A DNA stretch of 64,000 nt from Podarcis erhardii (taxonomy: Eukaryota): the NCBI GenBank assembly GCA_964252035.1, contig OZ176200.1; one strand, written 5' to 3'. Shown in pieces: positions 1 through 64,000 of the stretch. The notes under the pieces were generated by a model. It was given only the letters and a program-made list of their open reading frames with translations. It did not search any database and was not told the origin of the DNA. A program made the translations under genes and the position numbers. The number at the start of each line of letters is the position of its first letter. The first letter of the stretch is position 1.

Positions 1-1997
1 TGGCGAGCCGGGTCACGGGAGTAAACCAGTATGTCATCCAAGTACACCACCACGTACTTGTCTAACAAGTCCTGGAACACGTGGTTGATGTAGCGTTGGA
101 ACACAGCAGGCGCATTGCACAAACCGAAAGGCATAACCAAGTATTCGAACTGCCCGTACCGGGTCCCAAATGCTGTCTTCCACTCATCCCCGGCTCGGAT
201 CCGAATCAAGTTGTAGGCCCCCCGGAGGTCCAGCTTGGTGAACACCTGTGCCCCTTGCACCCGCTCCAGCAACTCCGAGATAAGGGGCAAGGGGTACCGG
301 TCTGGGATGGTAATTTTGTTCAGGGCTCGGTAATCATGGCAAGGGCGAAGTTCCCCACATTTCTTCTTAACAAAGAGCACTGGTGCCGCGGTAGGCGAGG
401 TGGAAGGCCTAATGAACCCACGCTCCAGGTTCTTGCGCAAGAAGTCCTGCAAAGCCTCGCGCTCTGGCTCTGTTAGAGAATATAAGCGACTCACTGGTAA
501 GGGCGCTCCGGGCTGGAGGTCTATGCCGCAGTCAAAAGGCCGATGCGGCGGCAGCTGGTCTGCCCCCCGTTCCTCGAACACGTCCTGGTAGTCCTGGTAC
601 ACGGCTGGGAGCGTGGGTGCTGCCTCCTCCGTGGGCGCGGCCGCCAGCGTCTCGGATTGAGCATGGGAACATGGGTCTGGGAAGTGCACAGTCCGTTTGA
701 CCCAGTCAATCTGAACGTTGTGAGCTTCCAGCCAGTCCATCCCGAGCACGAGGGGGAACCGGGGCATAGAGGCAATGTCCAAAGTTCGCAACTCCCGGTG
801 CTGCTGGAGACACAGGACCAGGGGCTGGGTCTCCTGAGTAACGGCTCCTGAACGTAGAAGCCGTCCGTCAATTGCTTCCACCTGGACCGGTTCTGGCTTG
901 TTCCGAAGTGGCACCTGATGATGGGCAGCAAAAGCAGCGTCCATATAAGAACGGGTTGCTCCTGAATCCACCAAAGCATGGGTAAGAATCCAGGGCCCAC
1001 CTGGAGGGTATAAACGTACCGGAACCATAAGATGTTGCAAGTCCATTGGTGCGGGCCCATTCTGCGCTGTTTGGGACCCCCGGTAGCTAGGGCCATCAGC
1101 TACTGGGGGTTGGCGGTTTCCCTGCGGCTGGCGTTTCTCAGGGCAGGACCGAGCGTAGTGTCCACTTCCGCCACAGTAGAGACATAGATTCCCCTCCCGA
1201 CGCCGCACCTTCTCTGCGGGGGAAAGGCGTGGCCGCACTGCCCCGAGCTGCATAGGCTCCTCCGATAACTCAGTTGTGACCGTGGGGCTGCCGGAAGAAA
1301 CTGGTGCCGAGAACTGGAGGTGTCGTCGGCCCCGGGCCTGGCGACGATCCTCCAGCCAGTCGTCTATCTGTAGACTCCGTTGAATGAGAGTGTCTAGCGT
1401 GGTGGGGCGTTCCATTGTGGCCAGCTGGTCCAGTATCTCGTCCGAAAGCCCTTCGAGATACTGGTCCCGCAATGCCGAGTCGTTCCAGGTCAAGTCCTGT
1501 GCCAACAGCCGAAACTCCGTGGTATATGCGGCCACCGTGGACTCGCCCTGTTTCAACTGCCGAATCGCCCGGTTGGCTTGACTCCCTTTCTGGGGGTTGC
1601 CGAACGCGGCCTCCAAAAGATTGCAAAACCCCGTATAGTCTGCCAGCAAGGGGGAGTCTTGCCTGAGTAGCGGCAACGCCCACTTGGCCGCCTGGTCCTT
1701 TAACAAACTAATCAAAAAGTGCACCTTGGTGCGGTCGTCAGGGAAGTTCCGGGCTCGCCCCTGAATATACAGCTTGGCTTGGGCGAGGAACATGGGAAAG
1801 CTGGCCGGGGCTCCATCAAATTTCTCGGGCAAAGCCACTGGGTACTTGCCAGGAGCCGGGGCGTTGGCCCCAGGAGCCGGTAGGGCTTCCAAGCGCTGCT
1901 GAAGTGCCGTAACCGCGTCGCTGAGCTGCTGCACGGTGTGAGTCAAGGCCTGGTTCTTCTGGGCCAAAGCCACCAGCGCAGCCACCTGGTCAGCCAT
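1..1997 (-). CDS. Gag-protease-reverse transcriptase polyprotein of copy B (partial, 665 codons, no stop within the window; absent from the ORF track because it runs off the edge)
   Basis: Hand translation from ATG 1997 (MADQVAALV...): PEKFDG, LKQG, EPMQLG, CCHC knuckle CLYCGGSGHYARSC, protease ALVDSGAT, VLGMDWL, RT motifs LPPHR, DYRALN, KLDLRGAY, KTAF, YLVMPFGLCNAP, and YLDD at 44-33. Confidence 0.95.
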   Translation of the reverse strand, partial: MADQVAALVALAQKNQALTHTVQQLSDAVTALQQRLEALPAPGANAPAPGKYPVALPEKFDGAPASFPMFLAQAKLYIQGRARNFPDDRTKVHFLISLLKDQAAKWALPLLRQDSPLLADYTGFCNLLEAAFGNPQKGSQANRAIRQLKQGESTVAAYTTEFRLLAQDLTWNDSALRDQYLEGLSDEILDQLATMERPTTLDTLIQRSLQIDDWLEDRRQARGRRHLQFSAPVSSGSPTVTTELSEEPMQLGAVRPRLSPAEKVRRREGNLCLYCGGSGHYARSCPEKRQPQGNRQPPVADGPSYRGSQTAQNGPAPMDLQHLMVPVRLYPPGGPWILTHALVDSGATRSYMDAAFAAHHQVPLRNKPEPVQVEAIDGRLLRSGAVTQETQPLVLCLQQHRELRTLDIASMPRFPLVLGMDWLEAHNVQIDWVKRTVHFPDPCSHAQSETLAAAPTEEAAPTLPAVYQDYQDVFEERGADQLPPHRPFDCGIDLQPGAPLPVSRLYSLTEPEREALQDFLRKNLERGFIRPSTSPTAAPVLFVKKKCGELRPCHDYRALNKITIPDRYPLPLISELLERVQGAQVFTKLDLRGAYNLIRIRAGDEWKTAFGTRYGQFEYLVMPFGLCNAPAVFQRYINHVFQDLLDKYVVVYLDDILVYSRDPAR

Positions 1998-2048
1998 GGC
2001 CTCTGGCTCTTCCCGAACGCACCCCAACGAAGGGGGAGTGCGGGTGTG

Positions 2049-2060
2049 GCGGGAGCAAAC
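2049..2060 (-). promoter_or_regulatory. Primer-binding site (non-tRNA, self-priming type)
   Basis: Immediately 3' of the LTR. It lacks the TGG start of tRNA PBSs, and its TTGCTCCCGC is perfectly complementary to GCGGGAGCAA in the LTR (2311-2302). Confidence 0.75.
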
Positions 2061-2702
2061 TGTGCTGGACCCGGGGGAAAGGTACCATGAGCGTAGTCTG
2101 AGTCCACACGAAGAGGGGCGAGGTCCGAGGCGGAGAGCCGGGCGGGGAACAGGAACGCTGGAACAGGAGGCCGAGCAGGGAACAGGAACACCGGATGGTC
2201 AGGAACAGGAGGCCGAGCAGGGAACAGGAGCACCGGATGGTCAGGAACAGGAGGCCAAGCAGGGATCAGGAACACAGGAAGGTCCAAAGCCAACAACGAC
2301 ATTGCTCCCGCAACCTGGGACCGGGCTGACTGGGCTTTTATCCTCTTCTAAGGCCAGGGGCGGTCCCGGCCCCCAGGAGCCCCGCCTCCTCTGGCCTTAA
2401 GGCGAGCACTCCTCCTGGGAGCAACCAGTTCCCTTCGCCTCTCTGCCCTAAGCCTCTGCAGATCAGGAGAGGCCGAAGGGTTACTGGGCCCTGGAGGAGG
2501 CTCACCTGTAGCCACTGAGTCCTCAAGCCCCTCTGGGGCCTGAAGGGTTTCACCTGGGGCCAGCTCCTGGTGCTCTGCCACAGGTGCAGGCTCTTCAGCA
2601 TCTAGGCCTTGCCCCAGTTCAGCCGGCCCTGGAGGCGGGGACTCCTGTGCAGGCTGGGATTCCTCTGGTTCATCCTCTGAATCGGAATCCCAGGCCATCA
2701 CA
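2061..2702 (-). repeat. 5' LTR of Gypsy copy B (642 bp)
   Basis: Starts TGTGATGGCC, ends CCAGCACA; aligns to LTR 4296-4894 with one extra 42-bp tandem unit plus 1 nt. Confidence 0.96.
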
Positions 2703-4650
2703 GAACCAGAAGGCAGATGCCCTGTCCCGGAAACCTGAAGACAACGCAGACACGGTACAGCAAGCAGAATCCACCACGATCCTACCTCCAGCTGCGTTCC
2801 TGGCCACCCAGGAGGCGGGACCACTGCAGGCTCGGGTGCGGGAACAGCAGCGGATCGACGCTTGGGCCCAGGAACGACTCCGGGAGCTGGCTGAAGGGTC
2901 CAGCCCACAGTATCCGGGGCTGGTCCTGCATCAGGGCCTTCTGCTGCACCACGGCCGTCTGTACATCCCGCCAGGGCCACTGCGGCTGGAGGTTCTCCGG
3001 ATGGCCCATGATGCCCCAGCAGCGGGGCACTTTGGACGGTATCGGACCACCCATCTGGTCAGTCGTGAGTTTTGGTGGCCCCGCCTGAAGGCCGACGTGG
3101 CTCGCTACGTTGCTGGTTGTGATGTCTGCCGGCGCGCCAAGGGTCCTACCGGGCGACCCCCCGGCCTACTTCAGCCACTGCCAGTTCCACCGCGCCCTTG
3201 GCACATGGTTTCGTTGGACTTTGTAGTGGACTTACCCCCGTCTCGTGGCTGTACCTGCCTTCTAGTGTTCTCCGACCATTTCACCAAGATGGTGCACTGC
3301 ACCCCCTGCCCATCTGTACCCACAGCCAAGGAAACCGCTCAGCTGTACCTTCAGCATGTCTTCCACCTGCATGGCCTACCAGAGCGCGTGGTGTCCGACC
3401 GGGGCGTTCAGTTCACATCCCGGTTCTGGCGAGCATTACACCAGACCCTCGGGACAGAGGTCTGCCTCTCGTCAGCCTACCACCCACAGACCGATGGCCA
3501 GACGGAACGGGCGAACGCGGTGCTGGAGCAGTACCTCCGGTGTTACTGCAGCTACCAGCAGGATGACTGGGTCGACCACCTGGCATTGGCGGAGTTCGCC
3601 TACAACAACGCGGTGAATGCGTCCACCCAGCAGACCCCGTTCCAGGCCAGTTACGGTTATCATCCACGGCTGTTTCCAGATGTGCTGCCGGCATCCGCGG
3701 TCCCGGCGGTGACGGAGTGGCTTCAAGAGCTCCAGTCCCAGCAACAGCTTTTGGTGGAGCAACTGCACCAGGCCAAGGAAGCGTACAAAGCCCAGGCCGA
3801 CCGCCACCGCCAGGTGGGGCCGGAACTTCGCGTCGGTGACCTGGTTTGGCTCTCCACTCGCCACCTCCACCCCTCTCGACCTTCGCGGAAGTTGGACGCC
3901 CGCTTCACCGGCCCGTTCCCTATCGTGGACCAAGTCTCTCCTGTAGCATTCCGTCTCCGGTTACCCGCAACCCTGAAGGTTCACCCGGTCTTCCACAGGT
4001 CCCTGCTGAGTCCGGTGGCCCCACCCGACGAGTTCCACCCGAACCGTCCCCGTCCGCAGCCAGTGTTGGTTCAGGGAGAGCCTGAGTATGAGGTGGAACG
4101 CATCCTGGACTCCCGATACCGCAGGGGAAAGCTGCAGTATCTCATTGACTGGAAGGGGTATGGACCGGAGGACCGTTCCTGGGAACCAGCGGCCAACGTC
4201 CACGCACCTGCCTGCCTCCGAGAGTTCCATGCGACGTACCCCGGCAAGCCGGGTCCGGACCCTCGGTTGAGGGGGGGGCCTGGGAGGGGGGATGGTGTGA
4301 TGGCCTGGGATTCCGATTCAGAGGATGAACCAGAGGAATCCCAGCCTGCACAGGAGTCCCCGCCTCCAGGGCCGGCTGAACTGGGGCAAGGCCTAGATGC
4401 TGAAGAGCCTGCACCTGTGACAGAGCATCAGGAGCTGGCTCCAGGTGAAGCCCTTCTGGCCCCAGAGGGGCTTGACGACTCAGTGGCCACAGGTGAGCCT
4501 CCTCCAGGGCCCAGTAACCCTTCGGCCTCTCCTGATCTGCAGAGGCTTAGGGCAGAGAGGCGAAGGGAACTGGTTGCCCCCAGGAGGAGTGCTCGCCTTA
4601 AGGCCAGAGGAGGCGGGGCTCCTGGGGGCCGGGACCGCCCCTGGCCTTAG
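2584..4650 (+). CDS. Chimeric ORF (688 aa): 40 aa from the antisense strand of LTR B + integrase-chromodomain of copy A + 116-aa U3-encoded tail
   Basis: ORF track plus domain motifs. The junction at 2702/2703 is in frame, and there is no stop between the chromodomain and TAG 4648-4650. Confidence 0.8.
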   Translation: MQALQHLGLAPVQPALEAGTPVQAGIPLVHPLNRNPRPSQNQKADALSRKPEDNADTVQQAESTTILPPAAFLATQEAGPLQARVREQQRIDAWAQERLRELAEGSSPQYPGLVLHQGLLLHHGRLYIPPGPLRLEVLRMAHDAPAAGHFGRYRTTHLVSREFWWPRLKADVARYVAGCDVCRRAKGPTGRPPGLLQPLPVPPRPWHMVSLDFVVDLPPSRGCTCLLVFSDHFTKMVHCTPCPSVPTAKETAQLYLQHVFHLHGLPERVVSDRGVQFTSRFWRALHQTLGTEVCLSSAYHPQTDGQTERANAVLEQYLRCYCSYQQDDWVDHLALAEFAYNNAVNASTQQTPFQASYGYHPRLFPDVLPASAVPAVTEWLQELQSQQQLLVEQLHQAKEAYKAQADRHRQVGPELRVGDLVWLSTRHLHPSRPSRKLDARFTGPFPIVDQVSPVAFRLRLPATLKVHPVFHRSLLSPVAPPDEFHPNRPRPQPVLVQGEPEYEVERILDSRYRRGKLQYLIDWKGYGPEDRSWEPAANVHAPACLREFHATYPGKPGPDPRLRGGPGRGDGVMAWDSDSEDEPEESQPAQESPPPGPAELGQGLDAEEPAPVTEHQELAPGEALLAPEGLDDSVATGEPPPGPSNPSASPDLQRLRAERRRELVAPRRSARLKARGGGAPGGRDRPWP
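2698..2698 (-). other. Start codon of the U3-encoded ORF in LTR B (ORF 2698->2348, 116 aa)
   Basis: MAWDSDSEDE...RRSARL...DRPWP*; same frame and length as 4300-4650. Confidence 0.6.
4282..4295 (+). promoter_or_regulatory. Polypurine tract
   Basis: GGGAGGGGGGATGG directly before the TG of the 3' LTR. Confidence 0.85.
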
Positions 4651-4894
4651 AAGAGGATAAAAGCCCAGTCAGCCCGGTCCCAGGTTGCGGGAGCAACGTC
4701 GTTGTTGGCTTTGGACCTTCCTGTGTTCCTGATCCCTGCTTGGCCTCCTGTTCCTGACTATCCGGTGTTCCAGTTCCCAGCTTGGCCTCCTGTTCCAGCG
4801 TACCTGTTCCCCGCCCGGCTCCCCGTCTTGGACCTCGCCCCTCTTCGTGTGGACTCTGCTTACACCCACGGTACCTTCCCCCGGGACCAGCACA
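4296..4894 (+). repeat. 3' LTR of Gypsy copy A (599 bp), TATA-like ATAAAA at 4657-4662
   Basis: TG...CA termini, homologous to 2061-2702; followed by TCGGC (expected right TSD). Confidence 0.96.
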
Positions 4895-5790
4895 TCGGCT
4901 GAAAGGCCATCAACATGGGATAAAGCATCCCCTACCACTCTCTGGAAACCATTTGGATCCATTAAGTGGCAGGGGCGGACCATCCGAATCGGTCCCACCT
5001 CCCTGCAGAGGGGATGGGTCGCAGAGAAGTCCAGTTGCACCAGGAAGTGATCTGACCATGGCACTTCTTTCGTTTCGCTTTTACTTAGTGTCAGATCACC
5101 AACATCCATAGAGGTAAACACCAGGTCCAAGGCATGTCCGTGGCTATGGGTTGGGCCAGACTTATTCAGGGACAGCACCATGGAGGCCATGCTTTCCACG
5201 AAGTCCCGAGCGCCCCCTTGTAAGGTTGTGTCGGCATGGATGTTAAAATCCCCTAGGACAACCAAGCTAGGTGTCTCCAGGAGAACATCCGCCACAACCT
5301 GAAGCAGCTCGGGCAGGGAATCCTTGGTGCAGCAGGGAGGTCGGTACACCAAAAGGAATCCTGTACTGCCCCTATTGCCCAACTTCCAGAACATGCACTC
5401 GGAAAACTGGGTCTTCCCAATAGGACGCCTGGTGCAAACTAATGACTTCCTAAAAATCACTGCAACCCCCCCTCCCCGCCCACATGACCTGGGTTGCTGT
5501 GCGTAAGAGAAACCTGGTGGACAAGCAGCGGCAAGGACAGGCCCATCTGCTTCATCCAACCAAGTCTGTTACACATGCCAGGTCAAGTCCTCCATCCATG
5601 ATCAAGTCATGGATGGCAGTGGTCTTATGAATCATTGACCTGGCATTGCACAGCAACACTTTCAGGTCATGTGGGTATCCCTTGCTGATTCTAGTATCCA
5701 TCCGGTTAGGACCGGACCTTAGACCTGATCTTAGACGGAATACGGCAGTCGGAAACAGTGTCAGGGCGGAAATTGCTTTAATTTCATTAA
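4895..5790 (-). mobile_element. L2-clade LINE fragment, ORF2 APE endonuclease region, interrupted by Gypsy copy A
   Basis: LKVLLCNARS (~5665), VT(E)TWLDE with a 2-nt deletion near 5560, RGGGVAV, VYRPP, LGDFNIH, PTH..GHALDL, WSDH. The reading frame is cut exactly at the LTR end (SHVDGLSAD). Confidence 0.88.
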
Positions 5791-7783
5791 AAACAGCTCA
5801 GAAACTAAAAAAGGGAAGAAGTTCAACAACAACTTTTGTGTCTGGATTTTTGCTTTTTGAAATATGGCAACCCTATAGTCCTATCCATCAGACAATATGA
5901 AAAATGTTTGTTGTACAGCAATCCGGTTTCTTCAGCCACCCTTTGGACACTTGATAATTGTAACTTACCAGGGTATTGCAGGGCAGGGTGGGGCAAGATC
6001 AGGGAAGCCAACTGGTCACTCTCACCTAATATAGCCACCACAGTCGTGCCCCACTATTCCATCCACTCCTGCTATTCATCTCCAAAAGGAGTCAGGGATG
6101 CTTTGTAGTCATTTTGTAAGAAAGCAGGCGACAAAAAGGCAGGGATGAAACATCTTGAAGTGCTTGGAAAATGAAGCTTTTTTGCTTAACAAAGCTTTAT
6201 TTGCATTTTAGGAGATGCTTTTTGGGGAGGGCGGCAGATAGTCTATGTCTACCTTTGTCACTGTTTCCAATCAATTTGGGGTGGGGTGGCTGAATGTAAA
6301 CAAGCTAGCATTCTAATTGACATGTCTAGCATCTTCTGTGCATTTATGCTAACTGGGCCTATTAAAATAAACTTCAAATACACTTTTTGCTGTTTACAAC
6401 CAGAACCATCATGCCTATCAAATTTTGCCAAGATTTTACCAAAGTACACCTCTACGTTCCATGTGAATTACATGCCAATATCAAACAAACAAAAAAGCTG
6501 GTGCCAGGGCAGCAAAGACATTTTAAAATGCTCACAATCCAAAAGTGCCTAGCATACCCCTTGACCCATTTCTCTGAAATTCTCTAGGCTTCATTTTCAC
6601 AGAAGAAGCTACTTGCAAATTGTATCCAGTTCTGTTAAAAATGTAAATGTTTCAGTTCCACTGTGATTTGTCCACTTAAATCTGCTGGGAATGATAACAA
6701 AGCTTTGTTTAAGAAATGAAGTGGGAATGAAATGAAACAACAAAAGGAAGCAATTCCCAAAGCAAAGCATCAAATATGAATCGTGTGTGTGTGTTTGTAT
6801 TATTCAACTTACGTATGAATATTATTCAACTAAGTTACACTCAAAATAGACCTGCACTGGATATCACAGATGCACTTGTTTTTTAAGTCATGCATCACAG
6901 GGGGTGTGTGGCAATCATTTTATTTGCTTGCTATATATTTTCCAGTAGTTTTTCCTAATGAAGCTTAAAATTGGATCTTCATTTCTTTTCCGATCTATTG
7001 GGGCATGTTTTTCTCCTCTTTTGCCTCCATACTGTCTTTCACCTTCAGCTGTTTCAGTTTGCATGCCCTTCATTTGTTCTGCACAAGCATTTCTGTTTTT
7101 CTTCTCCATTGTTTCACCCAACACAGTTATTCTAGTCTGCACAATTTCCACATACCTTCTCCTCCCATAACTCTTTCTGGTTCCTCATTCCAATAGTGCA
7201 GGAAACATATTCTGTTCTCTCCATTTATTTCAGATATTCATTTCTCGTTTGCCTTCTTCATGCTGAAACTTTTTGGCCCAGTTTTTGAGCGGATGGAACA
7301 TTTGTTTCTGGCGCCAGGCCTGCAGGGACCGTAAAACAGCTGCTAAACACTAATAGCACTATGTTGCTTTGTAGCTGCTGGTCCAAGTGGAAGGAGCAAG
7401 CAGCTCAGCAACATAAGGCTGTACTCCCCAGCCACCTCCAAGCTACTGTGCACAGTCTAGTGACAGGCAAGCAAGGAGGCAGCAGGATGACCTGCAGGGC
7501 ATCCAAATTCTCAGGGCAAGTTTGTCTAGTCTTCTGACAATCCATGTACCATGTTAGCTTCCCCAAGGCTGGTTCCACATGTGACCCACAATGCCAAGCA
7601 CAGTTTTCTAGCTGTGACAGAAGGTAGGCCCTTTTACCTCATAAATTATAATGGATATTCCTTCAGTCAGAACATTGGAAGTCAGTTGACATTAGCTGCT
7701 CCTGCAATTGGGAGCCATGGGAGGCTCCATGAGTGCTTGTATGGCTGATGACTTTTGTTTTTATCCACTCCTAATTGCTGGGG

Positions 7784-8240
7784 TTTTTTAGTATTTTTTA
7801 TTAAAGATTTCTTGCTTTACAAAAGTATGTGCAATGTCTCTTTTTTCAAGTTACATTTTCTACAGATCAGTTTCATTTGTTGAGACATTAATGTTACATA
7901 AGGAAGAGAAGGGGAAAAGAGGTGGAGGTGGCCATGGTGAGTGGGAGGCGGGGTTGGATGGCGATGTTTCTATTTTACTTTATGTATGTGTGAGGTTTTG
8001 TGTCAGCATTGCTTGTGCAGGTTCTCTTTGCTATTCGCTTGTGTTCCTTTGGTGGTGAGAGAGGTTGGGGTTGGCCTAGGGTGTGGTTGTTTGTTTGCGA
8101 TTGGCTGTGGTGAATTTTGTTTTCATGTGTGAGTGGGGTGGGTGGGTGTTTTTGAATCAGGTTAGCCATATTGATTTGTATGCTGTTGGTGGGTTCTTGT
8201 CGTCGTCTTGTTGGGCTGTGTGCTATTTTGTTTTTTAAAC
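7784..8240 (-). mobile_element. 3' end of an L1-like LINE (degenerate)
   Basis: T-rich tail with TTTATT (AATAAA on minus) at the left end, followed by a G/T-rich UTR-like segment; recognised by pattern only. Confidence 0.4.
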
Positions 8241-8296
8241 TACAATGTGACCTGCCCTGGTATCATCTAAGAAGGGGAAAACTGAAGTATAGATGT

Positions 8297-8345
8297 AAGA
8301 AAGAAAGAAAGAAAGAAAGCAAGAAAGAAAGAAAGAAAGAAAGAA
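8297..8345 (+). repeat. (AAAG)n microsatellite
   Basis: Direct reading. Confidence 0.95.
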
Positions 8346-10154
8346 TAACCTCTATGTCTGCATCTGAATTAGTTTGGTTTTCTAAAGGCGACCTAATGTT
8401 GCCTTCATTTTATTTGCATTGATTGTGTTTCACGTTAGTTATTGACAAATTAATTTTAAACTTTGTTTTCGTTTTACCTCATTTTTGTTTTTACATTAAT
8501 TTCAATGGAGAGCCAGTGCTGCCTGCAACACTGATGCTTTCCATCCAAATGGCATGCATTTTGTAGCCTTAATTATCAGATACCATATTTCATATAGATT
8601 GGTGAAAGAGTACCCACCTTCTAGGCAGTTAAAAAGATGTGCATCCCATAAGCTTCTCATTGATTTAAGTGGGAGACCCAGTGAAATTTCTCTTGCTTGT
8701 AACTATTTCAGTTCAGATGTTGGGAAATTTGTAGGCAATCTGTTACCATCTCTGTGCAACAGGCCTGCCAAAATGCAGACAGATTAGACAAAAGCCTCCC
8801 TATTTGATTATTGGAGACTTCTTGCAGACATTGAACCGACGTTTCTTTGCTCCAGATGAGACACTTGACATGCTATGTCAGTTTCTCAAGTCTTTCAACT
8901 CTATACAGAGAAATGCATCAATATACAATACACTGCAGTGCCTCTTTTCAACTTTAGGAATGTATCCATTTGTAAAACTGTGCCTCCTAAGTAAAACAAA
9001 TGCAAGAAACTAAAATCAAGGTGAGAAACTAAAGTCAAGGGACTTGCATTAGTTTTTTACATTGAAACTAATGCAAAACTAATATGAGAACTATAGACTA
9101 ACAGTGAGCTCATTCTCCAAAATGACACAATTATCATGCAGGGAAGAGGTATCAGCAAACTTGGAGGAATGGTGTAGTGTGTAGAAGTAGGGGGAAATGC
9201 AGTGTTATGAGTTTAGAGGGACAGTCTGGGTGGTATTCTTGGGTCCCTTCCTCCTCCAGGACTCCTGTATCCAGGGAGGGTTAGGATGTAGTAGAAGACA
9301 CTGCTGAACTGGTCATACTAGTTTCCTTGTAAGAAAAATGGCCTTAGCTGACCACTTAAGTGTTCTCATCAGCTTATCAAAACGTGAGCTAAGCTGCAAT
9401 AGCTAAAACTAGGTAATGGTGCTCTCCAGGAAGTCGGGGAGGCATTTTCCCACTCCTCACACCTGCCTGGATGATACAGCATCCCAGGACAAAGAACAAT
9501 AGACCAAAGGGAGCTGGATATGGGAGAATTGTGTGAGACAGTTTTACTGATGCTAGAAGCTGGAGGGACAGAGACATGCCTTCTCTGTGCTGGATACAAA
9601 GCTGGATTTGGTGTTCTCCTGGTAAGCAAATGGGGAAGTAAGTTTTGTTGGAGTGCTAACACTAGGAGCCCCTCCATGTGATACTCAGTTTGTATATATC
9701 CTCAGGACCCAACAGTCTCTGTTGACCTTCATTCCAAGGAAGCTGAACCCTGGGTAATGCACTAGAATCTCTTACTGAGATTGCATTTGAGAGCAAGGGG
9801 AGCCCTGAGAAGTAAAACCACCAAGAACAGCCCAATGATGACACAACTTTCTTGGCTGGCATGGAATACAATAGACTGTGAGGGAGAAATGGGAAGTTGT
9901 GGGGAAGAAGAGAAATGTATTGGAGTATCCTGGAAAGGGCATGTCTATCTGTCTGGAATACTGAACACTACAGCTTCAGAAGACAGCCTTCAGAATGGAG
10001 CCCTGTAAATGGAAATGAGACAATAGAAGATAATCTTATATGCTTTCTGTGGCAACATCTCACTTTAGCTCCTACAGAAGGCAAGTGGCATTTCATTGTA
10101 GGACAATCTTCTCTAAAGCTACTTATTGTATTATTTTATCTTCTTTGGTTAAAG

Positions 10155-10303
10155 GGCGAGCTAACCACTGGTCTGCGATCATTGGTGGGTCTCATTCAAA
10201 GAACTACGTACTTTGGGAATATGGAGGATATGCAAGTGAAGGAGTTAAGCAAGTTGCAGAGCTTGGATCACCAGTAAAAATGGAAGAAGAAATTCGGCAG
10301 CAG
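10155..10303 (+). CDS. SPON1: F-spondin (spondin-1) internal coding exon, 149 bp, Spondin_N domain (phase 1 / phase 0; probably exon 6 by human numbering)
   Basis: Encodes (R)RANHWSAIIGGSHSKNYVLWEYGGYASEGVKQVAELGSPVKMEEEIRQQ, which I recognise as vertebrate SPON1. Acceptor ttatcttctttggttaaag|G; donor CAG|gtaatt. Confidence 0.97.
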
Positions 10304-12485
10304 GTAATTGTCATTTAATTTATTAAAACAAACAAACAAAAAAATCGTTTAAAAATGTATAGTTGCCAGGAGCTGAAAATGTGAATCAGGCTTGAAAGAT
10401 CTTGCTACTATTAGGCTTCACTGTTTTAGCAAACCTTAACAAAGTCAATTAAAGTTTTCCTGCCTAATGATTTTAAGATTTAGCCCTGTGACTGAATATT
10501 CAGTAAAGAGCGTCTTCTGATTCACTCTCTTCTTAATGAAAACATTGAACTATTGACTTTACTTATAGCTTTGACTTAGGACTGTTCTGTACATGTGTGC
10601 ATTTTTCGCAGATCAATGTGCAAATGATCTGCAGCATCTTCATATCATACACAGGGAGAAATAAGTATGGCATGTGAATTACTGCACTTTACACCATCCC
10701 AGATTGGGGGGGAAAGAGTCAATTTTCTGGGTGAAAATGAAAAGTGCGGTAGTGGATGGTGTCTGACTTCTAGGAATAGGTGTCAAATAAAGCTAGGCTT
10801 ATACAAACTAAGGTTTGAAAAATCAGTGGTGCAATCCTGAACTCTCACTTGCCATTTTTGTATAAGTAACACATAAAATATTAAGTACAGAAGAGTGGCG
10901 GTAATTAAAGATAGCTTGTTTGTTAATTCATCTTCTGGGGCCTGTGCATTTAGTAGGGAAATGAGATCCCACTCTTACTGGAATCAGTGTCTCTGCTTAT
11001 ATTTGTTCCCTTTCCTGAAACTTAACCAGTGAGTCTGTTATCTATTGCAAATGTACAGAAAATAGCAGCATGAATGAAGGGACTATGGGACTTGCAGTTG
11101 TTTTTAAAGAGACCATGGTTTGTAACCAGTGCTCCACACGTGTAGTTCCAGTGGCACAACAGGGCTTCTATTTCCTCTCCTCCAACAGCATCCCCCTCCC
11201 ATCTGCTCTGCAGGTGTCTCCCAGACAGCAGGAGGAGTGGACTGAAGGGGACAGGAAAGGAAGAAAAAGCACATGGAAGTCCATTGTGGCAATAGAGCTA
11301 CAGCTTAGGATTTGGCCTCTTATCTCAGTCCCTCAAATATGAAGTCCTAAAGTTTTAATAGAGAAATATTGATGTCACATGTAAAGTCCCATAGGCTATA
11401 TCAGGGAAAAACACTGGGAAAGGCAGTTTTCTTTTTTAAAACTTTTAACATACTGTGCATGTCCTGCTTTTAAAAAATGTTAAATCGAGAATATAAGATA
11501 GTACAATATAGATCGTTGCGATTCTGGTAGTCTCTGTTCTAGTGCCTAATACATCATTTGAAATGAAGCTGGTAAGTTTTTGCTGGCTAAATAGCTTGCT
11601 ATTAATTTTTGCTTCAATATTGGATTGCTGCCTATAATTTCATGGAATTATAGTGAAATAATTAAATAGGAGTTATGCTCACTCTCATATGAATCTTGAT
11701 ATAGCTAATTTCTCACTTAGAAACCCACTGCACTTTGTCCCTCTAACCTCTTACTGAAGTGCTTTCTAAAAAGTATCTGACAACACCATTAGATATTTGT
11801 TCACCTGCTTTATTCCTATCTCAAAAAAGTTTTTTTAATTTTTATTTTGGAAAGAGGCTTAAGAGAAAAGGGCTTTGATTAAGCTAATATTGTTAATATA
11901 CCTAGCTAACATGATACAATGAACATGTAGCAAAGTTAAGTTTGGAGCCTCAAAGCACTTATATTGGAAGCCACAGGTGGAAAACTCAAGTCTGACCTAA
12001 AATCAAGTGACTTATTTGTAGAAATCCATTGTTTAGGAAATGCTGACATGTAGGTGATGCAAGTCCAAACGCTGTAATGAAATAAACTTCCTTCTTTTGA
12101 CTTCTTCATTCCAGACGAATGTGTTCAAGCTTAATGGAAGTTACTTGATTTCCCTACTCTACCTCATAGTTGTGGAAGCCATATTTGTATGGGTTGTTTT
12201 TTTCTTCACCCTAAAAGGGTGGAATATAACTTATATATTTATATAGACCATTTATAGCATGCCCTTCATCCAAGGATTTTGGGGTGGGTAACAGCAAAAT
12301 TCAACTAAAATACCACATCCATCCATAAGATCGTAAAAACGCAAGCCAGCCTGGGGGTTTTCCACATAAATGTGGTTGTCTAGATGGGCCTTTGGTCTGA
12401 TTCAGCAGGGCTCTTATTTTGTTTTTGTGCTCTTGAAGACAAAATTTCTGATGTGGGGTGCCCATGTGTCCTGCTTAAGAGAGGA

Positions 12486-12556
12486 ATAGAATCACAGAAT
12501 TGTAGAGTTGGAAGAGACCCAACGGGTCATCTAGTCCAAACTTCTGCAATGCAGGA
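12486..12556 (-). mobile_element. 3' part of a tRNA-SINE with CR1-like tail
   Basis: Reverse complement matches the 3' half of the SINE at 31756-31900. Confidence 0.7.
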
Positions 12557-14108
12557 AACACAGCTAAAATATCCTATTTTAAGACATTCTTTATTTTAGG
12601 AGTGTTGCCAGATGTTGCTAGACTACATAACTCCCTGGCTCTTCACCATGCTAGCTCGGCCTGATAGGTATTTGAGTCCAACAATATACAGAGGGCCATA
12701 GCTTTGCCACTCTTTGCCACTCTTGCTCTGTTTGAAGGACTGCCTTGTGATTCGCCCAAGTCCAGTTCAAAGACAGAGTTAAAGAACTATAAGAAGGAAA
12801 AACTGGGACCTTGAAGTTTCCCATCAATCTGGACAGCAAACTGAAGAGGCACACAGACCAGACTGAGAGGGTCTTCCCCACTTCAGTGAGATGTATTATA
12901 TTTCAGCTTAAATTATACAAATCCTTTCTAAATTTATCTCTGTATCTATAATTCGCATATGCAACTTCTGGCAAATCAGTGTACTCTTCTGCCATTTTTA
13001 TTTGGTGATTCTTTTTGACAATGTGTATGTAAGTGGCCATCCCAGAGATCACATGTCAAGTTGGGTTTTGTACCATACAATGGTCCCTCAATTACAAAAC
13101 ATGAAGATTTCCCCATCTATAAAGTAATCCACCTTCAGAATGACTTTATTCTTCATTTTATGACATGGGTAAAAGAAGATATCAAGAAAATTATTTGCTG
13201 GGCTGTACAAAAAAATAAAAATAAAGGCTCAGGAATCTGCATCGCGGAATGGCAGAACAAGGAGCTACATATGGCAATTGAAGGCAGTGGCTGACCCCCA
13301 GGGCTAAATTTGAGTATTTGATATGCATAGGTGGCTCTTGTTATCTTCAAGGAGAGCTTCTGTCTGTGATTCAAGCAGGAGAAATTTGTACCCAGGAGTC
13401 TTCCCTCAGGCTATACTAAGGTTTTGTGCTAAATGCGTCCTGAGCTAATACTTCCAGGCTTGAATTTAAATGGGGACTCGTTTTCATATATCAAATGTGA
13501 AATGAATGAATAATTGAATTCCCCTGGTCTCACCCAGGTCTGCTTAGCTAAGCAAGAAAAGTGTGTATGCCCATAAGGTAAAGCTTGGCCATTAGAGTGA
13601 AATACTGTGCTTCTAATGTGACTTATTTCATTTCCCATAGGTGCATAATGGGTGCTGCTTAGGGGATAACTAGAAAATGCAGAGGATGTGTGTCTGCACT
13701 CAAAATAGCAGCCTTTGTGTTTTTTCTCTTCTCTCCTTTTGCTCCCAGTGATGTCTAATAATGCACAGTTTGTGATGTGACAGTATCAGTTGCAGAGCTT
13801 TTCCTGCTTTTGCTTCACTTCATTGGTCATCTATTTGGGGATAAAGAAAACAGAGCATGGGTGTTTTGGTATAAATCCATGTATAAATCTAGATATTTTT
13901 GAGAGACAGCAATGCATTAATGACTACTAGTGAGAATGGCTATATATTACAATATCATTGGCAGGATGCCTCTTAATGTTGATTACTGGGGAACAACAGT
14001 GTGAGACTGTATATTTCTTTCCAGGTTTTAGTTTGGTTTTTAAGAAACACCTACAATTGTAACTATATAAGCTGTTTCAGATGGGGGTTATTTCTAGCCC
14101 CCCCCATC

Positions 14109-14170
14109 TGGAGATGCCAGGGATTGCACCTGAGACCTTCTGCAAGCAAGGCAGATGTTCTAGCTCTGAA
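14109..14170 (-). mobile_element. tRNA-derived SINE fragment
   Basis: GGGATTGCACCTGAGACCTTCTGC...GATGTTCTAGCTCTGA is a reverse-complemented degenerate B/A-box head. Confidence 0.55.
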
Positions 14171-15890
14171 TATCCATGCAATGCAGCAGAAGATACAATA
14201 TTAAATTTGGGACTTGTGCATTAAGGTGTTTTGTTTTTGTTCTTTCTGTAACACCTTACCTAAAATTTGAAGTGACAAATATATCAATATATCCTCAGAA
14301 AAATCCTAAGAGGTCAAAGTTAAGTGCAAGATTATTTTTTCTCTTTTTTTCTTTTAAAAAATGTTATCACATGTGCAGCATGACATTTGGACAAGGTTGC
14401 TGGTGCAGGTGATGTTTTTATATGCCAGGCATCATGGTTATCTAGGTTGTGTTCAAACATGCCAGGGGTACATGACTGGATTAAATAAAGGCCCCTCAAT
14501 GAACTGCATAGCTGAGCTGCGATTTAAAGGATTCCCTGCACCCAGACCTAGCATGTTTATGAACCCATACTAATTCTGCAACAAAGGAGAAGAAAAGCAG
14601 TTTTCTGAATGCTAAAACATGTTAAGTTTCCTCAGAGCCAGTGCATAGGGTTGGCTATAGAAATTGACTAGTGTGGTGCAGGGGAGAGGAGTCTGGCAAG
14701 AGCTGGTTGGATGACATTGTGTGGTACTCTGCAAGGAAGTGTGGAAGACTTGGTGCTAGTGCCACTTGGAGGCCCTGGGCAAGAAGTTTTGTAGTGCTTC
14801 TGGATCTGACCCGTAATGTGTTGTTATCCTTACATGAGGCAACAATGAGGTCATGTGATGTTTGACAGCCAGTATATACTAAAGTGATATATGTTGCTTG
14901 TATTCAAAAGTACAGATTACTATCATTATATTAAACCGTGCAAATTTCCAACCATTTGATAAACATTAAAATGTTCTTTATGTAAGTGCCACTAAATTCT
15001 GCAGATGTGCTTGGGTTTTTGTTTTGTTTTGTTTTGCATATACATGTAAATTGTCATCTGTATTGGGACGTTATAATTTTACCTTCTTGGGTGAAAAATC
15101 ACCACCTGACTGCTTGTTGTTGGTTAAAGTTAAATGCCTTGTAAGATAAATTCAATAACTCAAGGTTGCTTTACCCTTTGATTGCAACAACTATTGATTG
15201 CTATATGAGCTTTGTTTGCACTTGGTCCAATAAGCGAATTGAGGAAGTCAGCTTCTAGGAATTAATAGTCTTAATGTTGCATAGCTGGTAAATAACTATT
15301 ACAGGAACCTGTTTTGTGTAATGGACTTTTCCTTGAAAACTCTGGGACAGTAACAGATTATGACTGGTTTTTAAACACTTGCTGCAAGATCCCAATTAGC
15401 ACCTATGGAAGTTTTCTATCCCTCCTGCCATGCATCTTTATTGTTGAATAACCACACCTTTCCAGTATAAATAATGTTAAAAGTCTGCAGAGATGAGCAG
15501 GTTCCAGGGTTTTTTTTTTTTGTGTTTTTTGCACATGATTTTTCTACTCTCTCTCTCTTTACATTGAGCTCATTTTTAGCCTAGGAATTTGTTTTCAGCA
15601 CCAGAACAGAGGTCATAGTCATTTCATATGTAAAGCTCCTCCTAGTTTTCCCCCCAAACTGTTTTTTCCCCAGCAGCCTAATTTAGAAGAGAAGGAAGAC
15701 TTTTTTTGCTGTTTTTTTCTAAATGTGAGCTGATAAACTGCAAATTACTCTTCTTAGTCTACTGTTAATTATCCACTGATCTTCCAGTAGATTCCAGTCT
15801 AACCTTCTGCCTGCCCTGACCAGCCCATACTTTATGGTACTGCACCAGGTTGTTTTACCAAGGTCTGTACCTACACACCACTAGCATAGA

Positions 15891-16084
15891 TCCCATCTGC
15901 ACCATACATTCAGAGCAGTATCATACAACTTTATAAACAGTCATGGCTTTCCCCAGAGAATCCTGGCAGGTGTAGTTTGCTAAGGGTGCTGAGAGTTGTT
16001 AGGAGACCCAACTTCCCCTTGCAAGAGCTACAATTCTCAGAGTTCACTGAGAAGAGTGATTGAGTGTTAAACCAACTCTGAGAA
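15891..16084 (-). repeat. Unclassified squamate interspersed repeat (MITE-like); related copy at 48112-48255 (+)
   Basis: The two copies share CATGGCTTTCC/GGAAAGCCATG, GAGCTACAATT and TGTAGTTT blocks in opposite orientation. Confidence 0.55.
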
Positions 16085-19000
16085 GGGTTATGAAGAGGTG
16101 AATCTAATGGTGGCTTGGCTTTGCTGGAAAATGCTTCCTCTTGTGCTTGGTGGGGCACCCAGTTTTTGCTAATCACCCCTCTCCTTACTGCAGCGCTCCA
16201 TGATACACTGTTTGAGAGGGTCCTTTTCCCTTCTGTGGACATATGGAGCAGGTTTCATAGAGAGCAGTGGGCTGCAGTGGGTGGGATGAATCAGCAAATA
16301 CCATGTTCTTTGCAGAAAGCAAAGTGCTTTCTCCTGTACAAAGCCACCACTGGGTATCATCCAGAGTAGAGTGGAGCATAATTCTTCCCCAAATGTGCCA
16401 ACACATCTGTAGGTGGTAAACTGGAGGGTGTTTAGCATGTTTTCAGGACTCCTCTCAGCAGCTATAATTGTGTGTGTGTGTTGGCCGCTGTCTCTCTCTC
16501 CCCCCCCCCCATGCCAAGAACAATACATTGTCAGGAGAAAGTGGTGGCTTGTAGCTGGTGATGGAGAATAGCTCTGGTTTGTTTGTTTTTAAAAAAACAC
16601 CACTCCTATATTGAATTGACAGTTCTCATTTGAGAGCTCTCGGATTAGCTTTAGTGGTCACTGTGCATGTGATCTGTGTCCTCTTTCTCCCTACATGAAA
16701 AATAATTTATGTGAAAGCATTCCAGAATGCTTGAAAGGGCCCTAAGCTGCAAGTTTTAGGCATCTAAAATGTGTTATATTGTAGAAAGGCTCAAGTGTCA
16801 GAACAGAAGGAAGAGATGTTGCAGTTCAAAATCCTCCTTCACATTGAGAAATCAGTATTCTATGGAACTGCTCCTTCTATTTTTGGAGAGCATTCTCAGA
16901 GTAACAGGTGCAACCGTGACATTTAGGAGAACTCTCATTGGTTTGCCTTGTGGAACTCTGTTGATTAAGGCATGGACTGTATTTATGAAATAGAGCACAG
17001 CACTGTTGCAAAGAATTTGCAGAGATTTAAATTCATCTGTAGCTGGATGGTGGCCAGATGTTTCAAAATTAGAAACTCTTTGCATGTATAGATCTACATT
17101 TGCCAAAGTACATTCTGAGCTATTTCTGGCCAATTAAGGTAAATGGTTAACTCTCAGTAATACTTACTTATTAGGGTCTGTATTTAGCTTCCATAAATTA
17201 CCATTTTTAACAAAAAATGAAGTTTCTTTTAGGAATGTATAGCAGCAATACTTTATTACTTTATTATTACTATTGGGAAGAAATCACTTCAGATTTACAC
17301 AATTTAAATGAAACCCCCGGCTTGTCCTAAGATTACCTTCCTCAATTAACCACCTTAGACTCTCTTCTTGACACTTTAGAAGTTCCCCAACACCTCCCAA
17401 ATATAAAGAGAGAGAGAGAGATTTTGAATTGAGGGGTTGCCTTAAGCGAATGCTTTCCACAAGCTTCCTTATTAATCTAAATGGGTAGTACAGGTGGATA
17501 AATTATAAAATGGCTTGCTAACGCTGAAGAAAGCCTCATTCTGTTTAGTGTGTAAGTGGGTAAAGAACTGTAGCCCCAGGTTGAAATTTAGAATATTTTT
17601 CTTTCTTTTTATAATCATAAAATCAGTGTATAAGTGTGTTTTGATGTGAAGCAAGCAGTTCATAGGCAGTTGTCTGAGTGAGGTGTCTGGGTTTAGGCTT
17701 GTGGAAATTGTATGTGTGGCTACCTGTGTATTCACATAGGTGTGCTAGCAGCATGTTATTTTAAGTGATCAGCAAAGTTGTGCCCCTTCTATAAATTTGC
17801 CCCCCTTCTTCCCTCCCCAAAGAGCCCACTTTTGTTGTATTCTCATTTGGGGGTGTGCGGAGAAACCCAGTTTCATATACTAAGCTGGCTCCGTACATAT
17901 TACATCTGTGACTCTTCTGTGAACCAAATTGCATCTATATTTTGAGGACAGGTCTTCTGCAAGCGTGACAGCTGCTATTCTTGTTTTTAATTAGCTGTAA
18001 ATCAGTGTGTGAGAGTCTGAGGTGAGGGGTTCATGGCTATGTTTTGACTAAAGTCCCATGGGATCTGAAATGCAGCAAACTGAAATGTTGATCACCAAAT
18101 TTTCTCATTGACAGTTTGGCACATATGAGTTTTTTCACACTGTGATTCCGCCCTCCCTCCCCAACAGTCCTGTGCACTGTGAGCTGGGCTCCATACAGCG
18201 TGGTTTTATTCAGGAGGAGTGAAAAGTCTCAAGTCTCATTTCTCATTAAACTTTTCCTGGCACCTCTAGCTGGAGGCCACAGCACTGAGAAAGTTCAGTT
18301 AAGCAAACCATTAGATTTATGATACCTCATATTAGGTTAATTAACGTGCTCCAGCTCTGTGGTTATAACTTATAAATAAGCAAAAGCTTGAAAGCAAGTA
18401 TATCTTGACGCTTCCCATCTCCCGAACCTCTTCATTTGGTTTACCTTTTGTTTTCAGGCAAGTCTGAATTATTTAAAATTAATTGGAAGCAAAATCGATT
18501 TGGCAGAAAGCAGCTGCGAAATTTGACATGGAATATTTTGTGCATAATTTATAATCATGCCATAAGAATGGGAGGTGATGTGGATTTTAAATACCTGCAC
18601 ATCTGCATTTTAAAATGTGACATGTTCCTAATGTGATCTCGTTTTCACACCTGAGACCTTTAATAATGGAGCTTGTGCCTTCTGATTTAGAGAGAAGACT
18701 TGTTGATTGCTAACAACGTCCACTTTTTCTGCCCACAATAGAAAGGGGCCATTTGTACAGAAAAGGTCTACCAAGTGTGGGCAAATACCCAATTATTATG
18801 AGGGGTGGAAAACTGGCAATGCTGGACAAAGTGGATGGTGTGAAATGGGCAGGCAAAGCCATCCAGCCAAGAAACTGCTTTATATCAGCTATTCCAACAG
18901 GCAGCAGTTCTTCTCTGCCTTACAACTCCTCTTGTTCAGAAATTCAACTCTGTTCTTAGCTGTACAGAACCTATGTAATCCCACCAAATCGAGAAACCCA

Positions 19001-19418
19001 AGTGTGGACATGGAGTGGTTGAACCTAAGGAGAAAGGGACATCGTCTACCAGGCTAATGGAGAAAACAAAATATATTGTTTTGACCTCGCTGGAGCACAT
19101 AGAGACTCCCTCTTGCTGAGTGGGAGCTCTATATTCTAATGAGACTGTCTGCTGAAGTGATTGATTTCTCCCACTGCCTTCACACTTTCCCATTTGCAAT
19201 AATTAATTAAATAATGTCCTTTGCTTTTCAACTCACGTAGGACAAAGCCACTGTAGGAAAATATTAGGAAATTCAGAAGGGCACCATATTCCAGGAGCAG
19301 GAATTGATCTCGGCTTTCAGCTTCATACTGGACCACTCCAGACCTCTGGCCTGCAAGGTCTGCAGGCTCATTTCACAGCAGACAGGAGGCTGCTTTCTTT
19401 TTCCCATTTTTGTAACTC

Positions 19419-19583
19419 CAGCGCCGGATTTAGAGTGGTGCAGACGGTTCTGCTTCACAGAGCACCAAGCCAAGGGGTCACAGAATTGAGAAGATCCATA
19501 ATTGAGAAGATCCATTTGGCGTTGCCAAATTTTGGGCTCGCACTGGGTGCCATATTATTAAAGATTACCAAAGTTTGCCCCTG
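19419..19583. mobile_element. hAT-type MITE
   Basis: Termini CAGCGCC.../...CCCCTG; flanking duplication GTAACTC (19412-19418, 19584-19590); internal 16-bp tandem duplication AATTGAGAAGATCCAT (19484-19515). Confidence 0.6.
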
Positions 19584-21814
19584 GTAACTCTCGCTGGCCA
19601 TAGTATGGAAGGGAGGGAATGAATAGGAATGATTTAACTTGTTAGTAGTGCAAGAGTAAAGCCGAATAATTGGTGCACTTGTGGGGAAACTGGCTAGGAA
19701 TGATACTGTGGTAAAGCCACAGTTTTTGTGTCACTGCTAAATCAACAAACACACATACAGAGCACAGCTCTACAAGAAAAGCTGCAATGTTGTCTATTTT
19801 TGCTGGACCATAGGACCATCTGACAAGTGCCACGCAATTTTCTTTCATTTTTTTCTCATTGCAACATGAATTAGAGAATCCCATTCTTCTGCCCTCTCTC
19901 CCTTGATTACATGATGCACCTTTCAGGTGAGTGAAAATGGCTTGGTTGAGACCATTTACAAAATAGCTGCCATATTCAATTCATCATGACCTGGTATTCT
20001 TCATGTCTGTCTCTACATGGCAAACCGCTCGTGCGTATTATGGCTGACTCTGTGCCTAAGGGAATTTTCTCAATGTAAGTTTCCACATGTAAATTGCTAC
20101 TTGAGAACTGTTGAGGAACCCACATGGCAGCAATTTCAAATATACCAGCTCTCAATCCCTGGTTGATAACTGCTACTGTGAATCCTAAATTCCAGTGAAG
20201 TGAAAGTCCTCGTCTTGTTTTCACATCTGGGGCTTCAGCTGGATTATTCTTACATCAGTCTGTTATGTGATGAATTTTCTTCAGTGGTCTATTTGCACAT
20301 AATACAAATAATGAAATAGTGTGAGAGAAGCTCAAAGGTGCATTTTAGCATCTTGTGCTAAAGTAACCTTAGTTGGAGGCAGGTGTATCTGTAGCTATTT
20401 TTACTGGTTCTATCTAATTCAGCTGTTGTACAATGGGACCTACCTACATCTCACCTCTTGCAAGACTCCCAGGCATCCTCAGAATCTTCTACAGACAGTT
20501 GAGGGACCCTCTGGAGCATATTTTAGGGGCACATGAGAAAGCAGAAGGCCCACTGAATAAGCAGAAGTCAACTTGCGCCGTTAATTACGACTCACTGATT
20601 CCCGGTAAGTCCCCGCCCCCATACGCTTTTTCTAACACTCTTCCCCAAATCTGCTTTCTCTTCCACTTCCTGCTATCCTTTCCTCCCTTATTGTTCATTG
20701 CCATGTTACGTGGTTTCCTCCTCTTGAGCACATTCTAAAATATTAGTACAGAGATTAAACTTAGAAGATAAACACTGTTTGGAGCACTTGATATACTTTC
20801 AGTTTCTTTGTTTAAAGGGAGGTACTGTGGCGAGTAAAATGGAAACCCGGCATTCATTTTGAATAAAAGTTTTTTTCTGAAACAAAAAAAAAATCCTTCA
20901 TTGCAATAACATCTGGCATTTCCTCTTGTGTACCATTTTATCTAATACCTTTTCTGCAAAGGGTAAGACTCTCTTCTTTATTTATTAATCTAGTGCCAGT
21001 AAGAGAGAGCACAAAATTGTGTTCCGGGCAAACCCTGTTCTTATATGAATAAGGAAAAACAAAAGAGATTAACCTTTGTGTCCTGTGTCAAGCAGAGCAA
21101 TTGCATATTCCAATCAATGAACTAAAAATTGGTTCAATGGTTACTGCAGTCTCTCCAGTTAGGTATGTCTGAATAAATTCCCCATGTTTGTGAAACTGGG
21201 GAGAGTCTGTTCTGGCTGGGAAAACAGCTAATCATTTGGAATCCTGCCTTGTGAAAGTCTGGATGCTTTGCATTGTTATTGCAAATGAAAGGATGGTTGA
21301 TAAAGGCTAGCGCTGACTTTTGACATAGGAAATGCTGTTCCTTTTTTGCCAAGAGATAAGGTTTGTTAGGCAACATGTACCTTCTTGATATGTTCAAATC
21401 CCAGCAGCTGAAAAACAAAAACTTCTGTCAAAACCAATGGCAGTTAATGTCACTCTATATTATTAAAAACTCTGATAATTTTTTACCATATATGGTGCAA
21501 GCCGTGTCACAGAAAAGCTATAGATGAGATTCATAGGTTCATAGCTGAAAGGAATCATAACAAGGAACAGAGAGAATTAAGGAGGCAGGTGGCGTCATCA
21601 CATCAGTGCAGGGAATTGTTTTAGCAAGATGTGAGAAGGAGTGAACTGTAAGAAGGGAAGTCCACAAGGAGTTGATTAACAAGGATTAGTTAGGGTTCAA
21701 AGAAAACTGGGAGCCTTGTACACAGGTATATCAGTCAAGTCACTTGTATTTTAGTTATTGTAGTTGGCACAGGAAAGCATATGCACACATTCCACATTTG
21801 TTCAACTGCAAATA

Positions 21815-22029
21815 CAGTGGTACCTCAGGTTACAGACGCTTCAGGTTACAGACTCCTCTAACCCAGAAATAGTACCTCGGGTTAACAACTTTGCTTCAGG
21901 ATGAGCACAGAAATTGCATGGCGGCAGCAGGAGGCCCCATTACCTAAAGTGGTACCTCAGGTTAAGAACAGTTTCAGGTTAAGAACGGACCTCCAGAACG
22001 AATTAAGTTCTTAACCCGAGGTACCACTG
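21815..22029. mobile_element. Tc1/mariner-type MITE
   Basis: TIRs CAGTGGTACCTCAGGTTA / TAACCCGAGGTACCACTG, flanked by TA. Confidence 0.9.
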
Positions 22030-22799
22030 TACAAAGTCAGATATTCTCAAAGAGTAATCTAAGAGTTTATATGCTCAGCCTTCGTAATATAGGGACCTTG
22101 ACCTTGCATTCTCAATCCACCACTTCAAGAGATTAATGAAACAGAGAGTTTCCAAAATGTGGCCTCAGCCACTGGACTGCATGTGAGAGTGTGTCTATGT
22201 GCGACTCCACAAACACACAGAGCGCAAACGTTTTGAGAAGAGATCTAAGTTGTGCTTCTCCTAGAGAAACTACTTTTAATATATCGCCATTCTAACACAT
22301 ATTTTGGGGCACTCAAGCAAAATTTTACCTTTTAGTTGTATTAATTTGATCTCAGTTGCATTTGGCAACACTGCTGAGATGTTATTCCCAGAAAACATAG
22401 AGAAGTCTAGACTCCCTGGAAGTACTGCCTGAGCTTGTCAAAATATTTGTAAACCTTAATAAGCACTTGGCCCACACAGGTCTTCTGGATGTACAAGAAA
22501 AATGAAGTCAATTTCCTTCAAGCAGTGAGTACATTGTTTCATTTGTTACTCTGCCCAAAAGTGTGCCAAGCAGGCATTTGTCACATTGTTGAGCATCTTA
22601 GGAACATCTTTGATGAAATGCATAATGAGTTTCTGCACATAAGGGATGTTAGGGGATGTATCAAATTATGCAGCACTCTGCTGAGTATACTTTTGCTGTG
22701 TTGGGCAGGTTTTAAATAAGACAGCACTGAATAGTCAGGGCTAACTATTCTAGGGATGAACAAGGGGCTTTTGGTACCCTCACCCAGTGTTCCCAAAGA

Positions 22800-22823
22800 G
22801 TGTGTGTGTGTGTGTGTGTGTGT
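22800..22823 (+). repeat. (GT)n microsatellite
   Basis: Direct reading. Confidence 0.95.
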
Positions 22824-23573
22824 TACCCGGTTACCTACTGTTCACTGCTCCAGTTTACTGCATCTTTGGAACGTAGTGTGTCACATGCTTGGAGCCTAGT
22901 GTCAGTTTATTCATCTCGTAGCCCTCTAACTCACATCTGGATGCAGATGTTGTCCAGCCACGCAGCATTTAAAGGATGTGCATTTGGATTCAGTAAGGAT
23001 GAAGCTGCTTGTAAAACTTTGAATCTGCAGGAATAAATACAGTCTTGGTTCATTACACCCACTCAAAAGTTTTGACCTGGGGAACTGGTACCGTTGACAG
23101 TTGCCACATAATACCAATCTTGGATTTATAAGAAATTGATACTTTAGTGTGGCAGTGCCTACACTTTGAAACTCCTTGTCTATCGATAGCAGGCACGTGT
23201 GTTTGCTTTCCCATGCCTACTTAAAACAGTTTTGTTTAAGCAAGCCTATCAAAGATATGTAGAGGTAACAGGGGTTTTATCTCTTTTTTAAAAGTTAGTG
23301 TTGATCTTAATAATCTTTTGTGTGGTTTAAATCTTTTTTTTAACTGTTCTTACTGAAAACATTAATGTTTTATATCATTGTAAAGCATGTATAGGTTTTT
23401 TTTCCTCCTGCAATCAAGTGGTATATACGTTTTGTTGAATAAATAAATCATTAACTAACAGAGCCACTAGCAGTGAACTAGCCATTTTGGATAGATTTGG
23501 GAAGAGAAGTAAATCTTACTTCGATTTCATTTTTAAAAATTCAAAAGTTTGGGTCTAAATGAAAAAAGACTGT

Positions 23574-23611
23574 GTATCTGAAGAAGTGTGCATGCACACG
23601 AAAGCTCATAC
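23574..23611 (+). ncRNA. Minimal type I hammerhead ribozyme motif
   Basis: Helix I GTAT/ATAC; core CTGAAGA (23578-23584) plus an extra A; helix II GTGTG-CATG-CACAC; GAAA (23600-23603); palindromic AGCT helix III; UC cleavage site after C23607. Confidence 0.75.
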
Positions 23612-23666
23612 CAAGAACTGACTTAGTTGGTCTTTAAGGTGCTACTGGAAGGAATTTGTTTTGTTT
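23574..23666 (+). mobile_element. Penelope-like element terminal fragment (93 bp) with 14-bp TSD
   Basis: TGAAAAAAGACTGT at 23560-23573 and 23667-23680; the insert carries a PLE-type hammerhead motif and a T-rich tail. Confidence 0.8.
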
Positions 23667-23959
23667 TGAAAAAAGACTGTACATCTTGAAATTAAAACAG
23701 ATTAGCATGTGACCGTATGATTAGCAATTGCAGATGAGGGACTAAATGTTTGTTCTTCCCTCCATATGCAAAGCACCCTGCACTAAGGAGATAAGGAATA
23801 TTGGATGCAATGTTCATAGCTGTCAATGTTTCCCTTTTTAAAGGGAAATTCCCTTATTCCGAATAGGATTCCTCGCAAGAAAAGGGAAAAGTTGACAGCT
23901 ATGCTCAGCTTGCCTGCTCCTTGTTTGCATTCAGAGATGGAGATACAAACACACATACA

Positions 23960-24318
23960 GGGATGCGAGTGGCGCTGTGGTCTAAACCACAGAGCCTAGG
24001 GCTTGCCGATCAGAATGTCGGCAGTTTGAATCCCCATGGTGGGGTGAGCTCCCATTGTTCGTTCCCAGCTCCTGCCAACCTAGCAGTTCGAAAGCACGTC
24101 AAAGTGCAAGTAGATAAATAGGTACCGCTCTGCCGAGAAGGTAAATGGCGTTACCATGTGCTGTTCTGGTTCGCCAGAAGCAGCTTATCATGCTGGCCAC
24201 ATGACCCAGAAGCTGTCTGCGGACAAACTCCGTCTCCCTCAGCCTATAGAGTGAGAAGAGCGCGCAGTCCCAGAGTTGTCCGCGGCTGGACCTAACGGTC
24301 AGGGGTCCCTTTACCTTT
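23960..24318 (+). mobile_element. Sauria SINE, full length
   Basis: tRNA-like head GTGGCGCTGTGG...GTTTGAATCC, body CTAGCAGTTCGAAAGCAC...GTAGATAAATAGGTACC, (ACCTTT)n tail. Confidence 0.92.
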
Positions 24319-25352
24319 ATATATATGAGAGAAAACGACACATATATATGAGAGAGAATGACACATTCAAGCATTTGATGCCCTGCAGCAATCTATAGTG
24401 GGGCAGAATCTTGATCCTGTAATTGATATAAAGTACAAACCAGGAATGGTGCAACCAGGAAGCAGGTGCCTTGCTTGCAGAGAAAGTTTGGCAAAGTTCT
24501 ACAAAAGATATCAACTCTCCTGTTTTGAAGATCCCATTCAAAATGACAGTCTTCTTAATACAAATACACTAGAGACATGTTAATTACAACATAGTCATTT
24601 GTCTTTATTTTGCAAACAAGCTTATTTGGACAGCAGCACGCCGTAACAGTACCGTGAGCCATGAACACAATAATCAATTTTTATCAAGACAACATGAATA
24701 GAGTACTAGACACTCCTTTACTAATGGAAATATTTCTCTTTTTATTATTACCTTGCTTCATCATTTCCTGCTGTTGGGTTTCATCACATAGCTGCCATTT
24801 TTCAATAGACTCCCGCAGTGGGAGAGATCTGGCCACAGTAATTGCTAAAATACTAGTGTTTTTCCCATCTGATAATACTTCAGAATTGAACTTTTAAAAT
24901 GTATGTGGGTCGTTTTGAGCAGCTATGATTGAAGCATGGATTCCAAGAGTGATGATAGCTCTTTCAGCTGTATCCTTTGGTATGACATTTTGTGACAGAA
25001 GTAAATTGGTGGATTTAGAGAGAATCTGTAGTTTTCAGCATCACTGCTGTAATTTGCAAGGGTCAATACATACATTAGCAAATTTCACTTAGGTATTTAG
25101 AATCTGGTAGGAACTGCAAGTGAAGAAGAAGAAGAATGATCAGTACTCGTTTTATATTGTATTGCTTTATACTATATGCCCTGTTCATGTTCATTCCAGG
25201 CAGAAGTCAATAGGAATAGAAGCTGTGGGTATTTAACAGCATATGAACACACACATACATAGTAGAGTAGACACAGGGAGGAATTCACTGTAACACTATG
25301 ACAGTCATTCTGTAAGTGCAAACATTTCTGCTTACCTAATGGAACAAGCCCC

Positions 25353-25797
25353 TATCAGGAGCTCGTCCTACACTCGAGTAGGACCCTGGCAGAGACACAT
25401 GCCCTCCTGGCATGTTCTCTCCCTCCTGGTCGATTGTTGGGGAGCTTCAAAAGCTTTATTCTGCCCGAACATCACAGCGACCGATGCCAACAGACACTGG
25501 CACACTTAGGGATCCGCAGAGTCTTCGCAGCTTGCGTAACAGACCTCAGCAACTCAGCATTTCGGCTAATCTACTTTATTTACATATAAACACACTCGGA
25601 GCACTGCAACATGGCTCCCTCTCTCTCTAGCATCTGACACAAAGAGAAAAAGACAAAGGACAACAGTCCCACTTCACAGAACACAGTAGCGCAAGCATCC
25701 TGTCTCCGTCACTTCCCACTCTGTGTAGTCAAAACATATACCGTCATGTGAAAGACAACAATCCCATGACTGCAATCACGGAGCAGGAATTCTAACA
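25353..25797 (-). mobile_element. Solo LTR (445 bp)
   Basis: On minus it starts TGTTAG and ends CCTGATA (CA decayed), with two AATAAA; 5-bp flanks GCCCC/GCCCT (one mismatch). Confidence 0.72.
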
Positions 25798-25906
25798 GCC
25801 CTTCCCCAACATATTCTGTTTTGGGGGTGACAGAACCAAATCAAGGTTCCTCCCATTCCCAACTATTGCACAGTATAGAATAAGTACATAACTTGTTCTC
25901 CAGACC

Positions 25907-27757
25907 GGACTTCCGGGTTAGCGCGAACGGCTAATGGCGGATTCCCTCCGAGCTCCGGAGGGAATCGGCTCTGCTGAAGACGGGTCTTGCCGTGCCGGCG
26001 ACACGGGGACCCTCAGAAACCGCAGGCGCGGAAGCCTGCGGACTTGGTGACTCGGTGGGCACCTTAAGCGCCCTCCCCGACCCACGAAGAGCCTTTTTAA
26101 AGGCTACGGAGAGGGTACGGAGAGTGGCGTGGTGCTGAGAGTAGACCGCTACTTCAGTGGAGCGAAGCCGCAAGCCATGGCCGGAGAGCGCTGACTTTCT
26201 TCCCAAAATTTGGACTGGATAACAAAGGACCCGTGAGTAGTGGAATTTGGACATTAAAAAATTTTTATCCTTTGAATTCGGCACGACCGGGGGATGTGTT
26301 AAAGGGAAGTCCGCACCCCCTCTACTTATAGACGATTTAAAGCAAGGAACGGAGAATTAAGGCGGAATGAATACTGTTTTGATGATTTAAAAGTTTTTCA
26401 CAAATTTGATAGAAGAAGATTTTGTGCTGGAGAGAAAGGGAGGAACTTTGGAACTTTGTGTGTAACCCTCCCCAAAACCCGGGAGTGTCCTGTTTGGGTG
26501 CCGGAGGAAGAAGTGAAAGGAGTTTGACAGCTGTCAAAGAAGCTGTCAAACGGGCGGACAAAGTAAAGAATTTTGTTATTTAACAACTCTCTGAATTAAA
26601 GGTGATACATTTGAACTGAGGCGATTGGAAACAAAGTACTGATAATAACAAAGTAACAGATTATTGGAAAAGGACTACTAAATAACTGAAAGCCCCCTAG
26701 GGGGAATTAGTGACATTACAATGGCTGCAGAGGGAAAATTACTGGCGGAGATAGAAAAAATGTTCTTTCTCGTGGGAATCCTGCAAGAGCAGAGTATGGC
26801 TCTGAGTAAAATATTTATGACCTTGAATTCTGAAACAAACAACTCTGCTGAATGCACAAAGGAGACGTATGACAAAAACTCTGCAGCTGAGCAGGAAGAG
26901 ATGCCTTTGGAATTGACAGAGAAGAAAGAAGGAGTGCAGACACTACAAGTGGAAAATATCAACCAGGAATCTACATTGTTAGAGTATGAGCAAGAAGACC
27001 TTTGGATTACAAACCTGCAAAAGATGAGAAAGAAGAAGAGGGAAGTCCCTGGAGTACTTGGAGCATTAAAACTAAAAAGAATAAAGCAACATGATTGGGA
27101 CTCTCCTCTTGAGTATGGAAAAGTAGATGACCCTTCGCAGCAAACACTTTTTAACATTCTGGATGAAAGAAAATATGATGTGACTCTGACTGAACTCCTT
27201 CGGGGTCTTAGGACCAACAAAGAGGACTACCAATATAGTTGGCAGAGAGGGACTGACAGAGAATCAGACGCCTCGGACGTGAGGAATCCGGGCTAAGAAC
27301 TATTTTTTGTTTGTTTTTTGGACATTTGTTTGGGAAGGGACAGAAACCGGGGCAGGGGGGAGAGAGAGAATAGAACTATAAAATGTTATGATTTGTTTTA
27401 TTTGGTCAATGTGACCTATAATTAATATAATAAAGGGAAAATTTGTGGAAGGGAAGTTAGATCGACCTTAAAAAAAAAAGAAATTAATGATTATAAGAGA
27501 ATTGGATAAGTTGAATATAGATAAACAAAAAGAATTAAATTTTTAAAAGCAATATGAATATGTTTAAGAGGTTAGGTAAGAACTTGCTGAATTAATTATT
27601 GGAACTGGGATGTAAGAGGAGGGGGTGGGGGGAAGTCAATGAAAGTGGGTAAAGAAAATTAGGGTATGTAATTGTATTTGTGTGTTTTTGTCTTTGTGTG
27701 TGTGTTTGTTGTTATAAAATGTAAAAACCCAATAAAAATTATTTAAAAAAAAAAAAA
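25907..27757 (+). mobile_element. Poly(A) non-LTR retroelement with a single ORF and no RT (HAL1-like / non-autonomous L1 derivative)
   Basis: 17-bp TSD AACTTGTTCTCCAGACC (25890-25906, 27758-27774); CpG-rich 5' end beginning GGACTTCCGGG; AATAAA at 27731; poly(A) 27745-27759. Confidence 0.85.
26721..27296 (+). CDS. 191-aa ORF of the poly(A) retroelement, function unknown (ORF1-like position; Glu/Lys-rich, KMRKKKR basic patch)
   Basis: Intact ATG-to-TAA ORF with good Kozak context (ACAATGG), inside the TSD-bounded element; no RT, EN or RRM motif recognised by eye. Confidence 0.6.
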   Translation: MAAEGKLLAEIEKMFFLVGILQEQSMALSKIFMTLNSETNNSAECTKETYDKNSAAEQEEMPLELTEKKEGVQTLQVENINQESTLLEYEQEDLWITNLQKMRKKKREVPGVLGALKLKRIKQHDWDSPLEYGKVDDPSQQTLFNILDERKYDVTLTELLRGLRTNKEDYQYSWQRGTDRESDASDVRNPG

Positions 27758-27774
27758 AACTTGTTCTCCAGACC

Positions 27775-28370
27775 AATAGAAGAACAGCCCCCAAATCCCT
27801 TCTTGGCGCCTGTCTTAAAATGAGATTCAGAAGTAATACAAAGCACAAGTGAGTGAGAAGATTAAAGATTTTATTCTAAACAGCAAGCAATATATACATA
27901 CCAAGCGAAGTGGCACCTCAACCTGCCACTTGGAAGCCCTCAAGAAGTGGCGAAATGGACCCCCCCCCAATAGCCTAAGTTTGCACAGCCCCGTGGACAT
28001 CAGTCCATGCATGAGCTTCTCTCTAACACTCTGCCCACAAACATCCGATTTATAGATAGCTAACCTGTGTGGCTTGCCTGACTAGTTACCTGCAGTCATA
28101 CATTACTGGCTAGTGCAGATTATTCATTCGCTACCCTCTCCCAATCTCTCACTTTCTCCAAACAATGTCCAGCATCAAAGAAGGTATTCCTCACTGTTGC
28201 TTCCTTCCAACAGATTCGGACATTAAAGGCTGTTCTCAGCCATCAAAGAGCTTGACAAGAGATAGGCAGAAGGAAGGAACAGGGGGCTGGAAGGATAACC
28301 ATGATAGGTCACTAATTCCTCGAAATACAAATATCTTCCTAATAGATTGCCCATACAGTTCCCATCTACA
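27775..28370 (-). mobile_element. LTR-like remnant
   Basis: Right end CATCTACA (TGTAG on minus), AATAAA on minus near 27870; no matching TSD found. Confidence 0.35.
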
Positions 28371-31300
28371 GTAACTGGTGAGACCCATGCAGCTATGAAA
28401 GGCTGAGGGGGCAAGGTGCCACACTAGCAAAGAAACCCTAGGCTGGCTTCACATTACCCCATGTCAATGCTCCAGTGTGCTCATATCTTGCATTACTTTA
28501 CTCCTTTGAGGAAGATGAGCAAACCTGCCCCTGCTCAAACATGGAGGAGCAAGAATGGGGCAGGCCTGCGGCATGGATGGGATTTCCAGCAATAAGGGTG
28601 ATGGAAAGTTTCAAAGTTTCAGGCAACTTGAATGAGGATTCAGGGAACAAATTGATTAGGAGTCTCATCCTTTTGTCCCTGGGACAAAGAAGGGGGAAGT
28701 TCTGCTAAATTGCAGGACTCCTGGAATACAGTGTGCGCAGCTCAGTCAAAGAATTTCTCCTTGAATATACCTGTTTTGTAATTTGAAGGAATATCAGGAG
28801 ACTGTCAAATGCGTAATATTCTGCCTAAGCCTTCCAACATCCTTATGCAACGTCTTCTAAATCCCCTTCAATCTAGGCTTTGTATATTGTGTGTAATGAA
28901 TCCATTGGCACATATTCTAATACTGTTTGGGGAGAGTATTCATCATTGTTTAATTTCATTTTTAATTTAATTTTCCAGGAGTGCTTTTCCAGTCTTTAAT
29001 GGAAAAGGCTATAATGTGACATTGGTGGAACGCAATCAGGATTATTTCATTTGAAATGTTTTTTGTGGGGTTTTTTTTACTCTTGTTGAATAAAGATCAT
29101 TTCTGAAAAGAGTATTGCGCTTGCAGGTTTCATGCTTTTTTATACAATTCACCACTCCGCAACTGAAATAAAATAAGGTGTGAATGAGTTTGGGAGAAGT
29201 TATTTGCCTGAAGGATTAAAACAGATATAGAAATGAATACTGGATATTGTAATGTAAATGGATGAAGCATTTTCATTAACTTCTGAATGTAATCTTATTG
29301 GATTTCCTTTGAAATGTATTAAAGGCTGTTTTATCTGTAGGCTATCTTGTTCACACCTGGATGGTTTTATTCCAGAACTTCTAGTTTCAGCTTCTAGGAT
29401 CACTGAGGCTGCAACTCACAAACTACTTAAATTGAGTGCAAATCTATGGGATTAAGCAATTTCTGGATTGCACTGACAGTGAAGGTTATTACAATAAGGG
29501 TTTTGCTTTCAGAATTCCATATACCATAACTGACGGGAGACTAATAGCTTCTGAAACATGCAATGTTGCAAGAAATGGAATAGTCTGAAAAACTTCTGTG
29601 CCTCCCTTTTAGGTTAGATTTGAGAATTTGGGCCATTTTTGTTGCCCAGGTTCGATAGACTATAGTGGCTGCCCTCATAAGTAAGACATAAATTTACCTC
29701 TGAGCATCACCTGTGCCATTTATACAAAGGTGTGATAACTGTATAATGCAGAAGAGATGAAAATACAAATGAACATAGCCAACACATGATGGAAAAAGCT
29801 TGAGAGACAGAGTAATGGTGGAAAGGTCATATTTTTTCAAATAGGGCAATAGACTAACCAGACAAGAACCAAATTTTGTAAGTATGGGCAGGTGGGTTTG
29901 AATTGACACATATGAGGGAAACTTTGTCCACTTCCCTGGACATATAAATAGCCCCATTCCATGGCTCCCCAGACAGGGATTGGGAGAAAATTCTCCTTCC
30001 CTGCGAAATGAACCTTGGGTATGTGAACCAAATATGTGCACCCAGGCTCCTGTCACTTGTCCATCAAGGTGTGCATATAAAGTTTAAATGGTAGCCCCAA
30101 AGGCACCTCCTCCCAAGCCACAGGCTGTGGAAGATGACACAACTGCCTTTAAACCCATAATGCCTTAGGGTGCCTGTCAATTGAGTTATCAAGCCCCCTT
30201 ACCAGCCTGTACTGAACGCTACAAGAGGTGAACAGGTTCTGCTAGTTTGCCTCCACCCAAACACATATAAGAGCTCACCTAGCAATGCCTCATTGGAAGG
30301 GCACTAGCTCATCGTATTACATTATTATTAGTAGTATTTATTAAATTTCTATACTGCTCTTTATCGGAAGATCGCAGGGTGGTTTACAGTATAAAAGCAC
30401 AAAAATCATGTCCTTCCACAGAGACAATATGGTGGGAGAAAGGGGTGGCCCTGGAGCACAATAAGAGCTCCAATAAAGCAGCAAAAACAAAAGCTCTAAG
30501 AGGGGGGAAATTAAAAGGCAGAATGATGCCTCTGCTATCCTGAATCTTTTCTTTTGCGGTTATACCCTTGAAACTGACAGAAAGTCCTTCCCCACTTTTG
30601 CAGCAAGAGAAGAGGATTGTGAAGTGACGGCCTTTCAGCCCCACTCTGGTTTTTACATTTGCACGTCACAAACCAATCAAAGAAAGGGAAACCTTAAGCC
30701 TCAAAAATACACTCTGCATATTTTTGAGAATTTCATGACTAGCATTTCTTAAAGCCAGGTGCAATGACCAACAAACAGTCTTTATTCTGATATGTTATGC
30801 TGGAAGTGTGTTCAGGAAGCCTATCATTTACTAACCCCTCTGAGTACAAAACTGCAGAGTGAATGATAATGGATAATCTTCCAATGGTTTTTATTATATA
30901 GGAATTCTTTTTCCACATATTTCTTTTCAAATTGGCCTGATGTTGCCTCTAAGGCTGATATGATCATCAAAACATGGCCACCCATTTTTCACTTCTCCGA
31001 ATATTGAGAAGTCAGCTTTGTTAGTTAATGTATCAAAATACATGTTTAAATGTGTATTTTGAGAGAAAATAACATTGTAACATTTGGATTTTTATAGAAA
31101 ATAACACATTTAAATAGTCTTTTGAGAGGATTAAAAAAACACCCATGTAGATTAATGCAGAAATGGAATGGAATGGAATCATGAATAAAAACATGCAAGA
31201 GTGACAAGGACAGAAAGAGACAGATTACCGCATCTCTATTTTTATATTTGAGAGCCTCACATCAATAAATGTTAGGGAAGTAAGGGTCTGGTTGGTTTTT

Positions 31301-31755
31301 GCAAACATTTTCCCTTTCCCAGAGGCCTTTTTTTTTGCATTGAAAATAAAACCCCATGAAAGTCAGTGCAGAACTAATGACCAGCCTTTTCAAAGACAAT
31401 TTTTGTTTATTTTACTTTTGCTGCAAATTCATTGACTACTAACGTAAACAGGTAGAGAGCAATACCATCTTACTTATTTGAACAGACTTGTCAGAGCTGT
31501 TAGTTGTGAGTATTAATTAGCCCTGGAATATGCAAAGCTGATAAGTCCCTAAACAACTAGTTTTCAAATCCAGCCAGTCACCTGATATAGCGTATTGATG
31601 GTAATAAGCACACTTTCCCTGCAGGAAAAGCAACATGCAAAGATTACTACTCGGTGTAACAGTAGGCACCAAAGTTATATTATTGTTAGACTGAAGTTTG
31701 TTGTTTCTGCTGCTGCTGCTGCTACTACTACTACTAGATCATTATTTATCACTAA

Positions 31756-31900
31756 TAGCTTAGTCAGTAGAGCATGAGACTCTTAAACTCAGCACTGTGG
31801 GTTAAAGCCCCACATTGGGCAAAAAGATTCGTTCGTTGCAGAGGGAGAGACTAGATGAACTTTGTGGTCCCTTCCAACTCTACAATTCTATGGTTCTATG
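31756..31900 (+). mobile_element. tRNA-Lys(CTT)-derived SINE with CR1-like tail (Squam3-like)
   Basis: TAGCTTAGTCAGTAGAGCATGAGACTCTTAA...GGGTTAAAGCCCCACATTGGGC, then GGTCCCTTCCAACTCTACAATTCTATG. Confidence 0.8.
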
Positions 31901-32142
31901 ATCTGAGTGAATATATTTGAGCAAAATGGGTCATCCTCTCTAAAAGAATGCCCTCCCTAGAGAAGCTTGATGCATTTTCAGACCCAGGTGAACACTTAAT
32001 TATTTGCCCAGCCCCAGTAGGTTTTATTGCTGGTCTTGTGCTCTTACAACTTCTGCTGAATATTACTGGTAATGTTGATTTATTGCTGATGGGCTTAAGG
32101 CCACATAAGGAGGATTGCCCAGTGATGTTTTATTGCCCAGTA

Positions 32143-32325
32143 CGGGAAGGTAAACGGCGTTTCCATGCGCTGCTCTGGTTCACCAGAAGCGGCTTAGTCA
32201 TGCTGGCCACATGACCCGGAAGCTGTACGCCAGCTCCCTCAGCTAGTAAAGCGAGATGAGCACCACAACCCCAGTCGTCCGTGACTGAACCTAATGGTCA
32301 GGGGTCCCTTTACCTTTACCTTTAC
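32143..32325 (+). mobile_element. 5'-truncated Sauria SINE inserted at the 5' edge of an L2 fragment
   Basis: GGGAAGGTAAACGG...GGGGTCCCTTTACCTTTACCTTTAC. Confidence 0.88.
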
Positions 32326-32857
32326 ATTTCCGAGCACAGTTCAAAGTGTTGGTGCTGACCTTTAAAGCCCTAAATGGCCTCGGTCCAGTATACCTGAAGG
32401 AGTGTCTCCACCCCCACCATTCAGCCCGGACACTGAGGTCCAGCACCGAGGGCCTTCTGGCGGTTCCCTCACTGCGAGAAGCGAAGTTACAGGGAACCAG
32501 GCAGAGGGCCTTCTCAGTAGTGGCACCCGCCCTGTGGAACGCCCCCCCCATCAGATGTCAAGGAAATAAGCAACTATCTGACTTTTAGAAGACATCTGAA
32601 GGCAGTCCTGTTTAGGGAAGTTTTTAATGTTTGATCTTTTATCATGTTTTAAATATTCTGTTGAAAGCCTCCCAGAGTGGCTGGGGAAACCCAGTCAGAT
32701 GGGCTGGGTATAAATAAAAAATATTATTATTATTAATATTATTATCTGAAGGCAGCCCTGTTTAGGGAAGTTTTTAAGAATTGATGTTTTGTTGTGTTTT
32801 TAATATTCTGTTGGGAGCTGCCCAGAGTGGGTGGGGGTATAACAACAACAACAACAA
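32326..32857 (+). mobile_element. L2 3' end (ORF2 C-terminus, 3' UTR, (TAT)n tail), followed by a second short L2 tail at 32744-32857
   Basis: FKVLVLTFKALNGLGPVYLKE...RAFSVVAPALWN; ~85% similar by eye to the minus copy at 53040-53476. Confidence 0.9.
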
Positions 32858-33059
32858 TGTACCTGGGTTAAAAAAAAACCTTGCACATTCTCCATTTATA
32901 GAAACAGCAATACCTTCCTTTCAGGTCAAAGTTCCTTGAAAGACAACCTTTCCGAGAGACCTTGAAATGTCACTCAAAGGGGCACCTTTGACTCCCCTGG
33001 GCATTCTATTGCCGTAACTGGGCCTTAGGATCACAAGGTGCCTCTAGTCACCACTGCGC

Positions 33060-33345
33060 TTATTTCCAGGCTCAATTCAAAGTTGCCTGAGTCCCTACTT
33101 TGTTTCTGGGTTCGCTGCCGAGTGCTGTTTAAGTTGATGATTAGGACTGGATACTGGACTGGACATGCCTCCACATGTTCAACATAGCCTCTTCTTCAGC
33201 TACTCCCACCCTCTGAAGTGTGGCGTGTGGGTGGTGGCTACAAGATAAAGTGCCTCCTCAGTGGTGGCACCTTGACCATGGAACATTGTTCCCAGGGAAA
33301 CTTGCCCTCCTTTAATGTCATTGTATCACAAGGCAAAGACGTCCC
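33060..33345 (+). mobile_element. Older degenerate L2 3' fragment
   Basis: TTCCAGGCTCAATTCAAAGT and CTCAGTGGTGGCACC...TGGAAC blocks shared with the L2 copies. Confidence 0.45.
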
Positions 33346-33481
33346 CCCCCCCCACTTTTTACTGCTTGTTACATTGGCTTTCATGTTGCATAATATTTTT
33401 TTTGTAATAATAAATAAATCTGCTCATTACTTTTATATTGTGGTGGTTTGATGCTCTTGTTTTAATATTCTTGATTTAATC

Positions 33482-34303
33482 AAGGGCATCCTGATCAAAT
33501 TTGCAGATGACACCAAACTGGGAGGGGTGGCTAACACCCCAGAGGACAGGATCACTCTTCAAAACGACCTTGACAGATTAGAGAACTGGGCCAAAACAAA
33601 CAAGATGAATTTTAATAGGGAGAAATGTAAAGTATTGCACTTGGGGAAAAAAAATGAGAGGCACAAATACAAGATGGGTGACACCTGGCTTGAGAGTAGT
33701 ACATGTGAAAAGGATCTAGGAGTCTTGGTTGACCACAAACTTGACATGAGCCAACAGTGTGACGCGGCAGCTAAAAAAGCCAATACAATTCTGGGCTGCA
33801 TCAATAGGAGTATTGCATCTAGATCAAGGGAAGTAATAGTGCCACTGTATTCTGCTCTGGTCGGACCTCACCTGGAGTACTGTGTACAGTTCTGGGCACC
33901 ACAGTTCAAGAAGGACACTGACAAACTGGAACGTGTCCAGAGGAGGGCAACCAAAATGGTCAAAGGCCTGGAAACGATGCCTTATGAGGAACGGCTAAGG
34001 GAGCTGGCCATGTTTAGCCTGGAGAAGAGGAGGTTAAGGAGTGATATGATACCCATGTTCAAATATATAAAAGGATGTCACATAGAGGAGGGAGAAAGGT
34101 TGTTTTCTGCTGCTCCAGAGAAGCGGACACAGAGCAATGGTTCCAAACTACAAGAAAGAAGATTCTACCTAAACATTAGGAAGAATTTCCTGACAGTAAG
34201 AGCTGTTCGACAGTGGAATTTGCTGCCAAGGAGTGTGGTGGAGTCTCCTTCTTTGGAGGTCTTTAAGCAGAGGCTTGACAACCATATGTCAGGAGTGCTC
34301 TGA
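33482..34303 (+). CDS. CR1 ORF2 C-terminal fragment (RT end), uninterrupted but 5'-truncated
   Basis: ORF track 33527-34303 plus upstream in-frame KGILIKFADD. Confidence 0.85.
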   Translation, partial: KGILIKFADDTKLGGVANTPEDRITLQNDLDRLENWAKTNKMNFNREKCKVLHLGKKNERHKYKMGDTWLESSTCEKDLGVLVDHKLDMSQQCDAAAKKANTILGCINRSIASRSREVIVPLYSALVGPHLEYCVQFWAPQFKKDTDKLERVQRRATKMVKGLETMPYEERLRELAMFSLEKRRLRSDMIPMFKYIKGCHIEEGERLFSAAPEKRTQSNGSKLQERRFYLNIRKNFLTVRAVRQWNLLPRSVVESPSLEVFKQRLDNHMSGVL

Positions 34304-34388
34304 TGGTGTTTCCTGCTTGGTAGGGGGTTGGACTCGATGGCCCTTGTGGTCTCTTCCAACTCTATGATTCTATGATTCTATGATTCTA
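33482..34388 (+). mobile_element. CR1 LINE, 5'-truncated, young
   Basis: IKFADDTKLGG, FNREKC, EKDLGV, LEYCVQFW, LERVQRRATK; (ATTCTATG)n tail; possible TSD TAATCA. Confidence 0.95.
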
Positions 34389-36198
34389 ATCAGTTTTATT
34401 ATGGTTTTAACTTTTTTCCCAAGTGACCTTGGGATCCTGTTGAATAGCAGGGTATAAATACAAAAACAAACATAATTATGATTTTTATGAAAGCTTTCAG
34501 ATTCATTTTAAGCACCACCCTCTTTCACAACTCTCCTCTTCTTGGATATAGGGGCCCATGTATCAATCCAGCATTCCACAGGGAATGAAAAGGAGAAGGG
34601 GAGTGAAGAAAGCCTTTGTTCAGTATTAGGTCCATGCTTCAAGCATTCCCTGGCATAGATAAATGATAAGTACACCTCTCTATCTCAAATATGCTTATTA
34701 TTCCATTTATCATTCTTGCGCTGTTCTGAGTTTCAAATGATCATTCTGCACAGGGTGAAAGAGGAGGAGGAGGAGGAAAAATGAGAAAGAAACAAGACAA
34801 AGTGCCATCATTCTGTTTGTCTTTCATTCAGTAAGAAGATTCTTAAGCCATTCTTGAGAGCCTTTTCAGCTGAAAAGCAGGGTAAACAAATGCTCTAAAT
34901 ACCCCTACCCCGCAATCACAAATTGGGCAAACCAATACAGTTTTAAATGAATGTCACCAGAGAGCCTTGGCCTTTATCCTTCTTGGGGGGGGGGGGGGAT
35001 CTGTCAATTCCTCATAAAGATTTAGGACATGACTTAAAGCTGCACACACACACACAAGGATTTAGGATACAACTTAAAACCATAGCCACATATGCACAGA
35101 CTTAAGATAAGAGTTAAAGTGATACACGCAGGAACATAAGACACAGTTTTAAGTCATGCATAAGTAGGCTTTTCCTACCCAATTCTTGTAGAAGACAGTG
35201 CTCCATAAATGCAGAAGCATTTCCCTGTTCTGTTTCCTTCCTTATAGCAGGCAGCAAGGAATGCTTATGTTTAATTGACTCTTTTAGCCATTCCTTTTAT
35301 TCAGCTCTTTCTAGTTGTCCTTGTTTGCCTGTGTTTTGGGGGGTGGGTGGGAGTGGGGAATGTTTGTTTTCATCATACTTTTAAAATTAGTTCATCTTAC
35401 CTTGCACCCAGCCCTATTGAAAGGTGGGCTGCAAATCTTTTAAATAGAAATAAATCAATAAAACATAGTACTCTGATCACACACCCAATATTCAGTCTCC
35501 CCAAAGCAACTTAATATATGGATGGCCTTCAGGGGAAAAATGTTCTTTATTTTTTTCAAGGTAGAAACATTTTATTTGAGGGTTGTTGTTTTTTAAAAAA
35601 AGAAAAAATAGCAACAGCAGCCAGCTATTCATAGGAGAGAGAAATTACTGGCAGGCTTTTTGCTGACTGCCTGTCTGGCTGCTCTTCGTACAAAAGAATC
35701 ATAGAGTGCTTAAAACAAGAATAGTTTATTCATGAGAGAACAAAGGTCTTACATGAAACTTTTCCTGAGGAAGCAATAAAATTGTATGAATAATCTCCAA
35801 CAATATGTCATTAGTATCCTTCAATCCAGAAATTTAACCTAGGCAATTACATAGCACAATACATCAAAATCATATTAGCATTTCCCATCTACTATCGTAT
35901 AATAGCATTATAATATCTGAGTCATGTTTGCTAACTGGGTCTTTAGGCATGCCAGTCACAATGAAATACTTATACAGTTGCAGCCGGTATTAACACTCTT
36001 GTACAAATACTTCGGATCAGATTTGAAAAGATGATTAAGACTGAGCACAATGGAAGGAAATGCAATGGGAATGGAACTACTCATGAAAGGCACCTAAGAC
36101 CGTCAGGTAAGGAGAAAATGAGAATGCGCTGGTCTGCAGTACTGTTTGCAAGAAGTTCGCAAAGCAAAATTATTAAGTATAAATATAACAACAACATA

Positions 36199-36553
36199 GG
36201 GGCGCGGGTGGTGCTGTGGGTAAAACCTCAGTGCCTAGGACTTGCCGATCGTATGGTCGGCGGTTCGAATCCCCGCGGCGGGGTGCGCTCCCGTCGTTCA
36301 GTCCCAGCGCCTGCCAACCTAGCAGTTCAAAAGCACCCCCGGGTGAAAGTAGATAAATAGGGACCGCTTACCGCGGGAAGGTAAACGGCATTCCGTGTGC
36401 TGCACTGGCTCGCCAGATGCAGCTTGTCACGCTGGCCACGTAACCCGGAAGTGTTTGCGGACAGCGCTGGCTCCCGGCCTCTAGAGTGAGATGAGCGCAC
36501 AACCCTAGAGTCTGTCAAGACTGGCCCATACGGGCAGGGGTACCTTTACCTTT
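36199..36553 (+). mobile_element. Sauria SINE, full length, CpG-rich variant
   Basis: Head GGGGCGCGGGTGG...GGTTCGAATCC; tail GGTACCTTTACCTTT; flanks TATAACAA. Confidence 0.92.
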
Positions 36554-36564
36554 TTTATAACAAT

Positions 36565-36591
36565 AACAACAACAACAACAACAACAACAAA
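36565..36591 (+). repeat. (AAC)n microsatellite
   Basis: Direct reading. Confidence 0.9.
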
Positions 36592-36593
36592 TA

Positions 36594-36838
36594 CAGTTGT
36601 ACCTCGGTTCTTGAATGTAATCCATTCCTTCGAGTTTCAAAATGTTCAAAAATCAAGGCGCAAAGGGCTGTCTGCAAATTCAGTTTGCAGAAAACTGAAA
36701 AAACACACAGAAAACTGAAAAACATGCTGTTCAACTTCCGAGGTGCGTTCAAAAACAGAAGCATTTACTTCTGGGTTTTCGATGTTCGGGTTCCAAAACA
36801 TTTGTCAATGGAGACGTACTAGAACCGAGGTACCACTG
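36594..36838. mobile_element. Tc1/mariner-type MITE
   Basis: TIRs CAGTTGTACCTCGGTTCT / AGAACCGAGGTACCACTG; TA flanks. Confidence 0.88.
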
Positions 36839-37281
36839 TAATACTGTTTTAAATTATATCCCTCCCATCTTGCTGGGTTTCCCCAGCCACCCTGGGTGGC
36901 TTACGACATAATATGGCCTCTCCTATGTATGGAAGTGCTCTGATGCATACACAGAGCACGTGTGAAATGAGTGTGTGTGTGAACAAAACATTTTCAAACA
37001 CCGAATTGAATGAAGAACCTCTTCTTACATAAGTTATTCATTTAACTCTCTGGCTCTACATGATTTGGTTGTTTTATTGAGGCAAGGTTGGAACTGATGT
37101 TGCTGCCTTATCATCACAGCCTCAGAATCTGTGGTGGGCAGGGTGTGGGCACCAGCAATGCTTTTTTTCTGGGCATACTCAAGGGTATTCAGTACTGGCC
37201 CCCTTTTTTTCTAGAAGAAAAGCATTGAGCACCAGTCTTAGGTAAGCCAGGAATCAGGAGCTGTGGGACAATCCTGCAGTT

Positions 37282-37636
37282 AAAGGTAAGGGTAAAGGTA
37301 CCTACCATTAGGTCCAGTCATGACCAACTCTGGGGTTGGGGCACTCATCTCACTTTATTGGCCGAGGGAGCCGGCGTACAGCTTCCAGGTCTTGTGGCCA
37401 GCATGACTAAGCCACTTCTGGCGAACCAGAGCAGTGCACGGAAACGCCATTTACCTTCCCGCCAGAGCGGTACCTATTTATCTACTTGCACTTTGACGTG
37501 CTTTCAAACTGCTAGGTTGGCAGGAGCAGGGACCGAGCAATGGGAGCTCACCCCATCATGGGGATTCGAACCGCCGACCTTCTGATCGGCAAGTCCTACG
37601 CTCTGTAGTTTAACCCACAGCACCACCTGCGCCACC
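37282..37636 (-). mobile_element. Sauria SINE, full length
   Basis: Reverse complement of the 23960 family; flanks CCTGCAGTTA/CCTGCTGTTA. Confidence 0.92.
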
Positions 37637-37803
37637 AAGCCTGCTGTTAGGATTAGTTAAAATCAGTTAGAACCGAAGGAGAAAAACAGGAGGCAGGACT
37701 GAAGAACAAACTGACACCATAACTAAAGAATAACCAAGGGTGCTGGATCTCAGGAAGACCATGTACATAGCCCAGCCTGAGTGGAGAGAGTCCGGGTCTA
37801 ACA

Positions 37804-37935
37804 CAGGGTTTCCCAAACTTGGGTCTCCAGAAGTTGTTGGACTACAGTTGCCATCATCCATGATCATCCTCCTAGCTAGGAATGATGGGAGCTGTAGTCC
37901 AACAACAGCTGGAGACCCAAGTTAGAGGTACCCTG
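37804..37935. mobile_element. hAT-type hairpin MITE (132 bp)
   Basis: CAGGGT...ACCCTG termini; perfect 8-bp TSD GTCTAACA. Confidence 0.88.
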
Positions 37936-39648
37936 GTCTAACAAGTCCCATCAGTGCAAGGCTGTCCACTTGTGCAGTGGGACTTTCCATCCCTCTCCTT
38001 CTCTCTGGAGCAGATATTTAGGAGTTTGGGAATCAGACTTCTGGGGGAAGAGGAACTTGAGTGAAATGGCCCACCACCACCACTTTAGTGAGCAGGACCA
38101 TTCTGTGAGTGAAACTATACTCCTGAGAGATCTGCATAAGGTCAGGTAAATAATTGTTCACATAGAATGACTCCTTTCCCCTCTCTTCGCCCTGTGTTTC
38201 CCCCCTCACTATCTCCAGATCTCCTCTGAAAGTTTGGGAGAAACCCCAGAACAGATTTAGATTTATATGAACAGGTTTATATGAAACTAGATTTAAGAGG
38301 AAACAAAAACTCATAGCGGATCAAATATGTTTCTGTGCTCAGAACCTAAGAGGCAAGCAGGCAGGAGCTGTCCAGCTCCTGTTTGCTGGCCTATTTTTTA
38401 CATGAACTGTTTAATCTCATGACACGTCCATCCATCGGAAACTAACAATGGTATTGCTCTTATAGCATTTCTATCTGTTTTGCTTTTGAAAACAATAATT
38501 TTCAATCTCAATACTGTAGCAATTATGTATGAAAAGGTAGCTGAGAAAAATTGATATCACTGAACAAAACCTCGCGAAAACCCTATTATGTTCTTTAGCT
38601 GTGCATCAGCTTTAAACGTGTCCCTTTGAAAAGTTAATGATGTGATTGGTACATCACTTTAAAGATGAAGTGAGAATATGTATAATGACAAGTTTCTAAT
38701 GCAGTGACCTTTTTTAAAGGAAAAAAAAAGCTCTTTTTAAACTTTCCCTTTGGCTATTGGATGCTTATTGAGCTTGTCACATAGAGTAGATTACTGATCT
38801 TTTTAAATACTTTCCTTGCTCTCAGTAATTGATGTAGTACCATTTCCCCACAGGATATTTTCTTGTAAAATACATTCATCTTTTCTCTATTAAGATTAAA
38901 CAGAATGGTCATTATATCAAAAAGAAATAATATTCACTTCTCTACTTACTGCAAAAATGCAGCTATTATCTGTCAAATATACAGATTAATGTTGCCTTCA
39001 GGTAGGATTTTAATGGCCCTTTAAATATAGTGCAGATTTCTGCAACATGCAATAACACAGGAGAGATTTTATTCATTAGGGGAAATTATATCTTAATTAT
39101 ATGTGAACCCTCAGGGTTTTGTTGTTGTTCGATTCATGCTTTTAGCAAAGAAATATTTATATATTCATCCCACTACAAATTTATGGTGTCGCTCACATTG
39201 TAGACTAAAAGTTCAGGTTAAAAGTCAGTATAGACTCTTTCCTTTTAAAAAATTGGATATAAAGTTTCTAGTAGTGTTTAGAATGACAGCAAATAAGTTT
39301 ATATTTTGCAATTATACTCATATGAACTAACAATGAACAGCCTTACCGAGGCCAAAAATAACACGGAGTGGTTTGATTTATAAGTAGAAACTAAATTTGA
39401 ATACAACCTGGTAGTCAGCTTGCCCTAATACATCTAGATCGTTGTTATAACTGCTGTAGCATTATTCATTGCTGAAGAAGCAACCCTCTTATAAATGGAA
39501 TAGAGGCTTGTCTCCTTGCTAGAAGAAAGTGTCAGCATCGCCCTTGAGCCAGTGTCACCAACTGGACTCATCCACTTCAGCCCCGACTGGGCTAGGCGAG
39601 CTGGGTAGCACTTCCAGAGACCACCTTCTGCACAGGAACAGGTCAAAG

Positions 39649-40034
39649 TGCTGTGGACTCACAGCTTAGAGTTGTGAGCACTGGATTCACTCCAACAAGA
39701 AGACAGTCGTCGCACAGCAGAGTACAGCAGAGTCTAGCAGAGCATTAATGACTCGGAGAGCAGCTCTGTAGAATATCTTCTTTATTCTATCTACAGTTAT
39801 AATACACAACTATATACAGAGCTAAATGAGGTCTAAGCATAAAAGAATGAACCGCACTGAGTGCCTGCAGCTGCTCTTAGCAGCAACCTTATCTGTACAC
39901 ACGATCTCTAACACTCAGTCTCTCTCTCTCTCTGACTGACTGACTGACTGACTGACTGATGTTAGGCTGGAGCGGAATAAGTAGAGAGCAGAACACCGCC
40001 CCTCCTCTCTGGAAAATCACCAGACTCATCAGCA
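39649..40034 (-). mobile_element. Solo-LTR-like element containing (CT)n(GACT)n (39932-39959)
   Basis: Inverted termini TGCTGTGGACTC / GACTCATCAGCA; AATAAA on minus near 39781; TSD not found. Confidence 0.5.
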
Positions 40035-40865
40035 GATTCTTGGATATGGGAGGGGTGAAATCTCCTCAGAAAGATGGGGTAGAAATTAAGTAAATAAATA
40101 AAATAAATAAAATGGTCAAGCCATATGCAGGTTGCTGTGCCTACATGTTGCTAATCTGTGTCCATAACAACTTATATTTCTTGTAATTAAAAATGTACTA
40201 AAGATCATTTGCCTATTTTTATTTTCATCTTCATAATCTTTATGTTCTCTGCACGGAGAACTCTGTTGTGCCATTTCCAATAAATTTTGTCCAGACAAGC
40301 CAAGATCTGTTGAAAGAGAAATGACATTTTATAGAGTTGCTAAATAAAAGCCTATTCATATTTTTTTCCCCTTAAACTATCTTGTCTGTTAAGACACTAA
40401 CTAAATTACCTCTCCAATCGTCTGCCCCGAAGTCTTAAAGATTTTGAATGATGTATGTAAACACCAGCCAGTTTAATTCAGTGTTTGTTTGTTCTTATAT
40501 GCCCCCAGGACCTTCCCATTTCCTGAATTTTAGATGCCTTGCTTTTTGTAGAAATCATTAAAATGCCTTGTGTAACAACTTGATTCAAAGGCAAGCATGA
40601 TGGATTCTATAGGCCCAATGCTGGTTAGGCTGTTTTCATGTATAAAGAAGCACTAGACCAAACATTTTCTTAATTGTTGCTGTCAAAGAAAAGACCTGAA
40701 ATAACATTTTGACCTATACGTTAGTTATGTTTTGTGTCTGGCAACTTGGTGCTTTCCTTGATGCTCTGCCACTCTCCCAGGCTAGAACCACTCTTTGCAG
40801 GTGTCAACAATCTGCTCCATTGAATATTTTATGACTCATTCGAAAAGAGAACTTGTCACTTAAAA

Positions 40866-41001
40866 TAGGAATGTGGAACATGTGGGACTTTGGATGTTGC
40901 TTGACTCCAGTCCCATCAGCCCCAGACAGTATGGCCAGGGGTGAGGGATGATGGGAGTTGTAGTCCAATAACATCTGGTAGCCCACAGTTTCCCCATCCT
41001 G
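40866..41001. mobile_element. Degenerate hAT-type hairpin MITE
   Basis: Shares the GATGTTG...CCCATCA / GATGATGGGAGTTGTAGTCC...ACATC arms with 37804 and 49947. Confidence 0.7.
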
Positions 41002-41297
41002 GACTTTAGAAGATGACCAGAAGCCAGAAGTCTGCACATTCCTTCTGCTCTGTGTGTTTGGTAAGACATCTCAGGCATTTTTGCTTCGACTTTATATTCA
41101 CACATTGGTGTAATAACAAGATTAAATTGTTTTATCATTCCTGTCATTCGATAATATAACTATCAGATATATCAGAATCATTCACACATGGATCCTGAGC
41201 ATGTGGTAAGTGTTTTAATTTTTATGTATGGTGGTAGGTGATCTCAGCTCTGTGAAGGCCACTTAGCACAGAATTATGCAGTTGGTATACTGTTTTA

Positions 41298-41445
41298 TTT
41301 TGTTTATTTATTACATTTAGAGAGCACCTTTATCTGCCAAGGAGCTCAAGGTGTTCTACATGGTTCTCTTCCTCCCTATTTTATCCCCACAACAACCTTG
41401 TGTGAGATAGGTTAGGCAAAGAGATGGTGAGTGGCCCAAGGTATA
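41298..41445 (-). mobile_element. CORE-SINE (MIR/Ther1-like) fragment
   Basis: CCTATTTTATCCCCACAACAACCTTGTG...TAGGTTAGG...TGGCCCAAGGT. Confidence 0.65.
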
Positions 41446-41451
41446 CTAACA

Positions 41452-42485
41452 GGAACAGGAAGCAGAAAGTAGGAATAAATGGGCGGTTCTCACAATGGAG
41501 ATGTAATAAGTAGGATTCCTCGAGGTTCAATATTAGGAGTTTTGCTTTTTAACTTGTTTATAAATGAGTTGTTTACTTGGTGAGCAATATGGTGGCTCAA
41601 TTTACTGAAGATGTCAAATTGTTCAACAGTAAAAGGAATTGTGAGGAACTCCAAAAGACTCTCTCCAACCAAGAGGAATAGACATGATAAATGCCAAAAA
41701 GACCCACCTTTATTTCACATATCCACTAGAGTATTGGTGTCTGAACTGGTGGTGGCAGACAGAAAGAAATCTTGAAGTTGTGGTGGATAGCTCAATGAAA
41801 ACATCAACCCAGGTTGTTGTAAAAAAGAGAGAGAAAAAGGCAAAGTCATGTTAGGGATAATTAGGATGAGGATTGACAGTAAAACTGCCAGTGTCATAAT
41901 GCCATCATACAAATGTATGGCATGACAAGTACTTGGAATACTGGGTACTGTTCACATTCCTATACCTCCAATTATCAGAGGGCTAGAACAACTGCCCAAT
42001 GGCAAAAGTCTTCAGTATTTGGGTCTTTTTAGTTTAGAAAAAAAGGTGAGTAAGAAGGAACATGATAGAGCTGTATAAGATTATGCTAAAGTTGTTAGAG
42101 AGAAGTACCACCATAATACTAGAAATTGAGGTAATCCATTGAAGCTGTATATTGGAAGATTCAGGAATTACTTCTTCACAGAGCACATACCGGTAGTTAA
42201 ACTGTGGAATTTGCTACTGCTAGATCTGGTAATCATCACAAAGTTTGATGGCTTTAAAGGGAGATGAGACTAATTCATGGAGGATAAGGCTATCAGGAGC
42301 TACTTGCCACCACAGCTATGTCCTACCTTCACTGTCAAAGGCAGTGGAATCACAGATGGGGAGAACACTCCTGTGCTCCAGTCCTGCTTGCAGGCTCCCC
42401 ATAGACATCTGGTTGGCCACTGTGAGAACAGGATATTGGATTAGATGGGCCTTTGGTCTCATCCAGCAGGGCTTTTACATTCTTC
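41452..42485 (+). mobile_element. Old degenerate CR1 fragment (RT end and 3' UTR)
   Basis: Decayed VGING, PxGSxLG and FxDD regions; 3' end GGCCACTGTGAGAACAGGAT...TAGATGGGCC shared with 62030-62469. Confidence 0.75.
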
Positions 42486-43585
42486 TCTTTTATTGACAAT
42501 GGTGCAGCAGTAGTCTTCTCTTCTCATTGTTCTGTTATAAATTGGAATAATTTGTACCTTGAATGAGATTCCTGCACAGCTTCAGGAATACATACTGTCA
42601 GAAGAGACTGTAATAAAGTATCAATCTATCTTCTTAAGAAAATACGAAAACGTTTGAACTGACCACTCTTGACTGCCAAAATGTAATGCCAATTAGTACA
42701 GTATGCAGAAGAGATGGTTCTAATGGGGCTGATTTTGATCAGAGAAGCAGTAAAGGTAGAAGGAATCACTATTTCCCATATTCGTAAATTGAAACGAGGA
42801 AAAACACCAAGGAGTTAAGCAGAATGGCTTTCACTGGTTTATTCTTCAAGGACTCTGGCAGGCGGAATGCTGGCTCAATCTTTGTGAGAGCTCAAAAACA
42901 GCTGATGATAGTGATAATGTCTTTTATTTCTCTGAGTTTTGTGAGGCGTGAGAAAATAAGATGGGTTCTAAGCAATAGGACAATTCTATTTTCCTCTCAG
43001 TACATGGGAAGATAAGGCTGCCATGTGTTGATGAGATCAGCTCTTTAATAGCTGTAATTTATCTGACTGCACTCTGGAGGTAAACAGAACATTCCGGTTT
43101 AAAGTTAAAAGCATAATGTAGTTTAGGTGTTTCCTTAATTCTGTTATCACAATGAGATTGTTGATCTATTGGCATATTTTAAATAAAAATGTCTGATTCT
43201 TCTCTGAACAGTATGCAGTAACACTTACTTCACTACTGCTTTTACTGTTTAACATTAAATTTAGCAGCAGCTGCCTGCTAGGTAGGCACTGTACAGAACA
43301 AAGCTTGTGGCCAAAGTTAGTCCTGCTAAGAGCAGACCCATTGAAATTAATAGAAATGGCTATCTCACAGCTATTAATTCCAGTGGTTCTACTCTGAGTA
43401 AAAGTTAATTGGCTATAACCCATAGGAGTGGAGGTGTTCCTGCCTGAGGAAGCTTATCAGGAAAGGGAATCAAAGTTCATAATGTGCGGGTGTTCCCCAT
43501 ATGCAGGCATGGGGTAAAATTGAGGTGCTCCATATTTTGTTGGGGCCACATTTCAAAGCAAAGGAACTGGAAACTGACCTCATGT

Positions 43586-43985
43586 AATACTGACCTATCA
43601 GCGTTTATTTACCAAAGCCAGACTAAATGCATTTCCAACAGGCTTTGTTTATGTTCTCAGGACGTTGATTGCATGAAGCATATCTTACTGCATTGTGGGC
43701 AGTACAAGCAAGCAAGGGACCAACTGATCAAACCCATACTGGCAAATCTGCCGGGAAAATCCGAAGCCTCCCATATTAAATATCTTTTGGATGACAGTTC
43801 TAATGATATTACACTGGCCGTGGCAAAGTTTCTTTGGGAAGTAAAAAGAAACAAAGATCATCAAGCTCGAGACAAAACAAAATGACCGCCTCGGTTTCTC
43901 TATCTTTTGTGGTTGGCTGTCTTAACTGTATTTTGTTCTGAAATTGTTCTATGGGTCTTTGGACCGCAATAGAGATTTATTATTA
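43586..43985 (+). mobile_element. 3' end of a non-LTR retrotransposon ORF2 with CCHC knuckle (clade uncertain)
   Basis: FTKARLNAFP (frame-shifted), then RLCLCSQ...KHILLHCGQY...R..LIKPIL...VAKFL*. Confidence 0.65.
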
Positions 43986-44289
43986 CTGACATCAGAATGC
44001 AGTTATCCTTTAGTTTTCATACATCAAGGAATTTGTATGATACAGTTCTTAAATTTGAAAAAAAGCAAAATGCATATAAAATGCAGGATGTATCATAAAA
44101 TGTGTACATAAGCAATGCGAGTTTTTATGCATAAAAATATGCAGACTGAGGCAGAAAATAGATGAAAGTGACTAATGAAGGAACAAATGCAAAGCGTTAT
44201 GGGCAGGCATACAATAAATAGGATCCATCCATCCACAGAATGAAAATAGGAATGGAAACGTAGGCAGTAGATAACATGGGTCAGCACTG

Positions 44290-44480
44290 GCTTTGTCAAA
44301 GAGGTTGACCTGAAGGCTGAGAGGGAAGATATTGGATAGAATCAAGTGGGGAAGCTGGTTTAGGAATAGGGAGTCCTATGGTCAAAGGAATGCAGTTGGG
44401 AACAGAAGATGACATTGGAAAGACTGGATCAGTTTGAGAGAAAGAGCAGTCAGAACTGGGGAGATTTTAAAACAAGGACT
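44290..44480 (-). mobile_element. Ancient L2-like remnant
   Basis: The minus strand ends ...CCTTCAGGTCAACCTCTTTGACAAAGCC, resembling L2 3' ends; heavily decayed. Confidence 0.3.
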
Positions 44481-47400
44481 GGAAACTTGAAATAAAACAA
44501 GAAAACAAACATGAACAAAATGGCTCCCATTATATGTGGTCGCATCATTTAATAAAATAGTCTGCATGGGCTTCAGTAGATGAGGCAAGCAACACACTGT
44601 AGAGGTGAGGCAGTGGTGACCTAGTGGAGATGGGAGATTCTGAACCATCACGACATTCATCTTATTGCTTAGCTTTTCTTTTATTCTCGACTCTTAAGAT
44701 GATATGTTCCTTCCATATGCCGGAGGACTGCCTATCTTTCTTCTCAATTTCAAAACCAAGAAAGCACCACAGACAGGAAAGAAGAAAGCATATGGAAAAA
44801 AGACTTCTTTCAGGCCCAACACTTTTTCCTTTTGTCTGGTGTACTATAAATACAAGAAATGACTATGCACTTAGGAAATGGGATAGCAAAAGTTTGTGGT
44901 TCAGAAGATTGTAGTGAGGTATACCGTAATAGAATCCCAGTAAAAGAAGACCAATGTATCAAATTATATACTATAAAATCCACCCCCCCCAAAAAAAACC
45001 CTCAACCCTATAAAATATATAGACATGCATGACAGGAACAAAAGAATATCTAGACAAACCAAGTTAACAACAGAACAATTGTCTAACAATAAAACAACTC
45101 CTGTAACAAGAACAAACAAATTTAATATGGCTCAAGATGCAGCCTAAAGAGATTTCTTTCATTCTATTCTCCAATTACTCAGTATGAAATTATTATACAG
45201 TACTTGCCATATATGCATATTTCTTATATTTATAGTTCTCCCAAAGGAAAAAAAAATGTGCTGGGCCTGAAAAGAATCTTTCTTCTAACACCTGGAGCTC
45301 CTTCCTCTCTTTTAAAAATTTCTTTTCCATTGGCCTTAGCTTACAGTTTTCACATAGATGCACAAATGGTGGGGATCTTCTCCAAATATAGGAGATCTAT
45401 ATTTTCTTCTCATTGCAGTTCTAGGATGCTTTATAAATTCCAAAATGTAATGCCAGTTGGGGGCATTCTTATGTCTCTAAAGTAACTATTAAATTCATTC
45501 TTAACACACTTTCCTTAAAAACACACCAAAGAAAGGATGGGGACAGTGGTTTTGTTTTATTTACTCGATTTACTTTTAATAGGTGTTTTGTTGGCAATGT
45601 TTACTGAGTATTGTATCCATAAAATGTTTAACTTTTTAAAAAGTTACTGTTAAATAGATAAAATTCTCTCTTTGGCATAATAACCTCATTAATTATAGGG
45701 GATCGTCTATAAATTTTGACATTTATTTGAGATGAAATACTGAGTGCAATAATGGTCAAGAAGGCAGTGCTGAGGTGAGGCAGGGGGAGTATAAGCCAGC
45801 TTTGAGGAGAGATGTATTGATTTAATTAAATTTCTGTCATCTGCCTAGGGGGGGAAATGGCAAATTGGAGTCCACTATATTGGTCAGATACTTCAGATTT
45901 GACACAAATGAGGTCTTTATTAATTCTTTGCCTGAGCCCATCACTTGTAGTCACTGCGTTACACAGTTATTTTTGAGATGTGTTACATTTTGCACCCAGT
46001 ATAAGAAATCAGCTGCTGGTGCAAGAACGTGTGTCTGTAATGACAGATCAGCCAAGGTGTTCCTACCCAACAGGTATCTGAAATATTGTGGGTAAAATGG
46101 CACTGCTTAAATAAATGATATTCTCTGTCTTTAATGCTTGGAATGAATAAATTTGATGAAAGAGGTATAAACTAGACGAACTTCATAAATTTGATGGAGG
46201 TGTAGTACCAAAAGCACAGACCGAACCTAAAAAAAGCACCATCTCCCACAATGATCTGCCTTTACCTTGAGGTCTAGGGCAATACCCAGTGAAGTAGACT
46301 CACTAATGCAAAGACCTTTGGCTTTTCTCTCCTGCTCCTCTGCCCATGCATGCACCCATGCCCCAGGATACTCTCAAATCAGTGCTGGAAGGCTGGAGGA
46401 ATCCACCAAACAGATTTTAAGGATGTTGCAAGGGGAAGGGGAGCTCAAAAGTCCTTGCAATAGTGGATCTATTTAATTGACTACTGCCCCTACATTAGAA
46501 ATGGCTCTTCTCCATGCATCCCCACAGTTAAAGGATTGATGGGTTGTGAATGGGCAAAGAGCTCAGGCAGCACCCAGGCAGCTCACCTGGAGCCAAGCTT
46601 GATGATCTTTAAGAAGCCTTTATTTGCCCAGCCATTCAATTGATTTTAGATATGGCTTTATTTCCGCATCGTTTCTGCTGTCTGTTTTTACTCACTGTTG
46701 ATTCTGCATCGCTTTCGGCTGCTTTGATTGTCGTCTTCACTGCTGCATAGTTTTTGCAAGCCACTTTGAGAAATATTGGTTTGAAAATGGCTTAGCAGTA
46801 ATCTCAATAAATAATGTAAGCTAAATCAATGTTAACCATAGCCTACCCATGGAGGCCCTGAGGGAGAGAATGTGAGAAGAGTGCTCTGTTTTTGAAATAG
46901 ATGCTGAACTCTGGCCCTTGCAGCTGTACACACTCAGGGTTTAGTTGGAAGACGCCGAGTTGACGTGCCCAACAATTTATTTCTCCTCTTCACAGAGAAC
47001 TCATTTTCAGACTTGATAGCTGGGAGTCCCCCAAGCAAGCCTTTTGAATTACAGTGGATCGTACTCTTTCAGGGTATTAGCTTTCTCCCAATCAAAGCTA
47101 ATGGAATACCATTTTTCTTTCTCCGTGTACAGCTTTCTTTTTTCTTTCTTTCTTTCTTTCTTTCTCGTGGCCAATATGTCCACTCGAAATCACAAGTTTC
47201 ATACCCAGGAGAAAACAGTGCAAAATGAATTTCATAAAAACCACAGAACCGAAGTTACTCCTAACAAACCTCGACTAGTTCAGGTCAAGCTGAATGGCCA
47301 TTCTATATTTTAAATTAAGGCAGCAGGAACCATCAATATCTCCTTTTGTTTGAGCCACGAATGGAAGAGATTCTCAGCCCAATTGCCCTTGCCAATTTCG

Positions 47401-49022
47401 AACCTGCTAAGCTTGTACAATAGAAAAGCAGTTTGATTTCCCCTATTGCTACTGCATTGCTGCACTGAGCTTCAGTGCTATGCAAGATCTTCCGCTCCTC
47501 TTTCATCAAATGTCAGTACTTCCTTCAGCTTGCATATAGGCAGCTTTCTGATGTTTCTCGCCTTTGGAAGGAGACATTTGGCAACAAAGAGGGATAGCAA
47601 CTGTGAAGTTCATAGCTGACATGGATGAGCTTATACTATGACACGTCAAGTAACCCTTAACGATGCTGTCTCAAAACAACTGTGAACAGGGGTAGGACTT
47701 GTCCTGTGTCATTTTCTTGAAAAAAAGACCATGTGAAGTCATAAAGAACGGCAATTCCCAGACAGTAGCTGTGGTCCTGAGTAAATTGGAACTTTTGGCG
47801 AGCATTTTAGGGAATGTACGAATGCATGTGTACTTGTACTAGAGGTGATTGAGTTATCTATAGCAAGGTCTGGATTGAGTCAGAAAGATCTGAGAACATC
47901 TGTAACTAACTGGAGGCTGGAAAATGGAAGAGTTCAAAGAGGGGCAGTGTTTCCTGATTCAGCTTCAAAAACTCTCCCCTTCCCATCTTATTTTCCTTGA
48001 AGATGTCGTAGGCATACCAGAAGAACTCCCCTCCCTGCCATTGACCCAATGGCCCATCATGCTGCCTAACAGCATTCTGCCGTGCTTGAGACATTTAGAG
48101 CACCTGACTTTCCTAAAATGATCATGGGAACTGTAGTTTACCCATGATAGAGCTGTAATTCCCAGCACCCTTGATGGGTGACAGTTCCTAATATTCTTTG
48201 AGGAAAGCCATGTGATTTAAATGTGCTTCAATTGCATGGTGTGGATGTGACCGAGGAGACATGTAACACTTCCAGGAGCCTCTGTAATAGTTTCTGAGGC
48301 TAGGCTAGCCAGCATCCCCAATAGGAGAAATACTTTTGTTTGATGGAGTAAAACGGCAGCAGTTCTATTGTGGGTCAGGAGTGGAATCAGTCTAGAAAGA
48401 TAGGGGAGATTGTACTAGCTGTTTATTTAGGGCAAATGTGCCATCATTATAAGTGCAGGTTTTTCAACTTTTCAAAGTGAAGGAAGTCTGTGGAGTTTCA
48501 CTTGCTTGTTCCAAGGCCATATTTATCCTTCAATTTCTTCACTCTTTGTGGGAAATTAGACCTTTGATGGTATTTTAATGCACTTTAAATGGTTTAATTT
48601 CTTTGGATCTGGCACTATGCAAAGATGTTGATTTCAAATCCAATATCATGTCAATAGAGTGGAAACATTTAATAGGCTTAAATAGCTCATTGGAGTTAAA
48701 TTAGTTTGTTGAAACCGGCTTAGGCATTAAGGTGGTTGTTTTGAATGCATATCAACAAGAGTACAAATTTAGTAGTATTGAGCCAGGAATATATCATTTT
48801 TACAGGCATCAATTCACTAGCTAATTTATGCATCTCCTGTTTGCATCCTTTGTTTCTACCACACCAACAGCACTGATGTGCAGTATAAAAATGAAGCTGT
48901 AAAAATGTAATCTGACAAAGACATTTGCATCTCTATGCATTTCTTGTTACTATGAAACAACAGAATTCTCGGAATTAGCAATACGTCATTGTATCTAGAA
49001 ACACAGATTTTTTTAAAAAAAC

Positions 49023-49025
<3 letters not shown>

Positions 49026-49070
<45 letters not shown>
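49026..49070 (+). repeat. (CT)n(CA)n compound microsatellite
   Basis: Direct reading. Confidence 0.95.
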
Positions 49071-49094
49071 AAATCTATATCTGTCTATAATCTA

Positions 49095-49591
49095 NNNNNN
49101 NNNNNNNNNNNNNNNNNNNNNNNNNNNNNNNNNNNNNNNNNNNNNNNNNNNNNNNNNNNNNNNNNNNNNNNNNNNNNNNNNNNNNNNNNNNNNNNNNNNN
49201 NNNNNNNNNNNNNNNNNNNNNNNNNNNNNNNNNNNNNNNNNNNNNNNNNNNNNNNNNNNNNNNNNNNNNNNNNNNNNNNNNNNNNNNNNNNNNNNNNNNN
49301 NNNNNNNNNNNNNNNNNNNNNNNNNNNNNNNNNNNNNNNNNNNNNNNNNNNNNNNNNNNNNNNNNNNNNNNNNNNNNNNNNNNNNNNNNNNNNNNNNNNN
49401 NNNNNNNNNNNNNNNNNNNNNNNNNNNNNNNNNNNNNNNNNNNNNNNNNNNNNNNNNNNNNNNNNNNNNNNNNNNNNNNNNNNNNNNNNNNNNNNNNNNN
49501 NNNNNNNNNNNNNNNNNNNNNNNNNNNNNNNNNNNNNNNNNNNNNNNNNNNNNNNNNNNNNNNNNNNNNNNNNNNNNNNNNNNNNNNNNNN
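49095..49591. other. Assembly gap (497 N)
   Basis: Run of N. Confidence 1.
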
Positions 49592-49946
49592 TCATCTGGT
49601 AATTCAAAAAGTATTCATTTTCTGTTGTGCTGACACTTCCCATATAAAATTTGTATATTGCCCTTCACCTGCAAATCTCAGGGCAGTTCACAACATAAAA
49701 TTACAATATAAAAGCACAAAATACATGATGTAAACAAGAACACACCCCCCCCCCCACAAACCAGTAACTCCACTGCCCACCACCCTCTCCCACCAATATG
49801 GTGAAGTTGTTCACTGCTGCTTCTTTTTTCTTTCCTTTTTCTTTTACAAAGGTTTAGACAAATCATAGATTTGAATATCACTTTCCCCCATTTTTTGGTG
49901 AATATATCATAGATACTCATGAGATACAAGTATCAAAGCTTTAGAA

Positions 49947-50082
49947 CAGGCATAGGCAAACTCCGGCCCTTTTGATGTTTGGGACTGCAATTCCCATCAT
50001 CCCTGACCACTGGTCCTGTTAGCTGGGGATGATGGGAATTTTGATCCCAAACATCTGGAGGGCTGGAGTTTGCCTATGCCTG
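49947..50082. mobile_element. hAT-type hairpin MITE (136 bp)
   Basis: Perfect 17-bp TIR CAGGCATAGGCAAACTC; perfect 8-bp TSD CTTTAGAA. Confidence 0.93.
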
Positions 50083-51137
50083 CTTTAGAATGCTGGGAGT
50101 TGTGGGGAAGTTATACAGTGGATATATTCCTGTATCCTTCTGAACTGTGAGCATCCTGTTGTAACCCTTAAGGTGATTGTTGCCAGGGGTCCGATCTGTT
50201 ATCTCACCCTCCACCACAATCAAAGCTGACTCAAATCTTCGGCCGGAGGTAGCTGACTCCACTTGCCCAATGGTAGGGCCACCTGTGCCTACCCACTCAC
50301 ATAAGCAGTGACTACACTCAGCTACACCTTCTGCTACAGCCTGGCTGTCTTTGTAACTGTAGAATTATGTGGTTGAGGCTGACTTTGTCATGAGCCAGCC
50401 CTTCATTCAGAGCACCCATCTTGGCTAACAAGTCTCTCAGCACACCATCTTCCAATTTCGTCTTGTGTATGGAGAGCTCAAGGTTAACATTGGTGGCTTT
50501 AACCTGAGGAGGAAATGGAGATACTGAATTTCACCTCCTACTCCAGGCTGCTTCCCCTTCAAGGCATAGCAGTGGCGCCTCAGATGAGAAGCTCTTCTTT
50601 AGGGAACAGAGATCCATAAAATCATGCCTAATTGACTTTATGGGGGAATCCAGATTTGACGATAGATAGGCAGTCGTTTTTGTGGAAGAAATGGGTCGCT
50701 TGTGGAATTTATATATTAAATCAGCTGGACAGCATTTTTGTTGTCGTCTTCTGTATTGCTGTTTAAATGTCATTCACTGAGTGCTGAATGACAGCATATT
50801 CAATTACATCGGCTGGTGTCTATTTGTGAACTGTGTGCTTTGGGTGCTCCTAAATTGTTAGATCGAATTATTGGATCTTCCCAGAAAGCTAAATCCACAG
50901 ATGCTGCTTATAAATGCACCTCAATCTATGCTCTCATACTCCACTCAGTGTTGTGGGCACAATTTAATATGCTGCTCTTCAATACATCGTGGGTTACATA
51001 CAAGACTAGTTTAGGACCCACTGAAGTCAAAGGGACTTAAGTAATGAACAACACGTCCAACTGACTTCAGGGGGAACTAAGTTCAACCAATTGAGCTTGG
51101 CTTTAACCAAAAAGTTTGTATTTGTGAAGCTGCAGAG

Positions 51138-51568
51138 CAGGCCTGGACCACCCACCCATGAGGCAAGGTGAGACAATTACCTCATACAGCAGCATCCATG
51201 GGGCAGCAGATCCAGCCTGCAAGGAATGCATTGTCCGCTGCTGCCACCACAGTGCCACTGATGACTGCAGCATGCTGGATCTGTTACCTCCTCAGCTGCC
51301 TCCCCATACTACCTCTGTGGTGGTTTCTTGGTGTTTGGGGGGGTGGTTTTCACCGCCTCCCCCAGCCACTGCTGCAATGGCCTTTGATTCCCACTTCAAT
51401 CATTGGGTAAGGTTCATTTGATCCTCCCCACTCTCCTGTTCCTGCTATAGATCTTCACTTCTTCCCTTGTTCCTGATGTAGATCTTTGCTCACTCCTTCT
51501 TCCCTGGCTGGGGAGAGAAGCATTTTTGTGTTTCGCCTCAGGTGTCAAAATGTCATGGGCCAGCCCTG
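51138..51568. mobile_element. hAT-type non-autonomous element
   Basis: CAGGCCTGG...CCAGCCCTG termini; perfect 8-bp TSD CTGCAGAG. Confidence 0.75.
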
Positions 51569-52459
51569 CTGCAGAGTTAAATAAGCAATATCAAGCCACA
51601 GGTTTAAAATGTAGATACATTGTGATGAAAATACTTGTCAAGAATTTCTGCAGAACCCTTTTGAATCAAATGTATCCAAAGTACAAGCTCTGGCTCTCAG
51701 GATACAAATCTCCCCCCCCCCCCCCGAGCCTGCTGATAATGGTTTTCAAACCACTTGCCCAGTAGCTTGACTGCATTCGTTCTCCTAGCACCGTTCTAAG
51801 AAATGTTTATGGACTAAACATTTAAATCCAGCATTAAAGAAGCTGTTTTGCCTTCTTTCAGAAGCACTTTCCCAACTGCTTGCATCATTACTGCTGGCCT
51901 TCCTGGTGTGGCTAGAATTAAGTTTAGGCAGCTTTCCCCATCATTAACCTCTCTTTTCAAGAGGTTATAAACATGGTCATTAACATTTACTATGAGTCAA
52001 AACTTGGTGTATAGAGTTTCAACCCAGGAGTTTATGCTTTTTACTATGTAAAAAATATTGAGTATAACTCTGAAACTTTGGGATTAACTGCTGTCAAGTT
52101 TCTTGATTTCTAGCTGCTGAAATATCGATAAAACGTGGGGTTAAAATTGGAGAGGGAATCCCAAATGTGGTTTGTACACCCAATATAATTGCATTATGTT
52201 TCTGTATACTATGTACAGTTAGCTTTAAGAACTGAAAAAGAATTATTGGGTTCTTCCTAATTAAAGCCCGTTAGTCCTGGCGAGGCATTGCTGTCTTGCA
52301 CAATGAGCCAGAGGCAGAATTGCACCTGTGATTCTGCATTATATCTAATAAGATGCTTCATTTTCATTGCAATCTCAGTATACTCCCATCTGCACAGAAG
52401 AGGGAAAAAATAGGAAGGCTCTTTAATGAAGTTCCACCTGCCTGCCCACTTGCTTCTTT

Positions 52460-52602
52460 CAAGGCTGGGGAACTTATTTCTCCTCCAGATGATGGATTCA
52501 AACTCTCATTATGGAGTTGGCCCAGCTAGCATGACCAGTGGTCAGAGATGATGGGAGCTGTAGTCTAGCATCATCTGGAGGACCACAACTTGCTCACCTC
52601 TG
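52460..52602. mobile_element. Degenerate hAT-type hairpin MITE
   Basis: Same arms as the 40866/49947 family. Confidence 0.6.
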
Positions 52603-53035
52603 CTTCAGTTGCTTGTTTTCTTTGCACCATGTCTTTTAAAACTATTTATACATTTGTGCCCAACCCCCTCTCCCTTTTCCAATGCAGGAAGTCACCAGCT
52701 CCTCCCTCAACCCTCCCTCACCCACTTTGCTTCCCAAACTTGGAGTGGAAAAAAATGTACAGCGTTGTGTTCGGGGGCTTGGAAGAAATATGAACACACG
52801 TACTTGGAAGAAATATGAAAAGAGTGCTTGGCTGCTGACTTATGCAGGAGCGGGTCAGATCATTTCCGTTTTAGCCTTTGTTTGAAGTTATGATCAGCCA
52901 GGCTCAGAGTGTGAGGAGACTTGTGTCCTCCAGTTCCTCCCCCTGCCCTTCCTTGGCTCCCACATAGCACAGATCCAGGGTTCTGACTGACTGATGGGCT
53001 CCTCACTGTCCTCCTTCCTGTGGTTTTCATAAATT

Positions 53036-53039
<4 letters not shown>

Positions 53040-53079
<40 letters not shown>

Positions 53080-53476
53080 TTATTATTTGTATCACGCCCA
53101 TCTGGCTGGGTTTCCCTAGCCACTCTGGGCGGCTTCCAACAAAGATTAAACATACATCAAAATGTCACACATTAAAAACTTCCCTAAACAGAACTGCCTT
53201 CAGATGTCTTCTAAATGTCAGGTAGTTGTTTATCTCTTTGAAATCTGATGGGAGGGCGTTCCACAGGGTGGGCGCCACTACCAAGAAGGCCCTCTGCCTG
53301 GTTCCCTGTAGCTTTGCTTCTCGCAGTGAGGGAACCGCCAGAAGGCCCTCGGCACTGGACCTCAGCGTCCAGGCAGAACAATGGGGGCGGAGATGCTCCT
53401 TCACATATACTATGTCAAGGCCGTTTAGGGCTTTAAATGCAAACACCAAAACTTTGAATTGTGCTTGGAAACGTAC
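53040..53476 (-). mobile_element. L2 3' end with an expanded (AAT)n tail (53040-53079)
   Basis: FKVLVFAFKALNGL...RAFLVVAPTLWNALPSD...FRRHLKAVLFREVFNV. Confidence 0.92.
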
Positions 53477-56094
53477 CCCCATTTCCTCATTTTTTCCCTT
53501 CATTTTTGGCAATGAAACAGGAGGAATGCCAGATGGACCACTATTCCCTTTCTACTTTATGACCCCCATGATTTGTAGTCTATTGCAATCATTCATCCAA
53601 AATGCCTCCCCAAAACACAACATGTCCTCTGCACCCTGAACCAGCCATGGGAGCTCCTGCAAGCAGAGAGTGTGCTGGGGTGGGGAGGCTCAGCTGATCT
53701 TCAGAGCCGGCTTGTGGGTGGAGCTCTGGGGAGTCAGTGAAGTCTATTCAGCCCCATTCTTTCAGCCTGTTTGGATTGTCACTTTCTAAAAACATTTTGG
53801 AATGACACTTGGCAGTAACTGGAAAGAATAATGGAAAAGGTAAGCTTAGGGAGAAAGTAAAGAGGAACACACATCAAAGCTACTCCACTTAAAAAAGATG
53901 GAAGAGCAACACTGAGTGGTGCTTTCCCTTCCTTTCAGAGAGGGAAAATTTTCTGATTCCCCTCCCCACCCGCCAAAATTGAAGCATCATAGAGATAACA
54001 CAGAGTGAGGATTATACATTGAAGATGCTCCATAAAAAACAAGTGAACAAAAGCATGGCTTTGTTGGTTTCTATTTCCCTCACTGAGCAGCAACTGCAGT
54101 CACAAGACATTGTTTTGCATTCAACAGTCAGAGTTACTGTTGGATTCCCACGGGAATGGGAGACTGGATGTGACGTTCACTGGTTTCCTGTTTTTCACCG
54201 TTCTCTCGGTGTTCTTTGTTTCCGAGAGGAGTTGCTTCTCTGCTCTCACAGAGGCAAGATGCATGTTTGTATTCTCTCAGCATAGAGTGTAAATAAAAAT
54301 TAAGAATGTAGCACATACTGCTTATCCTTCTGCTGTGTGGCGACGCTCTGCTTGGGCTCAAGATAAGACGAGCCTGTATCAGCTTCAGATGGGCCGAAGC
54401 TGGTCAAAATCTCACAGGCTTTTCCAGAGTAACCACCTTGTCCAAAAGTGCCCATTATTATTGGTTTTTTCCTGCTTAGAATCTACTTTTAAACAAGTCC
54501 CTAAATTCATCTCCTAATATTGCACATTTCAAGCAGTCATAAAGTATGCATTCATATACTATTTCTAAGGAACCGTTAACACACTATTGTGCCGCTACTC
54601 AAGTATTTGTGTGCTTAAAAACTTAATAGAGAGGAAATTGACATAAAGCCAAGGAAATGACAAGAAGCAGCATTAAAACAGTGTTAAAGTAGGTGATAAA
54701 ATCTAACACTCAAAAAATGAACACTACTTATTGAACTCATTATGATTAGTGATGGGTGAACTCTCCTCAGCTCAATTCAGAATTGGTTTGGTATGTATGA
54801 GCTTCCTCTCCAAAACAAGTTGACTGATTTTCTTTCCTTTCTCTTCTGGCTCATAAGATGGATCACAGCTCATACATTTTGGAAAGGATTATTATAGCCT
54901 ACCTAAAATTCTAAAGCACCCCATCTGATAGCAAAAGTGCTGAGAACAAGAGAGGGGTAAGAACTTAATGACAGGGACAGCAATCATGTAAAATATTTGC
55001 ACAGAAAAATGTAGAAAACCATCACCAAAAAAGAGGGCTACTTGGCTGCCTCCCAGGTTACATTGTCTGCTCCTCCTCCAAAGTAGACATTATCACCTCT
55101 GCTACTCCTTCCATATAATCTTCTTGCCTCTAAACTGGTAACTGGGTTGGTCACTAAGGGGCTTAATTTGGGATCAGTTGGTGATCCCTAGTCTAGATAG
55201 ACCCTTGGTTTTATTCATCAATGCATTCTAGTGATGCTACAAAACTGGAATTGGCATTAGAGTTCCACACTTTGCTGCCAGCCGTCTGTAGGTTGAAATG
55301 TGTGAGTTCAGGGATTCTTCCTGTAACGGTAAGAAAAATCTGGCATGAACCAGGTTTTGCACTCTAATATAAATTCTGCACTTCAGGATACAAAAATGTG
55401 AATAATTTCATCCAGAACTAAGGGTGAGAAACTGTTGGAATCAGTGTTATTGAAAATGCAAATACTCCTTCTCAAACAAAAGCGGCCCCAATTTGAGAGA
55501 GCACAACCAGCACCCAAGCCAACCCTCTTGAACAGGGACTTGCACGCACTTCTTCCACTGCCCGATCCATCTGTCTCTCCCCTCGTTCCCTATCAGTGGA
55601 ATCTGATGCACAGTGTATTTTCCTGTTGGGAATCCTGAAGCTTGTCTAGAAGCCCCAGAAACCCCAAAAAGAGATGAAACTCCATGTGTCACTTGCTTTC
55701 AAAACGATGCCCAGGACATCATTTCTTGCCAGAGATTCCTAGGCTTGTAGTAAAACTTCAGAATCCTTGTTGATGGAAAACGACACCCCTTGTTTCAGTT
55801 TCCACTGTTGAGAGTGCCCTCTACCATTGCTGTAGCCTACTATTTCCTTCCCCGTTCTTCAAGGTAAAGAAGAATAGCAAGGGACTGAGACCAACAGCTA
55901 AACAAAGATTTTAAAGAAATGTTCCAGTAGAACACTTGGATATCTATGTTTCATTTTCGGAACAAGCCAAAGGACAATCACTCATCCCTGCCCATAATTA
56001 TCAGGGTTTGGACTTTCTTCTCATTCTGCTTCCTGCGCTCCATTTCGAAGAGTTGTAGCTCAGCGGCAGAGTATGTGTATGCAAGAGTAGAAGT

Positions 56095-56260
56095 GGATTC
56101 AGGAGCACCCTCAAGTTTTGAATGAGCTCTTTCAAAAGCAACACAAGCAACATCCAAGCACTCTGAACACCAACACCTGGATCAACCTCAATATCTACCA
56201 CAAAGTTCTTCCATCTTGTCTGGATTAAAAGCTGATTCAGATTTACTCGCAATCATCACA
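56095..56260 (-). mobile_element. Degenerate L2 RT remnant
   Basis: On minus: AATCCAGACAAGATGGAAG (NPDK-E) and CTTGAGGGTGCTCCTGAATCC (LGVLLD-like). Confidence 0.4.
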
Positions 56261-57242
56261 TGATTACCACATTGTGTGCAAAAGCCAACACAATCTATCA
56301 TGGATAGAATACACACAATTGCTGATCTTTCTTAAACTAAGAACTCAGTAACCACCACAAAAAGTGATTGTGTGAATTTTCTGGATTTCTTGCCCTTTTC
56401 TTTCTCCTCCTGCTTCCCATCAGCTCCCATTTTCAAGCCCATCTGTACTTGTTGGGGCTCTCTTTCTGTTTCTCAGATCATTCCATTGCCACTAGATGAA
56501 TGTTCAATAGGGCATTTGCTGCATCGCTAACTTTATCCCTAGTTTTCAGGTATCAATCACAAAGGACTCGTTTTCCAAATTAACGTAGTCACACTACCAG
56601 CAATCACCTCTAATCTCTCTCTGTAGTCATGTCTCCACATTGCCCAGATGTTCACCATAAGTTTGCTTAATTACTCAGGCATCTCAGCTACCAAGACACA
56701 GCCACAAATGCCTTGCTACCTCCCCGTTAACGCTGGAACCAGCCATCAGATTCTTTTTTATGACTCAAATTAAACTCAGTTTAAATAACTTTGTTGACAT
56801 TTCTTGCAGCTGCTTTGCTGAATTCTGTCTGCTTTATGCTATTATCGTTTTAGGCTTTATCTGTCATAATTCAAAGCAAACAAATAAAGCATTTTGCCAA
56901 AATCTTTACCAATCATCTGCCCCATCTGCTGTTCAGTCCCAACCTAATCTCTCTCTCTCTCTCTTCGTCACTGTGTTGCCAAGAAAAGCATATCTACAAA
57001 ATGTTTAATTATTGTTGAGGGATTATTATTATTTTTGGCTCAGTTCAGTACTGTGAATATCCTCCTGTTTCTATTGCAAACTGCTGATATTACAGAAAAC
57101 ATTTGTACTTGTGAACTAGAGCTTGGGCCCATGTCATTAACCACACAGGGCCTGATTCCCTTGTGTTGCCTCCAGTCCATCACTTAGGTCCTTCAGAGTT
57201 GCTGAAGATGTTGCCAAACGATAGCAGCCAGAAATGACAGTA

Positions 57243-57487
57243 CAGTCGTACCTTGTTTTTCGAACAGCTTAGTTCTCAAACATTTTGGTTCCAGAATGTC
57301 GCAAACCCAGAAGTGACTGTTCCGGTTTGCGAACTATTTTTGGAAGCCGAACGTCCAATTTGGCTTCCGTGGTTTCTGATTGGCTGCAGGAGCTTCCTGC
57401 AGCCAATCAGAAGCCGTGCTTTGGTTTTTGAACATTTTGGAAGTCAAACAGACTTCCGGAATGGATTCTGTTCAACTTCCAAGGTAT
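57243..57487. mobile_element. Tc1/mariner-type MITE with central palindrome; right TIR truncated
   Basis: TA+CAGTCGTACC left end; 18-bp perfect internal inverted repeat at 57374-57412. Confidence 0.75.
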
Positions 57488-57846
57488 ATGGGGAAAGGGG
57501 AAGAGCCACTAAGTCTGGTTTCATTACCTCAGACTGAGTTGCATCTTAGCAGCAACAGTAGCACACATCACGACTCACCCCTCTCCAGTTTAAGACAACT
57601 GCTATAGACTTTGTTAATAATGGTTAGGTCTCCCTAGGAAGCATCCCACCAAAACTCAATAGATTTAATGTGTTTGATATCTTACAAGAGTGCTTTTAGA
57701 CCAATGCCCATTGAAATATATGCAAGAAATAGCAATGGGTGGGCTCACCCCATCAGAAATCCATAATTAGTTTGCCAAGTTACGAATGCCACATTACAAG
57801 TTTGGATCAAAGTTCTCTGTTATTTTCAGATCTTGTACTATATACA

Positions 57847-58082
57847 CCTAGCAGTTCGAAAGCACATCAAGCACAAGTAGATAAATAGGTACTGCTCCGG
57901 CGGGAAGGTAAACGGTGTTTCCATGCGCTGCTCTGGTTCGCCAGAAGCGGCTTAGTCATGCTGGCCACATGACCCAGAAGCTGTCTGCGGACAAACGGCG
58001 GCTCTCTCGGGCTACAGAGCGAGATGAGCGCGCAACCCCAGAGTCATCCACGACTAACAGTCAGGGGTACCTTTACCTTTTC
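57847..58082 (+). mobile_element. 5'-truncated Sauria SINE with 9-bp TSD CTATATACA, followed by an L2 tail (58092-58181)
   Basis: TSD at 57838-57846 and 58083-58091. Confidence 0.9.
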
Positions 58083-59620
58083 CTATATACATTAATGTTT
58101 GATTTTATCGTATTTTTAATATTCTGTTGGGAGTCGCCCAGAGTGGCTGGGGAAACCCAGCCAGATGGGTAGGGTTTAAATTAGGGTCCAACAGCAAGAA
58201 CAACTTGGGAAAGCACTGCTTACTGTGTGGCATCACAATATCACAATGTGCATCCCAGTGTGACATCACTGCTTTCCTTTCTCTGCTTCATTGTTTTCTA
58301 CAGTGAGTTTGACAGGCACTTCAGATCCAAACTTTGCAACAGATTGGATTGGTAAAGGGTAACTGAAGGGTTAAAGTAAAATCCTGCCATGAGAAAGCGG
58401 ATTAATCAATGTTTGAATCATTCAAAATTTCATATTTCATGTTTAGTGTTGGAATCCTGTGCTTAGCTGCTTATGCATACATTCCATTGAAGTCCATATT
58501 ATTTAACTGTAAGACTGCGTTTCCGAATGAACGCAATCAAATAGGATTTTACTGTTGGCTGCATTAGCATTAGTAATCCAAGCTAAATACTTATCTTTAC
58601 ATAACAATTGATTTCTTAAAACAGGTTATTTTTAATTTCTTTGTTCAAATTAGCTTTCATATTCAATTCTCCTTGATATAGTTATTCCTTTACGACATTC
58701 CTTCTTTTTAATTGACAAACAAAATAATGATGGCGAAAATCTTTGCTTTAGATCACAATTGCACCAGCCTTATTTTCCAGTTTAATGACTGCTGTCTGTG
58801 CAGAGATTATAAAATAGCCCATTACAACCATTGCCACCGTTTTACAAGCGATAACCATTTTGGGCAGTCGTTTCATAGGTCAGTAATCCCCAGGAAGTCT
58901 ATAATAGTCTCTGTCACCAGACTGTTCAATAAAAATATCTTACACTATTTTTCTTGAGTGCATTTTTCAAAGTCATTTATTTTCAGATCTCTTCCCCCAA
59001 ATAATATCAATAGACCTCCACTTCTGTGTGTGCATTCTTTACTGATATTGTTTGCAAAATGTATTATATCTACTTAGATTTTGGCTAAATTAAGTTCGTT
59101 TCACAAGCTTTCATAAGAAGGCCTCCTTCTTATCACAAAGTCAGATGATCTGCATGACCATCCCAAATGGGAGCATTCATTAACACACCCTGGCGTGACT
59201 GACAGCTGGCAAGAACATGGGCAGAACTCTGTACTAATCAGATTTGGGCATATCGAGGCTCACACACTGAATTTTGCAGGAAACTAATCCATACAGAGTT
59301 TTAAACATATGATCAGCAGTCAAAGACCCCACCATCACCACTCAGGACCTTGATGGGAGCAGGGCTGGGAAGCAATCAATTGACCAGCCGAAACAAATAA
59401 TTAGTTGGTCATCTATCATTATTTTGGGTGGGATTGCACTGCGCCTGAAGCAGCAAGTAGGAATGAGGAGAAATTCAATGTGGTTCACATTTAAGGGGGA
59501 GCTTTCTTAATTTACACGTTGAGAAGAGAAACATAGCTACACTTTGAAACAGGCATTTCTCTACATTTTGCAGTTCTCCAGCCAAGTAATGTATATAAGT
59601 AAAAAAAAATGCATGTATTG

Positions 59621-59913
59621 CAGGGGTTGTCAACCTAAGGCCCATGGGCCACAAGTGGCCCACAGGGGTCATTTAACCGGCTCCCAAGCCGCCCCCAAAC
59701 TGAGCTGCCCCAGGCGAGTCCCCCTGCAGTGCGCTAAACCAGCAATGTGGTACGGGGACTCGCTTTTGCGGCGCCGGTAATCATGTATGCACAGACACAG
59801 ACGCCGAAAATCGCAGGCGTGCAGGCGCATGTGTGCACAGATGCAATCTGGCCCACTGAGGGCTCTCCGCTGGAGTGAACCGGCTCAGGCAAGGTAAACC
59901 TTGTTGACCCCTG
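59621..59913. mobile_element. hAT-type non-autonomous element (293 bp)
   Basis: CAGGGGT.TCAAC / GTTGACCCCTG termini; perfect 8-bp TSD ATGTATTG. Confidence 0.88.
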
Positions 59914-61075
59914 ATGTATTGGGATATAGTTGGATAGCTATTCTGTTTGGAGGCAGAGCAATAGCCATCATGACTCATAGTAGCCTCATGCAACTGCAAA
60001 GGCCCTTTCCCTGGTAGCTACCCATCTCACATCATTCAGTTGTGGGCACCTGGGTCAGGCAGGGCCTCCAAAGAGGATCTTGAGAAATGTGAGAAAGCAT
60101 TCTTCTGTTTACAAGGTTCAAACCAGCACTTCAGATTCGCCCAGAAAACAGTGCAGCTAACAAAGCACAGGAATAATTTTTTTAACCTGCCCCATTCTGC
60201 TTAATGCACATGCAGCTTCACATACCTTCCAAGTGTCCCTATTTTTCAGGGATAGTCCCCAAATAATGAAAACCATCCCAGCTTCTGATTTGATACTGGA
60301 ATGTCCTTTATTTCGCCCCACCAGTGCTGCCCACAGGCGAGCTTGGGGAGGAGGATCAGCCGGTGCTTTTCCCGAGCAGCTGCTGAGGAGGTGGTGACTG
60401 TGAGGAGGCATCCTATTGCCTCTCTGTTGCCTCTCCATGGTCACCGGTGCCAGCCTCCTCCCTTGGGCAGCTTGTAGCTGCTGCTGGAGAGAGGGGAGGA
60501 GGAGGACAGGCTGCGGCCACTGAGGCCCAGCTCCACGTTACGTGCTGGCTCTGAGGGGGGCAGGCAGAGGGCAGGGCCACCCTGGGTGGGAAGAAAGTGG
60601 GAGCAGAGCACAAGGTGTCTTCATTTTTTTATTATTAAAAAAATGCTTTGTGCTTCCACATCTGATCTTGCCCCTTTCTAAAATTTGTTTATTGGGGTGT
60701 GTTTTTCTTTTTGTAAATTTACTAAAAATAAAAATAAAATCAGGAGGTTAGTCAGGACCATGGTGGAGGGTGGGTGTGCTATGTCCTGTTTGTGAGGTGG
60801 TGGCAGCACCCATCCTTCTTCTGATAGGAAATGCTCTGTGGCTGGGGACAAAAAATGGGGGGTCGAGGAGGGTCAGTTGTAGGGGAGTGAGAAATATCCC
60901 TATTATGGCTTCATCCTTCAATAAGTTTTTCAATAAATCCAATAAGTTTTTGAGGTGAACCTGTGGGTGGGGTCCTTACATAAGTAGCTTTCAGAGGTGT
61001 GGGGGTCTGCAATTGATGGGGGAGCAGTTGCCACATTTCCCACAGCAACTCCTACAGCAGGATCTTTATATCCAA

Positions 61076-61080
<5 letters not shown>

Positions 61081-61118
<38 letters not shown>

Positions 61119-61135
61119 TGTGTGTGTGTGTGTGT
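61081..61135 (+). repeat. (TG)n microsatellite
   Basis: Direct reading. Confidence 0.95.
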
Positions 61136-61736
61136 CATTTACAGTGGTAGGCAACCCAATCTGTTAATGTCTTATTACATTAAACTTGGAGCACCTCAGG
61201 AACTGCTATATAAAATTCAATCAAATATATCCCCGGCCATGGTGTGCCTTAACTTTGATATCATTGCTAAGCAGTAAGCAAGGAATCAATGCAAGCTTAT
61301 TGAATGTGGCAGGAGATGTGTTTGAAAGTGTAGGCATTGATTTTTCTGTATTATAAACAAACAAATATTGATAAAACTTTGCACATGGAAAATAGATCTT
61401 GCCTTTACTGTAATGAACAACAGAAATTTTAACAGGAAAAGCTGCTCAGAGCTGCACCTGTAATAGCTTATGAAGTAGATGTTTTATTATGCTAATATCG
61501 GTGACATTAAATTAATATATTTTGGGCCTCCAGCAGAAATTGCTAAGGAACCATTTCCATTTATTTCAATATTGAATTTAATAGCTGTATACTTAATGAA
61601 GAATTTAATGAAAAGAGATAATGGAAATTTGATGTATGGAAAATGCAAAGAAGATGTGCATGTAGGGGGATCTGGTGTTCTGGTCCACTTCACTTTCTTG
61701 TGGTTATTAAGCTTTGCAAGGCAAAACACACACACG

Positions 61737-61742
<6 letters not shown>

Positions 61743-61779
<37 letters not shown>
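61743..61779 (+). repeat. (GA)n microsatellite
   Basis: Direct reading. Confidence 0.95.
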
Positions 61780-61782
<3 letters not shown>

Positions 61783-62029
61783 AATTCCATCATCTGCAGT
61801 AATGTTTTGAAGTCCTGGATTCATCCAAGTAATTAATCTTTTGTTTCTCGGAGGCCAAGAAACGCATCACATATTGAATACTTACGATTGAATCTATCTA
61901 TTTGTACAGCAGTTCAGGGCTGGATTTGCCCTTGCAGGACATTAGTATGTGGCTAACAGAGACATATAGGGGACATCTTGTTCACTACCAGGAAAAAGAA
62001 GCAGAGAGCCTGAATTTGAGCAGAAGGTA

Positions 62030-62469
62030 GCATAAATGGAGCAAGTGGATAGAGAATAGTTTTTCTTGCTCTCTCTAAACACTAGAACTCAGGGACATCC
62101 AAGGAAACTTACTGCTGGAAGAGTCGGCAGACAAAGCAAAGCATTTCTTCACACTGCACCTAGTTAATCAATTGAACTTGGCCCCACAAGAGGCAGTGAT
62201 GGCCACCAACTTGAATGGATTGAAAAACTAATGAAACAAATTCATGGAGGACAAGGCTATCAGTGGCTACCAACCGTGATGGCTATGTTCCACCTCCACT
62301 GTCTGAAGCAGTATGCTTCTTAATACCGGTTGTTGGGAACTGCAGGTGGACAGAGTGCAGTTGTGCCCAGGTGAGCTTCCCATAGGCATCTGGTTTGCCG
62401 CTGTGAGAACAGGATACTAGACTAGATTGGCCACTGGCCTGTTCCAGCACACGCTTCCTGTGTTCTTAA
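62030..62469 (+). mobile_element. Old CR1 3' fragment
   Basis: AATTCATGGAGGA(C/T)AAGGCTATCAG and CTGTGAGAACAGGATA blocks shared with 41452-42485. Confidence 0.75.
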
Positions 62470-64000
62470 GAAAGGGAGGTATAAATAACCCTACACCAGT
62501 CCTCTGCTCCTGATTTCAGTCTCCTGTGGCTGCTCTCTGGAGGCAGGAAGGGTCTTAGAGCCGCCCATCACATGTATTTGGGCCCCGGGTCCCTTGATAT
62601 TCCAGTAACTTATATTTTTAAGTTACAATGGATTCGGTCAACCAGACGCATGCTGTAACTGCTTAGTTCTCACCATACTTCCATAGATAGAATTCAGCAC
62701 TGAATGAAATAAGTATCATTTCTGGGTAAACATGCCTATTAGGGAATGCAACATCAAGGTTTTGCAATGGGAAGGGATCTATTTGGGGGGATCTGTTTTG
62801 GTGTAAGAATAATGAAAACTGAAATGGGAAGCGTTGAAACCTACGGCCCCTGAAAACCTGCCCTCTTTGGCCCTTCATAGTGATTGAAGCACCACTAGGG
62901 AGAACGAAAGAGCAGCATTAGTATCTTAAACTGTGTAAACAGAAGCTTGGCAAAACTAATTGAAGTGTGTTAAATGTATGTTTAAAAAATAGTTCCTCTC
63001 CATCTTCATTTGAAAGCGGAAACTGAAAGTGTCAAACAATACAAGCAGAGGCAGTCGCAAGCCTTTGCGAGGAGGGGAATAAGTATCCCCATTGATTTGG
63101 CACAATGGCTTCTAGATGCATTAGGTATAATTACAGGCTCCAAACCCCGGCTCACCTGGAGTTGCTGCCCTTTGAAATGGGCACATGCTTTTGTATTCAT
63201 CTCGAGCTTCATGTACCACTCTGTGGGTTTTACCTGTAACTGCACCAGCGGGGTGTTTTCTCACGACAAAGATGAATGCAGCTTTTTGTGCCATCCCAGC
63301 ATGATTTGTCCTATTTTCTCATGCCATTATCAAGAAAGGGTAGCATGCATCTATTATAAATATTTGAAACTCGAGCCCACTGTGACAGGCGCTTGCTTGA
63401 GCAGGGAAGGAGCGTGAGCTGACGCAAGGATACCTTAGGAAGCAAGGGCATTCAGGGAACTCTTAAAAGCCATCAGAGCAGATAAAAGTTTGAGGTCCCC
63501 CCCACCCCACTTTCATTCTTTCCCCCCGTCTTCTCTGAGTTTTTTTTAAACTTTGCAAAACAGCCAGATGCCAATGGTGCCAGAATCAGCACCGCTATCG
63601 TATAAGATTAGAAATCTCTCATGGTTGCATAGCACAGTTAGAGGGAAAAGAACTGTATGGTCAACCAAACCAAACATACTTTCTTAATGTTTTTCTTGAC
63701 CCACCCTAACACCATTAGAAGAGTCTTCTAAATATAGTTGTTGTTGTTTTATTTAGCAAGATTTATATATGCTTAATCTCTCACACACCAAAATACGTAA
63801 TCACTTTATATAAAATAGCCTATTTTACTAACTAGGAATGCTATAAAATGGGTGGCCAGTCCAGGCCAGCCTATGAAAGGAGGGGTGGTATGTCAGAATA
63901 TTGAGGGGTGGGGTGGAAATAGCAGGGGGAGAAAAACAGACATGGTAGAAGGCATCCACTTTCCATTCTGCCCGGTATTTGCTGCATGAGCACTGTTTCC

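What the first reader, a model, noticed from the sequence alone, without database searches (positions are those of the whole stretch)
4084..4650. The entire U3 of the LTR is protein-coding: acidic tail with an HMGN-like RRSARL nucleosome-anchor motif, fused to integrase-chromodomain
Seen: in both LTRs an ATG at LTR nt 5 (Kozak GTGATGG) opens 116 codons that stop 6 nt before the TATA-like box, so the ORF fills U3 exactly. The two copies differ by 8 substitutions (4 synonymous, 4 non-synonymous) with no stops or indels. The peptide is Asp/Glu/Pro-rich, then basic: QRLRAERRRELVAPRRSARLKARG (RRSARL at 4582-4599). In copy A pol does not stop after the chromodomain but reads through the PPT into this ORF. 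Established: RRSARLSA is the core of the HMGN nucleosome-binding domain, which docks on the H2A-H2B acidic patch, and chromovirus chromodomains guide integration targeting. Inference: a possibly undescribed dual chromatin-tethering module (chromodomain plus arginine anchor) encoded in the LTR. Caveat: fusion needs exactly 8 G at 4271-4278; with 7 G pol stops at TGA 4298-4300 and the tail would need a frameshift or another route. GC-rich sequence also has few stop codons by chance.
Basis: partly seen in the sequence, partly recalled or inferred. Interest (0 to 1): 0.78.

Follow-up and report, generated by a model that had tools for sequence, protein, structure and literature searches.

The report
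LTR-encoded integrase tail in lizard chromovirus
In a family of lizard (Podarcis) Gypsy retrotransposons the integrase gene runs on past its chromodomain, through the polypurine tract and across about 90% of the promoter half (U3) of the LTR, encoding a disordered tail that evolves like a real protein and ends in a conserved arginine motif identical to the nucleosome-binding core of HMGN proteins; the coding part is well supported, the nucleosome-anchor function is still only a hypothesis.

Summary
The 116-codon frame (4300-4650) starts at LTR nt 5 and stops 6 nt before the TATA-like box. It is continuous with pol in copy A. The two LTRs belong to two different elements nested head to head.

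One stop-free frame is weak evidence: 3-4% by chance at 65% GC. Comparison is much stronger. I found three diverged LTR lineages: the window family, a P. muralis solo LTR with an in-frame 18-nt deletion, and a lineage about 40% identical. All keep the frame from LTR nt 5 to the TATA box. All keep MAWDxDSxSEPEE and LQRLRxERRRxL…RRSARLxA.

dN/dS is 0.14-0.37 in this frame and about 1 or more in both shifted sense frames. In short-read contigs of two organisms no indel reaches 5% inside the ORF. The frame-fusing G-run lengths are the majority form.

I conclude that U3 encodes a selected, disordered C-terminal integrase tail. Plant CRM group A chromoviruses are a precedent: their 3' LTR encodes the CR motif. 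So this is a new variant of a known kind.

The acidic-patch anchor role of RRSARL is plausible but untested. A nuclear-import signal is the main rival. Other first-stage notes report the same motif on other pieces of this genome.

The parts
2703..4295 (+). Element A, 3' part of pol: end of RNase H (ADALSR), integrase zinc finger (2971-3141), catalytic core (3190-3486), Tf2-type SH3 (3835-4017), chromodomain, linker and PPT
   Evidence: Pfam hits Integrase_H2C2 2e-20, rve 2e-11, SH3_Tf2-1 2e-18, Chromo 4e-15; single ORF 2584-4650
4087..4230 (+). Type I chromodomain of the integrase, with all three aromatic cage positions occupied (Y, W, Y)
   Evidence: Pfam Chromo. Alignment to HP1 alpha/beta chromodomains, E 1e-14, places Y/W/Y at the cage positions. 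Folded with pLDDT about 80-86
4231..4299 (+). Linker REFHATYPGKPGPDPRLRGGPGRGDGV. It contains the PPT and the first 4 nt of the LTR
   Evidence: The same peptide is fused to MAW[DE]SDSE in P0001 and P0002
4271..4278 (+). G8 run whose length sets the frame between pol and the U3 ORF
   Evidence: A 1-nt deletion here is seen in 0.16% (X1) and 15% (X8) of contig depth. The P. lilfordi copy L001 has shorter G runs, and there pol stops at the TGA at LTR nt 3-5
4296..4894 (+). 3' LTR of element A (TGTG...CACA)
   Evidence: Alignment with LTR B and with the LTRs in L001 and L002
4300..4650 (+). U3 reading frame, 116 codons plus TAG. Residues 1-75 are acidic and Pro-rich (net charge -19); residues 76-116 are basic (net +8)
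   Evidence: dN/dS 0.14-0.37. No indel at 5% or more in contigs. Predicted disordered apart from one helix
4537..4614 (+). Conserved basic block LQRLRAERRRELVAPRRSARLKARGG. The predicted short helix covers tail residues about 78-90
   Evidence: Conserved in three lineages. C-block dN/dS 0.14-0.16, p 3e-7 to 5e-6; randomisation p 0.0003-0.0006
4582..4599 (+). RRSARL, identical to the first six residues of the HMGN core RRSARLSA
   Evidence: Invariant in all 7 sequences that reach this block. Motif definitions from PMC12487698 and PMC13347269
4656..4663 (+). TATA-like box GATAAAAG, 30 nt upstream of the inferred transcription start
   Evidence: Conserved in all LTRs aligned. In the divergent lineage, and in a read variant, the ORF stop is the TAA inside this box
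4687..4696 (+). GCGGGAGCAA, inferred start of R. It is complementary to the PBS-like TTGCTCCCGC downstream of the 5' LTR (Tf1-type self-priming)
   Evidence: Box conserved in window, L001 and L002
2061..2702 (-). 5' LTR of element B (a different element, inverted). It carries the second copy of the U3 ORF (2698 down to 2348)
1..2060 (-). Element B internal region: PBS-like 2049-2058, gag ATG near 1998, protease and RT running off the window. Broken by stops

Best explanation
The U3 region of this lacertid chromovirus family encodes the C-terminal tail of Pol/integrase.

Shown. In the genomic RNA, U3 lies 3' of pol. In the predominant form the pol frame runs through the chromodomain and the Gly-rich linker encoded by the PPT. 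It then enters the LTR at nt 1 and stops at the TATA box. The tail is about 110-142 residues long. It is predicted to be disordered: an acidic, Pro-rich stretch, then a short basic helix, then an extended RRSARL motif. The tail is under purifying selection at the protein level, strongest in the basic block.

Inferred. After protease processing the integrase would carry two chromatin-contact elements. The first is a type I chromodomain (an HP1-like methyl-lysine reader). The second is an HMGN-type arginine motif that inserts into the H2A-H2B acidic patch. Together they would hold the intasome on a target nucleosome and bias integration towards marked, heterochromatic chromatin. The same DNA also has to serve as the LTR promoter, so it carries two functions. 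The tail has no detectable relatives outside these LTRs, so it probably arose by pol reading through into the LTR.
For: Continuous ORF with integrase, SH3 and chromodomain.

Fusion:
- The same fused junction RLRGGPGRGDGVMAW occurs in two other Podarcis muralis proteins.
- The fusing G-run length is the majority form in DNA contigs of two organisms; 1-nt deletions are 0.16% and 15% of depth.

Coding:
- Three lineages keep the frame from LTR nt 5 to the TATA box despite a diverged middle with in-frame length changes: one 18-nt deletion, and a net +78 nt in the third lineage.
- dN/dS is 0.30 (p 0.003) against the closer lineage. Against the distant lineage it is 0.16 for the C block and 0.20 for the N block (p 5e-6 and 4e-4). 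Both shifted sense frames give 0.9-1.7.
- A context-preserving randomisation gives p 0.02 for the closer lineage and 0.0003-0.0006 for the C block.
- Differences by codon position are 7:4:18 and 12:8:24.
- ORF divergence is 8.7%, against 39% plus many gaps in R-U5 of the same LTR pair.
- No indel reaches 5% inside the 351-nt ORF, while indels are listed just upstream and downstream.

Motif:
- RRSARL is invariant in all sequences that reach it.
- It fits the experimentally validated HMGN-like class: HMGN RRSARLSA, Dsup RRSSRLTS, Dot5 RRSARIAT. In each of these the three arginines are essential, and one is the acidic-patch anchor (PMC12487698, PMC13347269).
- The motif sits in a predicted disordered segment, as short linear motifs do.

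One nested insertion of the family into a copy of itself is consistent with targeting to repeats, but it is a single case.
Against: There is no binding evidence of any kind. Histone sequences could not be given to the complex predictor, and PMC12487698 reports that AlphaFold 3 models HMGN-nucleosome complexes poorly.

The tail is not an HMGN homologue (no Pfam hit at E up to 1; no PDB hit). It lacks the Lys-rich flank of the HMGN nucleosome-binding domain. A six-residue match in an Arg-rich stretch could be convergence, or could serve another role such as an NLS.

The selection tests rest on only three lineages, that is two independent contrasts, and on solo LTRs for two of them. Fusion to pol is therefore documented for one lineage only.

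The only full-length copy retrieved (L001) has pol ending at the TGA of LTR nt 3-5 as assembled.

The middle of the tail evolves about four times faster than the chromodomain (P0001 against the window).

The antisense frame that shares wobble positions also shows low dN/dS (0.25-0.42), although it contains stops.

Tail codon usage (GC3 0.53, CpG o/e 0.27) differs from pol (0.71, 0.72).

There is no Ribo-seq or proteomic evidence.
Confidence: 0.4

Rival explanations
1. The tail is a real, selected integrase extension, but its conserved basic block is a nuclear-import signal or a nucleic-acid-binding patch rather than an acidic-patch anchor. It would bring the integrase or pre-integration complex into the nucleus or stabilise it on DNA. 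The match to HMGN would be coincidental.
For: All the coding and selection evidence is the same. The block is Arg-rich over about 25 residues (RLRAERRRELVAPRRSARLKAR) and conserved as a whole, not only in RRSARL. From my own knowledge, C-terminal basic nuclear localisation signals are described for Ty1 and Ty3 integrases. There is no homology to HMGN.
Against: By my own inspection the block fits the classical monopartite and bipartite NLS consensus poorly: it has a single Lys and no K-K/R-x-K/R. The exact RRSARL is kept in a lineague only about 40% identical overall, while the flanking residues vary (VAP, VSP, STC before the motif; K or Q after it). That points to a specific motif rather than to general basicity. 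The two functions do not exclude each other.
Confidence: 0.25
2. The U3 frame is expressed as a separate small protein of 116-142 residues from its own ATG at LTR nt 5, as an accessory gene comparable to MMTV sag or HIV nef. Possible routes are termination-reinitiation at the overlapping TGATG in copies where pol stops at LTR nt 3-5, a subgenomic RNA, or read-through transcripts of solo and 5' LTRs.
For: The ATG, in a strong context (G at -3, G at +4), is conserved in all three lineages. In L001 pol stops at a TGA that overlaps this ATG. Between 6% and 15% of contig depth in X8 carries a 1-nt deletion at each of three sites upstream of the LTR. Gene builders repeatedly start models at this ATG (P0003-P0007).
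Against: The first 8-15 nt of an LTR are constrained as the integrase recognition end, so conservation of the ATG carries little information. The fused frame is the majority form. RNA reads show no splice joint into U3 and no cluster of transcript starts. L001 is riddled with contracted G runs elsewhere, which suggests decay or homopolymer errors. The gene models are automatic longest-ORF chimeras.
Confidence: 0.12
3. No functional protein. The open frame and the conserved blocks reflect cis-acting constraints on U3 (the integrase recognition end and promoter-proximal factor sites) together with the scarcity of stop codons in 65% GC DNA.
For: The chance of a stop-free frame is 3-4% per copy, or 28% in any of six frames. 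The conserved blocks sit at the LTR edge and within about 150 nt of the TATA box, where cis elements are expected. The middle evolves almost neutrally. The N-block randomisation test is not significant (p 0.08).
Against: Cis constraints do not produce a three-base periodicity of substitutions, or dN/dS of 0.14-0.37 in one sense frame only. The frame is kept across lineages whose middle part is unalignable and differs by 78 nt. Small indels are absent in the ORF but present on both sides.
Confidence: 0.08

Closest known systems
Plant CRM-clade group A chromoviruses (centromeric retrotransposons) with the CR motif (Neumann et al. 2011, PMC3059260)
   Same: In this Ty3/Gypsy chromovirus the polyprotein frame runs on into the 3' LTR. 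The LTR encodes the C-terminal putative targeting domain of the integrase. The region is variable, with one conserved block.
   Different: In CRM the CR motif takes the place of the chromodomain. Here a complete type I chromodomain is kept and the LTR-encoded tail is added after it. No similarity between the tail and any plant protein was detected: only Podarcis hits among 1.84 billion representatives. The host is a vertebrate, the element self-primes like Tf1 rather than using a tRNA-Met PBS, and the ORF occupies about 90% of U3.
HMGN nucleosome-binding core and HMGN-like motifs of tardigrade Dsup and yeast Dot5 (PMC12487698, PMC13347269)
   Same: RRSARL is identical to the first six residues of RRSARLSA. 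All three arginines shown to be essential in HMGN, Dsup and Dot5 are present. The motif lies in a disordered segment and is preceded by Pro, as in Dsup (PPRRSSRLT).
   Different: There is no family homology (Pfam HMG14_17 not matched). There is no Lys-rich DNA-contacting flank. The acidic region lies N-terminal rather than C-terminal to the motif. The carrier is a transposon integrase. Binding is untested.
Integrase C-terminal tethering peptides: MLV integrase tail with BET ET domain (PMC4027182), Ty1 integrase C-terminus with Pol III AC40/AC19 (PMC10050235)
   Same: A short motif in a disordered C-terminal integrase tail is proposed to dock on a host chromatin-associated surface and bias integration.
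   Different: Those partners are specific host proteins and are demonstrated experimentally. Here the proposed partner is the nucleosome core itself. The tail is encoded inside the LTR.
Viral arginine anchors on the acidic patch: KSHV LANA N-terminus, prototype foamy virus Gag chromatin-binding sequence (from my own knowledge)
   Same: A mobile or viral element would use an Arg-containing peptide to attach to the H2A-H2B acidic patch.
   Different: Those peptides sit on an episome tether or on Gag, not on integrase. Their sequences are unrelated to RRSARL.
Retroviral genes overlapping U3: MMTV sag, HIV/SIV nef, foamy virus bet (from my own knowledge)
   Same: Protein-coding sequence occupies U3 of the 3' LTR, so the promoter DNA carries two functions.
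   Different: Those are separate accessory proteins made from spliced mRNAs. Here the frame is a continuation of pol, and no splice into U3 is seen in RNA reads.

Membership tests
Ty3/Gypsy chromovirus (Tf1/sushi-like) | Integrase with H2C2 zinc finger, DDE core, SH3-like domain and a C-terminal chromodomain | tested here: met
   Pfam Integrase_H2C2, rve, SH3_Tf2-1 and Chromo, all above their curated cut-offs
Ty3/Gypsy chromovirus (Tf1/sushi-like) | LTRs with TG...CA ends and a 5-bp target-site duplication | tested here: met
   TGTG...CACA in all LTRs. TSD CATAG flanks the full-length copy in L001. The TSD cannot be tested for the window copies because both are truncated by the window or by nesting
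Ty3/Gypsy chromovirus (Tf1/sushi-like) | Self-priming: the PBS is complementary to the first bases of the transcript | tested here: met
   TTGCTCCCGC (2049-2058, minus strand), 2 nt after the 5' LTR, is complementary to GCGGGAGCAA (4687-4696), 30 nt after the TATA-like box. The transcription start itself was not mapped (one search lists no start cluster)
Type I (HP1-like) chromodomain | All three aromatic cage residues present | tested here: met
   Alignment to the CBX5/CBX1 chromodomains places Y, W and Y at the Y/W/F cage positions
HMGN protein family (Pfam HMG14_17) | Sequence-profile match to the HMGN family | tested here: not met
   No Pfam family for the tail at E up to 1. No PDB sequence match at E up to 10
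HMGN-like nucleosome-binding motif class (HMGN, Dsup, Dot5) | Core RRS[AS]R[LI] with three arginines, in a disordered region | tested here: met
   RRSARL at 4582-4599, invariant across lineages. pLDDT below 50 around it. Motif definitions
HMGN-like nucleosome-binding motif class (HMGN, Dsup, Dot5) | Binding to the nucleosome that depends on the arginines and the acidic patch | not testable with these tools
   No histone sequence was available to the complex predictor. PMC12487698 reports poor AlphaFold 3 performance on HMGN-nucleosome complexes
LTR-encoded integrase C-terminal targeting domain (as in plant CRM group A) | The polyprotein ORF continues through the PPT into the 3' LTR | tested here: met
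   ORF 2584-4650. The same junction occurs in P0001 and P0002. It is the majority G-run form in contigs
LTR-encoded integrase C-terminal targeting domain (as in plant CRM group A) | Sequence similarity to the CR motif | tested here: inconclusive
   No CR-motif sequence was compared directly. The exhaustive protein search with the tail returned only Podarcis proteins plus one repeat-rich chance hit
Retroviral U3 accessory gene (sag/nef type) | Separate protein made from its own, usually spliced, mRNA | tested here: inconclusive
   No splice joint into U3 and no start cluster in two RNA runs, but family depth there is low (1-35 reads)

The most novel reading that the evidence does not exclude
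A vertebrate retrotransposon evolved, by pol reading through into its own LTR promoter, a new integrase tail whose conserved RRSARL motif is a true HMGN-type acidic-patch anchor. Together with the type I chromodomain it would form a two-point nucleosome reader (histone H3 tail mark plus H2A-H2B surface) that steers integration. It would be the first HMGN-like motif on a mobile-element integrase, and a case of promoter DNA that also codes for protein under selection.
Probability: 0.3. Interest if true: 0.8.

Novelty: new variant of a known kind. Interest (0 to 1): 0.6.

Why it matters
Where a retroelement integrates depends on what its integrase holds on to. The known tethers are host proteins (BET, LEDGF, Pol III subunits, Sir4) or histone marks read by chromodomains.

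An integrase that combines a methyl-lysine reader with an acidic-patch anchor would be a new and simple targeting design. It can be tested directly with peptides and recombinant nucleosomes.

The locus also shows that a vertebrate LTR promoter region can be almost entirely coding and under protein-level selection. This matters for three reasons:
- LTR annotation, because U3 is normally treated as non-coding.
- Dating LTRs by their divergence.
- Gene builders, several of which have already produced chimeric 'genes' that start at this LTR ATG.

The arrangement also parallels the plant centromeric retrotransposons. LTR-encoded integrase tails may therefore be a recurrent solution among chromoviruses.

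Tried and rejected
- Other copies in the window: blastn found only the two LTRs.
- Pfam on the tail: no family. ESM Atlas feature search: no usable hit. PDB sequence search of the basic block: nothing at E up to 10.
- Word-index protein searches: with the tail, with the integrase-plus-tail region, and with a profile of eight tails. Only Podarcis proteins came back. The exhaustive search of 1.84 billion representatives gave 7 hits. Six are Podarcis LTR-derived models and one (P0008) is a repeat-rich chance match. Absence from other lizards cannot be concluded, because transposon ORFs are rarely annotated and no vertebrate genome collection was searchable.
- Exact look-ups for P0001, P0003, P0005 and P0007: not on record. 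No further pol-LTR junction DNA was obtained.
- A candidate third LTR start in L001 (17160, minus strand) was a chance match.
- Host-gene capture as the origin of the tail: rejected for lack of any non-LTR homologue.
- Antisense coding: rejected, because all antisense frames carry stops. The antisense frame that shares wobble positions does inherit a low dN/dS.
- L001 as evidence against the fusion: given little weight. Every frame break inspected in that copy (pol at 14829-14831, the 5' LTR ORF, both PPT runs) is a contracted G run.
- Complex prediction was not used. Histones could not be supplied from session sequences, and a result would not have been decisive.
- Literature searches found no description of this lizard family or of U3 coding in vertebrate Gypsy elements.
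Full report
WHAT IS THERE

The finding lies at the 3' end of a Ty3/Gypsy chromovirus copy, element A, on the plus strand. From 2703 the window carries the end of RNase H, then the integrase zinc finger, catalytic core, Tf2-type SH3 domain and a chromodomain (4087-4230) (Pfam). A Gly-rich linker follows that doubles as the polypurine tract (PPT). The 3' LTR runs from 4296 to 4894 (TGTG...CACA).

The chromodomain aligns to HP1 alpha/beta with Y, W and Y at the three aromatic cage positions, so it is a type I chromodomain.

The reading frame 2584-4650 is uninterrupted. It crosses the G8 run at 4271-4278, enters the LTR, and stops at TAG 4648-4650. That is 6 nt before ATAAAAG (4657-4663).

GCGGGAGCAA (4687-4696) lies 30 nt after this box. 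It is complementary to TTGCTCCCGC just downstream of the other LTR. This is the Tf1-type self-priming arrangement. It places the start of R at about 4687, so the ORF covers nt 5-355 of a roughly 391-nt U3.

THE SECOND COPY

The second LTR (2061-2702) is on the opposite strand. It is the 5' LTR of another element, B, whose gag, protease and RT run leftwards out of the window. It abuts A's pol at 2702/2703. The two 'LTR copies' of the finding therefore come from two different, nested elements.

The count of 8 substitutions, 4 synonymous and 4 not, with no indel, is correct.

IS IT MORE THAN CHANCE?

Not from one copy alone. The whole element is GC-rich (59-65%, against 43% for the window). A 116-codon stop-free frame appears in 2.7-4% of shuffles in a given frame and in 28% in any of six frames. 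The decisive evidence is comparative.

Protein searches recovered only Podarcis sequences:
- Two 'chromo domain-containing' proteins of P. muralis carry the same fused junction ...RLRGGPGRGDGVMAW[DE]SDSE... (P0001, P0002).
- Several automatic gene models start at the LTR ATG (P0003-P0007).

Two of these models could be traced to DNA.
- L001 (P. lilfordi) holds a full-length copy at 9997-15638. It has a 5-bp target duplication (CATAG) and near-identical LTRs.
- L002 (P. muralis) holds two solo LTRs. One is 81% identical to ours over the whole LTR (8.7% diverged in the ORF) and has an in-frame 18-nt deletion in the ORF. The other is much more divergent, about 41% amino-acid identity, with an ORF of 142 codons.

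All three lineages share the following:
- The LTR starts TGTGATGGCCTGGGA.
- The frame stays open from nt 5 to the TATA box. In the divergent lineage the stop is the TAA inside the box.
- The N-terminal block MAWDxDSxSEPEE is kept.
- The C-terminal block SNPxxSPxLQRLRxERRRxL...RRSARLxAxxGG is kept.
- The middle is diverged, and the length differences are multiples of three.

SELECTION

Nei-Gojobori estimates in the ORF frame give the values below.

| Comparison | dN/dS | Fisher p |
|---|---|---|
| Window A vs closer lineage (whole ORF) | 0.30 | 0.003 |
| Window A vs distant lineage, N block | 0.20 | 4e-4 |
| Window A vs distant lineage, C block | 0.16 | 5e-6 |
| Closer vs distant lineage, C block | 0.14 | 3e-7 |

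The two shifted sense frames give 0.9-2.3, none significantly below 1.

Differences fall on codon positions 7:4:18 and 12:8:24.

A more conservative randomisation re-places the observed changes on sites of the same base and CpG context. It gives p = 0.02 for the closer lineage, 0.0003-0.0006 for the C block, and 0.08 for the N block.

The antisense frame that shares wobble positions inherits a low ratio (0.25-0.42). It contains stops, and it scores worse than the sense frame in the distant comparisons.

In the same LTR pair the ORF is 8.7% diverged. R-U5 is 39% diverged and full of gaps. This is the reverse of the usual pattern, in which U3 is the most variable part of an LTR.

READS

Short-read contigs of two organisms and two RNA runs were laid on 3400-4950.
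- The LTR is 5-100 times deeper than pol, which points to many solo LTRs and related families.
- The N and C blocks of the ORF are deeper than its middle.
- No indel reaches 5% inside 4300-4650.
- One-base deletions are listed at 4260, 4271 (the G8 run; 0.16% of depth in X1, 15% in X8) and 4286. Further indels are listed from 4652 onward.
- The fused G-run length is therefore the majority form.
- The indels at 4652 and 4659 occur at frequencies similar to T>C at 4648. Together they would move the stop to the TAA of the TATA box, as in the divergent lineage.
- The 21 best-supported substitutions listed inside the ORF fall 7:2:11 on codon positions, with one more in the stop codon. Only 40 of the 151 substitutions across the stretch were shown.
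- RNA reads cover pol at low depth in one orientation and the LTR in both. There are no splice joints into U3 and no clustered starts or ends.

THE COUNTER-EXAMPLE

In L001 both PPT G runs are shorter (5+5 against 8+6). There pol ends ...RLRGPGRGMV at the TGA of LTR nt 3-5, which overlaps the ATG (TGATG).

Every frame break I inspected in that copy is a contracted G run. These are in the chromodomain region, in the 5' LTR ORF, and in the two PPT runs. I read this as decay or homopolymer error. It does keep the separate-ORF or reinitiation rival alive.

STRUCTURE

AlphaFold2 folds the chromodomain (pLDDT about 80-86). It leaves the tail disordered (pLDDT below 50), apart from a low-confidence helix over PDLQRLRAERRRE just before RRSARL. 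The tail is acidic over residues 1-75 (net -19) and basic over residues 76-116 (net +8).

HOW IT MOST LIKELY WORKS

Shown: the tail is coding, selected, and in this family fused to integrase.

Inferred: it is a targeting or tethering extension. RRSARL equals the first six residues of the HMGN core RRSARLSA. HMGN2 and Dsup bind the acidic patch through this motif, with an arginine anchor (cryo-EM, PMC12487698). Yeast Dot5 (RRSARIAT) needs the same three arginines for acidic-patch-dependent nucleosome binding (PMC13347269). The motif here lies in a disordered context on a protein that already carries a histone-mark reader. A two-point nucleosome grip is therefore a coherent mechanism.

It remains untested. 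The tail is not an HMGN homologue. The main rival for the basic block is a nuclear-import or nucleic-acid-binding role.

COMPARISON WITH WHAT IS KNOWN

The general design is not new. [quoted passage not shown] Integrase C-terminal tails are established tethers for MLV and Ty1 (PMC4027182, PMC10050235).

Four things are new here, as far as my searches reach:
- The host is a vertebrate.
- A complete type I chromodomain is kept upstream of the LTR-encoded tail.
- The ORF occupies about 90% of U3.
- The conserved motif is HMGN-type.

I therefore class it as a new variant of a known kind.

Other first-stage notes of this scan report the same motif and U3 ORFs on other pieces of this genome. I treated these as leads only. 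My three-lineage result was obtained independently from public Podarcis loci.

LIMITS
- There are only three lineages, that is two independent contrasts.
- Fusion to pol is documented for one lineage.
- No vertebrate genome collection could be searched, so the taxonomic spread is unknown.
- There is no translation or binding evidence.

Noticed in passing
window 2061-2702 (-) against 2703 onward (+): Element B's 5' LTR abuts the middle of element A's pol, head to head. This looks like one copy of the family inserted into another, as expected for a chromodomain-targeted element, but it is a single case and the target duplication lies outside the window.
   Followed up: partly
window 2049-2058 (-) and 4687-4696 (+): The PBS-like TTGCTCCCGC after the 5' LTR is complementary to GCGGGAGCAA, 30 nt past the TATA-like box. 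This is Tf1-type self-priming and fixes the likely U3/R border. The box is conserved in L001 and L002.
   Followed up: partly
window 4727-4768; LTR B 2160-2284: A 42-nt unit in R/U5 varies in copy number between the LTRs. RNA reads and a contig show 'goes back 42' joints, so the repeat number is polymorphic across copies.
   Followed up: no
window 4300-4650 against 2703-4295: The tail and pol share one frame but differ in composition. CpG o/e is 0.27 against 0.72, and GC3 is 0.53 against 0.71. This is consistent with a separate origin of the tail or with added promoter constraints.
   Followed up: no
L001 9997-15638 (P. lilfordi OX395138): A full-length copy with TSD CATAG and near-identical LTRs. 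Its pol and its 5' LTR ORF are broken. The breaks inspected are contracted G runs, which suggests homopolymer errors in the assembly or early decay.
   Followed up: partly
L001 10001-34873; L002 10001-14293: Public gene models start at the LTR ATG and splice into unrelated downstream exons. One is a P. lilfordi model annotated as 'G_PROTEIN_RECEP_F3_4 domain-containing protein' with an ANF_receptor Pfam hit. Others are P. muralis LOC114604991 and Ensembl gag fusions. They look like annotation chimeras seeded by the LTR ORF.
   Followed up: partly
window 4895-4950: The DNA immediately right of LTR A is itself high-copy (depth rises again; many reads have loose ends at 4894). Element A therefore sits inside another repeat.
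   Followed up: no
window 4284-4387 and 4492-4595 (RNA runs X23, X24): Reads of the opposite orientation pile up on two U3 blocks and carry a fixed set of variant letters, including a Cys in place of the third Arg of the motif. They probably come from one or a few diverged LTR copies lying antisense in expressed host transcripts.
   Followed up: no
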